From a virus (Duplodnaviria > Heunggongvirae > Uroviricota > Caudoviricetes), in IMG/VR virus record IMGVR_UViG_2565956726_000008: a stretch of 64,000 nt of DNA. One strand, 5' to 3'. The notes below the pieces were generated by a model, which was not told the origin of the DNA, did no database searches, and worked only from the letters and a program-made list of their open reading frames with translations. Shown piece after piece: positions 1 through 64,000 of this stretch. Position 1 is the first letter of the stretch; each line of letters starts with the position of its first letter. Made by a program: the position numbers and the translations under genes.

Positions 1-660
1 GAAAACTTCTGGTTCTGGCAGAATTACGTGAAGGTGGCCTATCAGCGCGGCACGGCACAGGAATATGCCAACCTCGCTAACCAGTCTGTCACGTACTCAA
101 GCGCCTACCCTGATGTATCTGCCGTGTTATCAAGCACAACTTACCGCACCCGCCTTGCCCTGGTACGTACCCGTGTATTTGAGGAAATGCGCGGGCTGAC
201 CGCACAGATCAAAAAGGATATGGCAAGAAGATTAACCGAAGGTATGGCACGCGGTTTAAATCCACTGGAAATAGCGCGCACATTGAATCAGGAGACGCGG
301 TTACCGCTATACAGGTGCAAACGTATTGCCCGAACTGAAATATGCACAGCGTTACGCACAGCGCGTATGGATGAGGCAGAAGCGGCGACAGAAGAATTTA
401 ATCTGCGCACTATGCAAATGCACATTTCGGCATTATCACCGACTACCAGGCTATCGCACGCGCAGCGGCACGGTAAAACATACACCATAGATGAGCAGCG
501 CGAATGGTGGAGTAGATCCCCTAATTCAATTAACTGCAAATGTAGCACGATTACCGTATTAGTTGACGAAGACGGTAACATATTAAACGAACGAATATTA
601 GATCTGGCGCAAGAAAACTATAAAGTTGCGCACGCTAAATATGGCGAAGATTGGGAGTAA
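1..660 (+). CDS. phage head morphogenesis protein (Mu F / SPP1 gp7-like), 5' end outside window
   Basis: Reading frame is open from nt 1; sits immediately upstream of scaffold and capsid genes. Confidence 0.5.
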   Translation, partial: ENFWFWQNYVKVAYQRGTAQEYANLANQSVTYSSAYPDVSAVLSSTTYRTRLALVRTRVFEEMRGLTAQIKKDMARRLTEGMARGLNPLEIARTLNQETRLPLYRCKRIARTEICTALRTARMDEAEAATEEFNLRTMQMHISALSPTTRLSHAQRHGKTYTIDEQREWWSRSPNSINCKCSTITVLVDEDGNILNERILDLAQENYKVAHAKYGEDWE

Positions 661-1934
661 AAACCGTGAGTAAAGAATTAATTCAGGTTAATACCAAATT
701 AACCGCTAATACCATACGCCGGGAAACGTATAACGGGCGGGAACATATTGTTGTTCCGTCCTACACGTTACCCTTTAACATCGTAATGAACCGGGAATAT
801 TACCCGGAAGCTGAAATTATCGCTAATTACCAGTCACTGGAGGGTACGCTTGCCCCGCTGGGCCATCCTACCGTTGACGGTAAATTTGTTTCAGCATTTA
901 GCCCGGAAGGATTAAACACGGGTTTTTGTGGTGCGTGGAACAGAAACGTTGAGTTACGCGGCAACCGTGTTTATGTGGAAAAATGGGTGGATGTGGAAAC
1001 CGCCAGCCATTCAAGCCAGGGCCGCGAATTATTAGCCAGACTGGAAGCACTGGAGAAAGGAGAAAGCAAAGATCCTATCTGGTCGTCCGTCGCTGTATAT
1101 CGCCAGCGTATGCCAGCCACCGAAAAAATGAAAGCCCAGGGTGCTGACCATGTAGTGAAAATCATGTCGATCGACCATGACGCTATCTTGCTGCATGAGC
1201 CGCCAGCCGCTTCGCCGGAACAGGGCGTAGGCTTAATGGTTAATACCGACCAGGCGAAGCCGTTAATGGCGGTGGCAATGAAAGAAAATAGCTATCGCAC
1301 ACTTGAAAAACAGTTAACCGCTGCCGCGCGGGAAATGTTCCCTGACGCTGATTACGTATACGTGGTGGACTTCACTGATAGAGAGGTGACGATCGCCACT
1401 AATGAAAACTGTGCGGAAAGATACAACTACGAAAAACAGGCTGATAAAATTATTCTCAATAATGGCGAGCTTGCAACCAACGAGGAAAGTAAATCATGGT
1501 TTGCTCAGTTCGCTGAACACCTTTCTAATCTTTTCTCCCTGAATGAAAAAATTAAGGCCAATAAATCGGAGGACGATCCCATGCCTTTGACAAAAGAAGA
1601 ACGCGCCGAACTGGTAAAAGAAATTAACGAAGGCTTATCCGCCAATATCGCTAATGCAGTAGCAGAGGCATTAAAACCAGTACAGGCAAGCGTTGAAGAA
1701 TTACAGACCAATCAGAAAGCGATTAAAGAAGAGATCGCAGCAAACGCAAATAAAGAAGAAGCAGAAAAACGCGCCGCAGTAGCAAAAGTACACGGCGAAA
1801 TTGTTGCTAACGCATTAAGCGGTGAAGCATTAGAGGCAATGTTTAAATCCCTGGGTAAAGCAACTCCGCTAGCCGCCAACACAGCAAGTGAAGACAAAAA
1901 AGGTGAAGTCCCTGACTTTAACACTTATTTCTAA
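651..1934 (+). CDS. capsid scaffold / prohead protease-like protein (DUF2213-type) with C-terminal coiled coil
   Basis: 427-aa ORF (probable real start GTG ~666 after GGGAG); Ala/Glu/Lys-rich coiled-coil tail; position before capsid gene. Confidence 0.45.
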   Translation: MGVKTVSKELIQVNTKLTANTIRRETYNGREHIVVPSYTLPFNIVMNREYYPEAEIIANYQSLEGTLAPLGHPTVDGKFVSAFSPEGLNTGFCGAWNRNVELRGNRVYVEKWVDVETASHSSQGRELLARLEALEKGESKDPIWSSVAVYRQRMPATEKMKAQGADHVVKIMSIDHDAILLHEPPAASPEQGVGLMVNTDQAKPLMAVAMKENSYRTLEKQLTAAAREMFPDADYVYVVDFTDREVTIATNENCAERYNYEKQADKIILNNGELATNEESKSWFAQFAEHLSNLFSLNEKIKANKSEDDPMPLTKEERAELVKEINEGLSANIANAVAEALKPVQASVEELQTNQKAIKEEIAANANKEEAEKRAAVAKVHGEIVANALSGEALEAMFKSLGKATPLAANTASEDKKGEVPDFNTYF

Positions 1935-1948
1935 CTGGAGGGAATACA

Positions 1949-2377
1949 ATGTCTCGTTTTTGTCGTGTAAATATTGATGGTAAATCCATTACCGAAACCT
2001 ACACTGCTAAGGTCGCAGTAAAACCAGGTGAACTGGTAAAACTGGACGGAGGTGAGTTTGCAAAAGCAACCAGTGCTGATGTCGGTGCAGCTCAGTTGTA
2101 CATCGTCAACCCGGCATTCCACGAAGGCAAAACCATTACTGATGCAATCGCTGCAAATGAAACTGTTGTTGCTGATTATGTGGAACAGGGCCGAGAGTTT
2201 GCTCTCCTTGTTCCTGCAGCCGCTTATGTTAAGGGTGCAGCTATTGCTCTCGCAGCCGACGGGGTGAAACTGTTTGTTGCGCCAAGTGAACAGGCAGCGC
2301 CAGATCCGATCATCGCATACTGCCAGGAAGACGTAACCCTGGAAGCGGAAGATTTTATCCGCGTTCGCGTTGCTTAA
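1949..2377 (+). CDS. phage head structural protein (decoration-like)
   Basis: 142-aa ORF with GGAGG RBS between scaffold and major capsid genes. Confidence 0.4.
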   Translation: MSRFCRVNIDGKSITETYTAKVAVKPGELVKLDGGEFAKATSADVGAAQLYIVNPAFHEGKTITDAIAANETVVADYVEQGREFALLVPAAAYVKGAAIALAADGVKLFVAPSEQAAPDPIIAYCQEDVTLEAEDFIRVRVA

Positions 2378-2394
2378 TTTAAAAGGGGAAAAAC

Positions 2395-3459
2395 ATGTAC
2401 TTTACAAAAGAAAACCTTGCCACCAACGCCCGTATGCAGGGCCATTGGAAAGAACTGTGGGCGCAACGCAATATCTTCAACGAGCAGCACAACGCCATGA
2501 TTGCAGCAAATCAGGCAAATATGACCGCTGAAATGTTGACCTGTAACGCCGTCGGCGGCTTCGCAAAAGAATTCTGGAAAGAAATCGATAACCAGATTAT
2601 CGAACTGAACACCGAAGAAATCGGTATTGAGATCGTAAACGACCTGATGGGTGTGCAAACCGTGCTGCCAGTCGGTAAAACGCTGAAAATGTACAACGTA
2701 TCCGGTGACATCAATGATGAAGTTGTGATGTCTATGGATGGTCAAGCGCCACACGGCTTTGATCACACCGAATACGATAGCGATGGCGACCCGATCCCGA
2801 TGTTCGCGGCTGGTTACGGTGTTAACTGGCGTCTCGCTCAGGGCTTGAATACTGTAGGCATCGACCTTGCCCTGGATAGTCAGCGCCTGAAACTGAAAAA
2901 ATTCAACAAAGCACGCGTCCAGTTCTACCTGAATGGTAACGATCGCATCGTGGTTGATGGTCATAAAGCTATGGGTATTAAAAACCACAAAAGCACCCAG
3001 CAGCTTAAACTAAAAACCGTCGCAAAAGTCGACCTGACTACTGCGGTTTTCGACAAGATCATTGACTTCTTCACCGTTGGTGAGTTCGGCAAGCTGGCTC
3101 GCGCCAACTTCGTAGCTAAATACGACGTCATGTGGGTATCGCCTGAGATCATGGCTAACCTGGCCCGTCCACACATCGTCAATGGTGCTGTAGTCGGTAG
3201 CGTGCTGAGCGTCATTATGCCGTTCGCTCCGGTTGGTGAGATTCGCCAGAGCTATGCATTGTCCGGCAACGAGTTCATTGCTTATCAGCGCAGCCGTAGC
3301 GTAATTACCCCGCTGGTTGGTATGACTACTGGTGTTGTACCGTTACCGCGCATGATGCCGACTGATAACTACAACTTCCGCATCATGTCCGCTGAGGGTC
3401 TGCAAATCACCCGTGACATGGAAGGTCGTTCAGGAGTGGTCTACGGCAGCAATACCTGA
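2395..3459 (+). CDS. major capsid protein (prophage A)
   Basis: 354-aa ORF with strong RBS, followed by a strong intrinsic terminator; gene order scaffold-decoration-capsid. Confidence 0.6.
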   Translation: MYFTKENLATNARMQGHWKELWAQRNIFNEQHNAMIAANQANMTAEMLTCNAVGGFAKEFWKEIDNQIIELNTEEIGIEIVNDLMGVQTVLPVGKTLKMYNVSGDINDEVVMSMDGQAPHGFDHTEYDSDGDPIPMFAAGYGVNWRLAQGLNTVGIDLALDSQRLKLKKFNKARVQFYLNGNDRIVVDGHKAMGIKNHKSTQQLKLKTVAKVDLTTAVFDKIIDFFTVGEFGKLARANFVAKYDVMWVSPEIMANLARPHIVNGAVVGSVLSVIMPFAPVGEIRQSYALSGNEFIAYQRSRSVITPLVGMTTGVVPLPRMMPTDNYNFRIMSAEGLQITRDMEGRSGVVYGSNT

Positions 3460-3478
3460 TTGATATGTTTCTGTAGCT

Positions 3479-3506
3479 CCCCGGCGCAATGCCGGGGATT
3501 TTTTTT
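3479..3506 (+). terminator. rho-independent terminator after capsid gene
   Basis: GC hairpin ccccggc-gcaat-gccgggg followed by a run of about 8 T. Confidence 0.6.
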
Positions 3507-3524
3507 GTATGTGGAGAAAACAAA

Positions 3525-3911
3525 ATGGTTACCACACAACAGGCGCGGGAATATCTCGAAAGCCAGGGGATTGAAATACCAGACGTGGTTTTATCTTTGC
3601 TGGTGGAGCAGGCAAATAGCGTTAATGAATGCCTTGATGCCAATTATCCGTCCTCCACTGCAACATTGATTCAGCTTTATCTCATTGGCCTGTTAGGACT
3701 CAGCCAGGCTGATAAATACGTTTCCTCGCAGACTGGTCCGAACGGTGCAAGCCAGTCTTACCGCTATGTCGATTTTAATAAGCGATGGAAGGCGGCCTAT
3801 TCGTTGCTTTACTCACTGGACAAACACCATTGTACAGCCGAACTAATTCCACCAGATCCAGAAAACACCGTGCACGCCGGGCTGTGGATTGGTAAGAGCA
3901 GGAGGATGTGA
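3525..3911 (+). CDS. head-tail connector / head completion protein (putative)
   Basis: 128-aa ORF from internal ATG of the track ORF; position after capsid gene. Confidence 0.4.
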   Translation: MVTTQQAREYLESQGIEIPDVVLSLLVEQANSVNECLDANYPSSTATLIQLYLIGLLGLSQADKYVSSQTGPNGASQSYRYVDFNKRWKAAYSLLYSLDKHHCTAELIPPDPENTVHAGLWIGKSRRM

Positions 3912-4099
3912 CAATGTGGAACGACCTGACATTACCAAATCCAGTATTGCCGAAACCATTTACCCGCGTGTGGGTTAAAACGGATAGCGGACGCCAGGTG
4001 GCGGCCTACCTCAATGATGCTGGCTTATGGGTAATTCTTTGCCCGCGCGTGGCGAAAACTCATCCAAAGGTCATTAGCTGGAGTTACGGCTATGAGTAA
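3908..4099 (+). CDS. small phage structural-module protein, hypothetical
   Basis: 63-aa ORF overlapping neighbours at both ends (translational coupling). Confidence 0.3.
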   Translation: MTMWNDLTLPNPVLPKPFTRVWVKTDSGRQVAAYLNDAGLWVILCPRVAKTHPKVISWSYGYE

Positions 4100-4460
4100 G
4101 ATTGCGCGATTCAGTTACAAGGCATTAGCCACCATCTACCCCGTAACGCATGACGACTGGACAAACGCCGACGTATACGGCGCACCATACCTGATTAACT
4201 GCGCATGGGAGCGCACCGACGGCACTGCAACAGACACAAACGGTAATGAGGTTAGCAATACAATAACCGTATTTACCGAACTGCTTCATAATATGCAGCC
4301 AGTGCAGCGCCCGAAAAACGGCTGGATGATTGCCACTGGCGACACCACTAATATTTCCGACCCGCTGGTGGCTGGGGCCAACGTTATTACCGGGATCGTT
4401 GAATGGGATATGAGCATGTTTAACGACACGCCGGATTATAAGATCGTGACAGGGGGTTAA
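4092..4460 (+). CDS. head-tail joining protein (putative)
   Basis: 122-aa ORF in tightly coupled structural operon. Confidence 0.4.
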   Translation: MSKIARFSYKALATIYPVTHDDWTNADVYGAPYLINCAWERTDGTATDTNGNEVSNTITVFTELLHNMQPVQRPKNGWMIATGDTTNISDPLVAGANVITGIVEWDMSMFNDTPDYKIVTGG

Positions 4461-4462
4461 TC

Positions 4463-4927
4463 ATGCCTATCAAGGGGGTTAAACGCGTCCGTGAGAGATT
4501 AAAGCAGGAACTAAAGGAAATCACCGATAAAAAGACGCACGAAGTTTTATGGCGCGTCGGTATGCTGGCTGGTGGCTTCGCGGCTAATATGACGCCAGTC
4601 GATACGGGCTTCTTAATTAACAGTCAGTTCCAGTACATAGGGAACACGGCGGACGGTATGCAATTACGCCTGGGATATACGGCCCGCTACGCTGAATGGG
4701 TGCACAATATGCCGGGTACATTAAAAGGCCAGCCGCGCGAAGATTTCGGCAAAACGAATAACCTTTCAGATTTCGGACCGAAACAGGTAATTAGTTTTGG
4801 TGGTGGTACTGGAAAGGGTAATTATTGGGATCCAAATGCGGAGCCTGGATTCTTGCGTAAGGCATTCGAAGATCCTAACCACGCCGATGATATTTATAAA
4901 GAAATTGTAGAAGGTTACAAAGTATGA
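4463..4927 (+). CDS. HK97 gp10-like tail component protein
   Basis: 154 aa; PVDTGFL motif typical of gp10-family neck proteins. Confidence 0.5.
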   Translation: MPIKGVKRVRERLKQELKEITDKKTHEVLWRVGMLAGGFAANMTPVDTGFLINSQFQYIGNTADGMQLRLGYTARYAEWVHNMPGTLKGQPREDFGKTNNLSDFGPKQVISFGGGTGKGNYWDPNAEPGFLRKAFEDPNHADDIYKEIVEGYKV

Positions 4928-5310
4928 AACGCAGCGAAGTTTACGACGAAATAAGGGATTGGATTCAATCCCACGGATACGATGAAGGCTATATTTTGCA
5001 GGCCCGTTTCTGGAATGAGCGAAGTAATTCGAATAATGACAGATACATCGTGATCCAGCAAAACGGCGGCGCGGCTGGTGAGGAAGCAATAACCCGTGAT
5101 TATTTCCGCATCCTGGTTATTTCAGCGCGTAATGATGCAAATATCAGTGAGGTGGAAGACCTTGCCGATGCCATCCGTCAAAGTATGTTAACAGAATATA
5201 AAACTGATAAAATTACACACATGAAGCCAGTTGGCGCTATTCCTGCAATACAGACAAGAGAAGGGCGCTTTATTTTTACCGTAGCCTTTCAAACCATCAT
5301 ATCAAGATAA
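4924..5310 (+). CDS. tail terminator / tail completion protein (putative)
   Basis: 128-aa ORF overlapping previous stop, immediately before major tail gene. Confidence 0.4.
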   Translation: MKRSEVYDEIRDWIQSHGYDEGYILQARFWNERSNSNNDRYIVIQQNGGAAGEEAITRDYFRILVISARNDANISEVEDLADAIRQSMLTEYKTDKITHMKPVGAIPAIQTREGRFIFTVAFQTIISR

Positions 5311-5323
5311 GAGGTAAATTAAC

Positions 5324-5800
5324 ATGTCTCAGACTTGCGAAAAAGGCACGTTTACAGGCCGTGACGTTGCTGTATTCTTCGCTATCGCTTGTCCAAATGC
5401 GAAGCCGGAAGTTGGAGCGTACAAAGCGTTAGGCATGATGCGTGGTAAAACACTTTCCGTTGAATGGGAAACCGCTGACGCCACCGCCGATAAATCAGCC
5501 GATTACACGAAAGAATCAATGGTTACTTACAAATCCGTTTCTTTCTCCGGCGACGGTGTGTCCCGCACTGAAGAAATCCATAATCAGAAAGCGCTGAAAC
5601 GCCACGTAATTACGCCAGGTGAAACCACCGGATCACAACCTTATGTATGGCTGAAGATCGTTTCTCCTGTAGACGTAACTGAAGGCCCATTCCTTTGCAC
5701 TTCCTTTAAAGAAGAAGATCCGCATGATGATGTTTCCACCTGGTCTATTGAGTGCGAAAGCGCTGGCAAGGTAACGGTAGGCGACGTTCCGCCAGCATAA
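5324..5800 (+). CDS. major tail protein (prophage A)
   Basis: 158-aa ORF followed by intrinsic terminator; position before chaperone and tape measure. Confidence 0.5.
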   Translation: MSQTCEKGTFTGRDVAVFFAIACPNAKPEVGAYKALGMMRGKTLSVEWETADATADKSADYTKESMVTYKSVSFSGDGVSRTEEIHNQKALKRHVITPGETTGSQPYVWLKIVSPVDVTEGPFLCTSFKEEDPHDDVSTWSIECESAGKVTVGDVPPA

Positions 5801-5818
5801 CAGCCAATATTAACAATC

Positions 5819-5843
5819 GGGGCCATTTGGCCCCTTTTCTTTT
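5819..5843 (+). terminator. rho-independent terminator
   Basis: Hairpin ggggcc-attt-ggcccc followed by TTTTCTTTT. Confidence 0.5.
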
Positions 5844-5846
5844 AAG

Positions 5847-6533
5847 GTGAATACTATGATCCATGTTCGTACAGGACAATTTGCTGCCGTGGTGAACGGT
5901 AAGCGCTATGAGTTTAATCCTTGCTTTGCTGCGATGGCTAAAATCGGCAACGATAGTGAGCTTGTCGAATATTTCGCACTTATCCACGGCGGCAAATATC
6001 CATCACGATTGCCAGCAGATCCAGACCTCCGCAATCGCATTATGGCGCGGTGTTATGGTGAGATAGTACAAACGTCAATGCGCATCCTGAAATGTTGCTC
6101 AGACGACGAAATAGCCCCGTTATTGGGTGAATGTAGGTCAACTTCTTCCGGCAAGTTACGACTAAAACCCGGACTGATGCCGACCAGTGACGTTATCACG
6201 CTGGCACAACATTGCATGTACCACGGTTTAATCGGTGACGGGCCAGAAGAAGACGCCGGAGAGATCCGGGAAGGGGAATATAAGCCGACTTTTAACGTGC
6301 TGGAATTCGTTTATTCTGCCGTAGCTCACCTGGGATTATCTGAATCAGAAGCGTGGAATATGACAATGACCGGATATAGGGCCGCTGTACGCGCTAAAAC
6401 GCCGCCAGAAGCAAGAAACAAACAAAAACGCCCAAATGTATTGCTGGATAAAAAGGCTTATGACGATGGAATGAATGGTGCTATGGAGATACTAAAAAGA
6501 ATGAAAAATCGCGAGCAAGAAAAAACCCGGTAG
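5847..6533 (+). CDS. tail assembly chaperone-like protein (putative)
   Basis: 228-aa ORF between major tail and tape measure genes; probable real start ATG ~5856. Confidence 0.35.
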   Translation: MNTMIHVRTGQFAAVVNGKRYEFNPCFAAMAKIGNDSELVEYFALIHGGKYPSRLPADPDLRNRIMARCYGEIVQTSMRILKCCSDDEIAPLLGECRSTSSGKLRLKPGLMPTSDVITLAQHCMYHGLIGDGPEEDAGEIREGEYKPTFNVLEFVYSAVAHLGLSESEAWNMTMTGYRAAVRAKTPPEARNKQKRPNVLLDKKAYDDGMNGAMEILKRMKNREQEKTR

Positions 6534-6558
6534 ATCCGGGCGTTTTTGTTAAGTTCGC

Positions 6559-6879
6559 TTATGCTATTTTTTCGTAAAGCACATTCATCTGGGTGCGAAT
6601 CACTGTTAATATATTGATTGCTGCGTTCTTATTAATGCGTTTATTCGCTACTATTTTTGTTTTCCCATCAATAACAACCAGATCTGCGTGCAATACATGG
6701 TTGAAGTTGACAATGTAATAATACTGTTTATCGCCAACATGTTGAACATATGCACCATTTAGATTTCCTTTATACCCACAATCACGCTCTGCGACACCGA
6801 AGTCAAATTCGCGGTTCATCTTGCGATTATATGCTACTTGTTTATGTTCCCATTTTCTCATCCATTCATCGCGTTTCAT
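6559..6879 (-). CDS. hypothetical protein, cargo gene 2 of lipoprotein pair
   Basis: 106-aa minus-strand ORF in AT-rich insert; 9-nt gap after the lipoprotein gene. Confidence 0.5.
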   Translation of the reverse strand: MKRDEWMRKWEHKQVAYNRKMNREFDFGVAERDCGYKGNLNGAYVQHVGDKQYYYIVNFNHVLHADLVVIDGKTKIVANKRINKNAAINILTVIRTQMNVLYEKIA

Positions 6880-6888
6880 GTTTCACCC

Positions 6889-7548
6889 TTAATTCCAGTT
6901 GCAAGCGTTTTTCACTTTGTCGATGTGGTTATAAAGACCATCAATGTTAAACACTGCTTTCTCAATGTCGCCAGCTTCCGGCACTGCTTCAATGATAAAT
7001 TGTTTTTCGTTAACCAGTTTTTTAATCATTGGGATGGCTTTTTTGCCGTCCCATAATCCAAGAGCTTTATAATTAGTTGACCGCCACCACTCAGTAGCTA
7101 CAGCTTTGTGATCGCCGATCCGGTAGTTAATATAAGTAGTGTCCCCAGCGTCAGTTACATGGTTTGACCATGCTACGAACATTTTTGTTTTATTACCCTG
7201 GCAAGCGATTGTTAATACAGGTTTGTTTTCATCCCGTGCTTTCAGTGTAGGGAAAGCATCAAGACTTCCGCTGAAATGTTCTGCTTTCACGAAAAGGAAC
7301 ACGTTTTTTGTGTCCTGCATATCATCTTTTCTTTCGACCACAAGCCACTGTTTACCAGCTTTTTCTTTTGCTAACTGTGCCTCATATGCGGCTTGTTTTG
7401 CTTGTTGTTCTGCAAGCCATTTAGCATTTTTCTCTGCTAATGCTTGTTGTTCTTGAGTGGTCACTATAGGCGCTTTTTCATTATCCTCATTGCAACCAAC
7501 CAGACCCAATACCGCCGCAATCATTGCCACTTTTGCTAACCGTTTCAT
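6889..7548 (-). CDS. outer-membrane lipoprotein (signal peptide, lipobox LVGC, Asn at +2), cargo gene
   Basis: N-terminus MKRLAKVAMIAAVLGLVGC-N; coiled-coil stretch then globular C-terminal domain; opposite strand to tail genes. Confidence 0.6.
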   Translation of the reverse strand: MKRLAKVAMIAAVLGLVGCNEDNEKAPIVTTQEQQALAEKNAKWLAEQQAKQAAYEAQLAKEKAGKQWLVVERKDDMQDTKNVFLFVKAEHFSGSLDAFPTLKARDENKPVLTIACQGNKTKMFVAWSNHVTDAGDTTYINYRIGDHKAVATEWWRSTNYKALGLWDGKKAIPMIKKLVNEKQFIIEAVPEAGDIEKAVFNIDGLYNHIDKVKNACNWN

Positions 7549-7675
7549 AACCCACCACGCTAACTTGATTTACTGACCATTCCCTTTGGCTTCTTTATAC
7601 AAAATGGAGTCGTTGAAGTAAAGCCATTTTGTATAAAATAGATACACAGATCACATTTTTGCATGAGGTTAAATC

Positions 7676-10018
7676 ATGGATACCAGTGTAGGTACAATTT
7701 ATTACGAAGTTGATGCGAAAACTAGTCAACTTCTCGTTGCACAACGACAGGCAGACCAGGCCTTTGGGCGTATAGAGCGCGGCGCAAAACAGGCTGACCG
7801 CCAGGTAAACACCCTGAAAACATCCATCAAGGCACTGACCAGGGTTATCCATTTGCTAATTGCTGCGGAGGCCGTGCGTCAATTCATGGATATGGCGGAG
7901 CAAGCAAAAATGCTTCGCGTAAAAATCAAAATGCTTACGGGCGATGCGGAGTCCGCCGGACGGGTTTTTGATGGCCTGAAAGCAATATCAAAAGAAACAG
8001 GCCAAAGCATGAAGGATACCGGGGATCTGTGGCAAGGCTTAGCTATCTCACTGAAGAACACGTCCGCCACTGAAGGGCAATTGCTTAACCTGGTAGGTAC
8101 GATTCAGAAAATGGGGGCATTAGGCGGCGCGTCAGCGGAACAGATGTCTAACTCAATGCGTCAATTCCGTCAGTCTATCGACGGCGGTGTTCTTCGTGCC
8201 GAAGAATTTAACAGCCTGCTTGAAAATACGCCGACCATCGTACAAACAATGGCCCGCCATATGGGATTATCAATGGGCCAGTTCCGCGCCGAAATGCTGG
8301 ACGGCAAGATCACGGCTGAAAGGATGGTTAACGCAATACAGGCGGCTACGCAGGAAACAAACGATAAGTTTGCTCAGTTGCCGCGCACATCCGGCATGGC
8401 TATCAATGAGCTTAAAGTAGAAATTATGGGCCTTGTTGAGCAGTTGGATGATCTTTTTGGCGTGTCAGATGGCGTTGTTTCAGCTATCGACTTGATCACG
8501 AAAGGCGTTAAAGGGCTTGGCGATGGCGCTAAATTCGCTAAAACCTGCTTCGACACACTCAAAACGGCTGGTAGCGAATTTATCGACATGTTTGATGATG
8601 TGGCTGTTAAGGCTGGAGAGGTGGCAGAGAAGATCATCGCAATGGTGACGCCAATCAAGGCGCTAATGGATGGCTATAAATGGATGAAGGAGGTAGTAGG
8701 AGAGCAAACCGACGAATATAACAGCAACTACGAGAAGAAATACGGGAAGACCGTTGGCAAGGTCATGCAACTACAGGATGATCTGACCGCAGCAATCCAG
8801 GCTACAGAAGAAGCAAGGAAAAATGAACAGAATGCTGCCAATGACGGAGCGATTACCGGATTCGACAAGCCAGTAGACAAGCCGAAAAAACAGAAAAAAG
8901 AGAAGAAATCGGAAGCTGATCGGCTTGGTGACAAAGGTATAAGCGTTTCTGATCAGTACAACAAAGACGCCGCCGCCATGCGCAAAGCGTTGGAGAACGG
9001 CAAGGCCATTGATGCTGCATTTGCCCAGGGTAAAATCACGCTCCTTGAGTACCGCGCCGCGCAAAAAGGGATCGGCAAGGAACTGAAAGAAGAATTAGCA
9101 CAAATTCCGGTAGATGAATTGCGTGATAAATGGTCACAAATAGTAAGCCCGATGGATCAGCTAAAAGGCGAAGTTGACCCCATCCAGCAGGCGCAAAATG
9201 AATGGGCCATCCGTAAGCAAATGCTTATAGACCTGGGCGCTACTGAAGCGCAACAGAAACAGGAATTGTTAGCCTATGAGCAACAGATCCGCGATCTGAA
9301 ATGGGAACAATGGCAGGCGCAAAGCGACACAAACGGCCTTATCGGTGATTGTGTTAATGGCCTTAAAGGCGGAATGAGTAATGCGCTTGTTGGCCTGTTA
9401 AACGGCACTCAATCATTGAGTGATGTTTTTGCTAACTTAGGAAGCAATATACTCGGCAATATCGGTAACAGACTCTCAGACATAGCTGCAAACTGGATAG
9501 CAGATCAGATCATGATGGAGACACAAAGCAAGGCCACGCAAACAAGTACAACAGCAAGCGCGGTAGCAGCTCAGGGAAGCATTGCTGCGGCGGCGGCCCC
9601 AGCAGCGGCGGCAACTGCGGCGTCAACTGGCGGTAGCTGGGCGGCGGCTGGTTCGGCGGCGCTCACTGCGATCATGTCGCTGGCTACGTCAATTTTCGGC
9701 GGCGGTCGCTTTAATGGTGGTAGCGTCATTGGTGGTAATATGTACCGCGTAGGGGAACACAACAGGCCGGAGCTATTCCAGACATCTAACGGCAATCAAT
9801 ATATGATCCCTGGCGAGAACGGCAGAGTTATTCCGGGCCGTGATATTGGCGGCGGTGGCGGTATTAGTATGCCTGTCAGTATCAGCATTCAGACCACGAA
9901 CGGATTCAGCGACGAAGACAGCCGCAGACTTGAATTAACAATGGAACGTGTAGCCATGAAAATGATAACAAGGGAATCTCAAAGACCAGGCGGAATGTTG
10001 CAACCTCGCCGCAAATAA
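7676..10018 (+). CDS. tail tape measure protein (prophage A)
   Basis: 780 aa, alpha-helical, Gly/Ala-rich C-terminal region; position before M. Confidence 0.8.
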   Translation: MDTSVGTIYYEVDAKTSQLLVAQRQADQAFGRIERGAKQADRQVNTLKTSIKALTRVIHLLIAAEAVRQFMDMAEQAKMLRVKIKMLTGDAESAGRVFDGLKAISKETGQSMKDTGDLWQGLAISLKNTSATEGQLLNLVGTIQKMGALGGASAEQMSNSMRQFRQSIDGGVLRAEEFNSLLENTPTIVQTMARHMGLSMGQFRAEMLDGKITAERMVNAIQAATQETNDKFAQLPRTSGMAINELKVEIMGLVEQLDDLFGVSDGVVSAIDLITKGVKGLGDGAKFAKTCFDTLKTAGSEFIDMFDDVAVKAGEVAEKIIAMVTPIKALMDGYKWMKEVVGEQTDEYNSNYEKKYGKTVGKVMQLQDDLTAAIQATEEARKNEQNAANDGAITGFDKPVDKPKKQKKEKKSEADRLGDKGISVSDQYNKDAAAMRKALENGKAIDAAFAQGKITLLEYRAAQKGIGKELKEELAQIPVDELRDKWSQIVSPMDQLKGEVDPIQQAQNEWAIRKQMLIDLGATEAQQKQELLAYEQQIRDLKWEQWQAQSDTNGLIGDCVNGLKGGMSNALVGLLNGTQSLSDVFANLGSNILGNIGNRLSDIAANWIADQIMMETQSKATQTSTTASAVAAQGSIAAAAAPAAAATAASTGGSWAAAGSAALTAIMSLATSIFGGGRFNGGSVIGGNMYRVGEHNRPELFQTSNGNQYMIPGENGRVIPGRDIGGGGGISMPVSISIQTTNGFSDEDSRRLELTMERVAMKMITRESQRPGGMLQPRRK

Positions 10019-10025
10019 ACTAAAT

Positions 10026-10050
10026 CCCGGTGCAATGCCGGGGTTATTTT
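10026..10050 (+). terminator. rho-independent terminator after tape measure gene
   Basis: Hairpin cccgg-tgcaatg-ccggg plus T-run; near-copy of the 3479 hairpin. Confidence 0.5.
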
Positions 10051-10104
10051 TCGTATTTATAAACGACCATTCCGCGCGATATATCCCCTTTCGAATATCT
10101 CGAC

Positions 10105-10359
10105 TCACTTATGAGTGCCTTTCACGCCACATAACTTGTTATAGGCATGGTGCTCAACAATTAACCAAACCTTCAAATCTTCGCTAAACAGCCTCCAATC
10201 AAGATTGATATCCATTTTGTATCCGTAACCGTCGCGTAACTTTTTGGGGTAAACTTCTTTTCTCAGAAAGGCTTTAAGTAATTCCTTACCTTTCTTGATG
10301 ATCCGGTCCTGTGCGTTTTTCTGTGCTTTCAGATTTCTGTCAATCGCTACCAGTTTCAT
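10105..10359 (-). CDS. RelE/ParE-fold toxin-like protein (candidate)
   Basis: 84 aa, basic; C-terminal pattern DWRLF...VWLIVEHHAY resembles RelE/ParE family; second gene of two-gene operon. Confidence 0.4.
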   Translation of the reverse strand: MKLVAIDRNLKAQKNAQDRIIKKGKELLKAFLRKEVYPKKLRDGYGYKMDINLDWRLFSEDLKVWLIVEHHAYNKLCGVKGTHK

Positions 10360-10376
10360 AACTCACCCCATCATCC

Positions 10377-10532
10377 TTAGTTAAGTGCCTTCAGGAAGAA
10401 GTCCCGGTATTCATCTTCTTTCGCATTCATCATGAATTGACCGTATTTGAATGCGTCGTCGAAACCCTTAACGATTGCTATTTCCACTTGTTCGAATGCG
10501 TTATTTAGCATTACTACTACATAGCGTTTCAT
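10377..10532 (-). CDS. small acidic partner protein (candidate antitoxin)
   Basis: 51-aa ORF below the ORF-track size cut-off; AGGAGG RBS; stop 18 nt before the toxin-like start. Confidence 0.35.
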   Translation of the reverse strand: MKRYVVVMLNNAFEQVEIAIVKGFDDAFKYGQFMMNAKEDEYRDFFLKALN

Positions 10533-10623
10533 TTTGGGCCTCCTTCGTTGGTACTACTTTCTTCTTGCTTTCTATATACATCTTGTTGCGTGCTATGTGA
10601 AGCCATTTTGTAAACTAGCTATA

Positions 10624-10640
10624 ATCATTGTGACAATGAT
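10624..10640. promoter_or_regulatory. 17-bp perfect palindrome ATCATTGTGACAATGAT upstream of the TA-like operon (candidate operator)
   Basis: Read directly from sequence; about 90 bp upstream of the operon start. Confidence 0.4.
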
Positions 10641-10699
10641 CTTATTTTTCGCGTAGAAGCGCGTAAAGATATATACAAAATGTAACTTGTGGGGGTTTT

Positions 10700-11053
10700 A
10701 TGCCGGAAGTGTTCAGATGGACGCCGCAAAGAAGCTACAGCGTGACCAGGAAGCCAGACGTATCTGTTGTTAAGCTGGGCGATGGTTATGAGCAAAGACA
10801 GGTAAAAGGTATCAATCCATTGCTTGATAGCTACACCCTGGTGTTTAAAGGCAGTAGCGCCGGATGTGGTGATGGTGGAAACGTAGCAATCCAGGCGGAA
10901 GCATTCTTGAGGGCGCGCGGCGCGGTCGAGGCTTTTTACTGGTCGCCGTCAATGGATAACGTGCAAAGGCTTTTTGTCTGTCGGCAATGGAGCATGACTA
11001 AAGACGGGCCTTTGTACACGCTAAACGCAACGTTTGAGCAAGTTGTTGGCTAA
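10700..11053 (+). CDS. minor tail protein M (lambda gpM-like)
   Basis: 117 aa; GDGYEQR and C-terminal FEQVV motifs shared with lambda M. Confidence 0.8.
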   Translation: MPEVFRWTPQRSYSVTRKPDVSVVKLGDGYEQRQVKGINPLLDSYTLVFKGSSAGCGDGGNVAIQAEAFLRARGAVEAFYWSPSMDNVQRLFVCRQWSMTKDGPLYTLNATFEQVVG

Positions 11054-11250
11054 TGGGGGTTGTTATGTACGGGACTTGTGTAGTTGACAAAACTTACGCT
11101 TTTACATTGTTTGACGACTATGAGATCAACGACCTTACTGTAAAAGCTGACAACGGCGATATATGGTATCTTCACGACGTTGGTGATGGGTACGTTGGGT
11201 GTAGATCCCGGGAAGGGAAGGAGGTTTTATTTTTGGTTGATGGCGTATAA
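11053..11250 (+). CDS. small hypothetical protein inserted after M
   Basis: 65-aa ORF whose ATG overlaps the M stop. Confidence 0.3.
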   Translation: MGVVMYGTCVVDKTYAFTLFDDYEINDLTVKADNGDIWYLHDVGDGYVGCRSREGKEVLFLVDGV

Positions 11251-11256
11251 ACACGA

Positions 11257-11284
11257 CCCCGCGCGAAGCGGGGTTATTTTTATT
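11257..11284. terminator. intrinsic terminator between convergent genes
   Basis: Hairpin ccccgc-gcgaa-gcgggg followed by TTATTTTTATT. Confidence 0.5.
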
Positions 11285-11406
11285 CTATTTCCATTAATGC
11301 TATATTTTCTGCTATCGTTTTCCAGTCCAGATCTACAGCATGAACGCCAAATACTATCAACCCCATTATTATTAGCGCCAAAACTTCTATTTTTATAATC
11401 AGTCAC

Positions 11407-11655
11407 CTATAAGTTATCACGCAGATAATTAACGCCCTTATCAGTGACGAATGAATGGTTAACCTGGTTTTCATCCGTCATGATGATGAATAACTTTTCA
11501 TGTAGGTATTTCGCTTTCGGGTACAGCGTTAAACAGACCTGGTACAGTATCCCGCGCTCAATCAGCAAATCAATAAATTCGTGTTCATGATAACCGATGA
11601 GGCGGGCGGCCTGTTTCAACGTGTACACATAATCACCGTGATTGCGCCGCCCCAT
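11407..11655 (-). CDS. small HTH protein, gene 3 of M|L cassette
   Basis: 82 aa; helix-turn-helix-like stretch YTLKQAARLIGYHEHEFIDLLIERGIL. Confidence 0.45.
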   Translation of the reverse strand: MGRRNHGDYVYTLKQAARLIGYHEHEFIDLLIERGILYQVCLTLYPKAKYLHEKLFIIMTDENQVNHSFVTDKGVNYLRDNL

Positions 11656-11664
11656 GTTGCCGCC

Positions 11665-12012
11665 TTATTTATCGAATGCTGAAAGGTTATCGATACAGAA
11701 ATCTTTCGCCGCTTTTTCGTATTCGCGTTTTGCTTCTGGATCGTCAGCCGGGAAACCTTTTGCGTGTATTTCACCAGGGCAAGACTGGTCCATAGAATCT
11801 GCATAATAAGCAGTGAAGCTACCATTAATATCTTTCGGGTTCATATCTTCCACCTCATCAACTATCTGTACCGGATTAGCAGCATATTTCACTGGATGGC
11901 CTAAACTACATTCAAGAATCCTGCCTTCTTCCAGGGCTACTTCTTCGCTATCAAATAATCCGAAACACTCCTTGCTACCACTTAACCACACATCAAGACT
12001 GTATTTTTTCAT
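11665..12012 (-). CDS. hypothetical acidic protein, gene 2 of M|L cassette
   Basis: 115 aa from internal ATG with GAGG RBS (track ORF runs to 12114). Confidence 0.45.
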   Translation of the reverse strand: MKKYSLDVWLSGSKECFGLFDSEEVALEEGRILECSLGHPVKYAANPVQIVDEVEDMNPKDINGSFTAYYADSMDQSCPGEIHAKGFPADDPEAKREYEKAAKDFCIDNLSAFDK

Positions 12013-12181
12013 TTTTGTTAGCCTCATATTTGACAGGTTCGATCTGGTATCCCAAAAGGCGGTCATCCTCAGCAAGTAAAAGCGCGTCAACCAATGCTTC
12101 ACCCTCGTCGTCATACAGGGCGATAACCTTTTCCCTACCGTCTGTCATGAATACCGTCAACTTCCATAGCTTTTCAGTCAT
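11993..12181 (-). CDS. hypothetical small protein, gene 1 of M|L cassette
   Basis: 62 aa from ATG MTEKLWK (track ORF runs to 12301 from a TTG). Confidence 0.4.
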   Translation of the reverse strand: MTEKLWKLTVFMTDGREKVIALYDDEGEALVDALLLAEDDRLLGYQIEPVKYEANKNEKIQS

Positions 12182-12310
12182 AACGCACCTCCGCGCCATT
12201 TTGTTAACTATGCTTCCGTTTGAGTAAAATATACATATTGTAAAAACCGCGATCAATCCATTTTGGTATGATTTAGCGTGACGCAGATCACAGAATGACA
12301 AGGTGAGAAA

Positions 12311-13015
12311 ATGCGCAATATTCCGAGAGAAATGATTATTGATTCCGTCGATGCCGGAGTCGGCGCGGTAATTGACTTGTTTGAATTAGACCTCACGCCC
12401 CTGGGTGGCGAGGTTATCCGCTTCCATTCCGGCGTGAATGGCTATTACGGCCCGGTTATCTGGAAGGGGGTGGCTTACAACAGCTACCCTATCGAGGCCA
12501 CTGGCTTCGAAATGAAAAACGAGGGTGTCTATTCACGCCCGCAAATGGTTGTAGCCAACATTGGCGGCCTAATCACCGGGATGAATAACGATTTCAACGA
12601 CCTGCGAGGAATGAAAGTTACACGCCGCCAGGTGGAAGTAAAATACCTGGACGCCATCAACTTCCCCAACGGCAACCCGGATGCAGATCCGTCTATCGAG
12701 GCGGTGTCTTTTTACGTCGTTGAGGCGATGAGCGAAGAAACAGCCGACCAGGTGCAATATGAGCTGTCAACGCCAATTGATGCTGACAAGGCGGTTATCC
12801 CAGGGCGCACAATCCTTGCTGACGTTTGCCAATGGCAATATCGCGGCGACGGTTGCGGATACAGTGGCGGCCCTGTAGCTACTGATAAAGACGAATCGAC
12901 CAGCGATCCAAAGCTGGATAAATGCAGCCACCGCCTGAGCGGTTGCCGTTTACGTTTCCCGCGCCCGAATCCGTTACCAATTTCATGTTTCCCAGGATCG
13001 AGCAAGGTGGGTTGA
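12311..13015 (+). CDS. minor tail protein L (lambda gpL-like)
   Basis: 234 aa; Cys-rich C-terminus as in lambda L. Confidence 0.85.
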   Translation: MRNIPREMIIDSVDAGVGAVIDLFELDLTPLGGEVIRFHSGVNGYYGPVIWKGVAYNSYPIEATGFEMKNEGVYSRPQMVVANIGGLITGMNNDFNDLRGMKVTRRQVEVKYLDAINFPNGNPDADPSIEAVSFYVVEAMSEETADQVQYELSTPIDADKAVIPGRTILADVCQWQYRGDGCGYSGGPVATDKDESTSDPKLDKCSHRLSGCRLRFPRPNPLPISCFPGSSKVG

Positions 13016-13017
13016 TT

Positions 13018-13749
13018 ATGGCACTTGAAGATAAAATGATTCGCTATGCAGCAGCCCACCCGCGCGAGGAAGTGTGCGGGCTGGTGATAGATAACGATTA
13101 TTTTTACCCGTGCGCTAACGTGTCTGAAACGCCGCACAACAGCTTTAAAATCTCGCCTGACGATTATATCAAAGCTGACGAATTGGGCGTTATAACAGCC
13201 GTTTTCCACTCTCACGTTGAAGATATTCCGGTATTGTCGGCACGGGATCGACAACAGCAGGTTATTTCCGGCCTGCCGTGGTTTTTATGTTCCGGTGGCA
13301 GGGTTAGAAAATTCCGCCCGGTAGCGCACCTGTTAGGCCGAAAATTTGAGCACGGGAAAACAGACTGCTACGCGCTTTTCCGCGACGCATATCACCTTTG
13401 TGGCGTGGATCTACCGGACTTCGAGCGCCTTGATGGCTGGTGGCTGCGTGGGGAAAACCTGTACATAAAAAACCTGCCATTGAACGGGTTTTTCATGGTT
13501 GATGCGCAAAGCATTCAGCCTGGTGACGTGATTATTCGCCAGCCGTTCAAGGGTGCTGACCCATGTCACGCGATGATTTACCTGGGCGATAACACTGTTT
13601 TGCATCATGACAATGCCGGACTGCTAAGCCGCCGCGAGCAAATGCGGCCCGCGTATGTTCGACAAACGCATTCAATATGGAGATCTGACAAATGCTCAAA
13701 TTTAGATTTACGGGCAATCTTCGAAGATATTACGGCAAAGTGTGTTTAA
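13018..13749 (+). CDS. tail assembly protein K (JAB/MPN + NlpC/P60-like)
   Basis: Starts MALEDKMIRYAAAHPREEVCG as in lambda K; ATG 2 nt after the L stop. Confidence 0.8.
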   Translation: MALEDKMIRYAAAHPREEVCGLVIDNDYFYPCANVSETPHNSFKISPDDYIKADELGVITAVFHSHVEDIPVLSARDRQQQVISGLPWFLCSGGRVRKFRPVAHLLGRKFEHGKTDCYALFRDAYHLCGVDLPDFERLDGWWLRGENLYIKNLPLNGFFMVDAQSIQPGDVIIRQPFKGADPCHAMIYLGDNTVLHHDNAGLLSRREQMRPAYVRQTHSIWRSDKCSNLDLRAIFEDITAKCV

Positions 13750-14222
13750 ACGTTGATACGCCAGCACAAGGACTTAGCCTATTGACCGCGCAGAATCAGG
13801 AGTTCAAGAAGGCTTTTTTAAATACACCTTTGCGGTTACGGATTGCCGGGAAAGATTATAACGAAAAGACGGCCCCGGCAGCGGTTAATAGTAAATACCC
13901 TGACGGAACTACCGTCATTATTGCGCCAGTAGTTGAAGGCGGTATTGCTGGGATTGGTGTTGTAGGCTGGATCCTGATTGGTGTTTCGGTGGTTAGCGTT
14001 GCGTTCTCAATCTTTATGTCCCGCAACATGAAGATAAAAACATCGGCAGAAAGCGCACAAGATAACACCATAACGAACAACACCTACACCAGCATTGAAA
14101 ACAAGGTGGGCCAGGGTAGACCAGTGCCAATACTATTAGGTGAAATGAAAATAGGTTCAAACGTCGGATCGTTAGGCATAGACACAAGCAACAATAGAGA
14201 CGCCTTAGACGTTGTAAGTTAA
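13692..14222 (+). CDS. tail assembly protein I (lambda gpI-like)
   Basis: 176 aa; Gly-rich hydrophobic middle segment; position between K and J. Confidence 0.75.
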   Translation: MLKFRFTGNLRRYYGKVCLNVDTPAQGLSLLTAQNQEFKKAFLNTPLRLRIAGKDYNEKTAPAAVNSKYPDGTTVIIAPVVEGGIAGIGVVGWILIGVSVVSVAFSIFMSRNMKIKTSAESAQDNTITNNTYTSIENKVGQGRPVPILLGEMKIGSNVGSLGIDTSNNRDALDVVS

Positions 14223-14235
14223 CAGGAGAAAAACC

Positions 14236-17200
14236 ATGAGTAGCGGCGGCGGCAAAGCCAAAACACCAACATTATTGAACGATAACCTGTATCACAAACA
14301 GTTTTATCGTGTTTTAGATATTCTCAGCGAAGGGCCGATATACGGTCCGGTAAACCAGAAAGCGCCATTGAATGACGTGATGCTTAATGACACTCCTGTT
14401 ACTGACGCAAACGGGAATACATCAATTCCGGGGATTAGTATAGCCTGGCGCAACGGCACGGCTGACCAATCGCCGATTAATGGTTTTAACGCCATTGAGT
14501 CAACCGTTATTGTCAACGCAAAGGTAACTCACGACACACCAATAATCAGGACTGTTTCAGATCCAAACGTTACCCGCGTCAGGTTGAATCTTGGTGTTGA
14601 TGCTCTCGTTCAGTCAGATGAAAAGGGCAATCAATATAATACATCCGTCATGTTGATGGTTGATGTTAAACCGTCATCATCTTCTACGTGGTCGCTGATT
14701 AAAGACATACACATTGGCCCTGGTAAACAAAGCGGTGAATACCTGGAAGCTCACATCATTAAAGCGCCGGATGAAAAACCGTTTGATATTCGCGTTCGTC
14801 GCATAACACCAGACAGCAACGGCGATCTATTGCGGAATGATACGCGGTGGAGTAGTTACAGCGAAATAATAGATGATAATCTGTCTTATCCTCATACCGC
14901 TGTAGCTGGCGCCGTAATTGACCATGATCAGTATACTGATACGCCTACCCGCACCTATCACCTTCGCGGCCTGATTGTTGATGTGCCTGACAACTACAAC
15001 CCTGAAACGCGCACATATTCAGGTTTATGGCTTGGTGGATTTAAAAAGGCGTATACCAATAACCCTGCATGGCTTTTCCGGTATCTGGTTAAAAACGAGC
15101 GCTTTGGACTTGCTCGACATGCTGGTTACATTGATGTTGATGATGGCGCTTTGTACGTGCTTTCTCAATACTGCGATCAGTTGGTTGATGATGGCTATGG
15201 TGGCCTTGAACCTCGCATGACGCTTAACGCTTACATTACGGAGCAAATGAGCGCCCGCGACCTACTGGATAACATCGCAGGTATGTTCCGTGGTATCGCG
15301 TTATGGGACGGACAACGTCTTACCGTGATGATTGATGCGCCACAAGATCCAATCGCCACCATCACAAATGCAAACGTCGTTGATGGCGCGTTTACTCGTT
15401 CAAGTATCGCACGCGCAGAATGCTACAACGCCGTGATCGTATCCTGGACTGACCCTGAAAACGGCTGGGAGCAATCAAAAGAATATGTCGCAGATGATAA
15501 ACTAATCGCCCGTGATGGTTATAACGAAACCACGTTGGAGGCGTTCGGTTGCACTTCACGCGGGCAAGCGCACCGCGCTGGTAAATGGCTGATCGAAACA
15601 GCGAAACGCGAGCCGTCAAAATTCACATTTAAAATGGCCCGTGACGCCATTCACTTTACGCCGGGGGATATAATCGAGATCCTCGATAATAATCGCGCAG
15701 GCGCTCGTTTAGGCGGTCGCATCGTGGCGAACAATGGCAGAGCGATCACGGTCGACAAGGTTGATTCTGAATATATCGCGGCTGGCGACACCATCAGCTT
15801 ACTTGATAGCGATGGTAAATTTAAAAAACACCAGATCATCGGAGTTAACGGGAACATTATCACCCTTGCAGCCGCCCCGGCGTGGATTCGTAACGGCACT
15901 GTTTTTGCTGTATCAACCAACGCAGCAAAACCCGTTTTATGTCGAATCACCAGTGTAGCAGAAACAGAAAATAACAGCGTATACACCATCGAGGCCGCAC
16001 AGCATGATCCACATAAGCAGGCCGTAGTCGATAATGGCGCAATCTTCGAGATCAATAACGACACGCTTAATCACTTCCGCGTGCCGAACATTGAAAATCT
16101 GAAGGTGTTAAACGTTGGATCTGAAACGGTTCAATGTCGCGCAACATGGGAAACACAGACGACAACGCGTCGCCTGACCTTTGAGATTCGCGTGTATAAC
16201 GCCGAAGGCGCTGTAGTTAAAAGCTACGAAACCACGAATTACAGTTATGATTTTTATGGCATTGATGCTGGCAACTACTCATTAGGCATTCGTGGCAGAA
16301 ATGACACGGGCATGAAGGGTGCGGAAAGCATTGTCGATCTGGTTATTGGCGCACCAGCGGCCCCAGTTGGCGTTAATTGGGTTCCCGGTGTATTCCAGGC
16401 TACAGTTTACCCGATCAGCAGAACAACGCTCACCACTGATACCAGTTACGAGTTTTATTACTCAGGTGAAACGCAGATCACTGATCCGGCATCAATAACC
16501 ACTAAAGCACAATATACCGGGCGTGGTCATCAGTGGACGTTTGGCGGCATGAATACAGGTCACACATATTACGTTTATGTGCGCGCGCGTAACGCTTTTG
16601 GTGTGTCTGACTTTGTGGAAGCGTCAGGTAAGCCAACAGAAAACTTTGATGAAATTACCGATTACGTCACCAAAGACGTAATGAATTCCAAACAATTTAA
16701 AGAAATGGTTGGTGACATTAAAGATCTAGGCGACCGCACTGATCTTATCGAAAGCGCTACGAATGACCTTAAAACTGCTACTGACAACCTCAAAACTGCA
16801 ACTGATAATCTGACCAACATAACTGACGATTTAAGGACTGAAACTGACAACCTAACCATAGAAACAGGATCAATAAAAGCTGATACTGATACGCTCAAAA
16901 AAGAAACGGAAGATCTTTATAAAAAAGTTAAGGAAAACGCCGATGATATTGGACAGCATGAGTCGAGAATCGACTCGCTGGAGGTGTCTAGCGAAAAAGT
17001 TGGCAGCGAACTGGCGCAAGCAAAAGCAAGTCTGCAAAACGCCTCACTTGCTCTTATTAATAACTCGCTTGCACAGACTAACACTCGCGTAACTCTTACC
17101 GCTCAGTACAAGAAAGGCAGGACAGAGACGAAAGCGGAAATTGACCGCATTGACAACGTTATCGCTGAAGAGAAAAAAGCGACAGCGGAATCACTGGAAA

Positions 17201-19098
17201 CCATCACGGCAGAAATGAATGTGATGGACACAAACCTTAAAGGTCAGATCTCTAATGTGCAACGCGCAGTAGCTGACGAGGCCAGCGCCCGCGCTGAAGC
17301 TATTAACGGTGTAAATGCCTCAATAAGCAATCTTGACAAGAAAACTGACGCCAGCGTAAACCGTCTTGATCAGGCAATTGCAGACGAAACAAGTGCGCGT
17401 ACTCAGGCTATCAGCGACGTGAACGCAAGTATCTCAACACTTGACAAGAAAACTGACGCCAGCGTTAAGCGCCTCGATAATGCAATATCAGATGAAACGC
17501 AGGCAAGAAGCGACGCAATAACAGTGGTTAAAGCTGATTTAACAACGCTTGAAAATAACACAAATGCCAGTGTTAGCCGTCTTGATCAAGCTATCGCTGA
17601 TGAATCAAGCGCACGTGCTCAGGCGATATCAGGTATCAGCGCGACGCTTGGCGGCGTTAAAAGTGAGGTTGATAAAAACAGCGACGAGATAGATCAGGCG
17701 AAAGCAAGTCTGCAAAACGCATCTCTGGCGCTTATTAATAACTCAATGGCGCAAAGCAAGATGAGCACTGTTATTGAGGCGAAATACAGGAAAGGACAAA
17801 CAAAAACAAAAGCGGAAATAGCAAGGGTAGACACAGCAATCGCAGATGAGGCGAGCGCACGCGCAGAAGCTATTAGCGGGGTTAATGCGTCAATTTCCAC
17901 GCTCGATAGCAAGGTGACAAGCAACGTAACCAGGATGGATAAAGCGATCGCAGATGAGAAGAATGCACGCACTGACGCAATCAGCAGCCTTAACTCATCG
18001 CTTACCAGTACGATTAATTCGAAAGTATCCGAAGTGTCAACTGCACTTTCTACGCATGAAACATCAAGCGCGGAAAAATTTGGCCAGATCTCGGCATCTT
18101 TCGACGATGTAAACTCAAGCATCACGGAATGGTCACAGGCTATGGCAACGGCAGACGAGGCATTGTCAACCAGAATCGACCAGTTGAAAGTAACTATTAA
18201 CGGAAACACAACGGCGATAGAAACGACATCAAAAGCACTGACTGACTTCAAAGGTAACGTTGATGCGTCATATTCAATTAAGATTGCCACTGATAAAAAC
18301 GGTATGAAATACGCTACAGGAATGTCGCTCGGCCTTACTGGTAGCGGGACTAACGTTCAATCGCAGTGTATTTTCCTCGTTGACCGTTTCGTGCTTATGA
18401 CTGCGGCAGGTGGCTCCTATCAGACCCCGTTCTATGTTACTAACGGTGCTTGCTACATCCGTGATGCGTGGATCAGAGACGCATCAATCACTACCGCGAA
18501 GATTGCGCAGCAAATTCAGTCAACCAACTATAAAGCTGGTTCGGCTGGCTGGATGCTAAATAAAAACGGCAATGCGGAGTTCAACAACGTCACTGTACGC
18601 GGTACGGTGTACGCAACATCTGGTAAATTCACTGGTGAGATTCAGGCCACAAGCGGGAAGTTTAAAGGTACAGTAGAGGCAAAGTCATTTGTCGGTGACG
18701 TTGCTAACATGGGGGTTGGTCCAGATCGAGTGCTTGGGCATAACGGAAGTTATAGCGCAACCATCACATATAAAGACAGCACGGATAATGCATTGACGAA
18801 ATCAGTTATGCTTATGGCGACTATTTCATTAATGTCTGGTGAATATAGATCCACTTATAACGTAACGTTTAGTTGCGGAGATAAAAACAAAACAATTTCA
18901 TATTACGTGCCTTATGGTGGATGCACATTAACAGTGCAATGCGCTTTTTCTGGTTTAAAAGCATCAGATATTATCGGGAAAATATATTGTCCTCAAACAT
19001 CATCATCTGAAGGATACGCATATTGTACCGCGTTGTATTCTCCAACAATGATAGTAGCAAGAGGCACCGGATCATTTAGAACATCAACGACAGCATAA
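14236..19098 (+). CDS. host specificity / tail tip protein J with expanded repeat region
   Basis: 1620 aa; N-terminal ~990 aa collinear with lambda J (ISEGPIYGPV, FGCTSRGQAHRAGKWLIETA); central coiled-coil tandem repeats; distinct C-terminal domain. Confidence 0.85.
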   Translation: MSSGGGKAKTPTLLNDNLYHKQFYRVLDILSEGPIYGPVNQKAPLNDVMLNDTPVTDANGNTSIPGISIAWRNGTADQSPINGFNAIESTVIVNAKVTHDTPIIRTVSDPNVTRVRLNLGVDALVQSDEKGNQYNTSVMLMVDVKPSSSSTWSLIKDIHIGPGKQSGEYLEAHIIKAPDEKPFDIRVRRITPDSNGDLLRNDTRWSSYSEIIDDNLSYPHTAVAGAVIDHDQYTDTPTRTYHLRGLIVDVPDNYNPETRTYSGLWLGGFKKAYTNNPAWLFRYLVKNERFGLARHAGYIDVDDGALYVLSQYCDQLVDDGYGGLEPRMTLNAYITEQMSARDLLDNIAGMFRGIALWDGQRLTVMIDAPQDPIATITNANVVDGAFTRSSIARAECYNAVIVSWTDPENGWEQSKEYVADDKLIARDGYNETTLEAFGCTSRGQAHRAGKWLIETAKREPSKFTFKMARDAIHFTPGDIIEILDNNRAGARLGGRIVANNGRAITVDKVDSEYIAAGDTISLLDSDGKFKKHQIIGVNGNIITLAAAPAWIRNGTVFAVSTNAAKPVLCRITSVAETENNSVYTIEAAQHDPHKQAVVDNGAIFEINNDTLNHFRVPNIENLKVLNVGSETVQCRATWETQTTTRRLTFEIRVYNAEGAVVKSYETTNYSYDFYGIDAGNYSLGIRGRNDTGMKGAESIVDLVIGAPAAPVGVNWVPGVFQATVYPISRTTLTTDTSYEFYYSGETQITDPASITTKAQYTGRGHQWTFGGMNTGHTYYVYVRARNAFGVSDFVEASGKPTENFDEITDYVTKDVMNSKQFKEMVGDIKDLGDRTDLIESATNDLKTATDNLKTATDNLTNITDDLRTETDNLTIETGSIKADTDTLKKETEDLYKKVKENADDIGQHESRIDSLEVSSEKVGSELAQAKASLQNASLALINNSLAQTNTRVTLTAQYKKGRTETKAEIDRIDNVIAEEKKATAESLETITAEMNVMDTNLKGQISNVQRAVADEASARAEAINGVNASISNLDKKTDASVNRLDQAIADETSARTQAISDVNASISTLDKKTDASVKRLDNAISDETQARSDAITVVKADLTTLENNTNASVSRLDQAIADESSARAQAISGISATLGGVKSEVDKNSDEIDQAKASLQNASLALINNSMAQSKMSTVIEAKYRKGQTKTKAEIARVDTAIADEASARAEAISGVNASISTLDSKVTSNVTRMDKAIADEKNARTDAISSLNSSLTSTINSKVSEVSTALSTHETSSAEKFGQISASFDDVNSSITEWSQAMATADEALSTRIDQLKVTINGNTTAIETTSKALTDFKGNVDASYSIKIATDKNGMKYATGMSLGLTGSGTNVQSQCIFLVDRFVLMTAAGGSYQTPFYVTNGACYIRDAWIRDASITTAKIAQQIQSTNYKAGSAGWMLNKNGNAEFNNVTVRGTVYATSGKFTGEIQATSGKFKGTVEAKSFVGDVANMGVGPDRVLGHNGSYSATITYKDSTDNALTKSVMLMATISLMSGEYRSTYNVTFSCGDKNKTISYYVPYGGCTLTVQCAFSGLKASDIIGKIYCPQTSSSEGYAYCTALYSPTMIVARGTGSFRTSTTA

Positions 19099-19127
19099 AA
19101 AACGGGGCATAAGCCCCGTTTTTTTTT
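19097..19127. terminator. bidirectional intrinsic terminator
   Basis: AAAAA-cggggc-ataa-gccccg-TTTTTTTTT between convergent J and small secreted-protein gene. Confidence 0.55.
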
Positions 19128-19138
19128 ATGCATTGTTT

Positions 19139-19384
19139 TTATTTTTTACACCCATCATTTACACCAGAAAAATGGATAGGTAAATTACATTCACTGTCAA
19201 TAATTTTACCTTGTAGTTGTTTTTCTTTCCATGAGTCAGTATTGAAATAACTCGAACGTTGGTTATCAAGGCCAGTATCACCATATTGAGCAGTGCCAGC
19301 ATCACTCTTATCTGTCGAATTTACAGAAGCAAAAGCACCAAAAGACAGAGCTGATAAGATGCAAGCAACAATTAGTTTTTTCAT
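19139..19384 (-). CDS. small secreted protein (signal peptide, two Cys), cargo at lom-equivalent position
   Basis: 81 aa from MKKLIVACILSALSFGAFA; AT-rich; between J and tail fibre. Confidence 0.5.
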   Translation of the reverse strand: MKKLIVACILSALSFGAFASVNSTDKSDAGTAQYGDTGLDNQRSSYFNTDSWKEKQLQGKIIDSECNLPIHFSGVNDGCKK

Positions 19385-19581
19385 TGTATTCACCTTACTG
19401 TTTGTTTTACTGTCATTTGTTGTTCGTGATGATCCACCCATCCGATGAGCAAATCACCGCAGAAGCTATCATTTCGTATGTTGATATAGATCAAAAAATA
19501 CACTATGTATAAGCCCAAAGTGTAACACAGATCACAAAATGGTAGAATTGTTTAGTTAATTAACAAAACGGAGTTATTGCG

Positions 19582-21378
19582 ATGATTTACACAACAGGCA
19601 CTATAGCTGTTAGCGGAAACACAGTTACCGGGGCAGGGACTGAATTCAACGCCGCATTATCTCTGATCAGAGTGGGTTGCACTCTTATTGCCATTAGCGA
19701 TCCGGTGCAGATTTTTTCAATCACAAAGGTAAAAAGCGCAACAAGTTTGTCGGTAACTCCTGCGGCAAGTCCGGCTATTCCGGCTGGAACTAAATTTAGC
19801 ATCCTGCTTTCAGATTCGATCTCTGTGGATGGTCTTGCTCAGGATGTTGCCGAAACACTGCGTTACTACCAGGGCAAAGAATCAGAAATAGCTGACGCTG
19901 TGGAGTTTTTCAGCGACAACAAAGATGTGATTTCAGCATCAAAATTAGCATTAGCATCAGCTACCACTGCAACCAATGCGGCAACAACAGCGACAAGCGC
20001 CGCCGATTCAGCCAAGACATACAGAGACGAAGCCCACGAATACGCCAATCAGACCGCACAGCCTTACGCGTATGTTTTGCAACCGCTGCCGGACGTATGG
20101 ATACCGTTTAACGATTCTCTCGATATGATCACGGGCTACGGCCCTGGTACTAAAAAAGTAACCATTAATGGGGAAGAAAAAACAATATCATCAGATAAAG
20201 TTGTTTCTTTCTCACGCGCAAGCACTGCTACTTACATTAACAAATCAGGTGTTTTAACTGTGGCTGGTATTAATGAGCCACGTTTTGAACGCGAAGGATT
20301 ACTGATTGAGGGGACGCGCACAAACCTGTTAATAAACAGTACAGACCCTTCGAAGTGGAATAAGTCAACTTCACTGGACGTTACAGAAACAGGCACAGAT
20401 AGTTTTGGGTTTAATTATGGCCGGTTTGTCGTACAGGATTCGATTGTTGGTACAAGTAAAGCGCATACCATTATCGGACTGTATTCGAGTGCCGGAGGGG
20501 TTGATACTTCAGGGGACGAAAAGCATGTAACTATATCCTGTCGGGTAAAAAGTGAAGTTGATAATATCGCCGTTCGTATTTTATTTGAACATTATGATGG
20601 GGAGGTAAGGACATCAATAGGAGCAGCAAACCTGAACCTTACCACCCGCATAATTAGCAAGACAGGTCAGACAAGCCGTGTTACAGCAAGGTCTGTTAAG
20701 GATGATGCAACTGGCTGGATATTTTTTGAGGCTACATTAAAAGCAGATACAACAGAAAATACGGTTGGTGGTTTCGTCCAGTATTCTCCGGATACAGGTC
20801 AGATGGTGGCATCAGGGGATTGTCTCGATGTAACCACTCCACAGATTGAGGCTGGTGCAGGCGCATCATCTTTTATTGTTACGGGGTCGGCACCAGCAAC
20901 GCGGGCAAGCGATATGGTGACAGTCCCAATCAAGAATAACCTTTATAATCTTCCTTTTACGGTTCTTTGTGAGGTACATAAGAACTGGTATAAAACGCCA
21001 AATGCAGCGCCGCGTGTTTTTGATACCGGCGGTCATCAAACCGGAGCGGCGATCGTAATGGGGTTTGGTTCATCAGGTGGGTACGACGGTTTTCCGTATT
21101 GTGATATAGGTGGTTCAAACCGACGAATAAATGAAAATGCCGGGCTGGAAAAAATACTTATTGGTATGCGGGTAAAGTCCGAACGGTCCACATGTGTAGT
21201 CAGTAACGGTAAGTTAAGCAGCGAAACAAAAACAACCTGGACTTATATTCAAAGCTCCGCAACTATTCGTATCGGTGGTCAGACAACGACAGGACAACGT
21301 CATTTATTTGGTCATGTTAGAAATTTTCGAGTATGGCATAAGGCATTAACTGATGCGCAATTAAGCGAAATTGTTTAA
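19582..21378 (+). CDS. tail fibre protein (prophage A)
   Basis: 598 aa, Ser/Thr/Ala-rich fibrous N-terminal part, position after J. Confidence 0.65.
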   Translation: MIYTTGTIAVSGNTVTGAGTEFNAALSLIRVGCTLIAISDPVQIFSITKVKSATSLSVTPAASPAIPAGTKFSILLSDSISVDGLAQDVAETLRYYQGKESEIADAVEFFSDNKDVISASKLALASATTATNAATTATSAADSAKTYRDEAHEYANQTAQPYAYVLQPLPDVWIPFNDSLDMITGYGPGTKKVTINGEEKTISSDKVVSFSRASTATYINKSGVLTVAGINEPRFEREGLLIEGTRTNLLINSTDPSKWNKSTSLDVTETGTDSFGFNYGRFVVQDSIVGTSKAHTIIGLYSSAGGVDTSGDEKHVTISCRVKSEVDNIAVRILFEHYDGEVRTSIGAANLNLTTRIISKTGQTSRVTARSVKDDATGWIFFEATLKADTTENTVGGFVQYSPDTGQMVASGDCLDVTTPQIEAGAGASSFIVTGSAPATRASDMVTVPIKNNLYNLPFTVLCEVHKNWYKTPNAAPRVFDTGGHQTGAAIVMGFGSSGGYDGFPYCDIGGSNRRINENAGLEKILIGMRVKSERSTCVVSNGKLSSETKTTWTYIQSSATIRIGGQTTTGQRHLFGHVRNFRVWHKALTDAQLSEIV

Positions 21379-21388
21379 GGTGGTTAAC

Positions 21389-21655
21389 ATGAAAGACGTT
21401 AGCTTGCAATTTACTGACAAACAGCAATACAACGACATTGTGATTAATAGCGGCTGGCTGGATGCCAATTGGTCAACCGTGTTTATTGATGATATCGGTT
21501 TTGTCCTTGTATTCGACGATCCAGAAAGCGAGACACCTGTACTTATTGGGAAAAAAGGTTATTACGTCAACGTGCGTATAACTGGTGACGATGTTGATAT
21601 TTCTCAGCTTGAGCCTTTCATCGTTCCAGATCCAGGCGTCCGCGCATGGGCTTAA
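21389..21655 (+). CDS. small protein downstream of tail fibre (possible fibre assembly/accessory protein)
   Basis: 89 aa from ATG MKDVSLQF with GGTGG RBS; overlaps tail-fibre stop region. Confidence 0.3.
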   Translation: MKDVSLQFTDKQQYNDIVINSGWLDANWSTVFIDDIGFVLVFDDPESETPVLIGKKGYYVNVRITGDDVDISQLEPFIVPDPGVRAWA

Positions 21656-21697
21656 TGATGCGGCAGTGATAGCATGGTGATGTTGAAAGCATCGCCG

Positions 21698-21727
21698 AGA
21701 AACGAGGCTAACGCCTCGTTTCTTTTT
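21698..21727 (+). terminator. intrinsic terminator at end of prophage A tail operon
   Basis: Hairpin aacgaggc-taac-gcctcgtt followed by TCTTTTTGTG. Confidence 0.5.
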
Positions 21728-22102
21728 GTGTACCAAATAGTGACCAAATATCAAAAACTAAAATCAAAAACAACATAACATTATGTTTTATAAATGATTA
21801 TTCGTTACACTAATCATTCCAGACAGGACTGGTGAGTAAGTCCAGGGTATTGAAGTTGTGCGTAATCATTGAGATCCCGTTATTTTTATCAATTTTTGTT
21901 GCTATCCGATCGCAAAAAAGCCACGTCATATGATCAGATAATTCTGATAATGATAGACGCTATTTAACACTTCACACGGTTTGTATATGGAAAAGCATTT
22001 TGCTTTTTGTATTCAATTTAGACAGAATTTTATTAATCATTTCAGGGTAATGGGGTGATGAGATGTTGCGTAACAGGGCCAGAAGGCTAGACTACAAAAT
22101 AA

Positions 22103-23107
<1,005 letters not shown>

Positions 23108-23153
23108 CAAAAGCAATTTTTCCGGCTATCTGTATACAAAAACGCCGCAAAGT

Positions 23154-23167
23154 TTGAGCGAAGTCAA
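23154..23167 (+). promoter_or_regulatory. FNR box TTGAGCGAAGTCAA centred about -42 from FnrS start
   Basis: Matches TTGAT-N4-ATCAA consensus; class II spacing to the sRNA 5' end. Confidence 0.5.
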
Positions 23168-23202
23168 TAAACTCTCTACCCATTCAGGGCAATATCTCTC
23201 TT

Positions 23203-23324
23203 GCAGGTGAATGCAACGTCAAGCGATGGGCGTTGCGCTCCATATTGTCTTACTTCCTTTTTTGAATTACTGCATAGCACAATTGATTCGTACGACGCCG
23301 ACTTTGATGAGTCGGCTTTTTTTT
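23203..23324 (+). ncRNA. fnrS: FnrS small RNA
   Basis: Sequence GCAGGTGAATGCAACGTCAAGCGATGGG...GCCGACTTTGATGAGTCGGCTTTTTTTT matches FnrS as recalled; zntB-dbpA intergenic location; terminal hairpin plus U-run. Confidence 0.75.
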
Positions 23325-23381
23325 GCCTGTTATTTATCAGCGTCTACCCTTTAAGAGTCCACCCAATGACCGGAGGGAAAT

Positions 23382-23555
23382 ATGACGACACTTATTTATT
23401 TGCAAATTCCTGTCCCTGAACCGATTCCTGGCGATCCTGTTCCAGTGCCCGATCCGATCCCTCGCCCGCAACCCATGCCTGACCCACCACCCGATGAAGA
23501 ACCGATTAAATTGTCGCATCGTGAGCGTAGATCTGCGAGGATACGCGCCTGCTAA
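23382..23555 (+). CDS. proline-rich small protein (57 aa), putative
   Basis: ATG with GGAGGG RBS; PxP-repeat sequence; below the ORF-track size cut-off. Confidence 0.3.
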   Translation: MTTLIYLQIPVPEPIPGDPVPVPDPIPRPQPMPDPPPDEEPIKLSHRERRSARIRAC

Positions 23556-23584
23556 CTTTGCGTCGATGACCACGAGAATAGATT

Positions 23585-24958
23585 GTGACCGCTTTTTCTA
23601 CCCTGAATGTTTTGCCTCCCGCCCAACTCACGAACCTTAATGAGTTGGGTTATTTAACCATGACGCCGGTGCAGGCCGCCGCGCTTCCGGCGATCCTTGC
23701 CGGAAAAGATGTTCGCGTGCAGGCGAAAACCGGCAGCGGCAAAACGGCGGCTTTTGGCCTCGGCTTGTTACAGCAAATTGATGCGTCGCTATTTCAAACC
23801 CAGGCTTTAGTGCTGTGTCCTACGCGTGAACTGGCGGATCAGGTGGCAGGTGAATTGCGTCGGCTGGCGCGTTTTCTACCAAATACCAAAATTTTGACGT
23901 TGTGCGGTGGTCAACCGTTCGGTATGCAGCGTGATTCGTTGCAACATGCGCCGCATATTATCGTGGCAACGCCGGGCCGTTTGTTGGATCATCTGCAAAA
24001 AGGCACGGTATCACTGGATGCGTTGAATACGCTGGTGATGGATGAGGCCGACCGCATGCTGGATATGGGATTTAGCGACGCCATTGATGATGTCATCCGT
24101 TTTGCGCCAGCATCTCGACAGACGCTTCTGTTTTCGGCAACCTGGCCGGAAGCCATCGCCGCAATCAGCGGACGAGTGCAACGCGATCCTTTAGCGATTG
24201 AAATTGACTCAACAGATGCTCTGCCACCTATTGAACAACAATTTTATGAGACATCCAGCAAAGGCAAAATTCCGTTGTTGCAACGGTTATTAAGTTTACA
24301 TCAGCCATCCTCTTGCGTGGTGTTTTGCAATACCAAAAAAGATTGCCAGGCTGTCTGCGACGCGCTGAATGAAGTAGGGCAAAGTGCATTGTCGTTACAC
24401 GGCGATCTGGAGCAACGTGATCGCGATCAGACCCTGGTACGTTTTGCTAACGGTAGCGCCCGTGTACTGGTTGCGACTGATGTTGCTGCGCGAGGTCTGG
24501 ATATTAAATCGCTTGAGCTGGTGGTGAACTTTGAGCTGGCGTGGGATCCTGAAGTTCATGTACATCGCATCGGTCGTACAGCGCGTGCAGGAAATAGCGG
24601 TCTGGCGATCAGTTTCTGTGCCCCGGAAGAAGCACAGCGGGCCAATATCATTTCTGACATGTTGCAGATAAAACTTAACTGGCAAACGCCGCCAGTTAAT
24701 AGTTCCATTGTGCCGCTGGAAGCCGAAATGGCAACGTTATGTATCGATGGCGGGAAAAAAGCCAAAATGCGCCCGGGTGATGTATTAGGTGCGCTGACAG
24801 GAGATATCGGGCTTGATGGCGCAGATATTGGCAAAATCGCCGTGCATCCGGCGCATGTCTATGTCGCGGTGCGTCAGGCTGTTGCTCATAAAGCATGGAA
24901 ACAGTTACAGGGCGGGAAGATTAAAGGAAAAACGTGCCGGGTGCGGTTATTAAAATAA
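23585..24958 (+). CDS. dbpA: ATP-dependent RNA helicase DbpA
   Basis: 457 aa; DEAD-box motifs (AKTGSGKT, DEAD, SAT, HRIGRTAR); matches E. coli DbpA. Confidence 0.9.
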   Translation: MTAFSTLNVLPPAQLTNLNELGYLTMTPVQAAALPAILAGKDVRVQAKTGSGKTAAFGLGLLQQIDASLFQTQALVLCPTRELADQVAGELRRLARFLPNTKILTLCGGQPFGMQRDSLQHAPHIIVATPGRLLDHLQKGTVSLDALNTLVMDEADRMLDMGFSDAIDDVIRFAPASRQTLLFSATWPEAIAAISGRVQRDPLAIEIDSTDALPPIEQQFYETSSKGKIPLLQRLLSLHQPSSCVVFCNTKKDCQAVCDALNEVGQSALSLHGDLEQRDRDQTLVRFANGSARVLVATDVAARGLDIKSLELVVNFELAWDPEVHVHRIGRTARAGNSGLAISFCAPEEAQRANIISDMLQIKLNWQTPPVNSSIVPLEAEMATLCIDGGKKAKMRPGDVLGALTGDIGLDGADIGKIAVHPAHVYVAVRQAVAHKAWKQLQGGKIKGKTCRVRLLK

Positions 24959-25004
24959 TGAAATGTTGAATCGCAGGGTGCAAGAGTAAACATCTTATTC
25001 GGGA

Positions 25005-25085
25005 TTGCCGGATGCGACGCTGGCCGCGTCTTATCCGGCCTCCATAAGAGTAGCCCGATAAGCTTGCGCATCGGGCGCTATCCGG
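25005..25085. repeat. REP / BIME-type extragenic palindromes
   Basis: Two GCCGGATG...TTATCCGGCC-type imperfect palindromes between convergent dbpA and ttcA. Confidence 0.5.
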
Positions 25086-25086
25086 G

Positions 25087-26022
25087 TTATTTCACTTCAA
25101 CCACATTCAGTCGTAACTCATCCAACTGATTTTCATCTTCTTCAGGCTGCCAACCCGCCGGTTGTAGAGGGAGCTCTTCGCGATCAAACGCCAGATCACC
25201 CCCGTTAACCACTTCAGAACCGTGGGTAATGCCTTTGAAATCGAACAGGTTGGTATCGCACAGATGCGACGGCACCACATTCTGCATCGCGCTGAACATC
25301 GTCTCGATACGCCCTGGATAACGTTTATCCCAGTCACGCAACATGTCAGCAATCACCTGACGTTGCAGGTTAGGCTGTGAACCGCACAGATTGCACGGAA
25401 TAATCGGGAATGCTTTTGCATCGGCAAAGCGCTGAATATCTTTCTCGCGGCAGTAGGCCAGCGGACGAATCACAATATGTTTGCCATCATCGCTCATCAG
25501 TTTCGGAGGCATACCTTTCATCTTGCCGCCGTAGAACATATTTAAGAACAACGTTTGCAGGATATCGTCACGATGGTGACCCAGCGCGATCTTCGTCGCT
25601 CCCAGTTCCGTTGCGGTACGGTAAAGAATTCCGCGACGAAGACGAGAACACAGTGAGCAAGTGGTTTTGCCCTCCGGAATCTTCTCTTTCACGATACCGT
25701 AAGTGTTCTCTTCCACAATCTTGTACTCAACGCCCAGCTTTTCAAGATACTCGGGCAGAACGTGTTCCGGGAAGCCCGGTTGTTTTTGATCGAGGTTGAC
25801 AGCCACCAGCGAAAAATTGATTGGCGCGCTTTGCTGCAAATTGCGCAGAATTTCCAGCATGGTATAGCTGTCTTTACCCCCGGAGAGGCAAACCATGATG
25901 CGATCGCCTTCTTCAATCATATTGAAGTCAGCAATGGCTTCGCCCACGTTACGACGCAGACGTTTTTGTAATTTGTTCAGGTTGTATTGTTCTTTCTTTG
26001 TAATTTGTTGATTTTCTTGCAT
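25087..26022 (-). CDS. ttcA: tRNA 2-thiocytidine biosynthesis protein TtcA
   Basis: 311 aa; PP-loop SGGKDS and CxxC motifs; matches E. coli TtcA. Confidence 0.9.
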
Positions 26023-26073
26023 TATTTCAGTTCTCTGGTACTAAATGGGGCAAATTGGGGGCAAACTTTGCAA

Positions 26074-27309
26074 CTACGATAACCGCGCATTCAACATGGC
26101 TATCTGTTCGTCGTTCATGTCATCAATCCACATACCGTAAATTTCATACACCATCTGCGCAGTTTCATGCCCCATTTGGCTGGCTATAAATGCCGGGTTC
26201 GCTCCTGCCGTCAACAGCCAGCAGGCAAAAGTATGCCGCGTATGGTACGGATTACGGCGGCGAATACCAGCACGTTTTACTGCTGCATTCCACCTTGCCC
26301 CCAAACTGCTTACCGAGTAATAAGGTTTTTGTTTTCCGTTACACACCCTGGGCATGAAAACAAAATGCAGTTTTTGCTTTTCGGTTCTGCCGTACTCCCG
26401 ATGATAAAAGGTGATTTCGCTTTTGCGATGATGCCCGGTCAGTTTGTATTGCTCCTTCAGTGCTTCAAGAGCAGGCTGCAGTAGTGTTACTGTTCGGATC
26501 CCGGCATTTGTTTTTGGGGGACCGAACATATCAAGTATCGTCAGGTTTCTTCTGACATTCACTATTCCCTTTTCGAGATCCACATCCTCCCACGCCAGAG
26601 CTGCCAGTTCCCCGTGACGAAGTCCTGAGTAAACGGCAAATTTCCACAAGTTCTGGCTCTGTCCTTTTTCACTTTCCATTAATGCATTGAATTCTGTTTT
26701 AGATAACGGATCAGGCTTTATTCTGTTTCGCTGTAATTTTTTTACTCCTTCAAATGGTTTGGTTGATATAAATCCCGACTGATACGCAAAACGCAACAGC
26801 GAACAGAGCAGGGCGATATAGTTATCAACTGTGCGCACGGTTCTTCCTTTTTTGTTGGATCTTGGATTATCCAGGTAAAGCGTTTCTCCATGCAGCAGTT
26901 CATTCCGGTAGTTTAAGATATCGCTATAACGAATATGTGATATCGGGGTACTTTCACAAATTATTATTCTGAGTGTTTTTAATTGTGATTTCGTTTTCTT
27001 CATTGTGTTTGTTGTTAACTCTGTCTCTTTAATTTTTGTCCAGATATCACAAAGCTCTCCGAACGTTTTTATGACTCTCGTTGTCACCATTTTTGCCCCA
27101 GTGCTGGACTGGGGAAAACGTCTTAAATACTCAAATTCACCGGAGTTTATTTCATGAACTATCAGCGCTCTTAAATTTCCGGCCTTTTTAATATTACTGT
27201 TTGTAATCTCCCAGCCTTTTAATGTTTCCCGACATCGTTTTCCTCGAAACATGAACCAGATGCGAATGTATCTACCTCTAATCTCGACACCTGTTGGTAA
27301 TTTAGACAT
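26074..27309 (-). CDS. intR: Rac prophage tyrosine integrase
   Basis: 411 aa; C-terminal R...HxxR...Y catalytic region; adjacent to ttcA as in K-12 Rac. Confidence 0.9.
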   Translation of the reverse strand: MSKLPTGVEIRGRYIRIWFMFRGKRCRETLKGWEITNSNIKKAGNLRALIVHEINSGEFEYLRRFPQSSTGAKMVTTRVIKTFGELCDIWTKIKETELTTNTMKKTKSQLKTLRIIICESTPISHIRYSDILNYRNELLHGETLYLDNPRSNKKGRTVRTVDNYIALLCSLLRFAYQSGFISTKPFEGVKKLQRNRIKPDPLSKTEFNALMESEKGQSQNLWKFAVYSGLRHGELAALAWEDVDLEKGIVNVRRNLTILDMFGPPKTNAGIRTVTLLQPALEALKEQYKLTGHHRKSEITFYHREYGRTEKQKLHFVFMPRVCNGKQKPYYSVSSLGARWNAAVKRAGIRRRNPYHTRHTFACWLLTAGANPAFIASQMGHETAQMVYEIYGMWIDDMNDEQIAMLNARLS

Positions 27310-27310
27310 A

Positions 27311-27526
27311 TCATGAGTCTTTGATAAACTGATTTATCTTTGGATAGTTGTACCAGATAATCCCTCGTTTGCTGTCTGGCTTACCTAAAGGAGATACTCG
27401 TTTGAAGTGGAAGCCCTCCACCCAACAGTTCTGGCGGTATGCTTCAATTTGTCTGGCCCCCAGACCAGTGCGAAGCATCAGGCCGTATTCAACCATCCAC
27501 TCTTCATTAAAGATTACTTGTGCCAT
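27311..27526 (-). CDS. xisR: Rac excisionase
   Basis: 71 aa from [10 protein letters not shown]; immediately upstream of intR. Confidence 0.7.
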
Positions 27527-27604
27527 CGCATCACCTCTGGCAGGCGCCAATGTTAGACTGAAATTGACGCCCGATGTTGATTATTAATAATCAGCTATGA
27601 AGTT

Positions 27605-27886
27605 TTAATTTGAATACAATGCAATTCTCGAGGACTGAAGTTTCTCGCAATTAAAATTTATCAGTTTTACTTTCTGCTCTCTGGAAACGCCTGCTTCTTT
27701 TTTACCTGAGAGCATTTTTTCGCATTCTGATTTCGTTAGTTTAGATTTTGAATATCTTGTCCAGTTAGTAGGAGTGCCACCTTCCTTTTCAATAGTGGCG
27801 GTAATTTTATACATGAACACCTCCATTATTATTTCCAGTGGTTCGTTTATTCCATCTTTCGAGTGCTTCTTTTTCACTTCCACCAT
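27605..27886 (-). CDS. ydaC: Rac small protein YdaC-like
   Basis: ORF overlapping ralR 3' region; gene order as in Rac; true start may be an internal ATG. Confidence 0.5.
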   Translation of the reverse strand: MVEVKKKHSKDGINEPLEIIMEVFMYKITATIEKEGGTPTNWTRYSKSKLTKSECEKMLSGKKEAGVSREQKVKLINFNCEKLQSSRIALYSN

Positions 27887-28001
27887 AACCGGTTCGGGAT
27901 TCGCATCCGTTACACTTCGCTCGGTAATATCCTGAAATGGCTTTCACCGTTACTGATGGACAACCACAAAATGGACATGGTTTAACATTGTCATATCTCA
28001 T
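27807..28001 (-). CDS. ralR: RalR/Lar restriction-alleviation protein (type I toxin, nonspecific DNase)
   Basis: 64 aa from MRYDNVKPCPFCGCPS with two CxxC pairs. Confidence 0.8.
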   Translation of the reverse strand: MRYDNVKPCPFCGCPSVTVKAISGYYRAKCNGCESRTGYGGSEKEALERWNKRTTGNNNGGVHV

Positions 28002-28057
28002 AATTTTTCTCATAAAAAATATTTCAAGTTGGCGGTGCATTACACCGCCAGGCTGAA

Positions 28058-28867
28058 TTATTCCTCTGAATTATCGATTACACTGTATTCCCCGGTTAAT
28101 ACAGAGGAATCTGCAGGATCGATTGTCAGTGGTTCCTTTTCATCCATTGATACTGCACGCTGGATCTCAATTGATACGGGCAGATATTTGAACAGGCGAC
28201 GAATAGCCGTTTTCTTTGCCATTTCTTCCCAGTGAGTTACCCACGGCCCGTTATTACCAGCTTTACTCAGGCTGCGCACCAGCTCAATCTGTTTGCGCGT
28301 CATAACTTCAAACTGAGTACCTCCGTCTTTCAGTCTTGCGACAGCATAGACGTGGGTAACCGGGGCATCTTCGTTTTCTCCCGGGCGGTGTATTAACTTT
28401 TCATCAAGGCCAAATTCGAAGCTAAACTCGTCACCTTCACGGACAACACGGGCTGACAGGCTGGCGATTTGACCAGAACGGCGAGCCAGATCAATCATGC
28501 CGCGATAGCCAATGATTAGCTGAACGTTCTTTTTACCGCTCTTTTCGTTTTTATTACCAAAAGGCAGTAAATATGCATGACCGAGGGCGCTACCTGGCTC
28601 AAGTCCGAGCTGTGAACACTGTACGATCGCACTGACAAAACTCATAGTGTCACAGTTTCCTAACGCCGGAACTTTACGAATTTCTGTAGTGGCGATACGG
28701 ATCATACGTTCAGCCGTCATATGGCGTGGAAGAGCTGCTGCCAGTTGCTCTTTCATTGATGGCTGGTTAATAAAACTAATCACGTCGCTATTTTTAACTG
28801 CTGCTGGTGCACGGTTTCCCTGAGTTTTTTGCAGATCGGCTTTTGCGATTGGTGGTTGCTTAGTCAT
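28058..28867 (-). CDS. recT: recombinase RecT (single-strand annealing protein)
   Basis: 269 aa from MTKQPPIAK; overlaps the recE stop by 8 nt. Confidence 0.9.
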
Positions 28868-31460
28868 TTGCATATTCCTTAGCCCAGCGGGGCAGTGATA
28901 ATGTCTTAATAGCTGGCCATTCATCGGTATTCAGGCAGTCAGACAGGGTTCGCAGATTGCGGTGATATTCCTGTTGACCTGCCAGTTTTGCTTCTTCGCC
29001 CATCATGAAAATTTCAACCGGATAACGTCCGCATTCAATAGTTGTGCTGGCAACCAGAAAAACGAAAGTTGGCTGCACTCCAAACAGTGCTTCATAACCG
29101 TCACTGTAGAATGCATCCTGAACGTGATAGCGGTAGTCGTAATAAGCGGTTTTGAATCGTTGAATATCCGCCGTAGTTTTCACGTCCATGATCCAGTGAA
29201 ATTCAGGGATAATTTTGTCCGGACGGCACCGACACAAAATTCCTGTTTCAGGATCTTCCCAGTAAATTGATGATTCAGCGTGTCCGGCGCTTTCAACAAG
29301 CCATTGCCCCAGCGGCAAAGCCATAACGCTTTGATACATGAGTTCAATTTTCCGGCCTTCTTCCGCAGTGATAACCGTTTTTCCTGTGCTTGCGCATTCC
29401 ATCAGAAACGCTTTCTCTTCTTCTTTTCCGGCGTTTGTACGGCGGTTAAATTCAGGTGCTACGATAAAGCGGTTACTGAATTCTTCCGGTTCAAGTACCC
29501 GGCAGTGGAAAGCAGTTCCTAAATCGAGCGTTTTTGTCTTTGTGGTGTCCACGGGGGCATTTTTACGCCACAAATATAGTGCCGGAGTATCAGCAATGTC
29601 ATCGAGCTGAGACTTACTGATACCGGGACCCGCGTGGTAATTCTCATTCGAAATTCCGTAATAAATACCTGGCTCTATGTCTTCTACGATTACGGGATCT
29701 GCGACTTCGCCAGTTTCATCACTGCAATCGTGATGCGGATCGCTGCCAGCATTCTCATTGTGCGGATGTTCAGCGCCTTCCATTTCCTCCGGATCATTTT
29801 CCTTAGCTTCAACCTGACTCTCTTCATCGAATGTTTCCTGGTATGTTGCGTCGCCCATCACCGCACCACAGTCAGGGCAGTTATCCCCGCCAGTCTGGCC
29901 GCAGGCATTGCAGGCTATTTCCGGTTCCTGTTGCACTACTGGCTCAGGTTGATTCATATCTGGGCTGGTTTTTTCCGTTTCTGGCTGGTTCTGGTACACA
30001 CAATCGCGAGTCTGGATCCCCTTTACCCATTTCGGATCGTTCGGGTCGCTAATTCCGTCAACAAATTCACCACGTGATGCAGCAAGCAATTTATCGGCAT
30101 CGACAGGATTTTTTGATGGAATGTTTTTCCGGGCTTCATGGAGTTCTGCCCGCAGTTCCTGATATTTCGCATCAACAGAATTTACCTGTGACTGAGCATC
30201 CAGCGGCTGCGTGTCCTGATGATGTTCAGTTGCGTCCGGTTCCATTGTTTCAGCCTCTCCCTGTTCAACTGCCGTTGTTCCAGATGGTTGCGGTTTTTCT
30301 TCATCATCCTGTTTTCCTTCTTCTGTTACTCGCTGCGGCATCGGGGCAGAGGAGCGACTGCAGGCAATATCCACGATTTCCGGATCAGGGTTGGCATGAT
30401 CGGTTTCAGTCAGTACTTTGTTCAGATATTCAGTGACGTGCGCGGGGATGACCTCGATCCCAATTGGTGCTTCTTTTACGGACGCAACCACGATGGCGCG
30501 GGAATAATCCAGCCCGCCAGGCATGGTGATGAATTTGTCGCGGAAAACAGAAAAGGGCGGTTTATTTTCAGCGATAATTTCCTCAATGCGTTTAGCGTGT
30601 GCCGGATGAAGGTTATAGATGTCCAGATCCATTGAACGGGCCAGTACGCCAGTGGCTACGTCGCGCGCCAGTGACGTCAGATCGTGTACGAAACCTTCGC
30701 CGCGATCGGTGAGGTTTCCGCCGCCAGCATTAGCACCGGAAGCCGTGCGAGTGATGTGTGAAACACGATTACCCTTCATCCACTCTTTTGTCAGCAGTCC
30801 TCGATCGGTGTAGTCAGCGTTCAGGTATGCTTCGAAAAAAGCAGTTATCAGTCCCAGGTTTGAATTACCAGGATTAGGGAAAACTTTGTCAGTGTCACGA
30901 ACCAGTTTGTGGAGTTCGCGAATTTCCAGCGGGTCGAGCAGGCTGGTTTTGTGGGAAACAGCCAGGGCAGTAACAGCCGGTAGTTCTTCAGCCCGAGCAA
31001 TGTGTAATGCCTGGAGTCCGTCGCGTGAAACGTGCGTTACCGGTTTTTCGCTGCCGTGTTGAGCAAGCCAACGAATGGGCAGTTCCTGGCCAGAAATTGG
31101 GAGTAGCATATTCTCCTCAATCTCAGTCATGTCTTCGCCGTTGACGTTGGTATTGCCTTGATAATGAGCGTTGTCTGGTGCTGCTCCCGGTTTTAGTTCC
31201 CATGTCATGGAGTCTTTGCTGAGTTGATAGCGTTCACTCCAGGTAAAATCGATCTCACCTTCAGCGGGCAGGTCATTAACGACAGGAAAATTCGTGGCAA
31301 CAGCTTTAAAATAGCTGCTCAGTTTTTTACCTGACTTAACGATCAGGTAGTCCAGAGTGGCACAGGTCGATTCAAAATCGTTGCTTGCCCACAGGACGAC
31401 GTCAGGTTCACCGGATGATTTTTTCGCTTTCCGTAACAGGAAGAGTGGTTTTGTGCTCAT
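28860..31460 (-). CDS. recE: exonuclease VIII RecE
   Basis: 866 aa; acidic linker; C-terminal nuclease domain; same length as K-12 RecE. Confidence 0.9.
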
Positions 31461-31561
31461 TGTTTTTTAACCTCAACTCAGATTAAAATTCGTTTTGTTC
31501 AGTGAATGATCTTGCCGGATACACACTGTTCATAGCCTGCGCCATACGCAGGCTATTTCTT

Positions 31562-31837
31562 TCAGATTTCACCTTTTAATTTCATTGCAATTAGAGTTGC
31601 CAGAAATTCGGCTTTTTTTTCTGCGGGCAGATTCTTTCCGATATGCACCAGGCACATTTTTTTGACACCTTCATCAAGTGTTTTTACGTTGCCTGATGGA
31701 CCATCGATATCAACCACAGTGAATGGGGTTTCTTTATTTTCTGTTTTAATTACGTAGCCAATGCGCTTTCCTTCCAGATTCACCTCGTGAACAATGTCAT
31801 CGGTAGTTACAACAGTGGCTTCATAATTGGTAATCAT
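31562..31837 (-). CDS. racC: Rac protein RacC
   Basis: 91 aa from MITNYEATVV; position upstream of recE. Confidence 0.7.
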   Translation of the reverse strand: MITNYEATVVTTDDIVHEVNLEGKRIGYVIKTENKETPFTVVDIDGPSGNVKTLDEGVKKMCLVHIGKNLPAEKKAEFLATLIAMKLKGEI

Positions 31838-31911
31838 GTTTTTCTCCTTAATTAAGGTTGAGCGAATACCTGCCATTTCTGGCATAAATTCAGTTTCGAA
31901 TAGTCAATTAA

Positions 31912-32088
31912 TTAAAGTTCATGTGCCATCTGGTCTTTTTCGGCACAAGCTTCACTGCAATATTTTCTCGGTTCGTCTTTTGATAAAATCCCGTGCATGA
32001 AGTGAAGCATTCTTTCAATAGCTTTGCTTTCTTCAACGTCTTTTTTGCAAAGGTGGTAAGCACATTTTATTTTCTTAGTCATCACCAT
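31912..32088 (-). CDS. ydaE: small zinc-ribbon protein YdaE-like (coordinates approximate)
   Basis: About 58-aa minus-strand ORF ([14 protein letters not shown]...CSEAC...) between racC and kilR; below track size cut-off. Confidence 0.45.
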
Positions 32089-32303
32089 GACTCCGCCTTT
32101 ACAGGTAAACCATCACAACCGAGGAAGACTTTAATCATGCGGTCAGTAATGCATGTTTTTGTGGTCAGGTTACGAATATATAGTTTTCGCTTTTTAATAT
32201 TGTTTGCCGAGGCAATATATGTCCGGCCTTCATGAAGAACATAATCGCCAGGAGTCACACACTGACGTGGTATTTCATCAGTTCCGAAGTGATGTGCAAT
32301 CAT
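32082..32303 (-). CDS. kilR: FtsZ-inhibiting killing protein KilR
   Basis: 73 aa from [15 protein letters not shown]; matches KilR as recalled. Confidence 0.8.
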
Positions 32304-32744
32304 AATTATCTCCATTTTTACAAATGAATTTTGTTGATGCGGTGCCTGGTGCCTCCAGGTGACTGCAACCAGTTAACAATTACAGTCGGCTTTCCCACCC
32401 AAACCAATAAGGACTAACATGACTTTTAACTGTGCCACGTGCGCTTAGCCGCATTCACCGCATCACAAAATTCACTTTAAAAAGGGCGGACATCAGCCGA
32501 ACTTCAAGAAAAAAACTGATGCCGCCAGGACTACACACAGCAATGTCGTTATTTACAACCGGAGGCGCACTCCCACCATTTAAATTTAACAGACAAGACC
32601 GACTCTTTATGGATATCGGAAATGCGCCTTCGTGTTGTGCCCGGTTTTATTTCACCACCTCCGGGCTTCGGTGGTCTCGGCTATACCCCTACAGCGAGAG
32701 CTTGTGTTAACATTTCAATACCCTTACAGTTGAGAGTTATTGAT

Positions 32745-33233
32745 ATGTTGGATGTATTTACTCCATTGTTGAAACTTTTTGCTAACGAGCCACTCGAAAG
32801 ACTTATGTATACGATTATCATTTTTGGTCTCACTCTCTGGCTGATACCGAAAGAGTTTGCTGTCGCATTCAATGCTTATACTGAAATACCCTGGCTCTTT
32901 CAGATTATCGTTTTTGCCTTTTCTTTCGTGGTCGCTATTTCCTTCTCAAGATTGCGAGCACATATTCAAAAGCATTATTCATTGCTACCAGAGCAACGAG
33001 TATTGCTTCGTTTATCTGAGAAAGAAATCGCTGTATTTAAAGATTTCCTTAAAACAGGAAATCTTATTATCACTTCTCCTTGCCGTAACCCGGTTATGAA
33101 AAAATTAGAACGGAAGGGCATCATTCAACATCAGAGTGATAGCGCAAACTGTTCTTATTATCTCGTCACCGAAAAATACTCCCACTTTATGAAGTTATTC
33201 TGGAACAGCAGGAGCAGGCGTTTTAATCGTTAG
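32745..33233 (+). CDS. sieB: superinfection exclusion protein B
   Basis: 162 aa from MLDVFTPLLKLF with two TM segments; track ORF extends upstream from a non-ATG start. Confidence 0.8.
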   Translation: MLDVFTPLLKLFANEPLERLMYTIIIFGLTLWLIPKEFAVAFNAYTEIPWLFQIIVFAFSFVVAISFSRLRAHIQKHYSLLPEQRVLLRLSEKEIAVFKDFLKTGNLIITSPCRNPVMKKLERKGIIQHQSDSANCSYYLVTEKYSHFMKLFWNSRSRRFNR

Positions 33234-33234
33234 C

Positions 33235-33387
33235 TTACTGTGTGCTTCTCCAACCATCGTCGTGCGCCAGCTTCGGTTTTAAACGTTTTGCTTTTGGTAT
33301 ACGTCATGGCAGTGAACGTTCCATCCTGGTTGGGGAACACGCCGCACACCAGGGATTCGTTATTGCCGAGGTCGATTTTTTGCATTT
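33235..33387 (-). CDS. small protein YdaG-like (approximate, uncertain reading)
   Basis: Minus-strand ORF beginning MQKIDLGN between sieB and racR; I could not read this stretch consistently. Confidence 0.25.
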
Positions 33388-33395
33388 TTCGCACC

Positions 33396-33578
33396 TCACA
33401 TCTTGTTGTTGCGGATAGAGGCTTCTGCCTGCCAGAGATCCCAGTCGTTGCTGCGTAGAGCCTGTACAGCCTGGCTGTAAGTGATATCGCAACAATCCAT
33501 CAAATACTGAACTACTTCGTAATGCACCATCTTATCTCTCCCCTTAACGCCGGGTGGCGGAACTGAAACCTGCTGCAC
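33396..33578 (-). CDS. small protein YdaF-like
   Basis: 60-aa track ORF (likely shorter from MVHYEVVQYL) in the sieB-racR interval. Confidence 0.35.
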   Translation of the reverse strand: MQQVSVPPPGVKGRDKMVHYEVVQYLMDCCDITYSQAVQALRSNDWDLWQAEASIRNNKM

Positions 33579-33820
33579 TGCAAAATCTGAACCCTGCCGT
33601 CATGTTCATACGCCTCGGGCTGGCTACTTAACCCCTGACCACTGCCTGGTAACTCGAAGTATTGCCCTGCGTTCTGTGGGGCGGGGTGGGTTGGTAGGTA
33701 TATGATGTACTTTGTGTTCATTGATGTAAAGTACTTTAAGTACATTTTGTGTGTAAAAAAATGAGATGGGATAAAGTGAAGCACAAACCCGGAGGGGGGA
33801 GCTACCGGATTTATGCTGGT

Positions 33821-34240
33821 TTAAGAGGCTTTTTGTTTTTTCTTTCGTGCTAACTCTTCGTAAATTGCATTGTACTTCTGTTTTTTCTCCTCAAGAGTTT
33901 TTAAAAGTTCATCTGTCTCACTGTCAGGGAGCTCGTCCAGAAGGTCAATGATGATTTTTTGTCTTGGATTTAACTCCTGATAGAAACGTACCTGTCCACT
34001 TTCTTCTGTATCCTCTCCCAAAAGATAGGTTGGTGTTGTTCCAATGAGTGTTGCTAATTCCCTTAATTTCTCTCGGCGAGGAATTGTTTCGCCATTAAAC
34101 CATTTGCTAACCGCTTTTGGTGTTAATTTCATTCGACGGGCAATTTCTGCCTGCCTTCCATGTTGTTCATAACCAGCGTTTTCACAGGCTAGCGCAAGCC
34201 TACTGGCGAACTCTTTACGCGCTTTATCTTCATGAACCAT
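33821..34240 (-). CDS. racR: Rac prophage repressor RacR
   Basis: 139 aa with N-terminal HTH; divergent from ydaS. Confidence 0.8.
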   Translation of the reverse strand: MVHEDKARKEFASRLALACENAGYEQHGRQAEIARRMKLTPKAVSKWFNGETIPRREKLRELATLIGTTPTYLLGEDTEESGQVRFYQELNPRQKIIIDLLDELPDSETDELLKTLEEKKQKYNAIYEELARKKKQKAS

Positions 34241-34319
34241 AAGTTCAATGATATTCGCTCTTGAATGTACTGTCAGTTCTGTTATAGCATGTACTCAAAG
34301 TTCACATTGTGAGGGTGAT

Positions 34320-34574
34320 ATGAACCAGAAAACACTTGAAGATGTAATCAAAACTGTTCGCGTTTCTGTTGTGGCCGACGTTTGTGGTGTCAGCCAAAGA
34401 GCAATCTACAAATGGATGGATAACGGAAAATTGCCTCGCACAGAATATACCGGCGAAACAAATTACGCTGAAAAAATCGCTCATGCATCAAACGGATTAT
34501 TTTCTGCCGATGTAATTTTAACTATTGGCAGAAATAAAACTACTACGAAAAAGCTGATGGGAGTTGATTCATGA
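34320..34574 (+). CDS. ydaS: Cro-like HTH protein YdaS (toxic when derepressed)
   Basis: 84 aa from MNQKTLED with GAGGG RBS; HTH GVSQRAIYKW. Confidence 0.75.
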   Translation: MNQKTLEDVIKTVRVSVVADVCGVSQRAIYKWMDNGKLPRTEYTGETNYAEKIAHASNGLFSADVILTIGRNKTTTKKLMGVDS

Positions 34575-34993
34575 AAATCAAGCATGAGCACATCGAGTCA
34601 GTGTTGTTAGCCCTGGCAGCCGAAAAAGGGCAGGCATGGGTAGCCAATGCCATTACTGAAGAATATCTGCGCCAGGGGGGCGGCGAATTGCCCCTGGTAC
34701 CAGGCAAGGACTGGAATAATCAGCAGAACATCTATCACCGTTGGTTAAAAGGTGAAACGGAAGCGCAAAGGGAAAAAATTCAGAAACTGATCCCTGCAAT
34801 TCTGGCAATCCTTCCGCGCGAGCTGCGTCACCGACTCTGCATCTTCGATACCCTGGAACGCCGTGCATTACTGGCGGCGCAGGAAGCGTTAAGTACGGCA
34901 ATTGATGCGCATGATGATGCAGTCCAGGCCGTTTACCGGAAAGCGCATTTCAGCGGCGGCGGGTCTTCCGACGATTCTGTCATTGTTCATTAA
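34571..34993 (+). CDS. ydaT: YdaT toxin-like protein
   Basis: 140 aa; start overlaps ydaS stop. Confidence 0.75.
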   Translation: MKIKHEHIESVLLALAAEKGQAWVANAITEEYLRQGGGELPLVPGKDWNNQQNIYHRWLKGETEAQREKIQKLIPAILAILPRELRHRLCIFDTLERRALLAAQEALSTAIDAHDDAVQAVYRKAHFSGGGSSDDSVIVH

Positions 34994-35056
34994 GCAAAAG
35001 TTTCCATGCTGTTTGTGCTTATTCTAAGCAACCGGGCAGCATCATACGGGGCAATT

Positions 35057-35863
35057 ATGGCCGCATTACCATACATGCAACTGTACATAGCTGATTACCT
35101 GGCTGACACCATGCATTTGTCAGCAGAGGAGCATGGTGCGTATTTGTTGCTGATGTTCAATTACTGGCAAACAGGAAAGCCAATACCTAAAAACAGGCTG
35201 GCAAAAATTGCCCGTCTGACTAACGAGCGATGGGCTGATGTTGAACCATCCTTGCAGGAGTTTTTTTGCGATAACGGCGAGGAATGGGTGCATCTTCGGA
35301 TTGAGGAAGATCTGGCATCAGTCAGGGAAAAATTAACCAAAAAATCAGCCGCAGGAAAAGCATCTGTTCAGGCCAGAAGAAGCAGAAAGGAAGCAGATGT
35401 TCAAACAAAACAAGAGAGAAATTTAACAGGTGTTCAAACAGATGTTGAAGTGGTGTTTGAACATGATGTCAACACAAAGGCAACTAATAAAGATACAGAT
35501 AAAGATCTAAAAACAGATCCCCCCCTAAATCCCCCCCGGGGGAATCGAGGTGTCAAAAAGTTTGACCCTCTGGATATTGCTTTGCCGAACTGGATTTCTG
35601 TCTCGCTTTGGCGTGAGTGGGTTGAATTTCGCCAGGCATTGCGAAAACCGATTCGAACGGAGCAGGGCGCTAACGGGGCGATACGGGAGCTGGAAAAATT
35701 CCGCCAGCAGGGTTTTTCACCTGAGCAGGTGATTCGACACAGCATCGCCAATGAATACCAGGGCTTGTTCGCGCCGAAAGGTGTTCGACCTGAGACGTTA
35801 CTCCGACAGGTTAACACCGTCTCGTTACCGGATAGTGCGATCCCGCCAGGCTTCAGGGGGTAA
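35057..35863 (+). CDS. ydaU: replication initiation protein YdaU (DUF1376-type)
   Basis: Starts MAALPYMQLYIADYLADT; directly upstream of the DnaC-like gene. Confidence 0.7.
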   Translation: MAALPYMQLYIADYLADTMHLSAEEHGAYLLLMFNYWQTGKPIPKNRLAKIARLTNERWADVEPSLQEFFCDNGEEWVHLRIEEDLASVREKLTKKSAAGKASVQARRSRKEADVQTKQERNLTGVQTDVEVVFEHDVNTKATNKDTDKDLKTDPPLNPPRGNRGVKKFDPLDIALPNWISVSLWREWVEFRQALRKPIRTEQGANGAIRELEKFRQQGFSPEQVIRHSIANEYQGLFAPKGVRPETLLRQVNTVSLPDSAIPPGFRG

Positions 35864-35869
35864 CTGACC

Positions 35870-36616
35870 ATGAAAAATATTGCGACAGGCGATGTTCTTG
35901 AACGTATCCGCAGACTGGCCCCGTCACATGTAACCGCGCCATTCAAGACGGTAGCGGAGTGGCGCGAGTGGCAACTTTCCGAAGGCCAGAAACGTTGTGA
36001 GGAGATCAACCGTCAGAATCGTCAGTTGCGGGTGGAAAAAATTCTGAATCGCTCTGGCATCCAGCCATTGCACCGCAAATGCTCGTTTTCGAATTACCAG
36101 GTGCAGAACGAAGGGCAGCGATACGCGTTGAGTCAGGCGAAATCCATCGCTGATGAACTGATGACCGGGTGTACAAATTTTGCGTTCAGCGGAAAACCTG
36201 GTACCGGGAAGAACCACTTAGCGGCAGCTATCGGGAATCGCCTGCTGAAAGACGGTCAGACAGTGATTGTGGTTACCGTGGCTGATGTTATGAGTGCCCT
36301 GCACGCCAGCTATGACGATGGGCAGTCAGGCGAAAAATTTTTGCGGGAACTGTGCGAAGTGGATCTGCTGGTTCTTGATGAAATTGGCATTCAGCGCGAG
36401 ACGAAAAACGAGCAGGTGGTACTGCACCAGATTGTTGATCGCCGGACAGCGTCGATGCGCAGCGTGGGGATGCTGACAAACCTGAACTATGAGGCCATGA
36501 AAACATTGCTCGGCGAGCGGATTATGGATCGCATGACCATGAACGGCGGGCGATGGGTGAATTTTAACTGGGAGAGCTGGCGTCCGAATGTCGTCCAGCC
36601 AGGAATTGCGAAGTAA
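35870..36616 (+). CDS. ydaV: DnaC/IstB-like replicative helicase loader
   Basis: 248 aa; Walker [11 protein letters not shown] and Walker B LLVLDEIG. Confidence 0.8.
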
Positions 36617-36638
36617 TTTTTACCGGGAGAAAAATTTA

Positions 36639-37400
36639 ATGGAGACTGTTTTTGACGCACTGAAAGCAATGGGAAAAGCCACATCCATAGAACTTGCTGC
36701 GCGACTTGATATCAGTCGTGAAGAAGTGCTGAACGAACTATGGGAACTGAAAAAGGCTGGTTTTGTTGATAAAAGCGCGTACACCTGGCGTGTGGCTGAT
36801 AACAACGTTCAGCAGGAACAGCCAGCGCAGGCAGAACTGCCGGAAGAAATCACCACAGCAACAGTAGCGAAAATCTCAGAGTGCGATTTAACCGCGACGA
36901 TTGAACAACGAGGACCACAAACGGCTGATGAGCTGGCTACATTGTTTGGTACCACATCACGCAAAGTGGCTTCAACGCTGGCAATGGCAATCAGCAAAGG
37001 TCGTCTGATTCGCGTAAATCAGGGCGGTAAATTTCGTTACTGCATACCGGGCGATAATTTACCAGCAGAGCCGAAAGCAGCATCGGTAGCGGAAACTGAT
37101 GGTAAGGCCTTTCCTCAGACCGCAGGTGTTGCGTTACCAGTACAGGAGGCTGCAACACAGGAAGATATTAAAACAGAAACTGTGGCGGACATTGTGCAGT
37201 CGCTGCCATCGTTTACTGAAACGCGAGCGGATGACCTGGTTTTACCATCACTGCATATGGCAAACCGCGAACTGCGTCGGGCGAAAAATCATGTCCAGAA
37301 GTGGGAGCGTGTCTGCGCCGCGCTGCGTGAGTTGAACAAGCACAGGGATATTGTACGACAGATTACTGATTCTTCCCGCCATGTTGCATCGGAAAAGTGA
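36639..37400 (+). CDS. hypothetical protein with winged-helix-like motifs (YdaW region)
   Basis: 253 aa from METVFDALK. Confidence 0.45.
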
Positions 37401-37415
37401 TTGCCGGAGGCACCT

Positions 37416-37838
37416 ATGGCAAAAGTATTTACACCAGAAGAGCGAGAAAAAATTAAAGGACAGGTTGTTGAACTTGTACCTCTGAGCGGTCGCGAGACGT
37501 TACGGCAACTGGAAGCCAAGACAGGTGAGACAAGATATCTGATGAGTGTTCTCGCCAGTGAGCTGGTTGCCAGTGGCGATGTATACAACTCTGGTTACGG
37601 GTTATTCCCGTCTGAACAGGCGCGTAAAGACTGGCAAAACGCCCGCAAAAAACTATCGAGGGCAAAGGTGAAGAAACCTGCTGTAGTTGATCCGGACCTT
37701 ATCTGGTCATTACCAGACGGAGAAATACGCCGCTATGACAGGCGTCTGAATATAATCTGTCGCGAGTGCCGGAAGAGCGAAGTCATGCAGCGTGTACTGG
37801 CGTTCTATCAGGGTAATTTTCAGGATGTGCTGTTGTGA
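37416..37838 (+). CDS. hypothetical protein (nin-region)
   Basis: 140 aa from MAKVFTPEE; C-terminal CxxC. Confidence 0.4.
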   Translation: MAKVFTPEEREKIKGQVVELVPLSGRETLRQLEAKTGETRYLMSVLASELVASGDVYNSGYGLFPSEQARKDWQNARKKLSRAKVKKPAVVDPDLIWSLPDGEIRRYDRRLNIICRECRKSEVMQRVLAFYQGNFQDVLL

Positions 37839-37999
37839 GCCAAATTAACAATCAGGGAACTGCGTGAACTGAAAGAGAAATCATAATCCAAATCTGAATA
37901 ATTAAATTTAGCACTGTAAATAAAATTTAATCCTTAACCGGAGGGGGGGGCTGCACCCTCAAAATATTAGGAGGCGGCCCGAAAGGGCGGTAATGAAAA

Positions 38000-38503
38000 A
38001 TGACTGAATTAACCAAAAAGCAATTAATCGAAGAAGCTAAATTAAAAATAGCGATTGAGAAATGCCACCCCAATTCAGGGATGGCACGGGTAGAGGGCGA
38101 ATTATTCAAAATTGCTCTGGCATCGCTGGAAGCAGAGCCAGTTGGTGATTTTTATGAATACAAACCGGATGACTGGTATCAGCGTTCGGCTGGAGATAAA
38201 GCGCCAAAATGGACGCCACCCTATGCCGTTTTTCCAGCGCCCGTAGTGCCGGAAGAAATGGATTTGCTTACATGCCATCTCGATGGTGTAACTGAAACAT
38301 ATGCTGAGGGATGGAACGCTTGCCGCGCTGCCCTGCTTCAGGGCAAAGGGGAGCCCGGGAAACAAGTTCGCGAATTGACAATGCTGGTTAAACAATTGGT
38401 TAGTCAACTGAAGAAACCGAAACCGGGCTGCAAATTGCCGGATAAAGTGATGGACTACCTGGAGCGAAGCGGACTTATAAGCGTGGAGGATGTTTTACGA
38501 TGA
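38000..38503 (+). CDS. hypothetical protein (nin-region)
   Basis: 167-aa ORF with GGAGG RBS. Confidence 0.4.
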   Translation: MTELTKKQLIEEAKLKIAIEKCHPNSGMARVEGELFKIALASLEAEPVGDFYEYKPDDWYQRSAGDKAPKWTPPYAVFPAPVVPEEMDLLTCHLDGVTETYAEGWNACRAALLQGKGEPGKQVRELTMLVKQLVSQLKKPKPGCKLPDKVMDYLERSGLISVEDVLR

Positions 38504-38583
38504 CCTGGCCTGAAGCATTCACAACGGTAGGAATTGCGATGGCGGTGGCGCTGGTGGTGTATTCGATTTGCCGCTGGGGTTGA
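38500..38583 (+). CDS. 27-aa hydrophobic peptide overlapping upstream stop
   Basis: MTWPEAFTTVGIAMAVALVVYSICRWG; ATGA overlap; single TM helix. Confidence 0.3.
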   Translation: MTWPEAFTTVGIAMAVALVVYSICRWG

Positions 38584-38623
38584 TAATACTAAATAACCAG
38601 CCCTTATGGGGCTGGCTAATCAT

Positions 38624-39397
38624 TTAGAACTGTTCATTGCCATCGAGGTTAGGTAGCATAATTTTTTCAATCAAGGCGAGAGCCTTTTTGTCCCGGTCAG
38701 CGAAGTATTTCGGGGCATATTGCGGCAACCAAATATTGTTAAAATGTTCTTTGAAATCTGCTAAATATTCATTTGGGTACAGCCTTGCAGGGTATACGCG
38801 ACCATCGGGATATTCATGGTCATAGGTAGGGAATGTTTTGGGTTCTACGTTTCTATTATCTCTTAACCATTGTGAAAATACTCTTCCTTGTGAAATGTCA
38901 GGAACCATTTTTTCTGGGAGTGTGTACCCTGCTTGTTCAAGAGGTGCAACCAAGTTGAATGTCAGTTCATTAAGAATAGAAAAGTGCGTGTGAGGAATTC
39001 TACTACGATTAACCATGTACCGTTTTAAATGTACAGGCATTTCTGCTGTAGTTCTTTCCCCTGACATCCATTCACGAACCCATCTTGAAACCTGGACTGC
39101 AAATTTGGGCGATAGCCACTGCGCTAGATTAATAGCGATGTCAGGATGCACCCATGTCCCTTGGTTTTCAGGTCTTCCACCTTTAAATGATTGAATTAAC
39201 TCCGATATGGGAATTCCCATATCGCGTGATAATTCGTCAAAAAACTCTTGAGTAGTTTTGAGTCTAGTGTAATCAGAGAGCAGTTTGCCCGCAGTTCTAC
39301 ACATTGATGTGGCGTTTATGTAACCATCTTTGGCACGTAAATGTATTATTTCGCCGTCAATTTCACGAGAAATCAAAGATAATTGAAAGGATGTCAT
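38624..39397 (-). CDS. KilA-N domain protein (antirepressor-like)
   Basis: 257 aa; N-terminal KilA-N-like region (GEIIHLRAKDGYINATSMCR). Confidence 0.55.
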   Translation of the reverse strand: MTSFQLSLISREIDGEIIHLRAKDGYINATSMCRTAGKLLSDYTRLKTTQEFFDELSRDMGIPISELIQSFKGGRPENQGTWVHPDIAINLAQWLSPKFAVQVSRWVREWMSGERTTAEMPVHLKRYMVNRSRIPHTHFSILNELTFNLVAPLEQAGYTLPEKMVPDISQGRVFSQWLRDNRNVEPKTFPTYDHEYPDGRVYPARLYPNEYLADFKEHFNNIWLPQYAPKYFADRDKKALALIEKIMLPNLDGNEQF

Positions 39398-39919
39398 TGA
39401 AAATTCCTCAAGTTGGAGAGTTCTGGAACATTAAGGCGAGGTGGCAGTAATGCACCATCTGTAATCTTTTGATACTGACGTAATCGGGCCTGATGTGCAA
39501 CGCCTTGCAAGTATGTAACTCATTGAAAACGATCATTTTTATCTATTGACATCAAATGGCAAACTGTCATTGTGCGGCTATGGCAAGTGGCAAATGCTTA
39601 TAAATCATATGGATATAAATAGTACAGAAAGAGTTGTTTTCTCTAGGATATGAGTATACGCCCAATGCTGATTGGTTGAATTTTGTTCTTGTTTTAAAGG
39701 GTAAGAGTTTAAAGTGTTGGCAGTGATGTATTGGATAGTTAGAATTGCTGTGGGTGCTTGAGGCTATCTGCCTCGGGCATGAACACCAAAGGTAGATAGA
39801 GAAAAGCCCCAGTTAACATTACGCGTCCTGCAAGACGTTTAACATTAATCTGAGGCCATATCTATGCGACACATAGAGATTAGCCTCTTACGGACCGAAA
39901 GGTCAAGGAGAAGCAGGCT

Positions 39920-40045
39920 ATGAAGCAGCAAAAGGCGATGTTAATCGCCCTGATCGTCATCTGTTTAACCGTCATAGTGACGGCACTGGTAACGAGGAAA
40001 GACCTCTGCGAGGTACGAATCCGAACTGGCAGACGGAGGCTCTGA
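39920..40045 (+). pseudogene. hok/gef-family type I toxin remnant (frameshift and nonsense)
   Basis: Translation MKQQKAMLIALIVICLTVIVTALVTRKDLCEVRIRTG then out-of-frame RRRL-stop; 3' end still shows ...TAC TAA TCT GAG TAA as in hok ...YESE. Confidence 0.5.
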
Positions 40046-40127
40046 TTCGTAGACTACTAATCTGAGTAAAAGACCCAGCGGGGAAAGAACCACGCCGGGA
40101 CTAGTTAATAAGATATTTATAGCGTGG

Positions 40128-40469
40128 CTATTCTTTTTTTGCGGTATAGACTTTTTCGCCTGAGAAGTCTGGAGCTACCCAAAAGTTAATATTAAACTGA
40201 GCATCATCGCTTAGTTCAACACGGTGCCAGTATTGTGGTGGGCTTGTTGCAAAAGCGCCAGCATTAATGACTACTTTTATCTCCGGTTCAGTAGCATTCT
40301 CATCAGCAAAACCATAATATGTTACAGTACCTTCCATCACGCATAACTGTCCAAAAACACCTGCTGCTGTATTATGATGTGTTAATAACGCTGAAGGTAC
40401 GTTCTCTTTTGTGAAGAACGGAGTTGAGCGTTTGATTACCCAGTCTTTAGGAATTCTCTTGTGTGTCAT
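40128..40469 (-). CDS. cupin-fold protein (DUF1971-like), cargo gene
   Basis: 113 aa from MTHKRIPKDW; beta-rich composition; isolated minus-strand gene flanked by AT-rich DNA. Confidence 0.45.
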   Translation of the reverse strand: MTHKRIPKDWVIKRSTPFFTKENVPSALLTHHNTAAGVFGQLCVMEGTVTYYGFADENATEPEIKVVINAGAFATSPPQYWHRVELSDDAQFNINFWVAPDFSGEKVYTAKKE

Positions 40470-41336
40470 AACCACCTCCCATAAAACATGCATTATAAAT
40501 GCACCTTTTTGAGGGTTATGTCAAGCTGTTATGAAACACATAATTGATATGTTGATTAGAGGAGAAGATAGAATCAATATGGTTGTTTTTCGTATAACTA
40601 TTTGTTTTACTTTTAGTTTGTGCATTCTGTGTGTTAGGAATAACTTATTAAAGTTTAACTAAAAAATCTCGATATAGTCCGCATAGATTACTGTTACTGA
40701 ATCTTATTGTGTGCATTAGTTGTGTTCTGAAATTTCAATTTAATTACTTATGATATATTTTTAACGATAAATGTTTTCCGGGTGAAAGACAGTGGGGGAT
40801 GAGATAAGCAATATATCATTAATCTTGATTATTTCCAGGATGCCTTTACTGTGCATATAAATAAATCATATACGCATCAAATAATGTAAAGGCATCCTTT
40901 TAGATATATCTTATCAAATGTTAATGATTTGAGTGGGAAACATGATTCCAGAAACTAATCATGCGGCTACTTTATAAAAATAATGCCCATATAAAACAGC
41001 CAGCGAAAAGGATTACGGATAAAAAAGGAGCGAGATGTGCATAGTTGTTATTTTCCATGTTTAACCACCTTAAATAATTGATGATGACGGGATGTGCATC
41101 TGTAATGCTTTTGTTGAAATGTTATGATAAAAAAGAACTTTTTCATAACATTAAAATGTAATTTATCTAATCGTTTTTAATAATAAGTGTTGTATTTCTA
41201 TCCTTGTATCAGCTATTTGATATGTAGTGTTTGTTCATGTTATGTGGAGCTTTACACCATAGCCAGTTTATTTATACTTTATTCGTCAGCCTGAACAACT
41301 GGCATCTGCTGCACTGCGCCATCGAGAGATTGAGAA

Positions 41337-41936
41337 ATGGCGCATATACAACTGGTCAAACAAACCTCTTCTGGACTACTTCTCCCGGCGACGCCGGAGA
41401 GTTGCGATTTTTTGCATCAAATCAAAATAGGCGAGTGGATACACGCAGACTTTAAGCGTGTGCGTAACTACGCATTCCACAAGCGTTTTTTCAAACTCCT
41501 GCAACTGGGATTCGATTACTGGACTCCGGTCGGTGGGGCGATCACGCCTCGCGAACGAAAGCTGGTTTCAGGATTCGTTGATTACCTATGTGAATCAGTA
41601 GGCCGGGAACATACGCCAGCTCTGAGCGAAGCCGCAGAGCAATATCTGAATACAGTTGCGACACGCAGAACCCGGGATACGGCATTGCTAAAGTCGTTTG
41701 AGGCTTTCCGCGAGTGGGTAACCATTCAGGCCGGATTTTACACCGAGCATCTTTATCCTGATGGTAGCCATGGGCGTCGGGCGAAATCCATCGCTTTTGC
41801 GAATATGGACGAAACCGAGTTTCAGCAGGTTTATAAATCTGTTCTGAATGTGCTGTGGAACTGGATTCTGTTCCGTAAATTTTCCTCTCCGGAACAAGTC
41901 GAAAATGTGACCGCGCAGCTGCTGGAGTTTGCGTAA
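41337..41936 (+). CDS. DUF1367-type lambdoid late-region protein
   Basis: 199 aa; position upstream of Q as ydfU-like genes in other lambdoid prophages. Confidence 0.45.
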   Translation: MAHIQLVKQTSSGLLLPATPESCDFLHQIKIGEWIHADFKRVRNYAFHKRFFKLLQLGFDYWTPVGGAITPRERKLVSGFVDYLCESVGREHTPALSEAAEQYLNTVATRRTRDTALLKSFEAFREWVTIQAGFYTEHLYPDGSHGRRAKSIAFANMDETEFQQVYKSVLNVLWNWILFRKFSSPEQVENVTAQLLEFA

Positions 41937-42226
41937 TGGTGGATTTACGTAAAGCGGCGCGGGGGCAGATGTGCACCGTCAGAATTCCTGGCTACTGCAA
42001 TCACGATCCGGAAACGTCTGTGCTGGCGCATTACCGACTGGCGGGAACGTGCGGAACAGCGACAAAACCACACGATATGCAGGCGGCGATTGCCTGTAGC
42101 TCATGCCACGATCTAATCGACGGGCGGGTAAAAACCAGCGATTACACCAAAGAAGAATTACGCCTGATGCATGCAGAAGGTGTTTTTCGCACACAAGAAA
42201 TCTGGAGAAAGGAGGGATATTTGTGA
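41936..42226 (+). CDS. small Cys-rich zinc-binding protein (DUF1364-like)
   Basis: 96 aa with CxxxxxxC and CxxC pairs; ATG overlaps previous stop. Confidence 0.45.
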   Translation: MVDLRKAARGQMCTVRIPGYCNHDPETSVLAHYRLAGTCGTATKPHDMQAAIACSSCHDLIDGRVKTSDYTKEELRLMHAEGVFRTQEIWRKEGYL

Positions 42227-42765
42227 TTTACCCAACGAATACAGGAAAAAGCGGAGAACACCTTCGTCTCGCCACGCTGGAAAGTGTCTGGATTCAGGGC
42301 AAACTGCGTATGTGGGGGCGCTGGTCGTATATTGGCGGTGGCAGGTCAGGAAATATGTTCAATCAGTTGTTGGCATCCAAAAAATTGACGAAAACAGCCA
42401 TCAATGAAGCCCTGCGCAGAATGAAAAAAGCGGGAATAGAGAAAGCTGAGCTGGAAGCGTTTTTGCGAGAGATGATCAACGGCAAGCAAAAGAGCTGGCT
42501 GGCGCATTGTACTGATGCAGAGGCGTTATGTATTGATCGAGTCATAAGTGAGGTGCTGGCAGAGCATCCTGGATTGATTAGTGTCCTCCGGCAACGGTAT
42601 GAAGGACGGGGGATGACTAAGCGCAAAATGGCTGAATTGCTAAATGATGCACATCCTGAGTGGTGTTTTAGCACATGCGAAAAGCGAATTGCTAATTGGT
42701 TGGCTGTTGCTGAGTATGCCCTATATATTCCCATGCGAGAATCATTTGCTCAAAAAATAGCTTGA
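42223..42765 (+). CDS. late-gene antiterminator Q-like protein
   Basis: 180 aa from GTG overlapping upstream stop (GTGA); followed by promoter-plus-terminator arrangement typical of P_R'-tR'. Confidence 0.55.
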   Translation: MIYPTNTGKSGEHLRLATLESVWIQGKLRMWGRWSYIGGGRSGNMFNQLLASKKLTKTAINEALRRMKKAGIEKAELEAFLREMINGKQKSWLAHCTDAEALCIDRVISEVLAEHPGLISVLRQRYEGRGMTKRKMAELLNDAHPEWCFSTCEKRIANWLAVAEYALYIPMRESFAQKIA

Positions 42766-42850
42766 TTTTTTACGCATAAACTGCTTCAATTCCGGTATGC
42801 TTCGCAAAGCTGTATCGCGAGGCGAACCAAGCGCATGAACTTTACCAGAA
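42766..42850 (+). promoter_or_regulatory. candidate late promoter P_R' / qut region
   Basis: Inferred from position between Q stop and tR'-like terminator; hexamers not confidently assigned. Confidence 0.35.
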
Positions 42851-42877
42851 CCCGCCATTGAGCGGGTTTTGTTGTTT
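42851..42877 (+). terminator. tR'-like intrinsic terminator
   Basis: Hairpin cccgc-cattga-gcggg followed by TTTTGTTGTTT. Confidence 0.5.
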
Positions 42878-42986
42878 CTGGTACTGGTGAACCTGATGTT
42901 TCATTTCTGGAGCGCGATTCCTGGCGGAATACCTAGAATCGAGACATTCTGGTAAAATTGTTTTCAGTACAGGATGTGGAGGTGAG

Positions 42987-43556
42987 ATGAGAGAACTACC
43001 TAAAGATTATTTTTTAGGAGTAGATGATGAGCTCGTCGATTATCTTGAAAAACAAGGGGAAGAGACGATACGAGAGATTCATCTTTCTAACAAAACCAAT
43101 GTTGAGAATGGATACAAACTTCTGAACATTCAGATTGTTGGAATTGGTTCATCTTTTTTATTGCTGACACAGAAAACTAATTTCGATTTTCTCACCGCCG
43201 GAATTACCACATTTACATTACTATGGACATGGTGCGCCATTTACTTGGTATGTACTGGTTTATCTGTGAAGGTTAGGGGCCTGATCAATGCCCCTCCTGA
43301 TCATATATATCATGAAAAATATAAGGATATGGAGCCCTCGAGCTTTAAAATATTCGCTGATGCAGGATATTTAGGACCTGATAAGTTATTGCCGCTTATA
43401 CGAAGGTATCGCCTTGTTGACTTGAGTGATACAGCAAGAGAGTTACTGTTGGAAAATGAGAAAATCCGCACGAGTCTCGATAAAGCAAGGATGTATACCA
43501 TCCTTGCTCCGGTAGCGGCGATGTTTATCTCGGCTGTTTTTTTATATGTTCAATGA
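42987..43556 (+). CDS. membrane protein of unknown function (moron between Q and holin)
   Basis: 189 aa; GGAGG RBS; two central hydrophobic helices and a C-terminal TM. Confidence 0.5.
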   Translation: MRELPKDYFLGVDDELVDYLEKQGEETIREIHLSNKTNVENGYKLLNIQIVGIGSSFLLLTQKTNFDFLTAGITTFTLLWTWCAIYLVCTGLSVKVRGLINAPPDHIYHEKYKDMEPSSFKIFADAGYLGPDKLLPLIRRYRLVDLSDTARELLLENEKIRTSLDKARMYTILAPVAAMFISAVFLYVQ

Positions 43557-43686
43557 CTGAGTCGGCAGAATCTCCAACAAAAACACGACGTGTAGCAAAG
43601 TCTGTAGTACTTTGTGTTGGAGTTGGTTTTGGTGCCACGGGTTGCTGAGGTTTATTTTCACCTTGTGGTTTGTTTTTTTCAGACAT
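43525..43686 (-). CDS. small Pro/Gln-rich protein convergent with the membrane-protein gene
   Basis: 53 aa from MSEKNKPQGENKPQQPVAPKP; AGAGGA RBS 5 nt upstream; overlaps the 3' end of 42987..43556. Confidence 0.35.
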   Translation of the reverse strand: MSEKNKPQGENKPQQPVAPKPTPTQSTTDFATRRVFVGDSADSVIEHIKKQPR

Positions 43687-43903
43687 AAAAATCCTCTTTG
43701 TTTGAATTGTTACTTTTGGCGATTTAACGATATCAAACACGAGTATATACCGCCAGAAGCTTAATCTGGCACTCCATCTGGCCCCGGCATGTCCCGGGGC
43801 TTTTTCGTTGTTAGGCTCTGGAAACATCCTCGACTTCTTGTTAGCAAGCCTGAGAGCCTGAATCTTACACTTAGCACCATCCGAACTCTCGGAGGTGAGG
43901 CTT

Positions 43904-44245
43904 ATGAAAATGCACAATGCCCCTCATTCCTGGCCTGACTTACTGGAACTCTTACAAAGTTGGTGGCGTGGAGATACGCCGCTGGGTGCAGTGGTTATGT
44001 CAATTATTATGGCTGGTTTGCGCATTGCCTATTTTGGCGGTGGCGGCGGCTGGAAACGAAAAACGCTTGAGATTCTGCTTTGTGGTGCTCTGACGCTGAC
44101 CTTTGCATCCGCGCTTGAGTATGTCGGATGGCCTAAATCACTTTCTGTTGCCATTGGTGGTGGGGTGGGGCTGATTGGTGTTGATGCTATTCGTGGTGCG
44201 GCAATGAGGGTCATCGGTAACAAGTTCGGTGCCCATAAGGAGTAA
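43904..44245 (+). CDS. holin with dual-start motif (Met-Lys-Met)
   Basis: 113 aa from MKMHNAP; TM segments; immediately upstream of endolysin. Confidence 0.75.
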   Translation: MKMHNAPHSWPDLLELLQSWWRGDTPLGAVVMSIIMAGLRIAYFGGGGGWKRKTLEILLCGALTLTFASALEYVGWPKSLSVAIGGGVGLIGVDAIRGAAMRVIGNKFGAHKE

Positions 44246-44248
44246 TTA

Positions 44249-44725
44249 ATGCAGACACTTAATTCCCAGCGTAAAGCTTTCCTTGATATGGTGGCATGGT
44301 CAGAAGGAACAGATAACGGACGGCAGAAAACCAGAAATCACGGTTATGATGTTATTGTCGGTGGCGAACTGTTCACTGATTACTCCGATCACCCCCGCAA
44401 ACTTGTCACGCTAAATCCGAAACTCAAATCAACAGCCGCTGGACGTTACCAGCTTCTTTCACGCTGGTGGGATGCCTACCGCAAGCAACTTGGCCTGAAA
44501 GATTTTTCTCCAGAAAGTCAGGATGCTGTAGCGCTGCAGCAGATTAAAGAGCGTGGCGCTTTGCCGATGATTGATCGCGGTGATATCCGTCAGGCTATCG
44601 ACCGTTGCAGCAATATATGGGCTTCACTGCCGGGCGCTGGTTATGGTCAGTTCGAGCATAAGGCTGACAGTCTGATTGCAAAATTCAAAGAAGCTGGCGG
44701 AACGGTCAGAGAGATTGAGGTATGA
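44249..44725 (+). CDS. R: endolysin, lambda R-type lytic transglycosylase
   Basis: 158 aa, near-identical to lambda R as recalled ([32 protein letters not shown]). Confidence 0.9.
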
Positions 44726-45186
44726 GCAGAGTAACCGCGATTATCTCCGCTCTGGTTATCTGCATCGTCGTCTGCCTGTCATGGGGTGTTAATCATTACC
44801 GTGATAACGCCATCGCCTACAAAGAACAGCGCGACAAAAATGCCAGAGAACTGAAGCTGGCGAACGCGGCAATTACTGACATGCAGATGCGTCAGCGTGA
44901 TGTTGCTGCGCTCGATGCAAAATACACGAAGGAGTTAGCTGATGCGAAAGCTGAAAATGATGCTCTGCGTGATGATGTTGCCGCTGGTCGTCGTCGGTTG
45001 CACATCAAAGCAGTCTGTCAGTCAGTGCGTGAAGCCACCACCGCCTCCGGCGTGGATAATGCAGCCTCCCCCCGACTGGCAGACACCGCTGAACGGGATT
45101 ATTTCACCCTCCGGGAACGACTGGTAATGATGCAGGCCCAACTTGAAGGTGCTCAGCAATACATAACCGAGCAGTGTTTAAAGTAA
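44722..45186 (+). CDS. Rz: i-spanin Rz
   Basis: 154 aa; N-terminal TM and coiled coil; overlaps R stop. Confidence 0.9.
44942..45127 (+). CDS. Rz1: o-spanin Rz1 (embedded in Rz, +1 frame)
   Basis: 61-aa lipoprotein [20 protein letters not shown] with PPPPP tract, entirely inside Rz. Confidence 0.85.
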
Positions 45187-45323
45187 AATCTTAACTACAA
45201 TATGATTCATTTTGATGATTGTTTCATAAGGAACAGTGAAGTAAGATCTAAGAGGAGTTAAATTTTATACAGTATAATCATAATATTGCAGCAAGGTGGT
45301 TATAATTGAAAGAATATTTAGAT

Positions 45324-46781
45324 ATGAATACATCTCATGTAAGAGTTGTTACTCATATGTGTGGGTTCCTGGTTTGGCTCTATAGTCTTTCAATGTTGCC
45401 ACCAATGGTTGTAGCATTGTTTTATAAAGAAAAAAGCCTGTTCGTTTTCTTTATAACTTTCGTTATATTTTTTTGCATTGGTGGCGGAGCGTGGTATACA
45501 ACTAAGAAATCTGGCATTCAATTACGTACCCGTGATGGGTTTATTATAATTGTAATGTTTTGGATTTTGTTTTCTGTTATTAGTGCATTCCCTTTATGGA
45601 TTGACTCAGAACTTAATTTAACGTTCATTGATGCTCTGTTTGAAGGGGTTTCTGGAATAACAACAACAGGAGCAACTGTAATTGATGATGTTAGTTCATT
45701 ACCTCGGGCATATTTGTACTATCGGTCACAGTTAAATTTTATAGGTGGTTTAGGAGTTATTGTTCTGGCGGTTGCTGTATTGCCATTATTGGGTATTGGT
45801 GGTGCAAAGCTTTATCAGTCAGAAATGCCGGGGCCATTTAAGGATGACAAACTCACTCCCCGCCTGGCCGATACGTCACGGACACTGTGGATAACTTATT
45901 CTTTATTAGGTATTGCTTGTATTGTCTGTTATAGACTTGCAGGAATGCCTTTGTTTGATGCTATTTGTCACGGGATTTCCACAGTTTCGCTTGGTGGTTT
46001 CTCAACTCATAGCGAGAGTATCGGATATTTTAATAACTATTTGGTTGAGCTGGTGGCTGGTTCTTTTTCCCTGCTATCGGCTTTCAACTTCACTCTTTGG
46101 TATATTGTTATTAGCAGGAAAACGATAAAACCTTTAATCAGAGATATTGAACTTCGTTTCTTTCTGTTAATAGCCTTAGGGGTGATCATTGTTACCTCTT
46201 TCCAGGTCTGGCATATAGGTATGTATGACTTGCATGGAAGTTTTATTCATTCGTTTTTTCTTGCCAGCTCCATGCTCACTGATAATGGTTTAGCTACGCA
46301 GGATTATGCAAGTTGGCCCACGCACACGATAGTGTTTTTGCTGTTGTCAAGTTTCTTTGGGGGATGTATAGGTTCAACTTGTGGTGGAATTAAGTCACTT
46401 CGATTTCTTATACTTTTCAAACAAAGCAAACACGAGATAAATCAGCTTTCTCATCCCAGAGCGTTGTTGAGTGTAAATGTAGGAGGGAAGATAGTTACAG
46501 ATCGTGTAATGAGGTCTGTATGGAGTTTCTTTTTTCTTTATACTCTCTTCACGGTGTTTTTTATACTGGTGTTAAATGGTATGGGATATGATTTTCTTAC
46601 ATCATTTGCAACAGTGGCTGCATGTATTAATAATATGGGATTAGGTTTTGGGGCTACTGCATCGTCATTCGGAGTGCTTAATGACATTGCAAAATGTTTA
46701 ATGTGCATAGCTATGATTCTTGGTCGCCTTGAAATTTATCCTGTTATTATATTGTTTTCAGGTTTTTTTTGGCGCTCCTAA
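45324..46781 (+). CDS. trkG: potassium uptake protein TrkG
   Basis: 485 aa from MNTSHVRVV; multi-TM; AT-rich gene as in Rac. Confidence 0.9.
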   Translation: MNTSHVRVVTHMCGFLVWLYSLSMLPPMVVALFYKEKSLFVFFITFVIFFCIGGGAWYTTKKSGIQLRTRDGFIIIVMFWILFSVISAFPLWIDSELNLTFIDALFEGVSGITTTGATVIDDVSSLPRAYLYYRSQLNFIGGLGVIVLAVAVLPLLGIGGAKLYQSEMPGPFKDDKLTPRLADTSRTLWITYSLLGIACIVCYRLAGMPLFDAICHGISTVSLGGFSTHSESIGYFNNYLVELVAGSFSLLSAFNFTLWYIVISRKTIKPLIRDIELRFFLLIALGVIIVTSFQVWHIGMYDLHGSFIHSFFLASSMLTDNGLATQDYASWPTHTIVFLLLSSFFGGCIGSTCGGIKSLRFLILFKQSKHEINQLSHPRALLSVNVGGKIVTDRVMRSVWSFFFLYTLFTVFFILVLNGMGYDFLTSFATVAACINNMGLGFGATASSFGVLNDIAKCLMCIAMILGRLEIYPVIILFSGFFWRS

Positions 46782-46918
46782 TATATGGCTGATTTATAAT
46801 TGTGAGTTTAATATTATGTTGACTCACTCATTGATCCAATACCTAACTTTACCAGCAACACCTCCGTCCCCAGTAGCACTGGCTGCTGGGGTGCGTTTTA
46901 TTCATAAAGCAAGGCTGT

Positions 46919-47710
46919 ATGAGCGAGAAATTAAAGATAGTCTATCGCCCATTACAAGAATTGTCACCGTATGCGCACAACGCCAGGACGCACAGTACTG
47001 AGCAGGTGGCACAACTGGTAGAAAGTATTAAGCAATTCGGCTGGACTAATCCGGTGCTGATTGACGAAAAGGGCGAAATTATTGCGGGTCACGGTCGTGT
47101 TATGGCGGCTGAAATGCTCAAAATGGATTCTGTTCCGGTCATTGTTCTGTCTGGCCTGACGGATGAGCAGAAAAAGGCGTACCGCCTGGCAGATAATCGC
47201 CTGCCGATGAATGCTGGCTGGGATGAAGATCTGTTGCGGATGGAGCTGTCGGACCTAATCAATGCTGATTTTGATGTCTCCCTGACAGGCTTCATCCCGA
47301 CAGAAATTGATGAACTGTTGACGGATGTTTTGCCCGGTACAGGAAATGAGGAGGAGCCGTATACGACGAAAATTGATACGCCTGTTTATGAGCCGTCGGG
47401 CGGTAAACCGGATATCAGTGAACTGTACGACGATACGAAAACTCAGGAGCTGATCAGCCGGATACGTTCGGCGTCCCTTGAGCCTGATATTGAGAAATTC
47501 CTCCTGTGTGCGGCAGAACGTCACACGGTGTTTAATTTCAGCAGAATTGCGGACTATTACGCTCACGCCCCCTCTGAAATTCAGTGTTTTTTCGAGGAGT
47601 CGGCGCTGGTGATCATTGATTATCAGCAGGCTATTGAAAATGGATTTGTCCGGATGACGCAGCGCATGGTGGAGATCATGCATGGTGGTGAGGAGGAGGA
47701 ATATGCGTGA
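46919..47710 (+). CDS. ynaK: ParB-like nuclease domain protein (full-length ynaK-like)
   Basis: 263 aa; N-terminal ParB/Srx motif region (IIAGHGRVMAA); K-12 carries a short version. Confidence 0.65.
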   Translation: MSEKLKIVYRPLQELSPYAHNARTHSTEQVAQLVESIKQFGWTNPVLIDEKGEIIAGHGRVMAAEMLKMDSVPVIVLSGLTDEQKKAYRLADNRLPMNAGWDEDLLRMELSDLINADFDVSLTGFIPTEIDELLTDVLPGTGNEEEPYTTKIDTPVYEPSGGKPDISELYDDTKTQELISRIRSASLEPDIEKFLLCAAERHTVFNFSRIADYYAHAPSEIQCFFEESALVIIDYQQAIENGFVRMTQRMVEIMHGGEEEEYA

Positions 47711-48635
47711 TGATTTTTGCGCCTTTATTCTGACTCACGGGCGACCGGACAAAGTTCTGACTTACCGGACGTTGCGTCGTGCTGGCTATACCGGGAAAAT
47801 TTTTATCGTTGTTGATGATGAAGATAAGACACGGCATCAGTACATGGCTGAATTTGGTGAACAGGTGCTGGTGTTTTCCAAAGCCGATATCGCCAGTCGT
47901 TTTGACGAAGCCGATAATTTCTGTGACCGCCGCTCAATTTTTTACGCCCGTAATGCCTGTTTCGACCTGGCAAAACTGGTCGGGTGTAAATACTTCATTC
48001 AGCTCGATGATGATTATCACGAGTTCCAGTTTCGGGTGGATCGCAACTATGACCAGGCCTATTTTCCGATAAGGAAACTGGATGCGATCCTTTCTGAAAT
48101 GCTGGCGTACTACGAATCAATACCTGCTCTTTCCATCGCTATGTCGCAGGGCGGGGATTTTCTTGGTGACAATGGCGGCCATGCTTCGTGGGTGAAACGC
48201 AAGGCAATGAACAGCTTTATCTGTTCGGTTGATCGACCGTTCTCATTCATGGGGCGCATTAACGAGGATGTGAATACGTACACGAATCTCGGTCGCTGTG
48301 GTGAATTGTTTATGACGATCGGTGCTGTCCAGTTAGGGCAGAAACAGACGCAGAAAAACAGCGGCGGAATGACCGAGCTGTATCTGGATTCCGGAACCTA
48401 CGTTAAAAGTTTTTACTCCGTCATGTATGCGCCGTCGTGCGTAAAAATCTCACTGATGGGTGCCAGCCATAAACGCATTCACCATCAGGTCACCTGGAAC
48501 AACGCTGCAGTAAAAATCCTTCACGAAAAATACAGGAAGAAGACACCCTGCATATCAATGGGGGTGACAAATGATTCCGTATTCGAAAGTCGAGTCTCTG
48601 GCAGCGTGCCGGATGACTGCACAACAAATCGCTGA
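47703..48635 (+). CDS. hypothetical protein with DxD motif (possible GT-A-like nucleotide-sugar transferase; ydaY-like)
   Basis: 310 aa from MRDDFCAF; IFIVVDDEDK and QLDDDYHEF acidic motifs; overlaps ynaK end. Confidence 0.35.
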   Translation: MRDDFCAFILTHGRPDKVLTYRTLRRAGYTGKIFIVVDDEDKTRHQYMAEFGEQVLVFSKADIASRFDEADNFCDRRSIFYARNACFDLAKLVGCKYFIQLDDDYHEFQFRVDRNYDQAYFPIRKLDAILSEMLAYYESIPALSIAMSQGGDFLGDNGGHASWVKRKAMNSFICSVDRPFSFMGRINEDVNTYTNLGRCGELFMTIGAVQLGQKQTQKNSGGMTELYLDSGTYVKSFYSVMYAPSCVKISLMGASHKRIHHQVTWNNAAVKILHEKYRKKTPCISMGVTNDSVFESRVSGSVPDDCTTNR

Positions 48636-48822
48636 CGTTCTGGATGTTGATCTGAACCGACTGAAAGAAAATCGGGAAGCAATGACAGATTTTTATGCGG
48701 CCATCCGTAAGGGCAGAGCGAAAGGTGAAGCCGAGTTACGAGCGGCATTGTTTAAGCTTGCCAGAAAAGGGGATGCCTTTGCTCTGCGCGAACTACTCAG
48801 GGTGGATAAAAATCAGGACTAA
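48571..48822 (+). CDS. small HTH DNA-binding protein (packaging-region)
   Basis: 83-aa ORF overlapping the previous gene end. Confidence 0.3.
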   Translation: MIPYSKVESLAACRMTAQQIADVLDVDLNRLKENREAMTDFYAAIRKGRAKGEAELRAALFKLARKGDAFALRELLRVDKNQD

Positions 48823-48825
48823 CTG

Positions 48826-49920
48826 ATGAGCAGACCGGACTGGGGGGCGTTGCAGCAGGAGTATATTGCTGAATACACCCGCTCCGGTATATCTCCGGTG
48901 GCATGGTGTGAAGCAAGGGGACTGAATTACGCAACAGCCCGTCGTTACATCAAAAAAACTCCGAAAAATGCGCAGACAGAAATGTGCAAAACTGCGCAAA
49001 AAAGTGCGCAGAAAAAATCTGCGCAGACTGCACAAAAGCGGAACGAAAAATCTCAGGAAAAAAAGCCAGTATTCGATGCGGGCCTGAATGAGGGCGACGC
49101 GGAGGAATTTTCGTTCTGTCCCGATGAATTCGGCATTTCTGACCAGCAGGCTAAGTTTGCGATGCTTGTTGCTCAGGGTAAAAAGCCGACAGAGGCGTAC
49201 CGACTAGCCGGTTATGAGGGGCAAGGTGCGACAGCTAATAGCAACGCCAGTCGTATGCTTAGAAATGCCAGGGTTTTTCGCGCTATCAGCTACTTCCGCA
49301 ATCAGTACCAGAAACGCTATACCGCAGACCTGGATTTACTAGTGAGTCAGTTGATGGCCATTGTCCTGGCCGACCCCAATCAGCTTGCACAATTTCGCCG
49401 TGTTAACTGCCGTTATTGCTGGGGCGAGAATCATCTCTACCAGTGGCGCGATATAGCAGAATTCGACAAGGCAGCGGCGCAGGCTTCCAGAGATGGCAAA
49501 CCCGAACCGGAATATGGAGGCCTCGGCTTTGTTGATAACGCCATACCCAATCCGGACTGCCCGAAGTGCTGCGGTGAGGGAACGGGACAGCTTTATATGG
49601 CTGATACCACTCTGCTTGATGGGGATGCGCGGCAATTATATGCAGGGGCAAAATTCGGAAAATTCGGCGTTGAGATCCTGCTGGAGGATAAGGCTGCCGC
49701 CCGGCGTGAATTGTTGCGTTTGCTTTCTGCTGGCGGGGCTTTATGTGCAGATAAGCGGCTACAGGAACTGGAAATTGAACGGCGCAGAATGGAAAACCAG
49801 AAGCTGCGCAAAGAGATCGAAACGGTGGAAGATAATGAACATCCCCAGCCTGTGGCGATCAATATTAATGTGGTTGATGCCAGAGTAAGGAGTGATGAAG
49901 ATGATCTCTCCGACGCTTAA
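48826..49920 (+). CDS. terminase small subunit-like protein (N-terminal HTH, Cys-rich zinc-ribbon-like region)
   Basis: 364 aa; immediately upstream of and overlapping the large terminase gene; CxxC...CPKCC motifs. Confidence 0.45.
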   Translation: MSRPDWGALQQEYIAEYTRSGISPVAWCEARGLNYATARRYIKKTPKNAQTEMCKTAQKSAQKKSAQTAQKRNEKSQEKKPVFDAGLNEGDAEEFSFCPDEFGISDQQAKFAMLVAQGKKPTEAYRLAGYEGQGATANSNASRMLRNARVFRAISYFRNQYQKRYTADLDLLVSQLMAIVLADPNQLAQFRRVNCRYCWGENHLYQWRDIAEFDKAAAQASRDGKPEPEYGGLGFVDNAIPNPDCPKCCGEGTGQLYMADTTLLDGDARQLYAGAKFGKFGVEILLEDKAAARRELLRLLSAGGALCADKRLQELEIERRRMENQKLRKEIETVEDNEHPQPVAININVVDARVRSDEDDLSDA

Positions 49921-51202
49921 TGTGCCTCAGGCGCGATTTCTTTCAATGCCCCATAAATTTAAAGCCTATATTGCTGGTTTTGGCTCGGGCAAAACATGGG
50001 TTGGGTGTGGCGGCATATGCAAGGGGATTTGGGAGCATCCAGGTATAAATCAGGGATATTTTGCGCCAACGTATCCCCAAATTCGCGATATTTTTTACCC
50101 TACAGTGGAAGAAGTTGCTGCTGACTGGGGATTGAACGTAAAAATTAATGAGGGAAATAAAGAGGTTCACTTTTATTACGGACGCCAGTATCGGGGAACC
50201 ACTATCTGCAGATCGATGGAGAAGCCACAAACGATCGTCGGTTTCAAAATTGGTAATGCGTTGGTGGATGAACTGGACATTTTGCCGAAGGAAAAAGCCA
50301 GAACGGCGTGGCGCAAGATAATTGCACGTATGCGTTATAAGATTGATGGACTTCGCAACGGTATTGACGTTACAACCACGCCGGAAGGATTCAAATTTGT
50401 CTACGAGCAGTTTGTTAAAGCCGTGCGTGAAAAAACAGAGCTGGCCTCACTGTATGGTCTGGTGCAGGCATCTACTTTCGATAATGAAAAGAACCTGCCA
50501 GCAGATTACATTCCTTCGCTTCTTGAATCATACCCTCCAGAGCTGATTAAAGCCTATCTTCGAGGACAGTTTACTAACCTGACAAGTGGTACTGTTTACC
50601 ATCAGTTTGACCGGAAACTGAATAATTGCGAAGAAGTGGAGCAGCCAGGGGAGCCGATTTATATTGGGATGGATTTTAACGTTGGAAAGATGGCGGGAAT
50701 CGTCCATGTGCTGCGTTTGGGGCTTCCATGTGCGGTAACTGAAATCATCAATGCCTACGATACGCCGGATATGATCCGCATCATTAAAGAACGCTTCTGG
50801 CTGTATGATGGGAATGATTACCGGAAAGTGAGGGAAATTTATATTTATCCAGATGCTTCCGGGGATTCCAGAAAATCAAGTAACGCAAGTACGACGGATA
50901 TAGCCCAGCTTAAGCAGGCTGGTTTTAACGTTGTGGTGAACAGCTCGAACCCGCCAGTAAAAGATCGCGTTAACTCAATGAATGCAATGTTCTGCAATGC
51001 CAATGGTGAGCGTCGCTATAAAGTTAATGTGAAGCGTTGCCCGTTATATGCCGAATCTCTGGAGCAACAGGTCTGGGATGAGAAGGGGGAGCCTGATAAA
51101 AAATCTGGCAATGATCACCCGAATGATGCCGGAGGTTATTTCATCGTTAAGCAATTCCCTATTGTCAAACCGACCGGAAGAGTCACATCACTTCGGATTT
51201 AA
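49892..51202 (+). CDS. terminase large subunit
   Basis: 436 aa; Walker A GFGSGKT; position before portal. Confidence 0.8.
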   Translation: MMKMISPTLNVPQARFLSMPHKFKAYIAGFGSGKTWVGCGGICKGIWEHPGINQGYFAPTYPQIRDIFYPTVEEVAADWGLNVKINEGNKEVHFYYGRQYRGTTICRSMEKPQTIVGFKIGNALVDELDILPKEKARTAWRKIIARMRYKIDGLRNGIDVTTTPEGFKFVYEQFVKAVREKTELASLYGLVQASTFDNEKNLPADYIPSLLESYPPELIKAYLRGQFTNLTSGTVYHQFDRKLNNCEEVEQPGEPIYIGMDFNVGKMAGIVHVLRLGLPCAVTEIINAYDTPDMIRIIKERFWLYDGNDYRKVREIYIYPDASGDSRKSSNASTTDIAQLKQAGFNVVVNSSNPPVKDRVNSMNAMFCNANGERRYKVNVKRCPLYAESLEQQVWDEKGEPDKKSGNDHPNDAGGYFIVKQFPIVKPTGRVTSLRI

Positions 51203-51204
51203 TT

Positions 51205-52611
51205 ATGGCTGATATATCAACACCCAACCTCGACTATAACGATATGCTGGAGGCGTGGGATATTAACGACGCACTGATGGGCGGTACGCTTGAAATGCGC
51301 AGGCAGGGGGAAAATTATCTCCCAAAATGGCCTAACGAAGATGAAGACGCTTATAAAAAACGCCTGTCTGTGGCTACGCTACTTCCTGTGTATGAAGAAA
51401 GCATCAAGCAAAATATTGGGCGCATATTTGCAGAGCCGACAGTATTGAGTGAGGAAACGCCGGCAAAAATCAGGGAATATGCAGAAAATATCGACATGGA
51501 GGGGAGCCGACTGGATGTGTGGGCGCAGCAATTTTTCAGCCTCGCATTTCAGTATGGTGTGGCACATGCGCTGGTGGACTATCCACGAACGGATATGAAA
51601 GAGATTCGGACAAAAGCCGATGAAAACGCGGCCGGTGGTCGTCCGTACGTTACGATGCTGAATCCACGCCAGGTTATTGGATGGAAATCGAAAGTTGAAA
51701 AAGGGAAAGTTGTTCTCACTGATTTGCGTATAAAAGAGGTCATCATTATTGATGGTGATGATTTCGGGCAGAAGAAGGTGGAGCAGATCCGCCATATTAT
51801 GCCCCGTCGAGTTGAAATTTATCGACGTAGCGAAGGCACTAATGGCGAATCTGTCTGGACGCTTCATGAGTCATGGAATACCAGCCGTGATGATATTCCT
51901 CTGGTAACACTGTACACGAAGAAAACAGGATTTATGCGTGGTACACCGCCATTGCTTAATCTTGGCTTGCTGAATATCAAGCACTGGCAAAGCCAGAGCG
52001 AGCAGGACAATATTCTTCATGTTGCCCGCGTTCCATTGCTGGTGGCCTACGGGCTGGACAGGAATGAAGAACTGACGGTTGGTGCATCCACCGCTACGAT
52101 TTTTGAGGACAGAACAAAAAATGGCCTCGAATATGTTGAACATAGTGGCGCAGCGATAGAATCTGGCGAAACATCACTTGAGAAGCTGGAAAATCAGATG
52201 CGTCATGCCGGCGCTAAACTTCTGCGTGCTGAAAATACATCCACCAAATCTGTTGATCAGACTAATGAAGAGCGAATGCAGGAAAACTCGCCGCTTTATA
52301 CAATGGCGAACTCCCTCGAAGATGCCCTCGATAATATTCTCCAGATAATGGCGGAATGGATCGGAGAGAGTTGCGGTGGCAATGTGGATGTGCGCACTGA
52401 ACTGGATGTATCTGCCCAGGTGTTTGACTCATCCTCCGCGCTGGCTGTTCAGTCATTGCGTCAGGGCGGTGATATACGTCAGATTGATGCGGTTCGGGTG
52501 TTGCAGGCGTTGAAATTTATCGATCAGGATTCCCGTCCAGAGGAAGTGATCGATGAATTAAAAAATCAGAGTGTAATGCTGATGGAAATCAATGATGCAA
52601 ACCGTGAATGA
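51205..52611 (+). CDS. portal protein
   Basis: 468 aa immediately after the large terminase gene. Confidence 0.7.
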   Translation: MADISTPNLDYNDMLEAWDINDALMGGTLEMRRQGENYLPKWPNEDEDAYKKRLSVATLLPVYEESIKQNIGRIFAEPTVLSEETPAKIREYAENIDMEGSRLDVWAQQFFSLAFQYGVAHALVDYPRTDMKEIRTKADENAAGGRPYVTMLNPRQVIGWKSKVEKGKVVLTDLRIKEVIIIDGDDFGQKKVEQIRHIMPRRVEIYRRSEGTNGESVWTLHESWNTSRDDIPLVTLYTKKTGFMRGTPPLLNLGLLNIKHWQSQSEQDNILHVARVPLLVAYGLDRNEELTVGASTATIFEDRTKNGLEYVEHSGAAIESGETSLEKLENQMRHAGAKLLRAENTSTKSVDQTNEERMQENSPLYTMANSLEDALDNILQIMAEWIGESCGGNVDVRTELDVSAQVFDSSSALAVQSLRQGGDIRQIDAVRVLQALKFIDQDSRPEEVIDELKNQSVMLMEINDANRE

Positions 52612-53707
52612 ACGGCTGCGTGATGAATCAATTGCTCATGCAGTCTGGATATCCCGCTATAGCACTGGCGTGGCTGCCAGAATGGTGAAAATACTGAATG
52701 ACAGCGATGCGGAACTTACTGCTCGCCTGCTGATAGCACTGGACAGCCTCGATCCAGGTAGTTTTACCGTTAAGCGCCTGGAGTCACTTCTGGCGAGCGT
52801 CAGAGAGGTTAACCGCACTGCTATTAACAGCATGTTTACCAGTCTCTCCGGAGAGCTGAACGAGCTGGCAATTTATGAGGCTGGTTATCAGTTAAGTCTG
52901 TTTGATTCTATGCTACCTGATTTTGTTGCTGATGTTCACCCTCTGGTTGGTATCTCTCCTGATGCACTTTATGCCGCTGCAATGGCGCGACCATTCCAGG
53001 GACGACTGCTCAGTGAGTGGGCCTCAGATCTTGAAGCGGATCGGCTCAGACGCATAACAAATACAGTGCGTCAGGGTTTTTTGCTGGGGGATACCAATGA
53101 GCAGATCGCAAGAAAAATTCGGGGACATGTCAGTAAGGGATTTCAGGATGGTGCATTGCAGATGAGCCGGGCTAATGCGGCCAGCATTGCAAAAACAGCG
53201 GTTGGACATCTTGCTGCTACTGCCCGTGAGAGTTTTGCCAGCGCGAATAATGATTTGATTAAGGGTAAGCAATGGTTATCAACGCTTGATAATCGTACTA
53301 CGCCACAATGTCGAATCAGGGATCGCCTCAAATATACGCTGAATAATAAACCTGTAGGTCACAGCGTGCCTTATTTGCAGGGGCCGGGAAAAATTCATTT
53401 CTGCTGCCGCTCAACGGAAACGTTCATTCTGAAATCAGCGAAGGAACTGGGTATTGATGTTCGCGATATTTCCCCGGCTGAGCGGGCCAGCATGGATGGC
53501 GTGGTGGCCGGAGATACAACCTACAGGGAATGGTTTTTGCGTCAGCCTTACACCAGACAAAAACAGATTGTGGGGGAAACCCGAGCAAAGCTGATTCGGG
53601 ATGGTGGTATGTCGCCAGATGAATTTTACACCGATAAAGGCGAATGGCTGACGCTGAAGCAGCTCCGTGAGCGTGATGCACAGGTATTCAGAAAAGCAGG
53701 GATTTAA
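52592..53707 (+). CDS. head morphogenesis protein (Mu F-like)
   Basis: 371 aa after portal; overlaps portal 3' end. Confidence 0.65.
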   Translation: MMQTVNERLRDESIAHAVWISRYSTGVAARMVKILNDSDAELTARLLIALDSLDPGSFTVKRLESLLASVREVNRTAINSMFTSLSGELNELAIYEAGYQLSLFDSMLPDFVADVHPLVGISPDALYAAAMARPFQGRLLSEWASDLEADRLRRITNTVRQGFLLGDTNEQIARKIRGHVSKGFQDGALQMSRANAASIAKTAVGHLAATARESFASANNDLIKGKQWLSTLDNRTTPQCRIRDRLKYTLNNKPVGHSVPYLQGPGKIHFCCRSTETFILKSAKELGIDVRDISPAERASMDGVVAGDTTYREWFLRQPYTRQKQIVGETRAKLIRDGGMSPDEFYTDKGEWLTLKQLRERDAQVFRKAGI

Positions 53708-53727
53708 ATAAATCATTTATTACAACA

Positions 53728-53753
53728 GGCTACCTTCGGGTGGCCTTTTTTAT
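53728..53753 (+). terminator. intrinsic terminator-like hairpin
   Basis: ggctacc-ttcg-ggtggcc followed by TTTTTTATT. Confidence 0.4.
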
Positions 53754-53811
53754 TGCTGCGATCCGGATGGTGAGCAGCGTAACTGTCGGAAGACTTAAAC
53801 CAGGTACTAAT

Positions 53812-54576
53812 ATGAAACTGAAAACGGTCGAGATTAACGGAAAACAATACGCAGAAATTGATACTGCTGGCCTGCCAGTTTATGTGCACGACGATGGTAA
53901 AGAAATTGGCTTCGATGCACCGCTGGCGACAAAAAAAATTACAGAGCTTAATGGCGAGGCAAAAAATCATCGCCTGGCTAAAGAAGCTGCAGAGGAAAAA
54001 CTGGCTAAGTTTGCCGCTATCGAAGACCCGAAGAAGGCGATCGAGGCACTGGAAATGCTGTCAAAAATCGACCAGAAAAAGCTGCTCGATGCGGGACAGG
54101 TTGACCAGGTTAAGGCAGAAATTACGAAAAATTTTCAGCAGCAATTAGATGAAGAAAAGCAACGCTCTCAGATGCTGGAGAAGCAGCTTTACGATTCTAT
54201 GATTGGCGGTAGTTTTGCGGGTTCAAAATATATTGCCGATAAAATTGCGATCCCGGCAGATTTATTACAAGCCCGCTTCGGGCAGGCATTCAAAGTGGAA
54301 GAAGGGAGGATCGTTGCTTATGACGCTTCCGGCAACAAAATTTATTCCCGCGCGAAGCCTGGCGAACTGGCGCAGTTTGATGAGGCGCTGGAGTTCCTTG
54401 TCGAAAATTACCCTCAGAAAGACTACATCCTGAAAGCCAGTGGCAACAATGGCGGCGGCTCCCGTCCGACACAGCATGATATTGGTCAGAAAACGATGAA
54501 ACGCTCTGCTTTTGATGCACTGGATGTTGCAGGTAAGCAAAACGCATTGAAAGACGGTATCACAATCGTTGATTAA
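53812..54576 (+). CDS. capsid scaffolding protein
   Basis: 254 aa from MKLKTVEINGK; charged alpha-helical; position before capsid gene. Confidence 0.55.
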   Translation: MKLKTVEINGKQYAEIDTAGLPVYVHDDGKEIGFDAPLATKKITELNGEAKNHRLAKEAAEEKLAKFAAIEDPKKAIEALEMLSKIDQKKLLDAGQVDQVKAEITKNFQQQLDEEKQRSQMLEKQLYDSMIGGSFAGSKYIADKIAIPADLLQARFGQAFKVEEGRIVAYDASGNKIYSRAKPGELAQFDEALEFLVENYPQKDYILKASGNNGGGSRPTQHDIGQKTMKRSAFDALDVAGKQNALKDGITIVD

Positions 54577-54674
54577 CACATTTGTCAGCTTCCGGATGGG
54601 AGCTGGTGTCAGGGCTGGATAGCTCATTACTCCATCTATTCACAATTACGCAAATTTTTAAGGAATATTTAATT

Positions 54675-55814
54675 ATGGCTGGAAATACCCTGACCGGGTT
54701 GATCCCGACTATTTATACCGCCCTGGATGTTGTATCCCGTGAGCAGGTAGGTTTTATCCCTGCGGTAGCAAAAAACGCAAAAGCTGACGCCGCAGCAAAA
54801 GATCAGACGGTAACCGCGCCAGTTGCGCCTGAGGCGAAAACCGAAGATATCGTACCGGGGCCGTCAGCTCCGAATACCGGTGATCAAAATATTGGCACTG
54901 TTGATGTAAAAATTACTAAATCCAAAATGGCACCGGTTAAATGGAATGGTGAAGAACAACTGGCTCTTGGCCCTTCAGGGACTTACAACACCATTCTGGC
55001 TGATCAGTTCAAGCAGGCTTTTCGCGCCCTTGCAAACGAGGTTGAGGCTGATCTTGGTGCGTTGTATTTCGGTGCTTCCCGCGCCGTGGGAACCGCAGGG
55101 ACAACGCCGTTTGGTGTTAAAGATGATCTTTCTGATGCTGCTCTGGCTCGTCAGGTTCTGGAGGATAACGGCGCACCGACAACCGATCTGCAGATGGTGC
55201 TTGGCTCCACTGCCATTGCTAATTTGCGCGGAAAACAGTCTGTATTGTTTAAAGTGAATGAATCCGGCACTGAACAGCTACTGCGTGAGGGCGTGTTGGG
55301 GCGTCTGGAGGGATTCAATATTCACAGTTCGGCAGGTGTGAAACGAGCGCCAAAGGTTGCTGCAACTGGTTATCTCGTGAATGGAGAGAAAAAAGAAGGC
55401 GATGTTCTTATTTCCATTGATACTGGTTCGGGGAGTATTTCTGCAGGTCAGATTGTTACGTTCGCTGGTGATCCGAATCAGTATGTTGTGGCAGCAGCGA
55501 CCAGCAATCTGATTACTCTTGCAGCGCCCGGACTGCGTCAGGATCTGGCCGATGATACTGCCATCACAGTTGTTGGGGCCTTTACTGCAAATATGGCGTT
55601 TGATCGCAACGCGTTTCTGCTGGCATCCCGTACTCCGGCAATGCCGGAAGGTGGCGATAATGCTGATGATGTAATGAATGTTACGGACCCGATTTCAGGG
55701 ATTACGTTCCAGATTGCACTGTATCGTCAGTATCGCCAGGTGCGCTATGAAGTTGGACTGGCATGGGGTGTTTCATCAGTGAAGCCGGCACATGGTTGTC
55801 TGATTCTTGGTTAA
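54675..55814 (+). CDS. major capsid protein (prophage B)
   Basis: 379 aa from MAGNTLTGLIP; followed by terminator hairpin. Confidence 0.7.
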   Translation: MAGNTLTGLIPTIYTALDVVSREQVGFIPAVAKNAKADAAAKDQTVTAPVAPEAKTEDIVPGPSAPNTGDQNIGTVDVKITKSKMAPVKWNGEEQLALGPSGTYNTILADQFKQAFRALANEVEADLGALYFGASRAVGTAGTTPFGVKDDLSDAALARQVLEDNGAPTTDLQMVLGSTAIANLRGKQSVLFKVNESGTEQLLREGVLGRLEGFNIHSSAGVKRAPKVAATGYLVNGEKKEGDVLISIDTGSGSISAGQIVTFAGDPNQYVVAAATSNLITLAAPGLRQDLADDTAITVVGAFTANMAFDRNAFLLASRTPAMPEGGDNADDVMNVTDPISGITFQIALYRQYRQVRYEVGLAWGVSSVKPAHGCLILG

Positions 55815-55823
55815 ACATTCAAA

Positions 55824-55845
55824 CGGGGCTTCGGCCCCATTTTTA
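55824..55845 (+). terminator. intrinsic terminator after capsid gene
   Basis: ggggc-ttcg-gcccc followed by ATTTTT. Confidence 0.5.
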
Positions 55846-55856
55846 ATGGGGGGCAT

Positions 55857-56033
55857 ATGGCCGGATTAACTAAAGAGCAAAGAGCACAGCGTGAAGCCGC
55901 ACAAAAAACGCAAATTGAGTTAGTGGTTATGGTGACCGATTATCAGATGTTTCCCGGCGCACCAACTATCGCTAATGTTCATCCTGATGAAGTTGACAAC
56001 TGGAAGGCTATGGGCTGGAAAACTCAGGAGTAA
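55857..56033 (+). CDS. small hypothetical protein (58 aa) between capsid and connector genes
   Basis: ATG after G-rich RBS; below ORF-track size cut-off. Confidence 0.3.
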   Translation: MAGLTKEQRAQREAAQKTQIELVVMVTDYQMFPGAPTIANVHPDEVDNWKAMGWKTQE

Positions 56034-56036
56034 CAC

Positions 56037-56432
56037 ATGATCACTTACGTGACCTGTGATGACGTTGATAATGCGTTTGGGAACGCCTGGACGAGTGAGA
56101 ACGCTAAAAATAAAGCTGTTTTAATGGCTAATGCCTGGCTTAATGGCTTCAACCTGAAAATTAACCCATCCCGTATTCCGGAAGAGGTAAAACTTGCGGG
56201 AGCATATGCAGCCAGAATTGCCTCATTCGGTAAGTTGTTTCAGCAGAAAAATGATTCTGGCGTTGTTATCAGTAAAGCCGTGTCGGCTGACGGGGTCAGT
56301 GTATCGAAATCATTTTCTGAGTTGCCAGCAAACAGCACTGCATTGCTTGAACCCGATTTACAGCTTGCGATAGCACTGCTGAAACAGTACGGACTTAGTC
56401 GCTCACAAGTCAGGGTTGTGAGGGGGGGATAA
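56037..56432 (+). CDS. head-tail connector protein
   Basis: 131 aa; first of four coupled small structural genes. Confidence 0.5.
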   Translation: MITYVTCDDVDNAFGNAWTSENAKNKAVLMANAWLNGFNLKINPSRIPEEVKLAGAYAARIASFGKLFQQKNDSGVVISKAVSADGVSVSKSFSELPANSTALLEPDLQLAIALLKQYGLSRSQVRVVRGG

Positions 56433-56815
56433 TGGGGCTTCGTGAAGAGATTCAGTCAGAGGTTGCCGCTGCTTTTGATGAGGATTTAGCGGACGCCGTG
56501 AGTGATTTTTCTGGTTCTTACGTTACGCACCGGCACTGGGATCCTGTGACGGAAACTGGCGGCGAATCCACCGCAATCTATACCGGGCGAGGCGTGTTGA
56601 CACGTTATAAGCTGGGCAGAATTGATGGGATTAATATTTTGCATGGTGACCTTAAATTAACCGCTCTGGTATGCGAGGTTACGGATAAACCAGCTGTCGA
56701 CCATATTATTGAGATTTATGATCCTGTATCAAGGCAGTTACAACGATACGAGGTAATTACAGCAAGTGTAGATCCTTCCGCATCAGTTTACTCTATCCAG
56801 TTAAGGAGAGCGTAA
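56432..56815 (+). CDS. head-tail joining protein
   Basis: 127 aa; ATG overlaps previous stop. Confidence 0.45.
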   Translation: MGLREEIQSEVAAAFDEDLADAVSDFSGSYVTHRHWDPVTETGGESTAIYTGRGVLTRYKLGRIDGINILHGDLKLTALVCEVTDKPAVDHIIEIYDPVSRQLQRYEVITASVDPSASVYSIQLRRA

Positions 56816-57196
56816 ATGGCAAAGGCATGGGATATAGAACCGTCAATATTTGCCGGGATGATTGAGGAAGATGTAGGGCTGAAGATTCGCTACATCGCTA
56901 TTCAGATTCTTACTGCTATTGATATTGCTGCTCCGGTTGATACCGGACGTTTCAGAAATAACAACCTGGTGTCGTTACAGCATCCCGATTTTGGTATATC
57001 TGATAACGTGGATCCGAACGGTACGATTGCTGTTCAGCGTGGGATCGGGGTTATTTCGAAAGCTGCAAATTACGGGGTTATTTATATCCAGAATAACCTT
57101 CCTTATGCAGAGGCTCTTGAAAACGGTCATTCACAACAAGCGCCAACTGGCGTGTATGCCAACGCTTTTCATGGTGTTTTACAGGCTTACAAATGA
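56816..57196 (+). CDS. HK97 gp10-like tail component protein
   Basis: 126 aa with PVDTGRFR motif. Confidence 0.5.
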   Translation: MAKAWDIEPSIFAGMIEEDVGLKIRYIAIQILTAIDIAAPVDTGRFRNNNLVSLQHPDFGISDNVDPNGTIAVQRGIGVISKAANYGVIYIQNNLPYAEALENGHSQQAPTGVYANAFHGVLQAYK

Positions 57197-57585
57197 AGTT
57201 TACTGAAATCAGAAATACGGTTATTTCCAGAATGACGGCACAGACGATTATTGATGGAAAAGACGTATTGTATCCGAACGGGCCAACGTTCGATCCTTCC
57301 GGTAAGTTAATCTGGGCGCGGTTAAGTAATATTCCCGGGCAAGCTGGAGTTAATGAAATTGGCGCGGGGCCGGTTGTTTATCGCACGGGGATAATCATTA
57401 TTCAGTTATTTGTCCCCGCAGGTTCTGGTTCAAAACTCATTACTGAGACAGCCGATAAATTGCGGGAACTGTTTGAGTTTCAGGATGACGATCGTCTCAG
57501 TTACCAGGCTGTTTCCTCAATAGCCGTCGGCGAAAAGAATGGCTGGTTCCAGCTTAATCTTCAAATTCCATATCGCGCGCTCTAG
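57193..57585 (+). CDS. tail terminator-like protein
   Basis: 130 aa; position before major tail gene. Confidence 0.45.
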   Translation: MKFTEIRNTVISRMTAQTIIDGKDVLYPNGPTFDPSGKLIWARLSNIPGQAGVNEIGAGPVVYRTGIIIIQLFVPAGSGSKLITETADKLRELFEFQDDDRLSYQAVSSIAVGEKNGWFQLNLQIPYRAL

Positions 57586-57611
57586 CGCAATTAATGACAT
57601 AGGAGGCTCCT

Positions 57612-58574
57612 GTGAGTTCAGGTGCAAAGGTTATCTCGGCATTTATCCGGGAGACAGTTGCAGGCACTACGCCAGCAAGTGGTGACTGGAGTTTATTAAA
57701 ACGCACAAGCTGGGGAGTAAAACCCACCCAGAATAAAGGCGAAAATAATGAGATTGGTGGCTCCCGGATGGCTCAGGGGGCGACGCCTGGCACTGTGGAT
57801 GTCGGCGGTGATGTTGGTACCAAATTTCGCTGGGGTCAACATGATGATTTTCTTGCATCCTGTTTCGGCGCGGAATGGTCAGGCGATTCTCTGACAATGG
57901 GGAATGAGCGAATAACATTTTCTCTGGCGACCTATGCGTCCGATGTCGGAATTGCCTCTGTCGTCAGAGGAGCGCAGGTTGGCTCATGGAAAATGCAGAT
58001 CCCTAACGACGGCGATATTACAGCGACCGTAACCTTTGCCGGGCTGGGCTGGGAATCAAAGGCCGATGATACGAATTTTATCAAAGGCGAACCTGTGGAT
58101 AGTGCAGGAAAGTTACGCTATTCGTTTAAGGCGGTTTCAGCAGTAAGCCTGAATGGTGTTGCCGGAGGTAACGGTTTTTGTATCGACAGTTTTGATATTC
58201 AGTTCGATAACAAACTCCAGACACAGCGTTGTATCGGGACTGGCTCGCCTTATGCAGGAGCAAATATTCCGACTACTTTTACACCGTCCGGTACGGTGAC
58301 GCTTTCATGGTCTAAAGCCGCGTGGGAAATCTGGAGTAAAACACTGACTGGAGAAACAGTTCCGTTCAGCTTCACGCTTTCGAATGGAGAGGGGGCATAC
58401 ACTTTCAGTTTCCCGAAGGTTCAGGTGTCAGGTGAATGGCCTGATGGGGGTAATACTGACATTATCCAGGTTCAATTGAGCATTACCGCAGCAGATGAAG
58501 CACCTACGATAACCAGAAAAAAATGCTCCCCGACTGCCGTGATCGCAAAAGCCAGTGCTGATGCGATTAGTTGA
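57612..58574 (+). CDS. major tail protein (prophage B)
   Basis: 320 aa, beta-rich; position before chaperone G/GT. Confidence 0.7.
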   Translation: MSSGAKVISAFIRETVAGTTPASGDWSLLKRTSWGVKPTQNKGENNEIGGSRMAQGATPGTVDVGGDVGTKFRWGQHDDFLASCFGAEWSGDSLTMGNERITFSLATYASDVGIASVVRGAQVGSWKMQIPNDGDITATVTFAGLGWESKADDTNFIKGEPVDSAGKLRYSFKAVSAVSLNGVAGGNGFCIDSFDIQFDNKLQTQRCIGTGSPYAGANIPTTFTPSGTVTLSWSKAAWEIWSKTLTGETVPFSFTLSNGEGAYTFSFPKVQVSGEWPDGGNTDIIQVQLSITAADEAPTITRKKCSPTAVIAKASADAIS

Positions 58575-58622
58575 TTTTCCGTTATTCCCCCTGTGGTACT
58601 GCACTACAGGGGGACGCATTGA

Positions 58623-59084
58623 ATGAGGTTATGGATGTTTATTCTTAATCAGAAAATTATCATCGGTGGAGAACGCTGGTTTACGCCAATGAAGGACTTA
58701 AAACCTATAGACGGGTTAAAACTGTTGGTGGCAAGCAGCGATAACGATCAGTATCGCTCCCGTAATGCATTAATCCGTCGTCACATTGAGAAAATGGATG
58801 CCAGTTTGCACGTCGGAACGAAGGAGTTTGATATTTCAAAGGTTTCCGAGGTAGATTCTGTTGATGATTTACTCATTGATAATGCTGCTCGTTATCTGCT
58901 GAAAGACTGGAAAGGGGTTGGTGAACTGGTTAATGGTGCTGAGGTTGCACTGGAATATACGCCAGAACGAGGGATCGCGCTGCTTAAGCAGAATCCAGAG
59001 TTGTACTGGCAGATCCTTGCAGAAGCAGCCAGCATCGCCCAGGGTAAAGAGCAGCAGAAGCAGGATACGATAAAAAAGCCATAG
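58623..59084 (+). CDS. tail assembly chaperone G
   Basis: 153 aa ending ...DTIKKP; slippery A_AAA_AAG 7 nt before stop. Confidence 0.7.
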   Translation: MRLWMFILNQKIIIGGERWFTPMKDLKPIDGLKLLVASSDNDQYRSRNALIRRHIEKMDASLHVGTKEFDISKVSEVDSVDDLLIDNAARYLLKDWKGVGELVNGAEVALEYTPERGIALLKQNPELYWQILAEAASIAQGKEQQKQDTIKKP

Positions 59085-59392
59085 CCGCCCAGCGGTGGTT
59101 ATCGGAGTTCGGGGGAGAAAGGGGGGAAAAGGCAAGATGGAAGCGAGAAAAACTCAGGTTGCCACCGATACCGGAACCAGAAATAGACCCGGTGCTTAAG
59201 GAATTGTTGTACGCCTATTCGGTAATATCCCGTGCCCGACGTTATGCTGGAATGACCGGGGTGCCTTTGCCTTTATCTCTGACAGAGATAAATGAATATT
59301 TAGCCACTCATCCGGTATTGATTGAGCGCGATGAGTTTGAAGCAGTGATCTTTGCACTGGATGACCAGTATTTTCAGGAGCAGTGTGTGTAG
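59048..59392 (+). CDS. T-domain reading frame of G-T fusion reached by -1 frameshift
   Basis: -1 frame is open from ~59048 through 59392 and overlaps the G 3' end; lambda G/GT analogy. Confidence 0.55.
   Translation, partial: RAAEAGYDKKAIAAQRWLSEFGGERGEKARWKREKLRLPPIPEPEIDPVLKELLYAYSVISRARRYAGMTGVPLPLSLTEINEYLATHPVLIERDEFEAVIFALDDQYFQEQCV
59072..59078 (+). other. programmed -1 ribosomal frameshift heptamer A_AAA_AAG
   Basis: Heptamer sits in the G frame as A AAA AAG, the same slippery sequence as in dnaX. Confidence 0.5.
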
Positions 59393-59555
59393 TTGTTAAT
59401 TACGTACACTCTGTTACAGAGATGTGATGGTGTCTTTAATTAAATCGATGATGCTCCTGGAGAAAAGCATTGCGTGGCCTCGTAATCGCTATATCTACTA
59501 TTATGTCGCCTGAAACCCACTTCGGTGGGCTTTTTGTTGTCTGGAGTTTTAATAA

Positions 59556-62500
59556 ATGGCAGAGCAAACCTCGCGTCTCGCAATAATTATTGATAGCACT
59601 GGAGCAAAAAATAATGCTGACAATCTGACCTCCTCATTAGTCAAAATGACGCAGGCCGGGGAAACTGCTGCAAATAGCGCAGGGAAAGTGACTAAGGCAA
59701 CAGAAGATGAGAAGAACGCGCTCGCAAAATTAAAAGCAGCTATTGATCCAGTTGGTGCCGCAATTGATACTGTCGGTCGACGCTATTCTGAATTAAAGAA
59801 ATTTTTCGATAAAGGGCTTATTGATAAAGAAGAATATGAATTTCTTGTCCGTAAACTTAATGAAACCACAGAGGAATTGAGCGGGGTTGCGCAAGCGCAG
59901 AGAGAAGCCGAGAAGGCCGGAAAACTTGCTGCCGCCCAGCAGGAAGCGCAGACTCAGGCCTTTCAAAGAATGCTGGACAAGATCGACCCTCTGGCTGCGG
60001 CGCTAAGAAATCTTGAACAACAGCAGGATGAACTTAATGCTGCGTTTGCATCCGGGAAAATAAATGGTTCTCAGTTTGAGAATTATAGCCGAAAAATACA
60101 GGAAACACGGCGAGAGCTTACCGGAGAGGCTCAGGCAGAGCGAGAAGCAGCAAAAGCGCATGATGAACAGGTTGCTGCTTTGCAACGTCTGATTGCTCAA
60201 CTTGACCCTGTCGGAACTGCTTTTAATCGTCTGGTAGAACAACAGAAACAGCTCAATGAAGCAAAAGCTAAGGGGATGCTCTCTCCTGAAATGTATGAGG
60301 AACTTTCTGGAAAACTTCGTGCTATGCGGAGTGAGCTTGAGGTTACTCAATCTCAATTAAGCAAAACCGGAATGTCGGCAAAACAAACGGCTTTTGCTAT
60401 GCGCATGTTGCCTGCACAAATGACGGATATTGTTGTTGGGTTGTCCACTGGTCAGTCGCCTTTTATGGTGTTAATGCAGCAGGGCGGCCAGCTAAAAGAT
60501 ATGTTCGGTGGGATTGGCCCGGCGATCAAAGGTGTTGGTTCTTATGTGCTGGGATTAATTAATCCTTTTACCCTGGCCGCAGCAGCCGTTGGCGTCTTAG
60601 GGCTGGCTTACTATAAAGGCTCTCAGGAGCAGGACGAATTTAATAAGTCTCTTATTCTTACCGGAAATCAGTTGGGGACAACCAGCGGGCAATTGGCCGA
60701 TATAGTTCAACGTGCCGGGAATGCGGCTGATTCGACAACTGGCGCTGCGGCGGCAGTATTAAACCAGCTTGTGCGTTCGGGAAAGGTAGCGAGCAGTTCG
60801 CTGGAGCAAGTGACGACAGCGATAGTAAAAACGAGCGAAGTAACAGGAATATCAACCGAACAACTGGTTAATGACTTCAATGAAATTGCAAAGGATCCTG
60901 TCAGTGCCATATCAAAACTTAATGATCAGTACCATTTTCTGACAATTGCGACTTATAACCAGATTAAGGCGCTACAGGATGAAGGGAACCAGCAGGAGGC
61001 CGCCCGCATTGCGACAGAAGCATACTCATCCTCAATGATCCAGCGCACCAACCAGATTAAAGAAAATCTTGGTTATCTTGAGACTGCATGGAAAGCTGTC
61101 GCAGACTCCGCAAAATGGGCATGGGATTCCATGCTGGATATTGGCCGTGAGGCCTCCCTTGATCAAAAAATCTCAGATGTTCTCCGTCAAATTGATGAAA
61201 TAGAAAAAAATACCCGACCCGGAGTTTTCGGGTTAGGTGGCATTGGAGATGGCGGAGCTCAAAATAAAAGGCTGGCACGATTAAAGCAGCAATTGGGCGT
61301 ACTTCAAGCAGAAAAAATTGCTCAGGACGTACTAAATTCATCAATAAACGATTACAACAAGCGACAACAGGAAGGAATTGAACTCAGACAGAGAGCAGAT
61401 GCCTTTTCAAAACAATATCAGACCCGGGAGCAGCAGAGAGCTAGTGAACTTGCAAAACTGGAAAAACTAAAGAGTCAGTATTCAAAGGAAGAATATAATA
61501 ATCTTATCGCTCAAATAAATGAGCGTTATAAAGATCCAAAGCAACCAAAGGCGAAAGGTTATTCGGATGATGCTGCCCAACGAATGATTGATCATCTGAA
61601 TCAACAGAATGCGTTACTAAGTTCACAAACTGAATTAACCGTTAAATTAAGTTCCTCTGAACAGGAACTGGTTAAGTGGCGTCAGCAGATTGCCGACCTG
61701 GAGTCACGACCGTCATCGAAATTAACCAAGGATCAGAAATCGCTTCTCTTACACCGGGAAGAAATAACCGCGTTGATGGAGAAAAATGTTGCGATTGAAA
61801 AAAATAACAGGCTAATCAAGGAATCCGCCGAAATAGCTGCATGGCGTGATTCATTGCAGGCTTCGATTGATAATCGTCAACAGGGGTATGATATTCAGAT
61901 TGCTGGTTATGGGGTTGGCGATAAAAATCAGCAACGCCAGCAGGAATTACTGCGGATTGAACGTGAATATAACAATCAGCGTCTGCAACTTGAACGTGAC
62001 TATGCAGATAAATCCCGTGGGATGTCAAATCATGTTTTTCAGGAGAAAATGCAGGCTCTGAATGATGCTCTGGAACGAGAAAAAGAAATTGTCAGACAGA
62101 AAAACGAGCAGCTCGATATTCAGGCAGGAGACTGGGTTAGTGGTGCCTCCCAGGGATTCAATAACTGGCTGGATGACACTAAGGATATCAGTGAGCAGAT
62201 AAAATCAACCACGACTCAGATGTTTGATGGAATGACCGATGCGCTGGGTGATTTTGTCACGACAGGCAAAGCAAATTTTCGTTCTTTCGCTACTTCCGTG
62301 ATTTCGGATCTTAGTCGAATAGCATTAAAGGCTTCAATTACTGGGATTTTCGACAGCATTAGTAACAGTTCTTCTGGGGGGATTTTAGGAACTATCGGGA
62401 GTGCTATTAGTAAATTTATTCCGAATGCAAAGGGCGGTGTTTATGAGTCTCCGTCATTGAACACGTATTCGAACGGTATTTATGATTCCCCGCAATTTTT

Positions 62501-62789
62501 TGCTTTTGCAAGAGGGGCTGGTGTTTTTGGTGAGGCTGGTCCGGAAGCCATTATGCCATTAACACGAACTTCCGATGGTTCTCTTGGTGTCAGAGCTGTT
62601 AATAGTAAAAGTGGTAATGGAGGCGGAGATATTACCTATGCCCCTGTATACCAAATCACTATTCAAAATGACGGCCAGAATGGAGAGATTGGCCCTCAGG
62701 CAATAAAAGCACTTATGGGGATGGTTGATCAGCGGGTGCAGGGCAATCTGTTAAATATGCGACGTGATGGGGGAATGTTAAGTGGCTAA
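59556..62789 (+). CDS. tail tape measure protein (prophage B)
   Basis: 1077 aa, alpha-helical, Gln/Ala-rich; followed directly by M. Confidence 0.85.
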
Positions 62790-63120
62790 TACGGAAGAAT
62801 TTCACTGGTTACCAGAGGATGGAATGAAAACAGAAAATAAACCATCGATAAAAACTGTAAGATTTGGCGATGGTTATGAGCAACGAAGTCCAAATGGACT
62901 TAATCATTCTCTGCGCGTTTTCACCTGTGATTTCAAAGTTGAGGCGAATGAACGTGATTCATTTGAAAAATTTTTAGCCCGGCATGAAGGCTATAAATCT
63001 TTTTTTTGGCGCCCGCCGGGTATTAACAGAAAAATCAGAGTGGTGTGTCGAACGTGGTCAGCGACAGAACATATCACCTATACCGATTTTTCGTGTCAGT
63101 TTGACGAAGTGGTGATCTGA
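62782..63120 (+). CDS. minor tail protein M (lambda gpM-like)
   Basis: 112 aa; FGDGYEQR motif. Confidence 0.85.
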
Positions 63121-63818
63121 TGCAGGACATACAACAGGAAACACTGAATGAATGCATTCGTGCGGAGCAGTCGGCCAGCGTGGTGCTCTGGGAAATCGAC
63201 CTGACCGAGGTAGGCGGGGATCGCTACTTTTTCTGTAATGAGCAGAACGAAAAAGGTGAGTCTGTCACCTGGCAGAGTCGGCAGTATCAGGCCTATCCCA
63301 TTCAGGGGAGTGGATTTGAGATGAACGGCAAGGGCAGTGCTGCCCGTCCGACACTGGCGGTCTCTAACCTGCACGGCATGATCACCGGGATGGCGGAAGA
63401 TCTGCAGAGTCTGGTCGGCGGAACGGTGGTCCGGCGTAAGGTTTACGCCCGCTTTCTGGATGCGGTGAACTTCGTCAACGGAAACAGCGAAGCCGATCCG
63501 GAGCAGGAGGTGATCAGCCGCTGGCGCATCGAGCAGTGCAGCGAACTGAGCGCGGTCAGTGCCTCTTTTGTACTGTCCACGCCGACTGAAACGGATGGCG
63601 CTGTTTTTCCGGGACGTATCATGCTGGCCAACACCTGCACCTGGACCTATCGCGGCGATGAGTGCGGTTATAGCGGTCCGGCGGTCGCGGATGAATATGA
63701 CCAGCCGACGTCCGATATCACGAAGGATAAATGCAGCAAATGCCTGAGTGGCTGTAAGTTTCGCAATAATGTCGGCAACTTTGGCAGCTTCCTTTCCATT
63801 AACAAACTTTCGCAGTAA
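63120..63818 (+). CDS. minor tail protein L (lambda gpL-like)
   Basis: 232 aa, collinear with prophage A L and lambda L. Confidence 0.85.
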   Translation: MQDIQQETLNECIRAEQSASVVLWEIDLTEVGGDRYFFCNEQNEKGESVTWQSRQYQAYPIQGSGFEMNGKGSAARPTLAVSNLHGMITGMAEDLQSLVGGTVVRRKVYARFLDAVNFVNGNSEADPEQEVISRWRIEQCSELSAVSASFVLSTPTETDGAVFPGRIMLANTCTWTYRGDECGYSGPAVADEYDQPTSDITKDKCSKCLSGCKFRNNVGNFGSFLSINKLSQ

Positions 63819-63823
63819 ATCCC

Positions 63824-64000
63824 ATGACAGAGACAGAATCAGCGATTCTGGCGCACGCCCGGCGATGTGCGCCAGCGGAGTCGTGCGGCTTCGTGGTGAG
63901 AACGCCGGAGGAGGAAAGATATTTTCCCTGCGTGAATATCTCCGGTGAGCCGGAGGAGTATTTCCGGATGTCGCCGGAGGACTGGCTGAGTGCAGAAATG
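63824..64000 (+). CDS. tail assembly protein K, 3' end outside window
   Basis: Starts MTETESAILAHARRCAPAESCGFVV as in lambda K; runs off window. Confidence 0.75.
   Translation, partial: MTETESAILAHARRCAPAESCGFVVRTPEEERYFPCVNISGEPEEYFRMSPEDWLSAEM

Follow-up and report, generated by a model that had tools for sequence, protein, structure and literature searches.

In phages whose tail assembly chaperones belong to the G/GT class, the protein G is made together with a minor G-T fusion; both are needed for tail assembly, and both are absent from virions. Chaperones of this class are said to be produced through a programmed -1 frameshift, and in lambda the shift that yields gpG and gpGT reportedly takes place at the heptamer G_GGA_AAG. 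Lambda gpG and gpGT occur at a ratio of about 30:1, with G binding the tape measure protein and T the tube protein; frameshifting of the G-T kind is widespread among long-tailed phages (PMC5009743). A second heptamer, A_AAA_AAG, is the slippery site of dnaX. Ribosomes of E. coli shift very readily on both heptamers, since AAG pairs weakly with the only tRNA-Lys of that species (PMC5009743).

We describe here a locus with the G/GT arrangement in a window of 64,000 nucleotides, by which we mean the whole stretch of DNA that was analysed, taken from the IMG/VR virus record IMGVR_UViG_2565956726_000008. The locus belongs to a Rac-type siphovirus prophage of E. coli. DNA of the locus shares 98-100% identity with one Salmonella phage and with induced E. 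coli phages of the vB_EcoS series, and the tail module was found in 1074 of 5426 complete E. coli genomes. Gene G of this module is the gene named ydaY, of which the Rac prophage of K-12 keeps a remnant truncated at the 5' end, with the heptamer and T still present. From sequence comparison, we put at roughly 0.9 the probability that -1 ribosomal slippage at A_AAA_AAG (59072-59078) gives G (149 aa) and a minor G-T protein (252 aa). The initial annotation had proposed that a programmed -1 frameshift joins G to T, and the support that we can now offer for that proposal is mainly comparative, coming from conservation of the site, a switch in the constrained reading frame, and the lack of a start codon for T.

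Gene order and anatomy of the G/T overlap

A profile search gave the order of the tail module in the window as tail terminator-like gene, tail tube, G, T, tape measure, lambda M-like gene (PF05939), and lambda L-like gene (PF05100), the last two lying after the tape measure gene. The G-T overlap sits between the tail tube and tape measure genes, which is the position that characterises the G/GT class. The relevant features are as follows.

57193-57585: tail terminator-like gene, the 5'-most in the tail order given
57612..58574, plus strand: tail tube (major tail) gene, PF18906 Phage_tube_2 (1.9e-32), directly 5' of G
58635..59084, plus strand: gene G, a ydaY-type tail assembly chaperone of 149 aa, phrog_313, the product of standard decoding
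59072..59078, plus strand: slippery heptamer A_AAA_AAG, the proposed -1 shift site, with AAA in the P site and AAG in the A site
59082..59084, plus strand: 0-frame stop codon (TAG) of G, one codon past the heptamer
59078..59392, plus strand: -1-frame T segment of 104 codons and a stop, phrog_1189
59079..59158, plus strand: N-terminal 27 codons of T, before any in-frame ATG, GTG, or TTG, carrying a -1-frame wobble signal
59079..59105, plus strand: local hairpin immediately 3' of the heptamer, its GC-rich upper stem (59084-59099) starting 5 nt after the heptamer
59556..62789, plus strand: tape measure protein gene, PF06791 TMP_2 (1.3e-80), plus PF09718 and PF24622, 3' of T

The open reading frame of G (58623..59084, plus strand) ends in ...GAT ACG ATA AAA AAG CCA TAG. 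Its heptamer, AAAAAAG, supplies the 0-frame codons AAA (59073-75) and AAG (59076-78), and so lies in the canonical X_XXY_YYZ register. A TAA at 59045-47 closes the -1 frame, which is then open from 59048 and ends with TAG at 59390-92. The coordinates and register given for the heptamer by the initial annotation, and its description of a -1 frame open from about 59048 to 59392, hold up on inspection; its spacing of 7 nt between heptamer and stop requires correction, since the actual gap is 3 nt (the codon CCA), or 10 nt measured from start to start.

Translation from the upstream ATG at 58623 would give a G of 153 aa. The true start is probably the ATG at 58635 (MFILNQ...), four codons inside the listed reading frame, because homologues begin at this position, with MFILNQ, MIILNP, or MLIINP. 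The conceptual G-T fusion is then 252 aa long and comprises G residues 1-148 and the 104 codons of T, with a junction that reads ...QDTIKK followed directly by AIAAQRWLSEF.... Conservation of the -1-frame translation of T, AIAAQRWLSEFGGERGEKARWKREKL..., sets in with the first codon past the heptamer. In the list of open reading frames, the T frame appears solely as a 77-aa frame starting from the TTG at 59159.

We infer the slippage event, its efficiency, the fusion protein, and the binding partners, as distinct from the anatomy, conservation, and frame switch, which are observed in the sequences compared. Both tail assembly chaperones would be made from one translation start. Most ribosomes would read G (58635..59084) through to its TAG, while a minority would slip back by one base at 59072-59078, where tRNA-Lys in the P and A sites would exchange pairing with AAA-AAG for pairing with AAA-AAA. 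Slipped ribosomes would then translate 59078 to 59392 in the -1 frame to complete the 252-aa G-T protein. Lambda gpG and gpGT suggest by analogy a role for each part: G would coat the tape measure protein (59556..62789), and T, the rarer part, would bring in the tail tube protein (57612..58574).

The bare pattern of a reading frame, a -1 frame, and a heptamer is not rare in a single sequence, and is not statistically remarkable. We surveyed all reading frames of at least 100 aa in the window (n=89), and found that 26 are followed by a -1-frame reading frame of at least 60 codons, mostly the next gene. Some in-register XXXYYYZ motif occurs in the overlap of eight of these 26 pairs, that of G included; A_AAA_AAG itself occurs in register just twice in the whole window. 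Because the pattern is this common, the significance of the G/T overlap comes from comparative data rather than from the window alone.

Conservation of the shift site and of the -1 frame

Loci encoding relatives of G were collected from viral contigs, species-representative genomes, and GenBank phages. The two-frame arrangement, with a shift-site motif at the junction, was found in about 100 related loci from at least eight genera, including induced phages and isolates. The genera span from Escherichia to Pantoea, Acinetobacter, and Pseudomonas. The survey of the site used the motif YRSRNAL as an anchor, which was possible in 93 loci; these represent 45 distinct sequences, with identities in G from 99% down to 63%. 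At one and the same codon, each of the 93 has a canonical heptamer in register. The heptamer is followed by a -1 reading frame of about 100-111 codons, with a shorter one in three loci. The 0-frame stop falls 1, 7, 25, or 34 codons past the heptamer, according to lineage, and the stop therefore is not a conserved part of the signal.

Two heptamers alternate at this codon. A_AAA_AAG is found in the lineages of Escherichia, Salmonella, Citrobacter, and Siccibacter, and G_GGA_AAG in Raoultella, Serratia, two species of Pantoea, and Acinetobacter phage TRS1. In 15 of 15 lineages, the heptamer type is matched by the wobble base of the Ile or Val codon just before it: ATA or GTA precedes AAA AAG, and GTG precedes GGA AAG. 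Between the two types the 0-frame residue changes from Lys to Gly, with the X_XXY_YYZ pattern retained. Such a change in amino acid, matched by a synonymous base in the neighbouring codon and leaving the slippery pattern intact, must be viewed as a sign that selection acts on slipperiness.

A few relatives have non-canonical motifs at the site. G_GGG_AAG occurs in one Pectobacterium prophage, and C_GCA_AAG, with TAA directly after it, in Erwinia phage Gungnir39. Pseudomonas phages phiPSA1, MR15, and Aurca01, which match both G (27%, E=3e-13) and T and have them split over two frames, carry G_GAA_AAG. A tentative reading, to which we give rather less than even odds, is that the shift site not only turns over between A_AAA_AAG and G_GGA_AAG but has decayed in some working phages to motifs that retain just the A-site part. 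If the phages with degenerate motifs still make G-T, then slippage of a single tRNA on A_AAG, without a canonical heptamer, would be enough for the low level of shifting required by tail assembly, and the chaperone family would offer a natural titration series of shift-site strength against G:GT ratio.

The frame under constraint switches at the heptamer. In an ungapped alignment of 14 representative lineages on the heptamer, mean pairwise amino acid identity in the 0 frame falls from 0.70 over the 20 codons upstream to 0.40 over the 32 codons downstream, and that in the -1 frame rises from 0.40 to 0.74. Upstream of the heptamer, nucleotide diversity is highest at the third position of 0-frame codons (0.51 vs 0.17, p=2.4e-7). 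Across 59079-59158, it is highest at the third position of -1-frame codons (0.49 vs 0.22 at positions 1 and 2; Mann-Whitney p=1.2e-5), and no such third-position signal was found for this stretch in the 0 or +1 frame. Diversity at wobble positions likewise indicates that T is under purifying selection across lineages.

The 80 nt from 59079 to 59158 precede the first possible start codon for T in the window, the TTG at 59159. That codon is missing in most relatives, and the next candidate, the TTG at 59207, similarly is not conserved. A search for a T-frame start conserved across relatives found none, the first universal start being codon 58. In two lineages (L070 and L096), the T frame has no ATG, GTG, or TTG at all until codon 58, a position within the conserved domain. 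A coding signal that begins upstream of any start codon, together with the lack of a conserved start, implies that the conserved N-terminus of T is translated and can be reached from G only.

These data bear directly on the best of the alternatives, that T is a separate small gene, translated from a start of its own (the TTG at 59159 for 77 aa, or the TTG at 59207 for 61 aa) or by reinitiation after the stop of G, next to an incidental heptamer. GenBank and RefSeq records annotate T in this manner, and the pairing of Shine-Dalgarno-like sequences ahead of the two candidates (-5.0 kcal/mol for TTG 59159 and -6.1 kcal/mol for TTG 59207) is comparable in the window to the pairing at the starts of G and of the tape measure gene. 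In this particular strain, a truncated T may to some extent be initiated independently. As a general account, a separate T gene is very improbable: its start codons come and go among relatives, 27 codons ahead of 59159 show conservation and wobble periodicity in the -1 frame that begin exactly at the heptamer, and the turnover of the heptamer with its co-varying synonymous base would be left unexplained. The same constraint upstream of 59159, and the same turnover of starts, bear out the view of the initial annotation that the 77-aa reading frame from TTG is almost certainly not the way in which T is expressed.

Still less probable is transcriptional slippage, in which RNA polymerase would leave out one base of the A run in some of the mRNAs. 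Nearly the same protein would result as from a ribosomal shift, and the six A residues at 59072-59077 are indeed homopolymeric. Productive transcriptional slippage in bacteria has been described, however, for runs of about nine A or T (PMC5009743), and relatives carry GGGAAAG, whose three G and three A residues make a good ribosomal shift site but a poor template for polymerase slippage.

A natural allele (P0011, 240 aa, from three independent samples) has G fused in frame to T. The fusion arises by a 35-nt deletion between GCAGAAGCAG direct repeats, and the allele is derived. Its existence indicates that the two parts form a unit compatible with a single polypeptide. Gene decay, whereby a frameshift mutation split an ancestral single G-T reading frame in a defective prophage and ended the production of T, could appeal to this in-frame allele and to the defective Rac remnant of K-12 with its truncated ydaY, but is close to negligible in probability given that the in-frame form is the derived one, that T still experiences purifying selection, and that phages obtained by induction or isolation share the two-frame arrangement with so many other loci.

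Stimulatory elements, families, and annotation

The initial annotation had suggested a search for a downstream stimulatory structure, and no conserved element was found. In the window, the 82 nt downstream of the heptamer fold no better than shuffled sequences (z=+0.42). Across 14 lineages, RNAalifold applied downstream of the heptamer returned just four weak pairs, with no covariation and no conserved structure. A shorter segment of the window, 59079-59105 (27 nt), does form a hairpin of -14.2 kcal/mol (z=-3.6), matched or beaten by one of 200 shuffles. This hairpin is confined to the Escherichia/Salmonella clade and is absent or weak in the others. It occurs as five haplotypes, among which one change turns G-C into G-U, one change falls in the loop, and two haplotypes break pairs; no compensatory change was found among the five. 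The Salmonella-type haplotype was ruled out as a compensatory change, being out of register and disrupting two pairs. This putative element may serve as an enhancer in its own lineage, or it may be incidental.

Upstream, an AGGA resembling a Shine-Dalgarno sequence lies 6 nt from the heptamer. We rejected it as a stimulator because it is explained by conserved Gln-Glu/Asp codons and is missing in four lineages (L092, L093, L094, and L096). An Rfam scan of 58400-59700 gave nothing relevant. By analogy with lambda, the shift site may work from the heptamer alone.

In PHROG profile searches, G matches phrog_313, "Tail assembly chaperone" (3.8e-46), and T matches phrog_1189 (1.7e-36), which is listed as of "unknown function". 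T also aligns weakly with the C-terminal part of phrog_313, a profile of 258 positions. PF27119, Phage_YdaY, is the precomputed domain of proteins that share 94-99% identity with G. Residues 179-247 of the fusion, within T, match PF23812, Phage_TAC_18, at 17.7 bits (E=0.004), below the gathering cut-off of 27 bits; the T of TRS1 scores 17.0 bits against the same model, also under the cut-off. These sub-threshold matches suggest at most that T may be distantly related to Phage_TAC_18.

Tail assembly chaperones with a spiral fold have reportedly been described. AlphaFold2 models reached a mean pLDDT of 38.9 for the G-T fusion from its single sequence and 50.9 for G from an alignment of 26 sequences, too low for a fold search. 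A search of PDB sequences with the family profile gave nothing beyond a chance match (E=0.85).

The public records that we inspected name G "YdaY", with the RefSeq start placed at an internal TTG (58725), copied from the K-12 fragment. T is present in public records as a separate hypothetical protein of 61 or 66 aa, or is left without annotation, and none of the inspected records of this E. coli locus carries a slippage annotation. A literature search on ydaY, ydaY frameshifting, and the tail assembly chaperones of Rac prophages found nothing relevant.

Comparison with lambda, dnaX, and phage TRS1

The G-T frameshift proposed here is of the known lambda-style type, and what is new is its recognition at a publicly unannotated locus. 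Its value lies mainly in annotation, in that it corrects a very common E. coli prophage gene, the K-12 relic ydaY included; the understanding of frameshifting and of tail assembly is unchanged by it. Viewing ydaY as an analogue of lambda G with a programmed frameshift would provide a function for a relic y-gene of K-12 and for PHROG 1189. The exchange of A_AAA_AAG and G_GGA_AAG with a co-varying synonymous base is, in addition, a textbook-style case of selection for slipperiness over amino acids.

The dnaX gamma/tau cassette has the identical heptamer, A_AAA_AAG, read by the single E. coli tRNA-Lys, but differs in its surroundings. About 10 nt upstream it has a Shine-Dalgarno-like stimulator, and on the 3' side a stem-loop that is conserved, whereas the AGGA of the window is at 6 nt and is not conserved. 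Description of the site as "dnaX-type" in the initial annotation is thus apt for the heptamer and does not extend to the dnaX stimulators, which have no conserved counterparts here. The consequences differ as well: at dnaX about 50% of ribosomes shift, and yield a shorter product, whereas the shift in the window would lengthen the protein.

The nearest annotated parallel is Acinetobacter phage vB_AbaS_TRS1 (RefSeq NC_031098), whose gp18/gp19 is recorded as a joined, two-piece coding sequence for a "putative tail assembly chaperone", with an in-register G_GGA_AAG inside the overlap of G and the -1 frame. The T proteins of TRS1 and the window are homologous (39% identity, E=3e-6), as are the tail tube proteins (26% identity, E=4e-30). 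The G proteins are barely recognisable as similar, with one weak motif in common (FLVNDWKG vs YLLKDWKG), and the shift motif of TRS1 falls at the corresponding ...V-G/K-K junction. TRS1 differs from the window in the heptamer itself and in a 0 frame that runs about 27 codons beyond the site. Both the joined annotation of this relative and the order of tube, G, T, and tape measure in the window accord with a G/GT-type frameshift.

The closeness to lambda is one of arrangement. In lambda, as in the window, the tube gene (V) is followed by G, by T in the -1 frame, and by the tape measure gene (H), with the shift site near the end of G and with no start codon belonging to T. The G stop lies one codon past the heptamer in the window and six in lambda, and T is 104 aa long in the window versus about 144 in lambda. 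Alignment to lambda GT, which the initial annotation had put forward as a check, detected no similarity: hhalign of the family profile against lambda GT gave a probability of 0.1%. Neither PF06894 (Phage_TAC_2) nor PF06223 (Phage_tail_T) matches the window fusion, and lambda GT scores 5.7e-61 and 6.3e-14, respectively, against these models. Membership in the lambda G and T sequence families is ruled out by these results. The earlier statement that the locus reproduces the lambda G/GT arrangement therefore stands for gene order and reading frames, and does not carry over to sequence similarity with lambda G or T. While the window has A_AAA_AAG, distant relatives of its G share the exact G_GGA_AAG of lambda (position 10109 of the lambda record). 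By this comparison, the locus appears to be a lambda-type G/GT analogue in architecture and function, outside the lambda sequence families.

Candidate shift motifs in relatives and elsewhere in the window

The proposed -1 slippage site in the tail assembly chaperone gene G, A_AAA_AAG at 59072-59078, is not universal among relatives of this locus. Four related loci that share the arrangement of G followed by T in the -1 frame lack a canonical heptamer there; at the corresponding codon they read as follows.

L099 (Pseudomonas phage Aurca01) and L102 (Pseudomonas phage phiPSA1): G_GAA_AAG
L101 (Erwinia phage Gungnir39): C_GCA_AAG, followed directly by TAA
L093 (Pectobacterium): G_GGG_AAG

The A-site AAG codon is kept in all four, while the minimal A_AAG tetranucleotide is kept in the relatives with G_GAA_AAG and C_GCA_AAG but not in the one with G_GGG_AAG.

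The window contains a second in-register copy of the heptamer.

49059-49065, + strand: A_AAA_AAG inside ORF 48826..49920

The local context AAAAAAGCCA is common to this copy and the G site. The ORF that holds it (+ strand, 364 aa) immediately precedes another large ORF, 49892..51202, with which it overlaps, and lies ahead of the head genes. A -1 shift here would add 8 residues before a stop, for a truncated product of about 90 aa. This copy of the heptamer may well be a chance occurrence.

Start and 0-frame tail of G

The intact G gene encodes 149-153 aa. In the one intact prophage whose RefSeq/PGAP start was inspected, that of strain 7/2, the entry for G is a 119-aa "protein YdaY" begun at an internal TTG (58725, versus 58635); this length agrees with the 5'-truncated ydaY of the K-12 Rac remnant, in which ydaY adjoins ynaK directly.

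At its other end, G varies among Salmonella-type relatives (L062-L068), whose TAG stop has become TTG at the equivalent of 59082-59084, so that the 0 frame runs on for 34 codons across the T frame. The resulting 183-aa G, P0005, has a Gly/Arg/Lys-rich tail. Both the heptamer and the T frame remain intact in these loci. It would seem from this that, beyond the shift site, the 0-frame end of G is unconstrained.

The region between T and the tape measure gene

Between the stop of T and the start of the tape measure gene lie 163 nt (59393-59555), which include two features.

59427..59513: 28-codon ORF, MVSLIKSMMLLEKSIAWPRNRYIYYYVA
59516-59539: terminator-like UUCG hairpin, CCCACTTCGGTGGG, with T tract, CTTTTTGTTG

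The latter ends 16 nt upstream of the tape measure ATG. Raoultella and Serratia relatives carry, directly after the T stop, an ORF that begins with a lipoprotein-like signal (MKK...LAGC), so this region looks like a site of moron insertion.

A natural in-frame G-T allele

In a natural E. coli allele, found in three independent samples, a 35-nt deletion between direct repeats GCAGAAGCAG places G and T in one frame.

L103:3001-3723, L104 and L105: deletion of the equivalent of window 59020-59054

This allele, whose product is the 240-aa P0011, would make G-T only, without free G. It is probably tail-defective if, as in lambda, G and GT must be kept in a balanced ratio.
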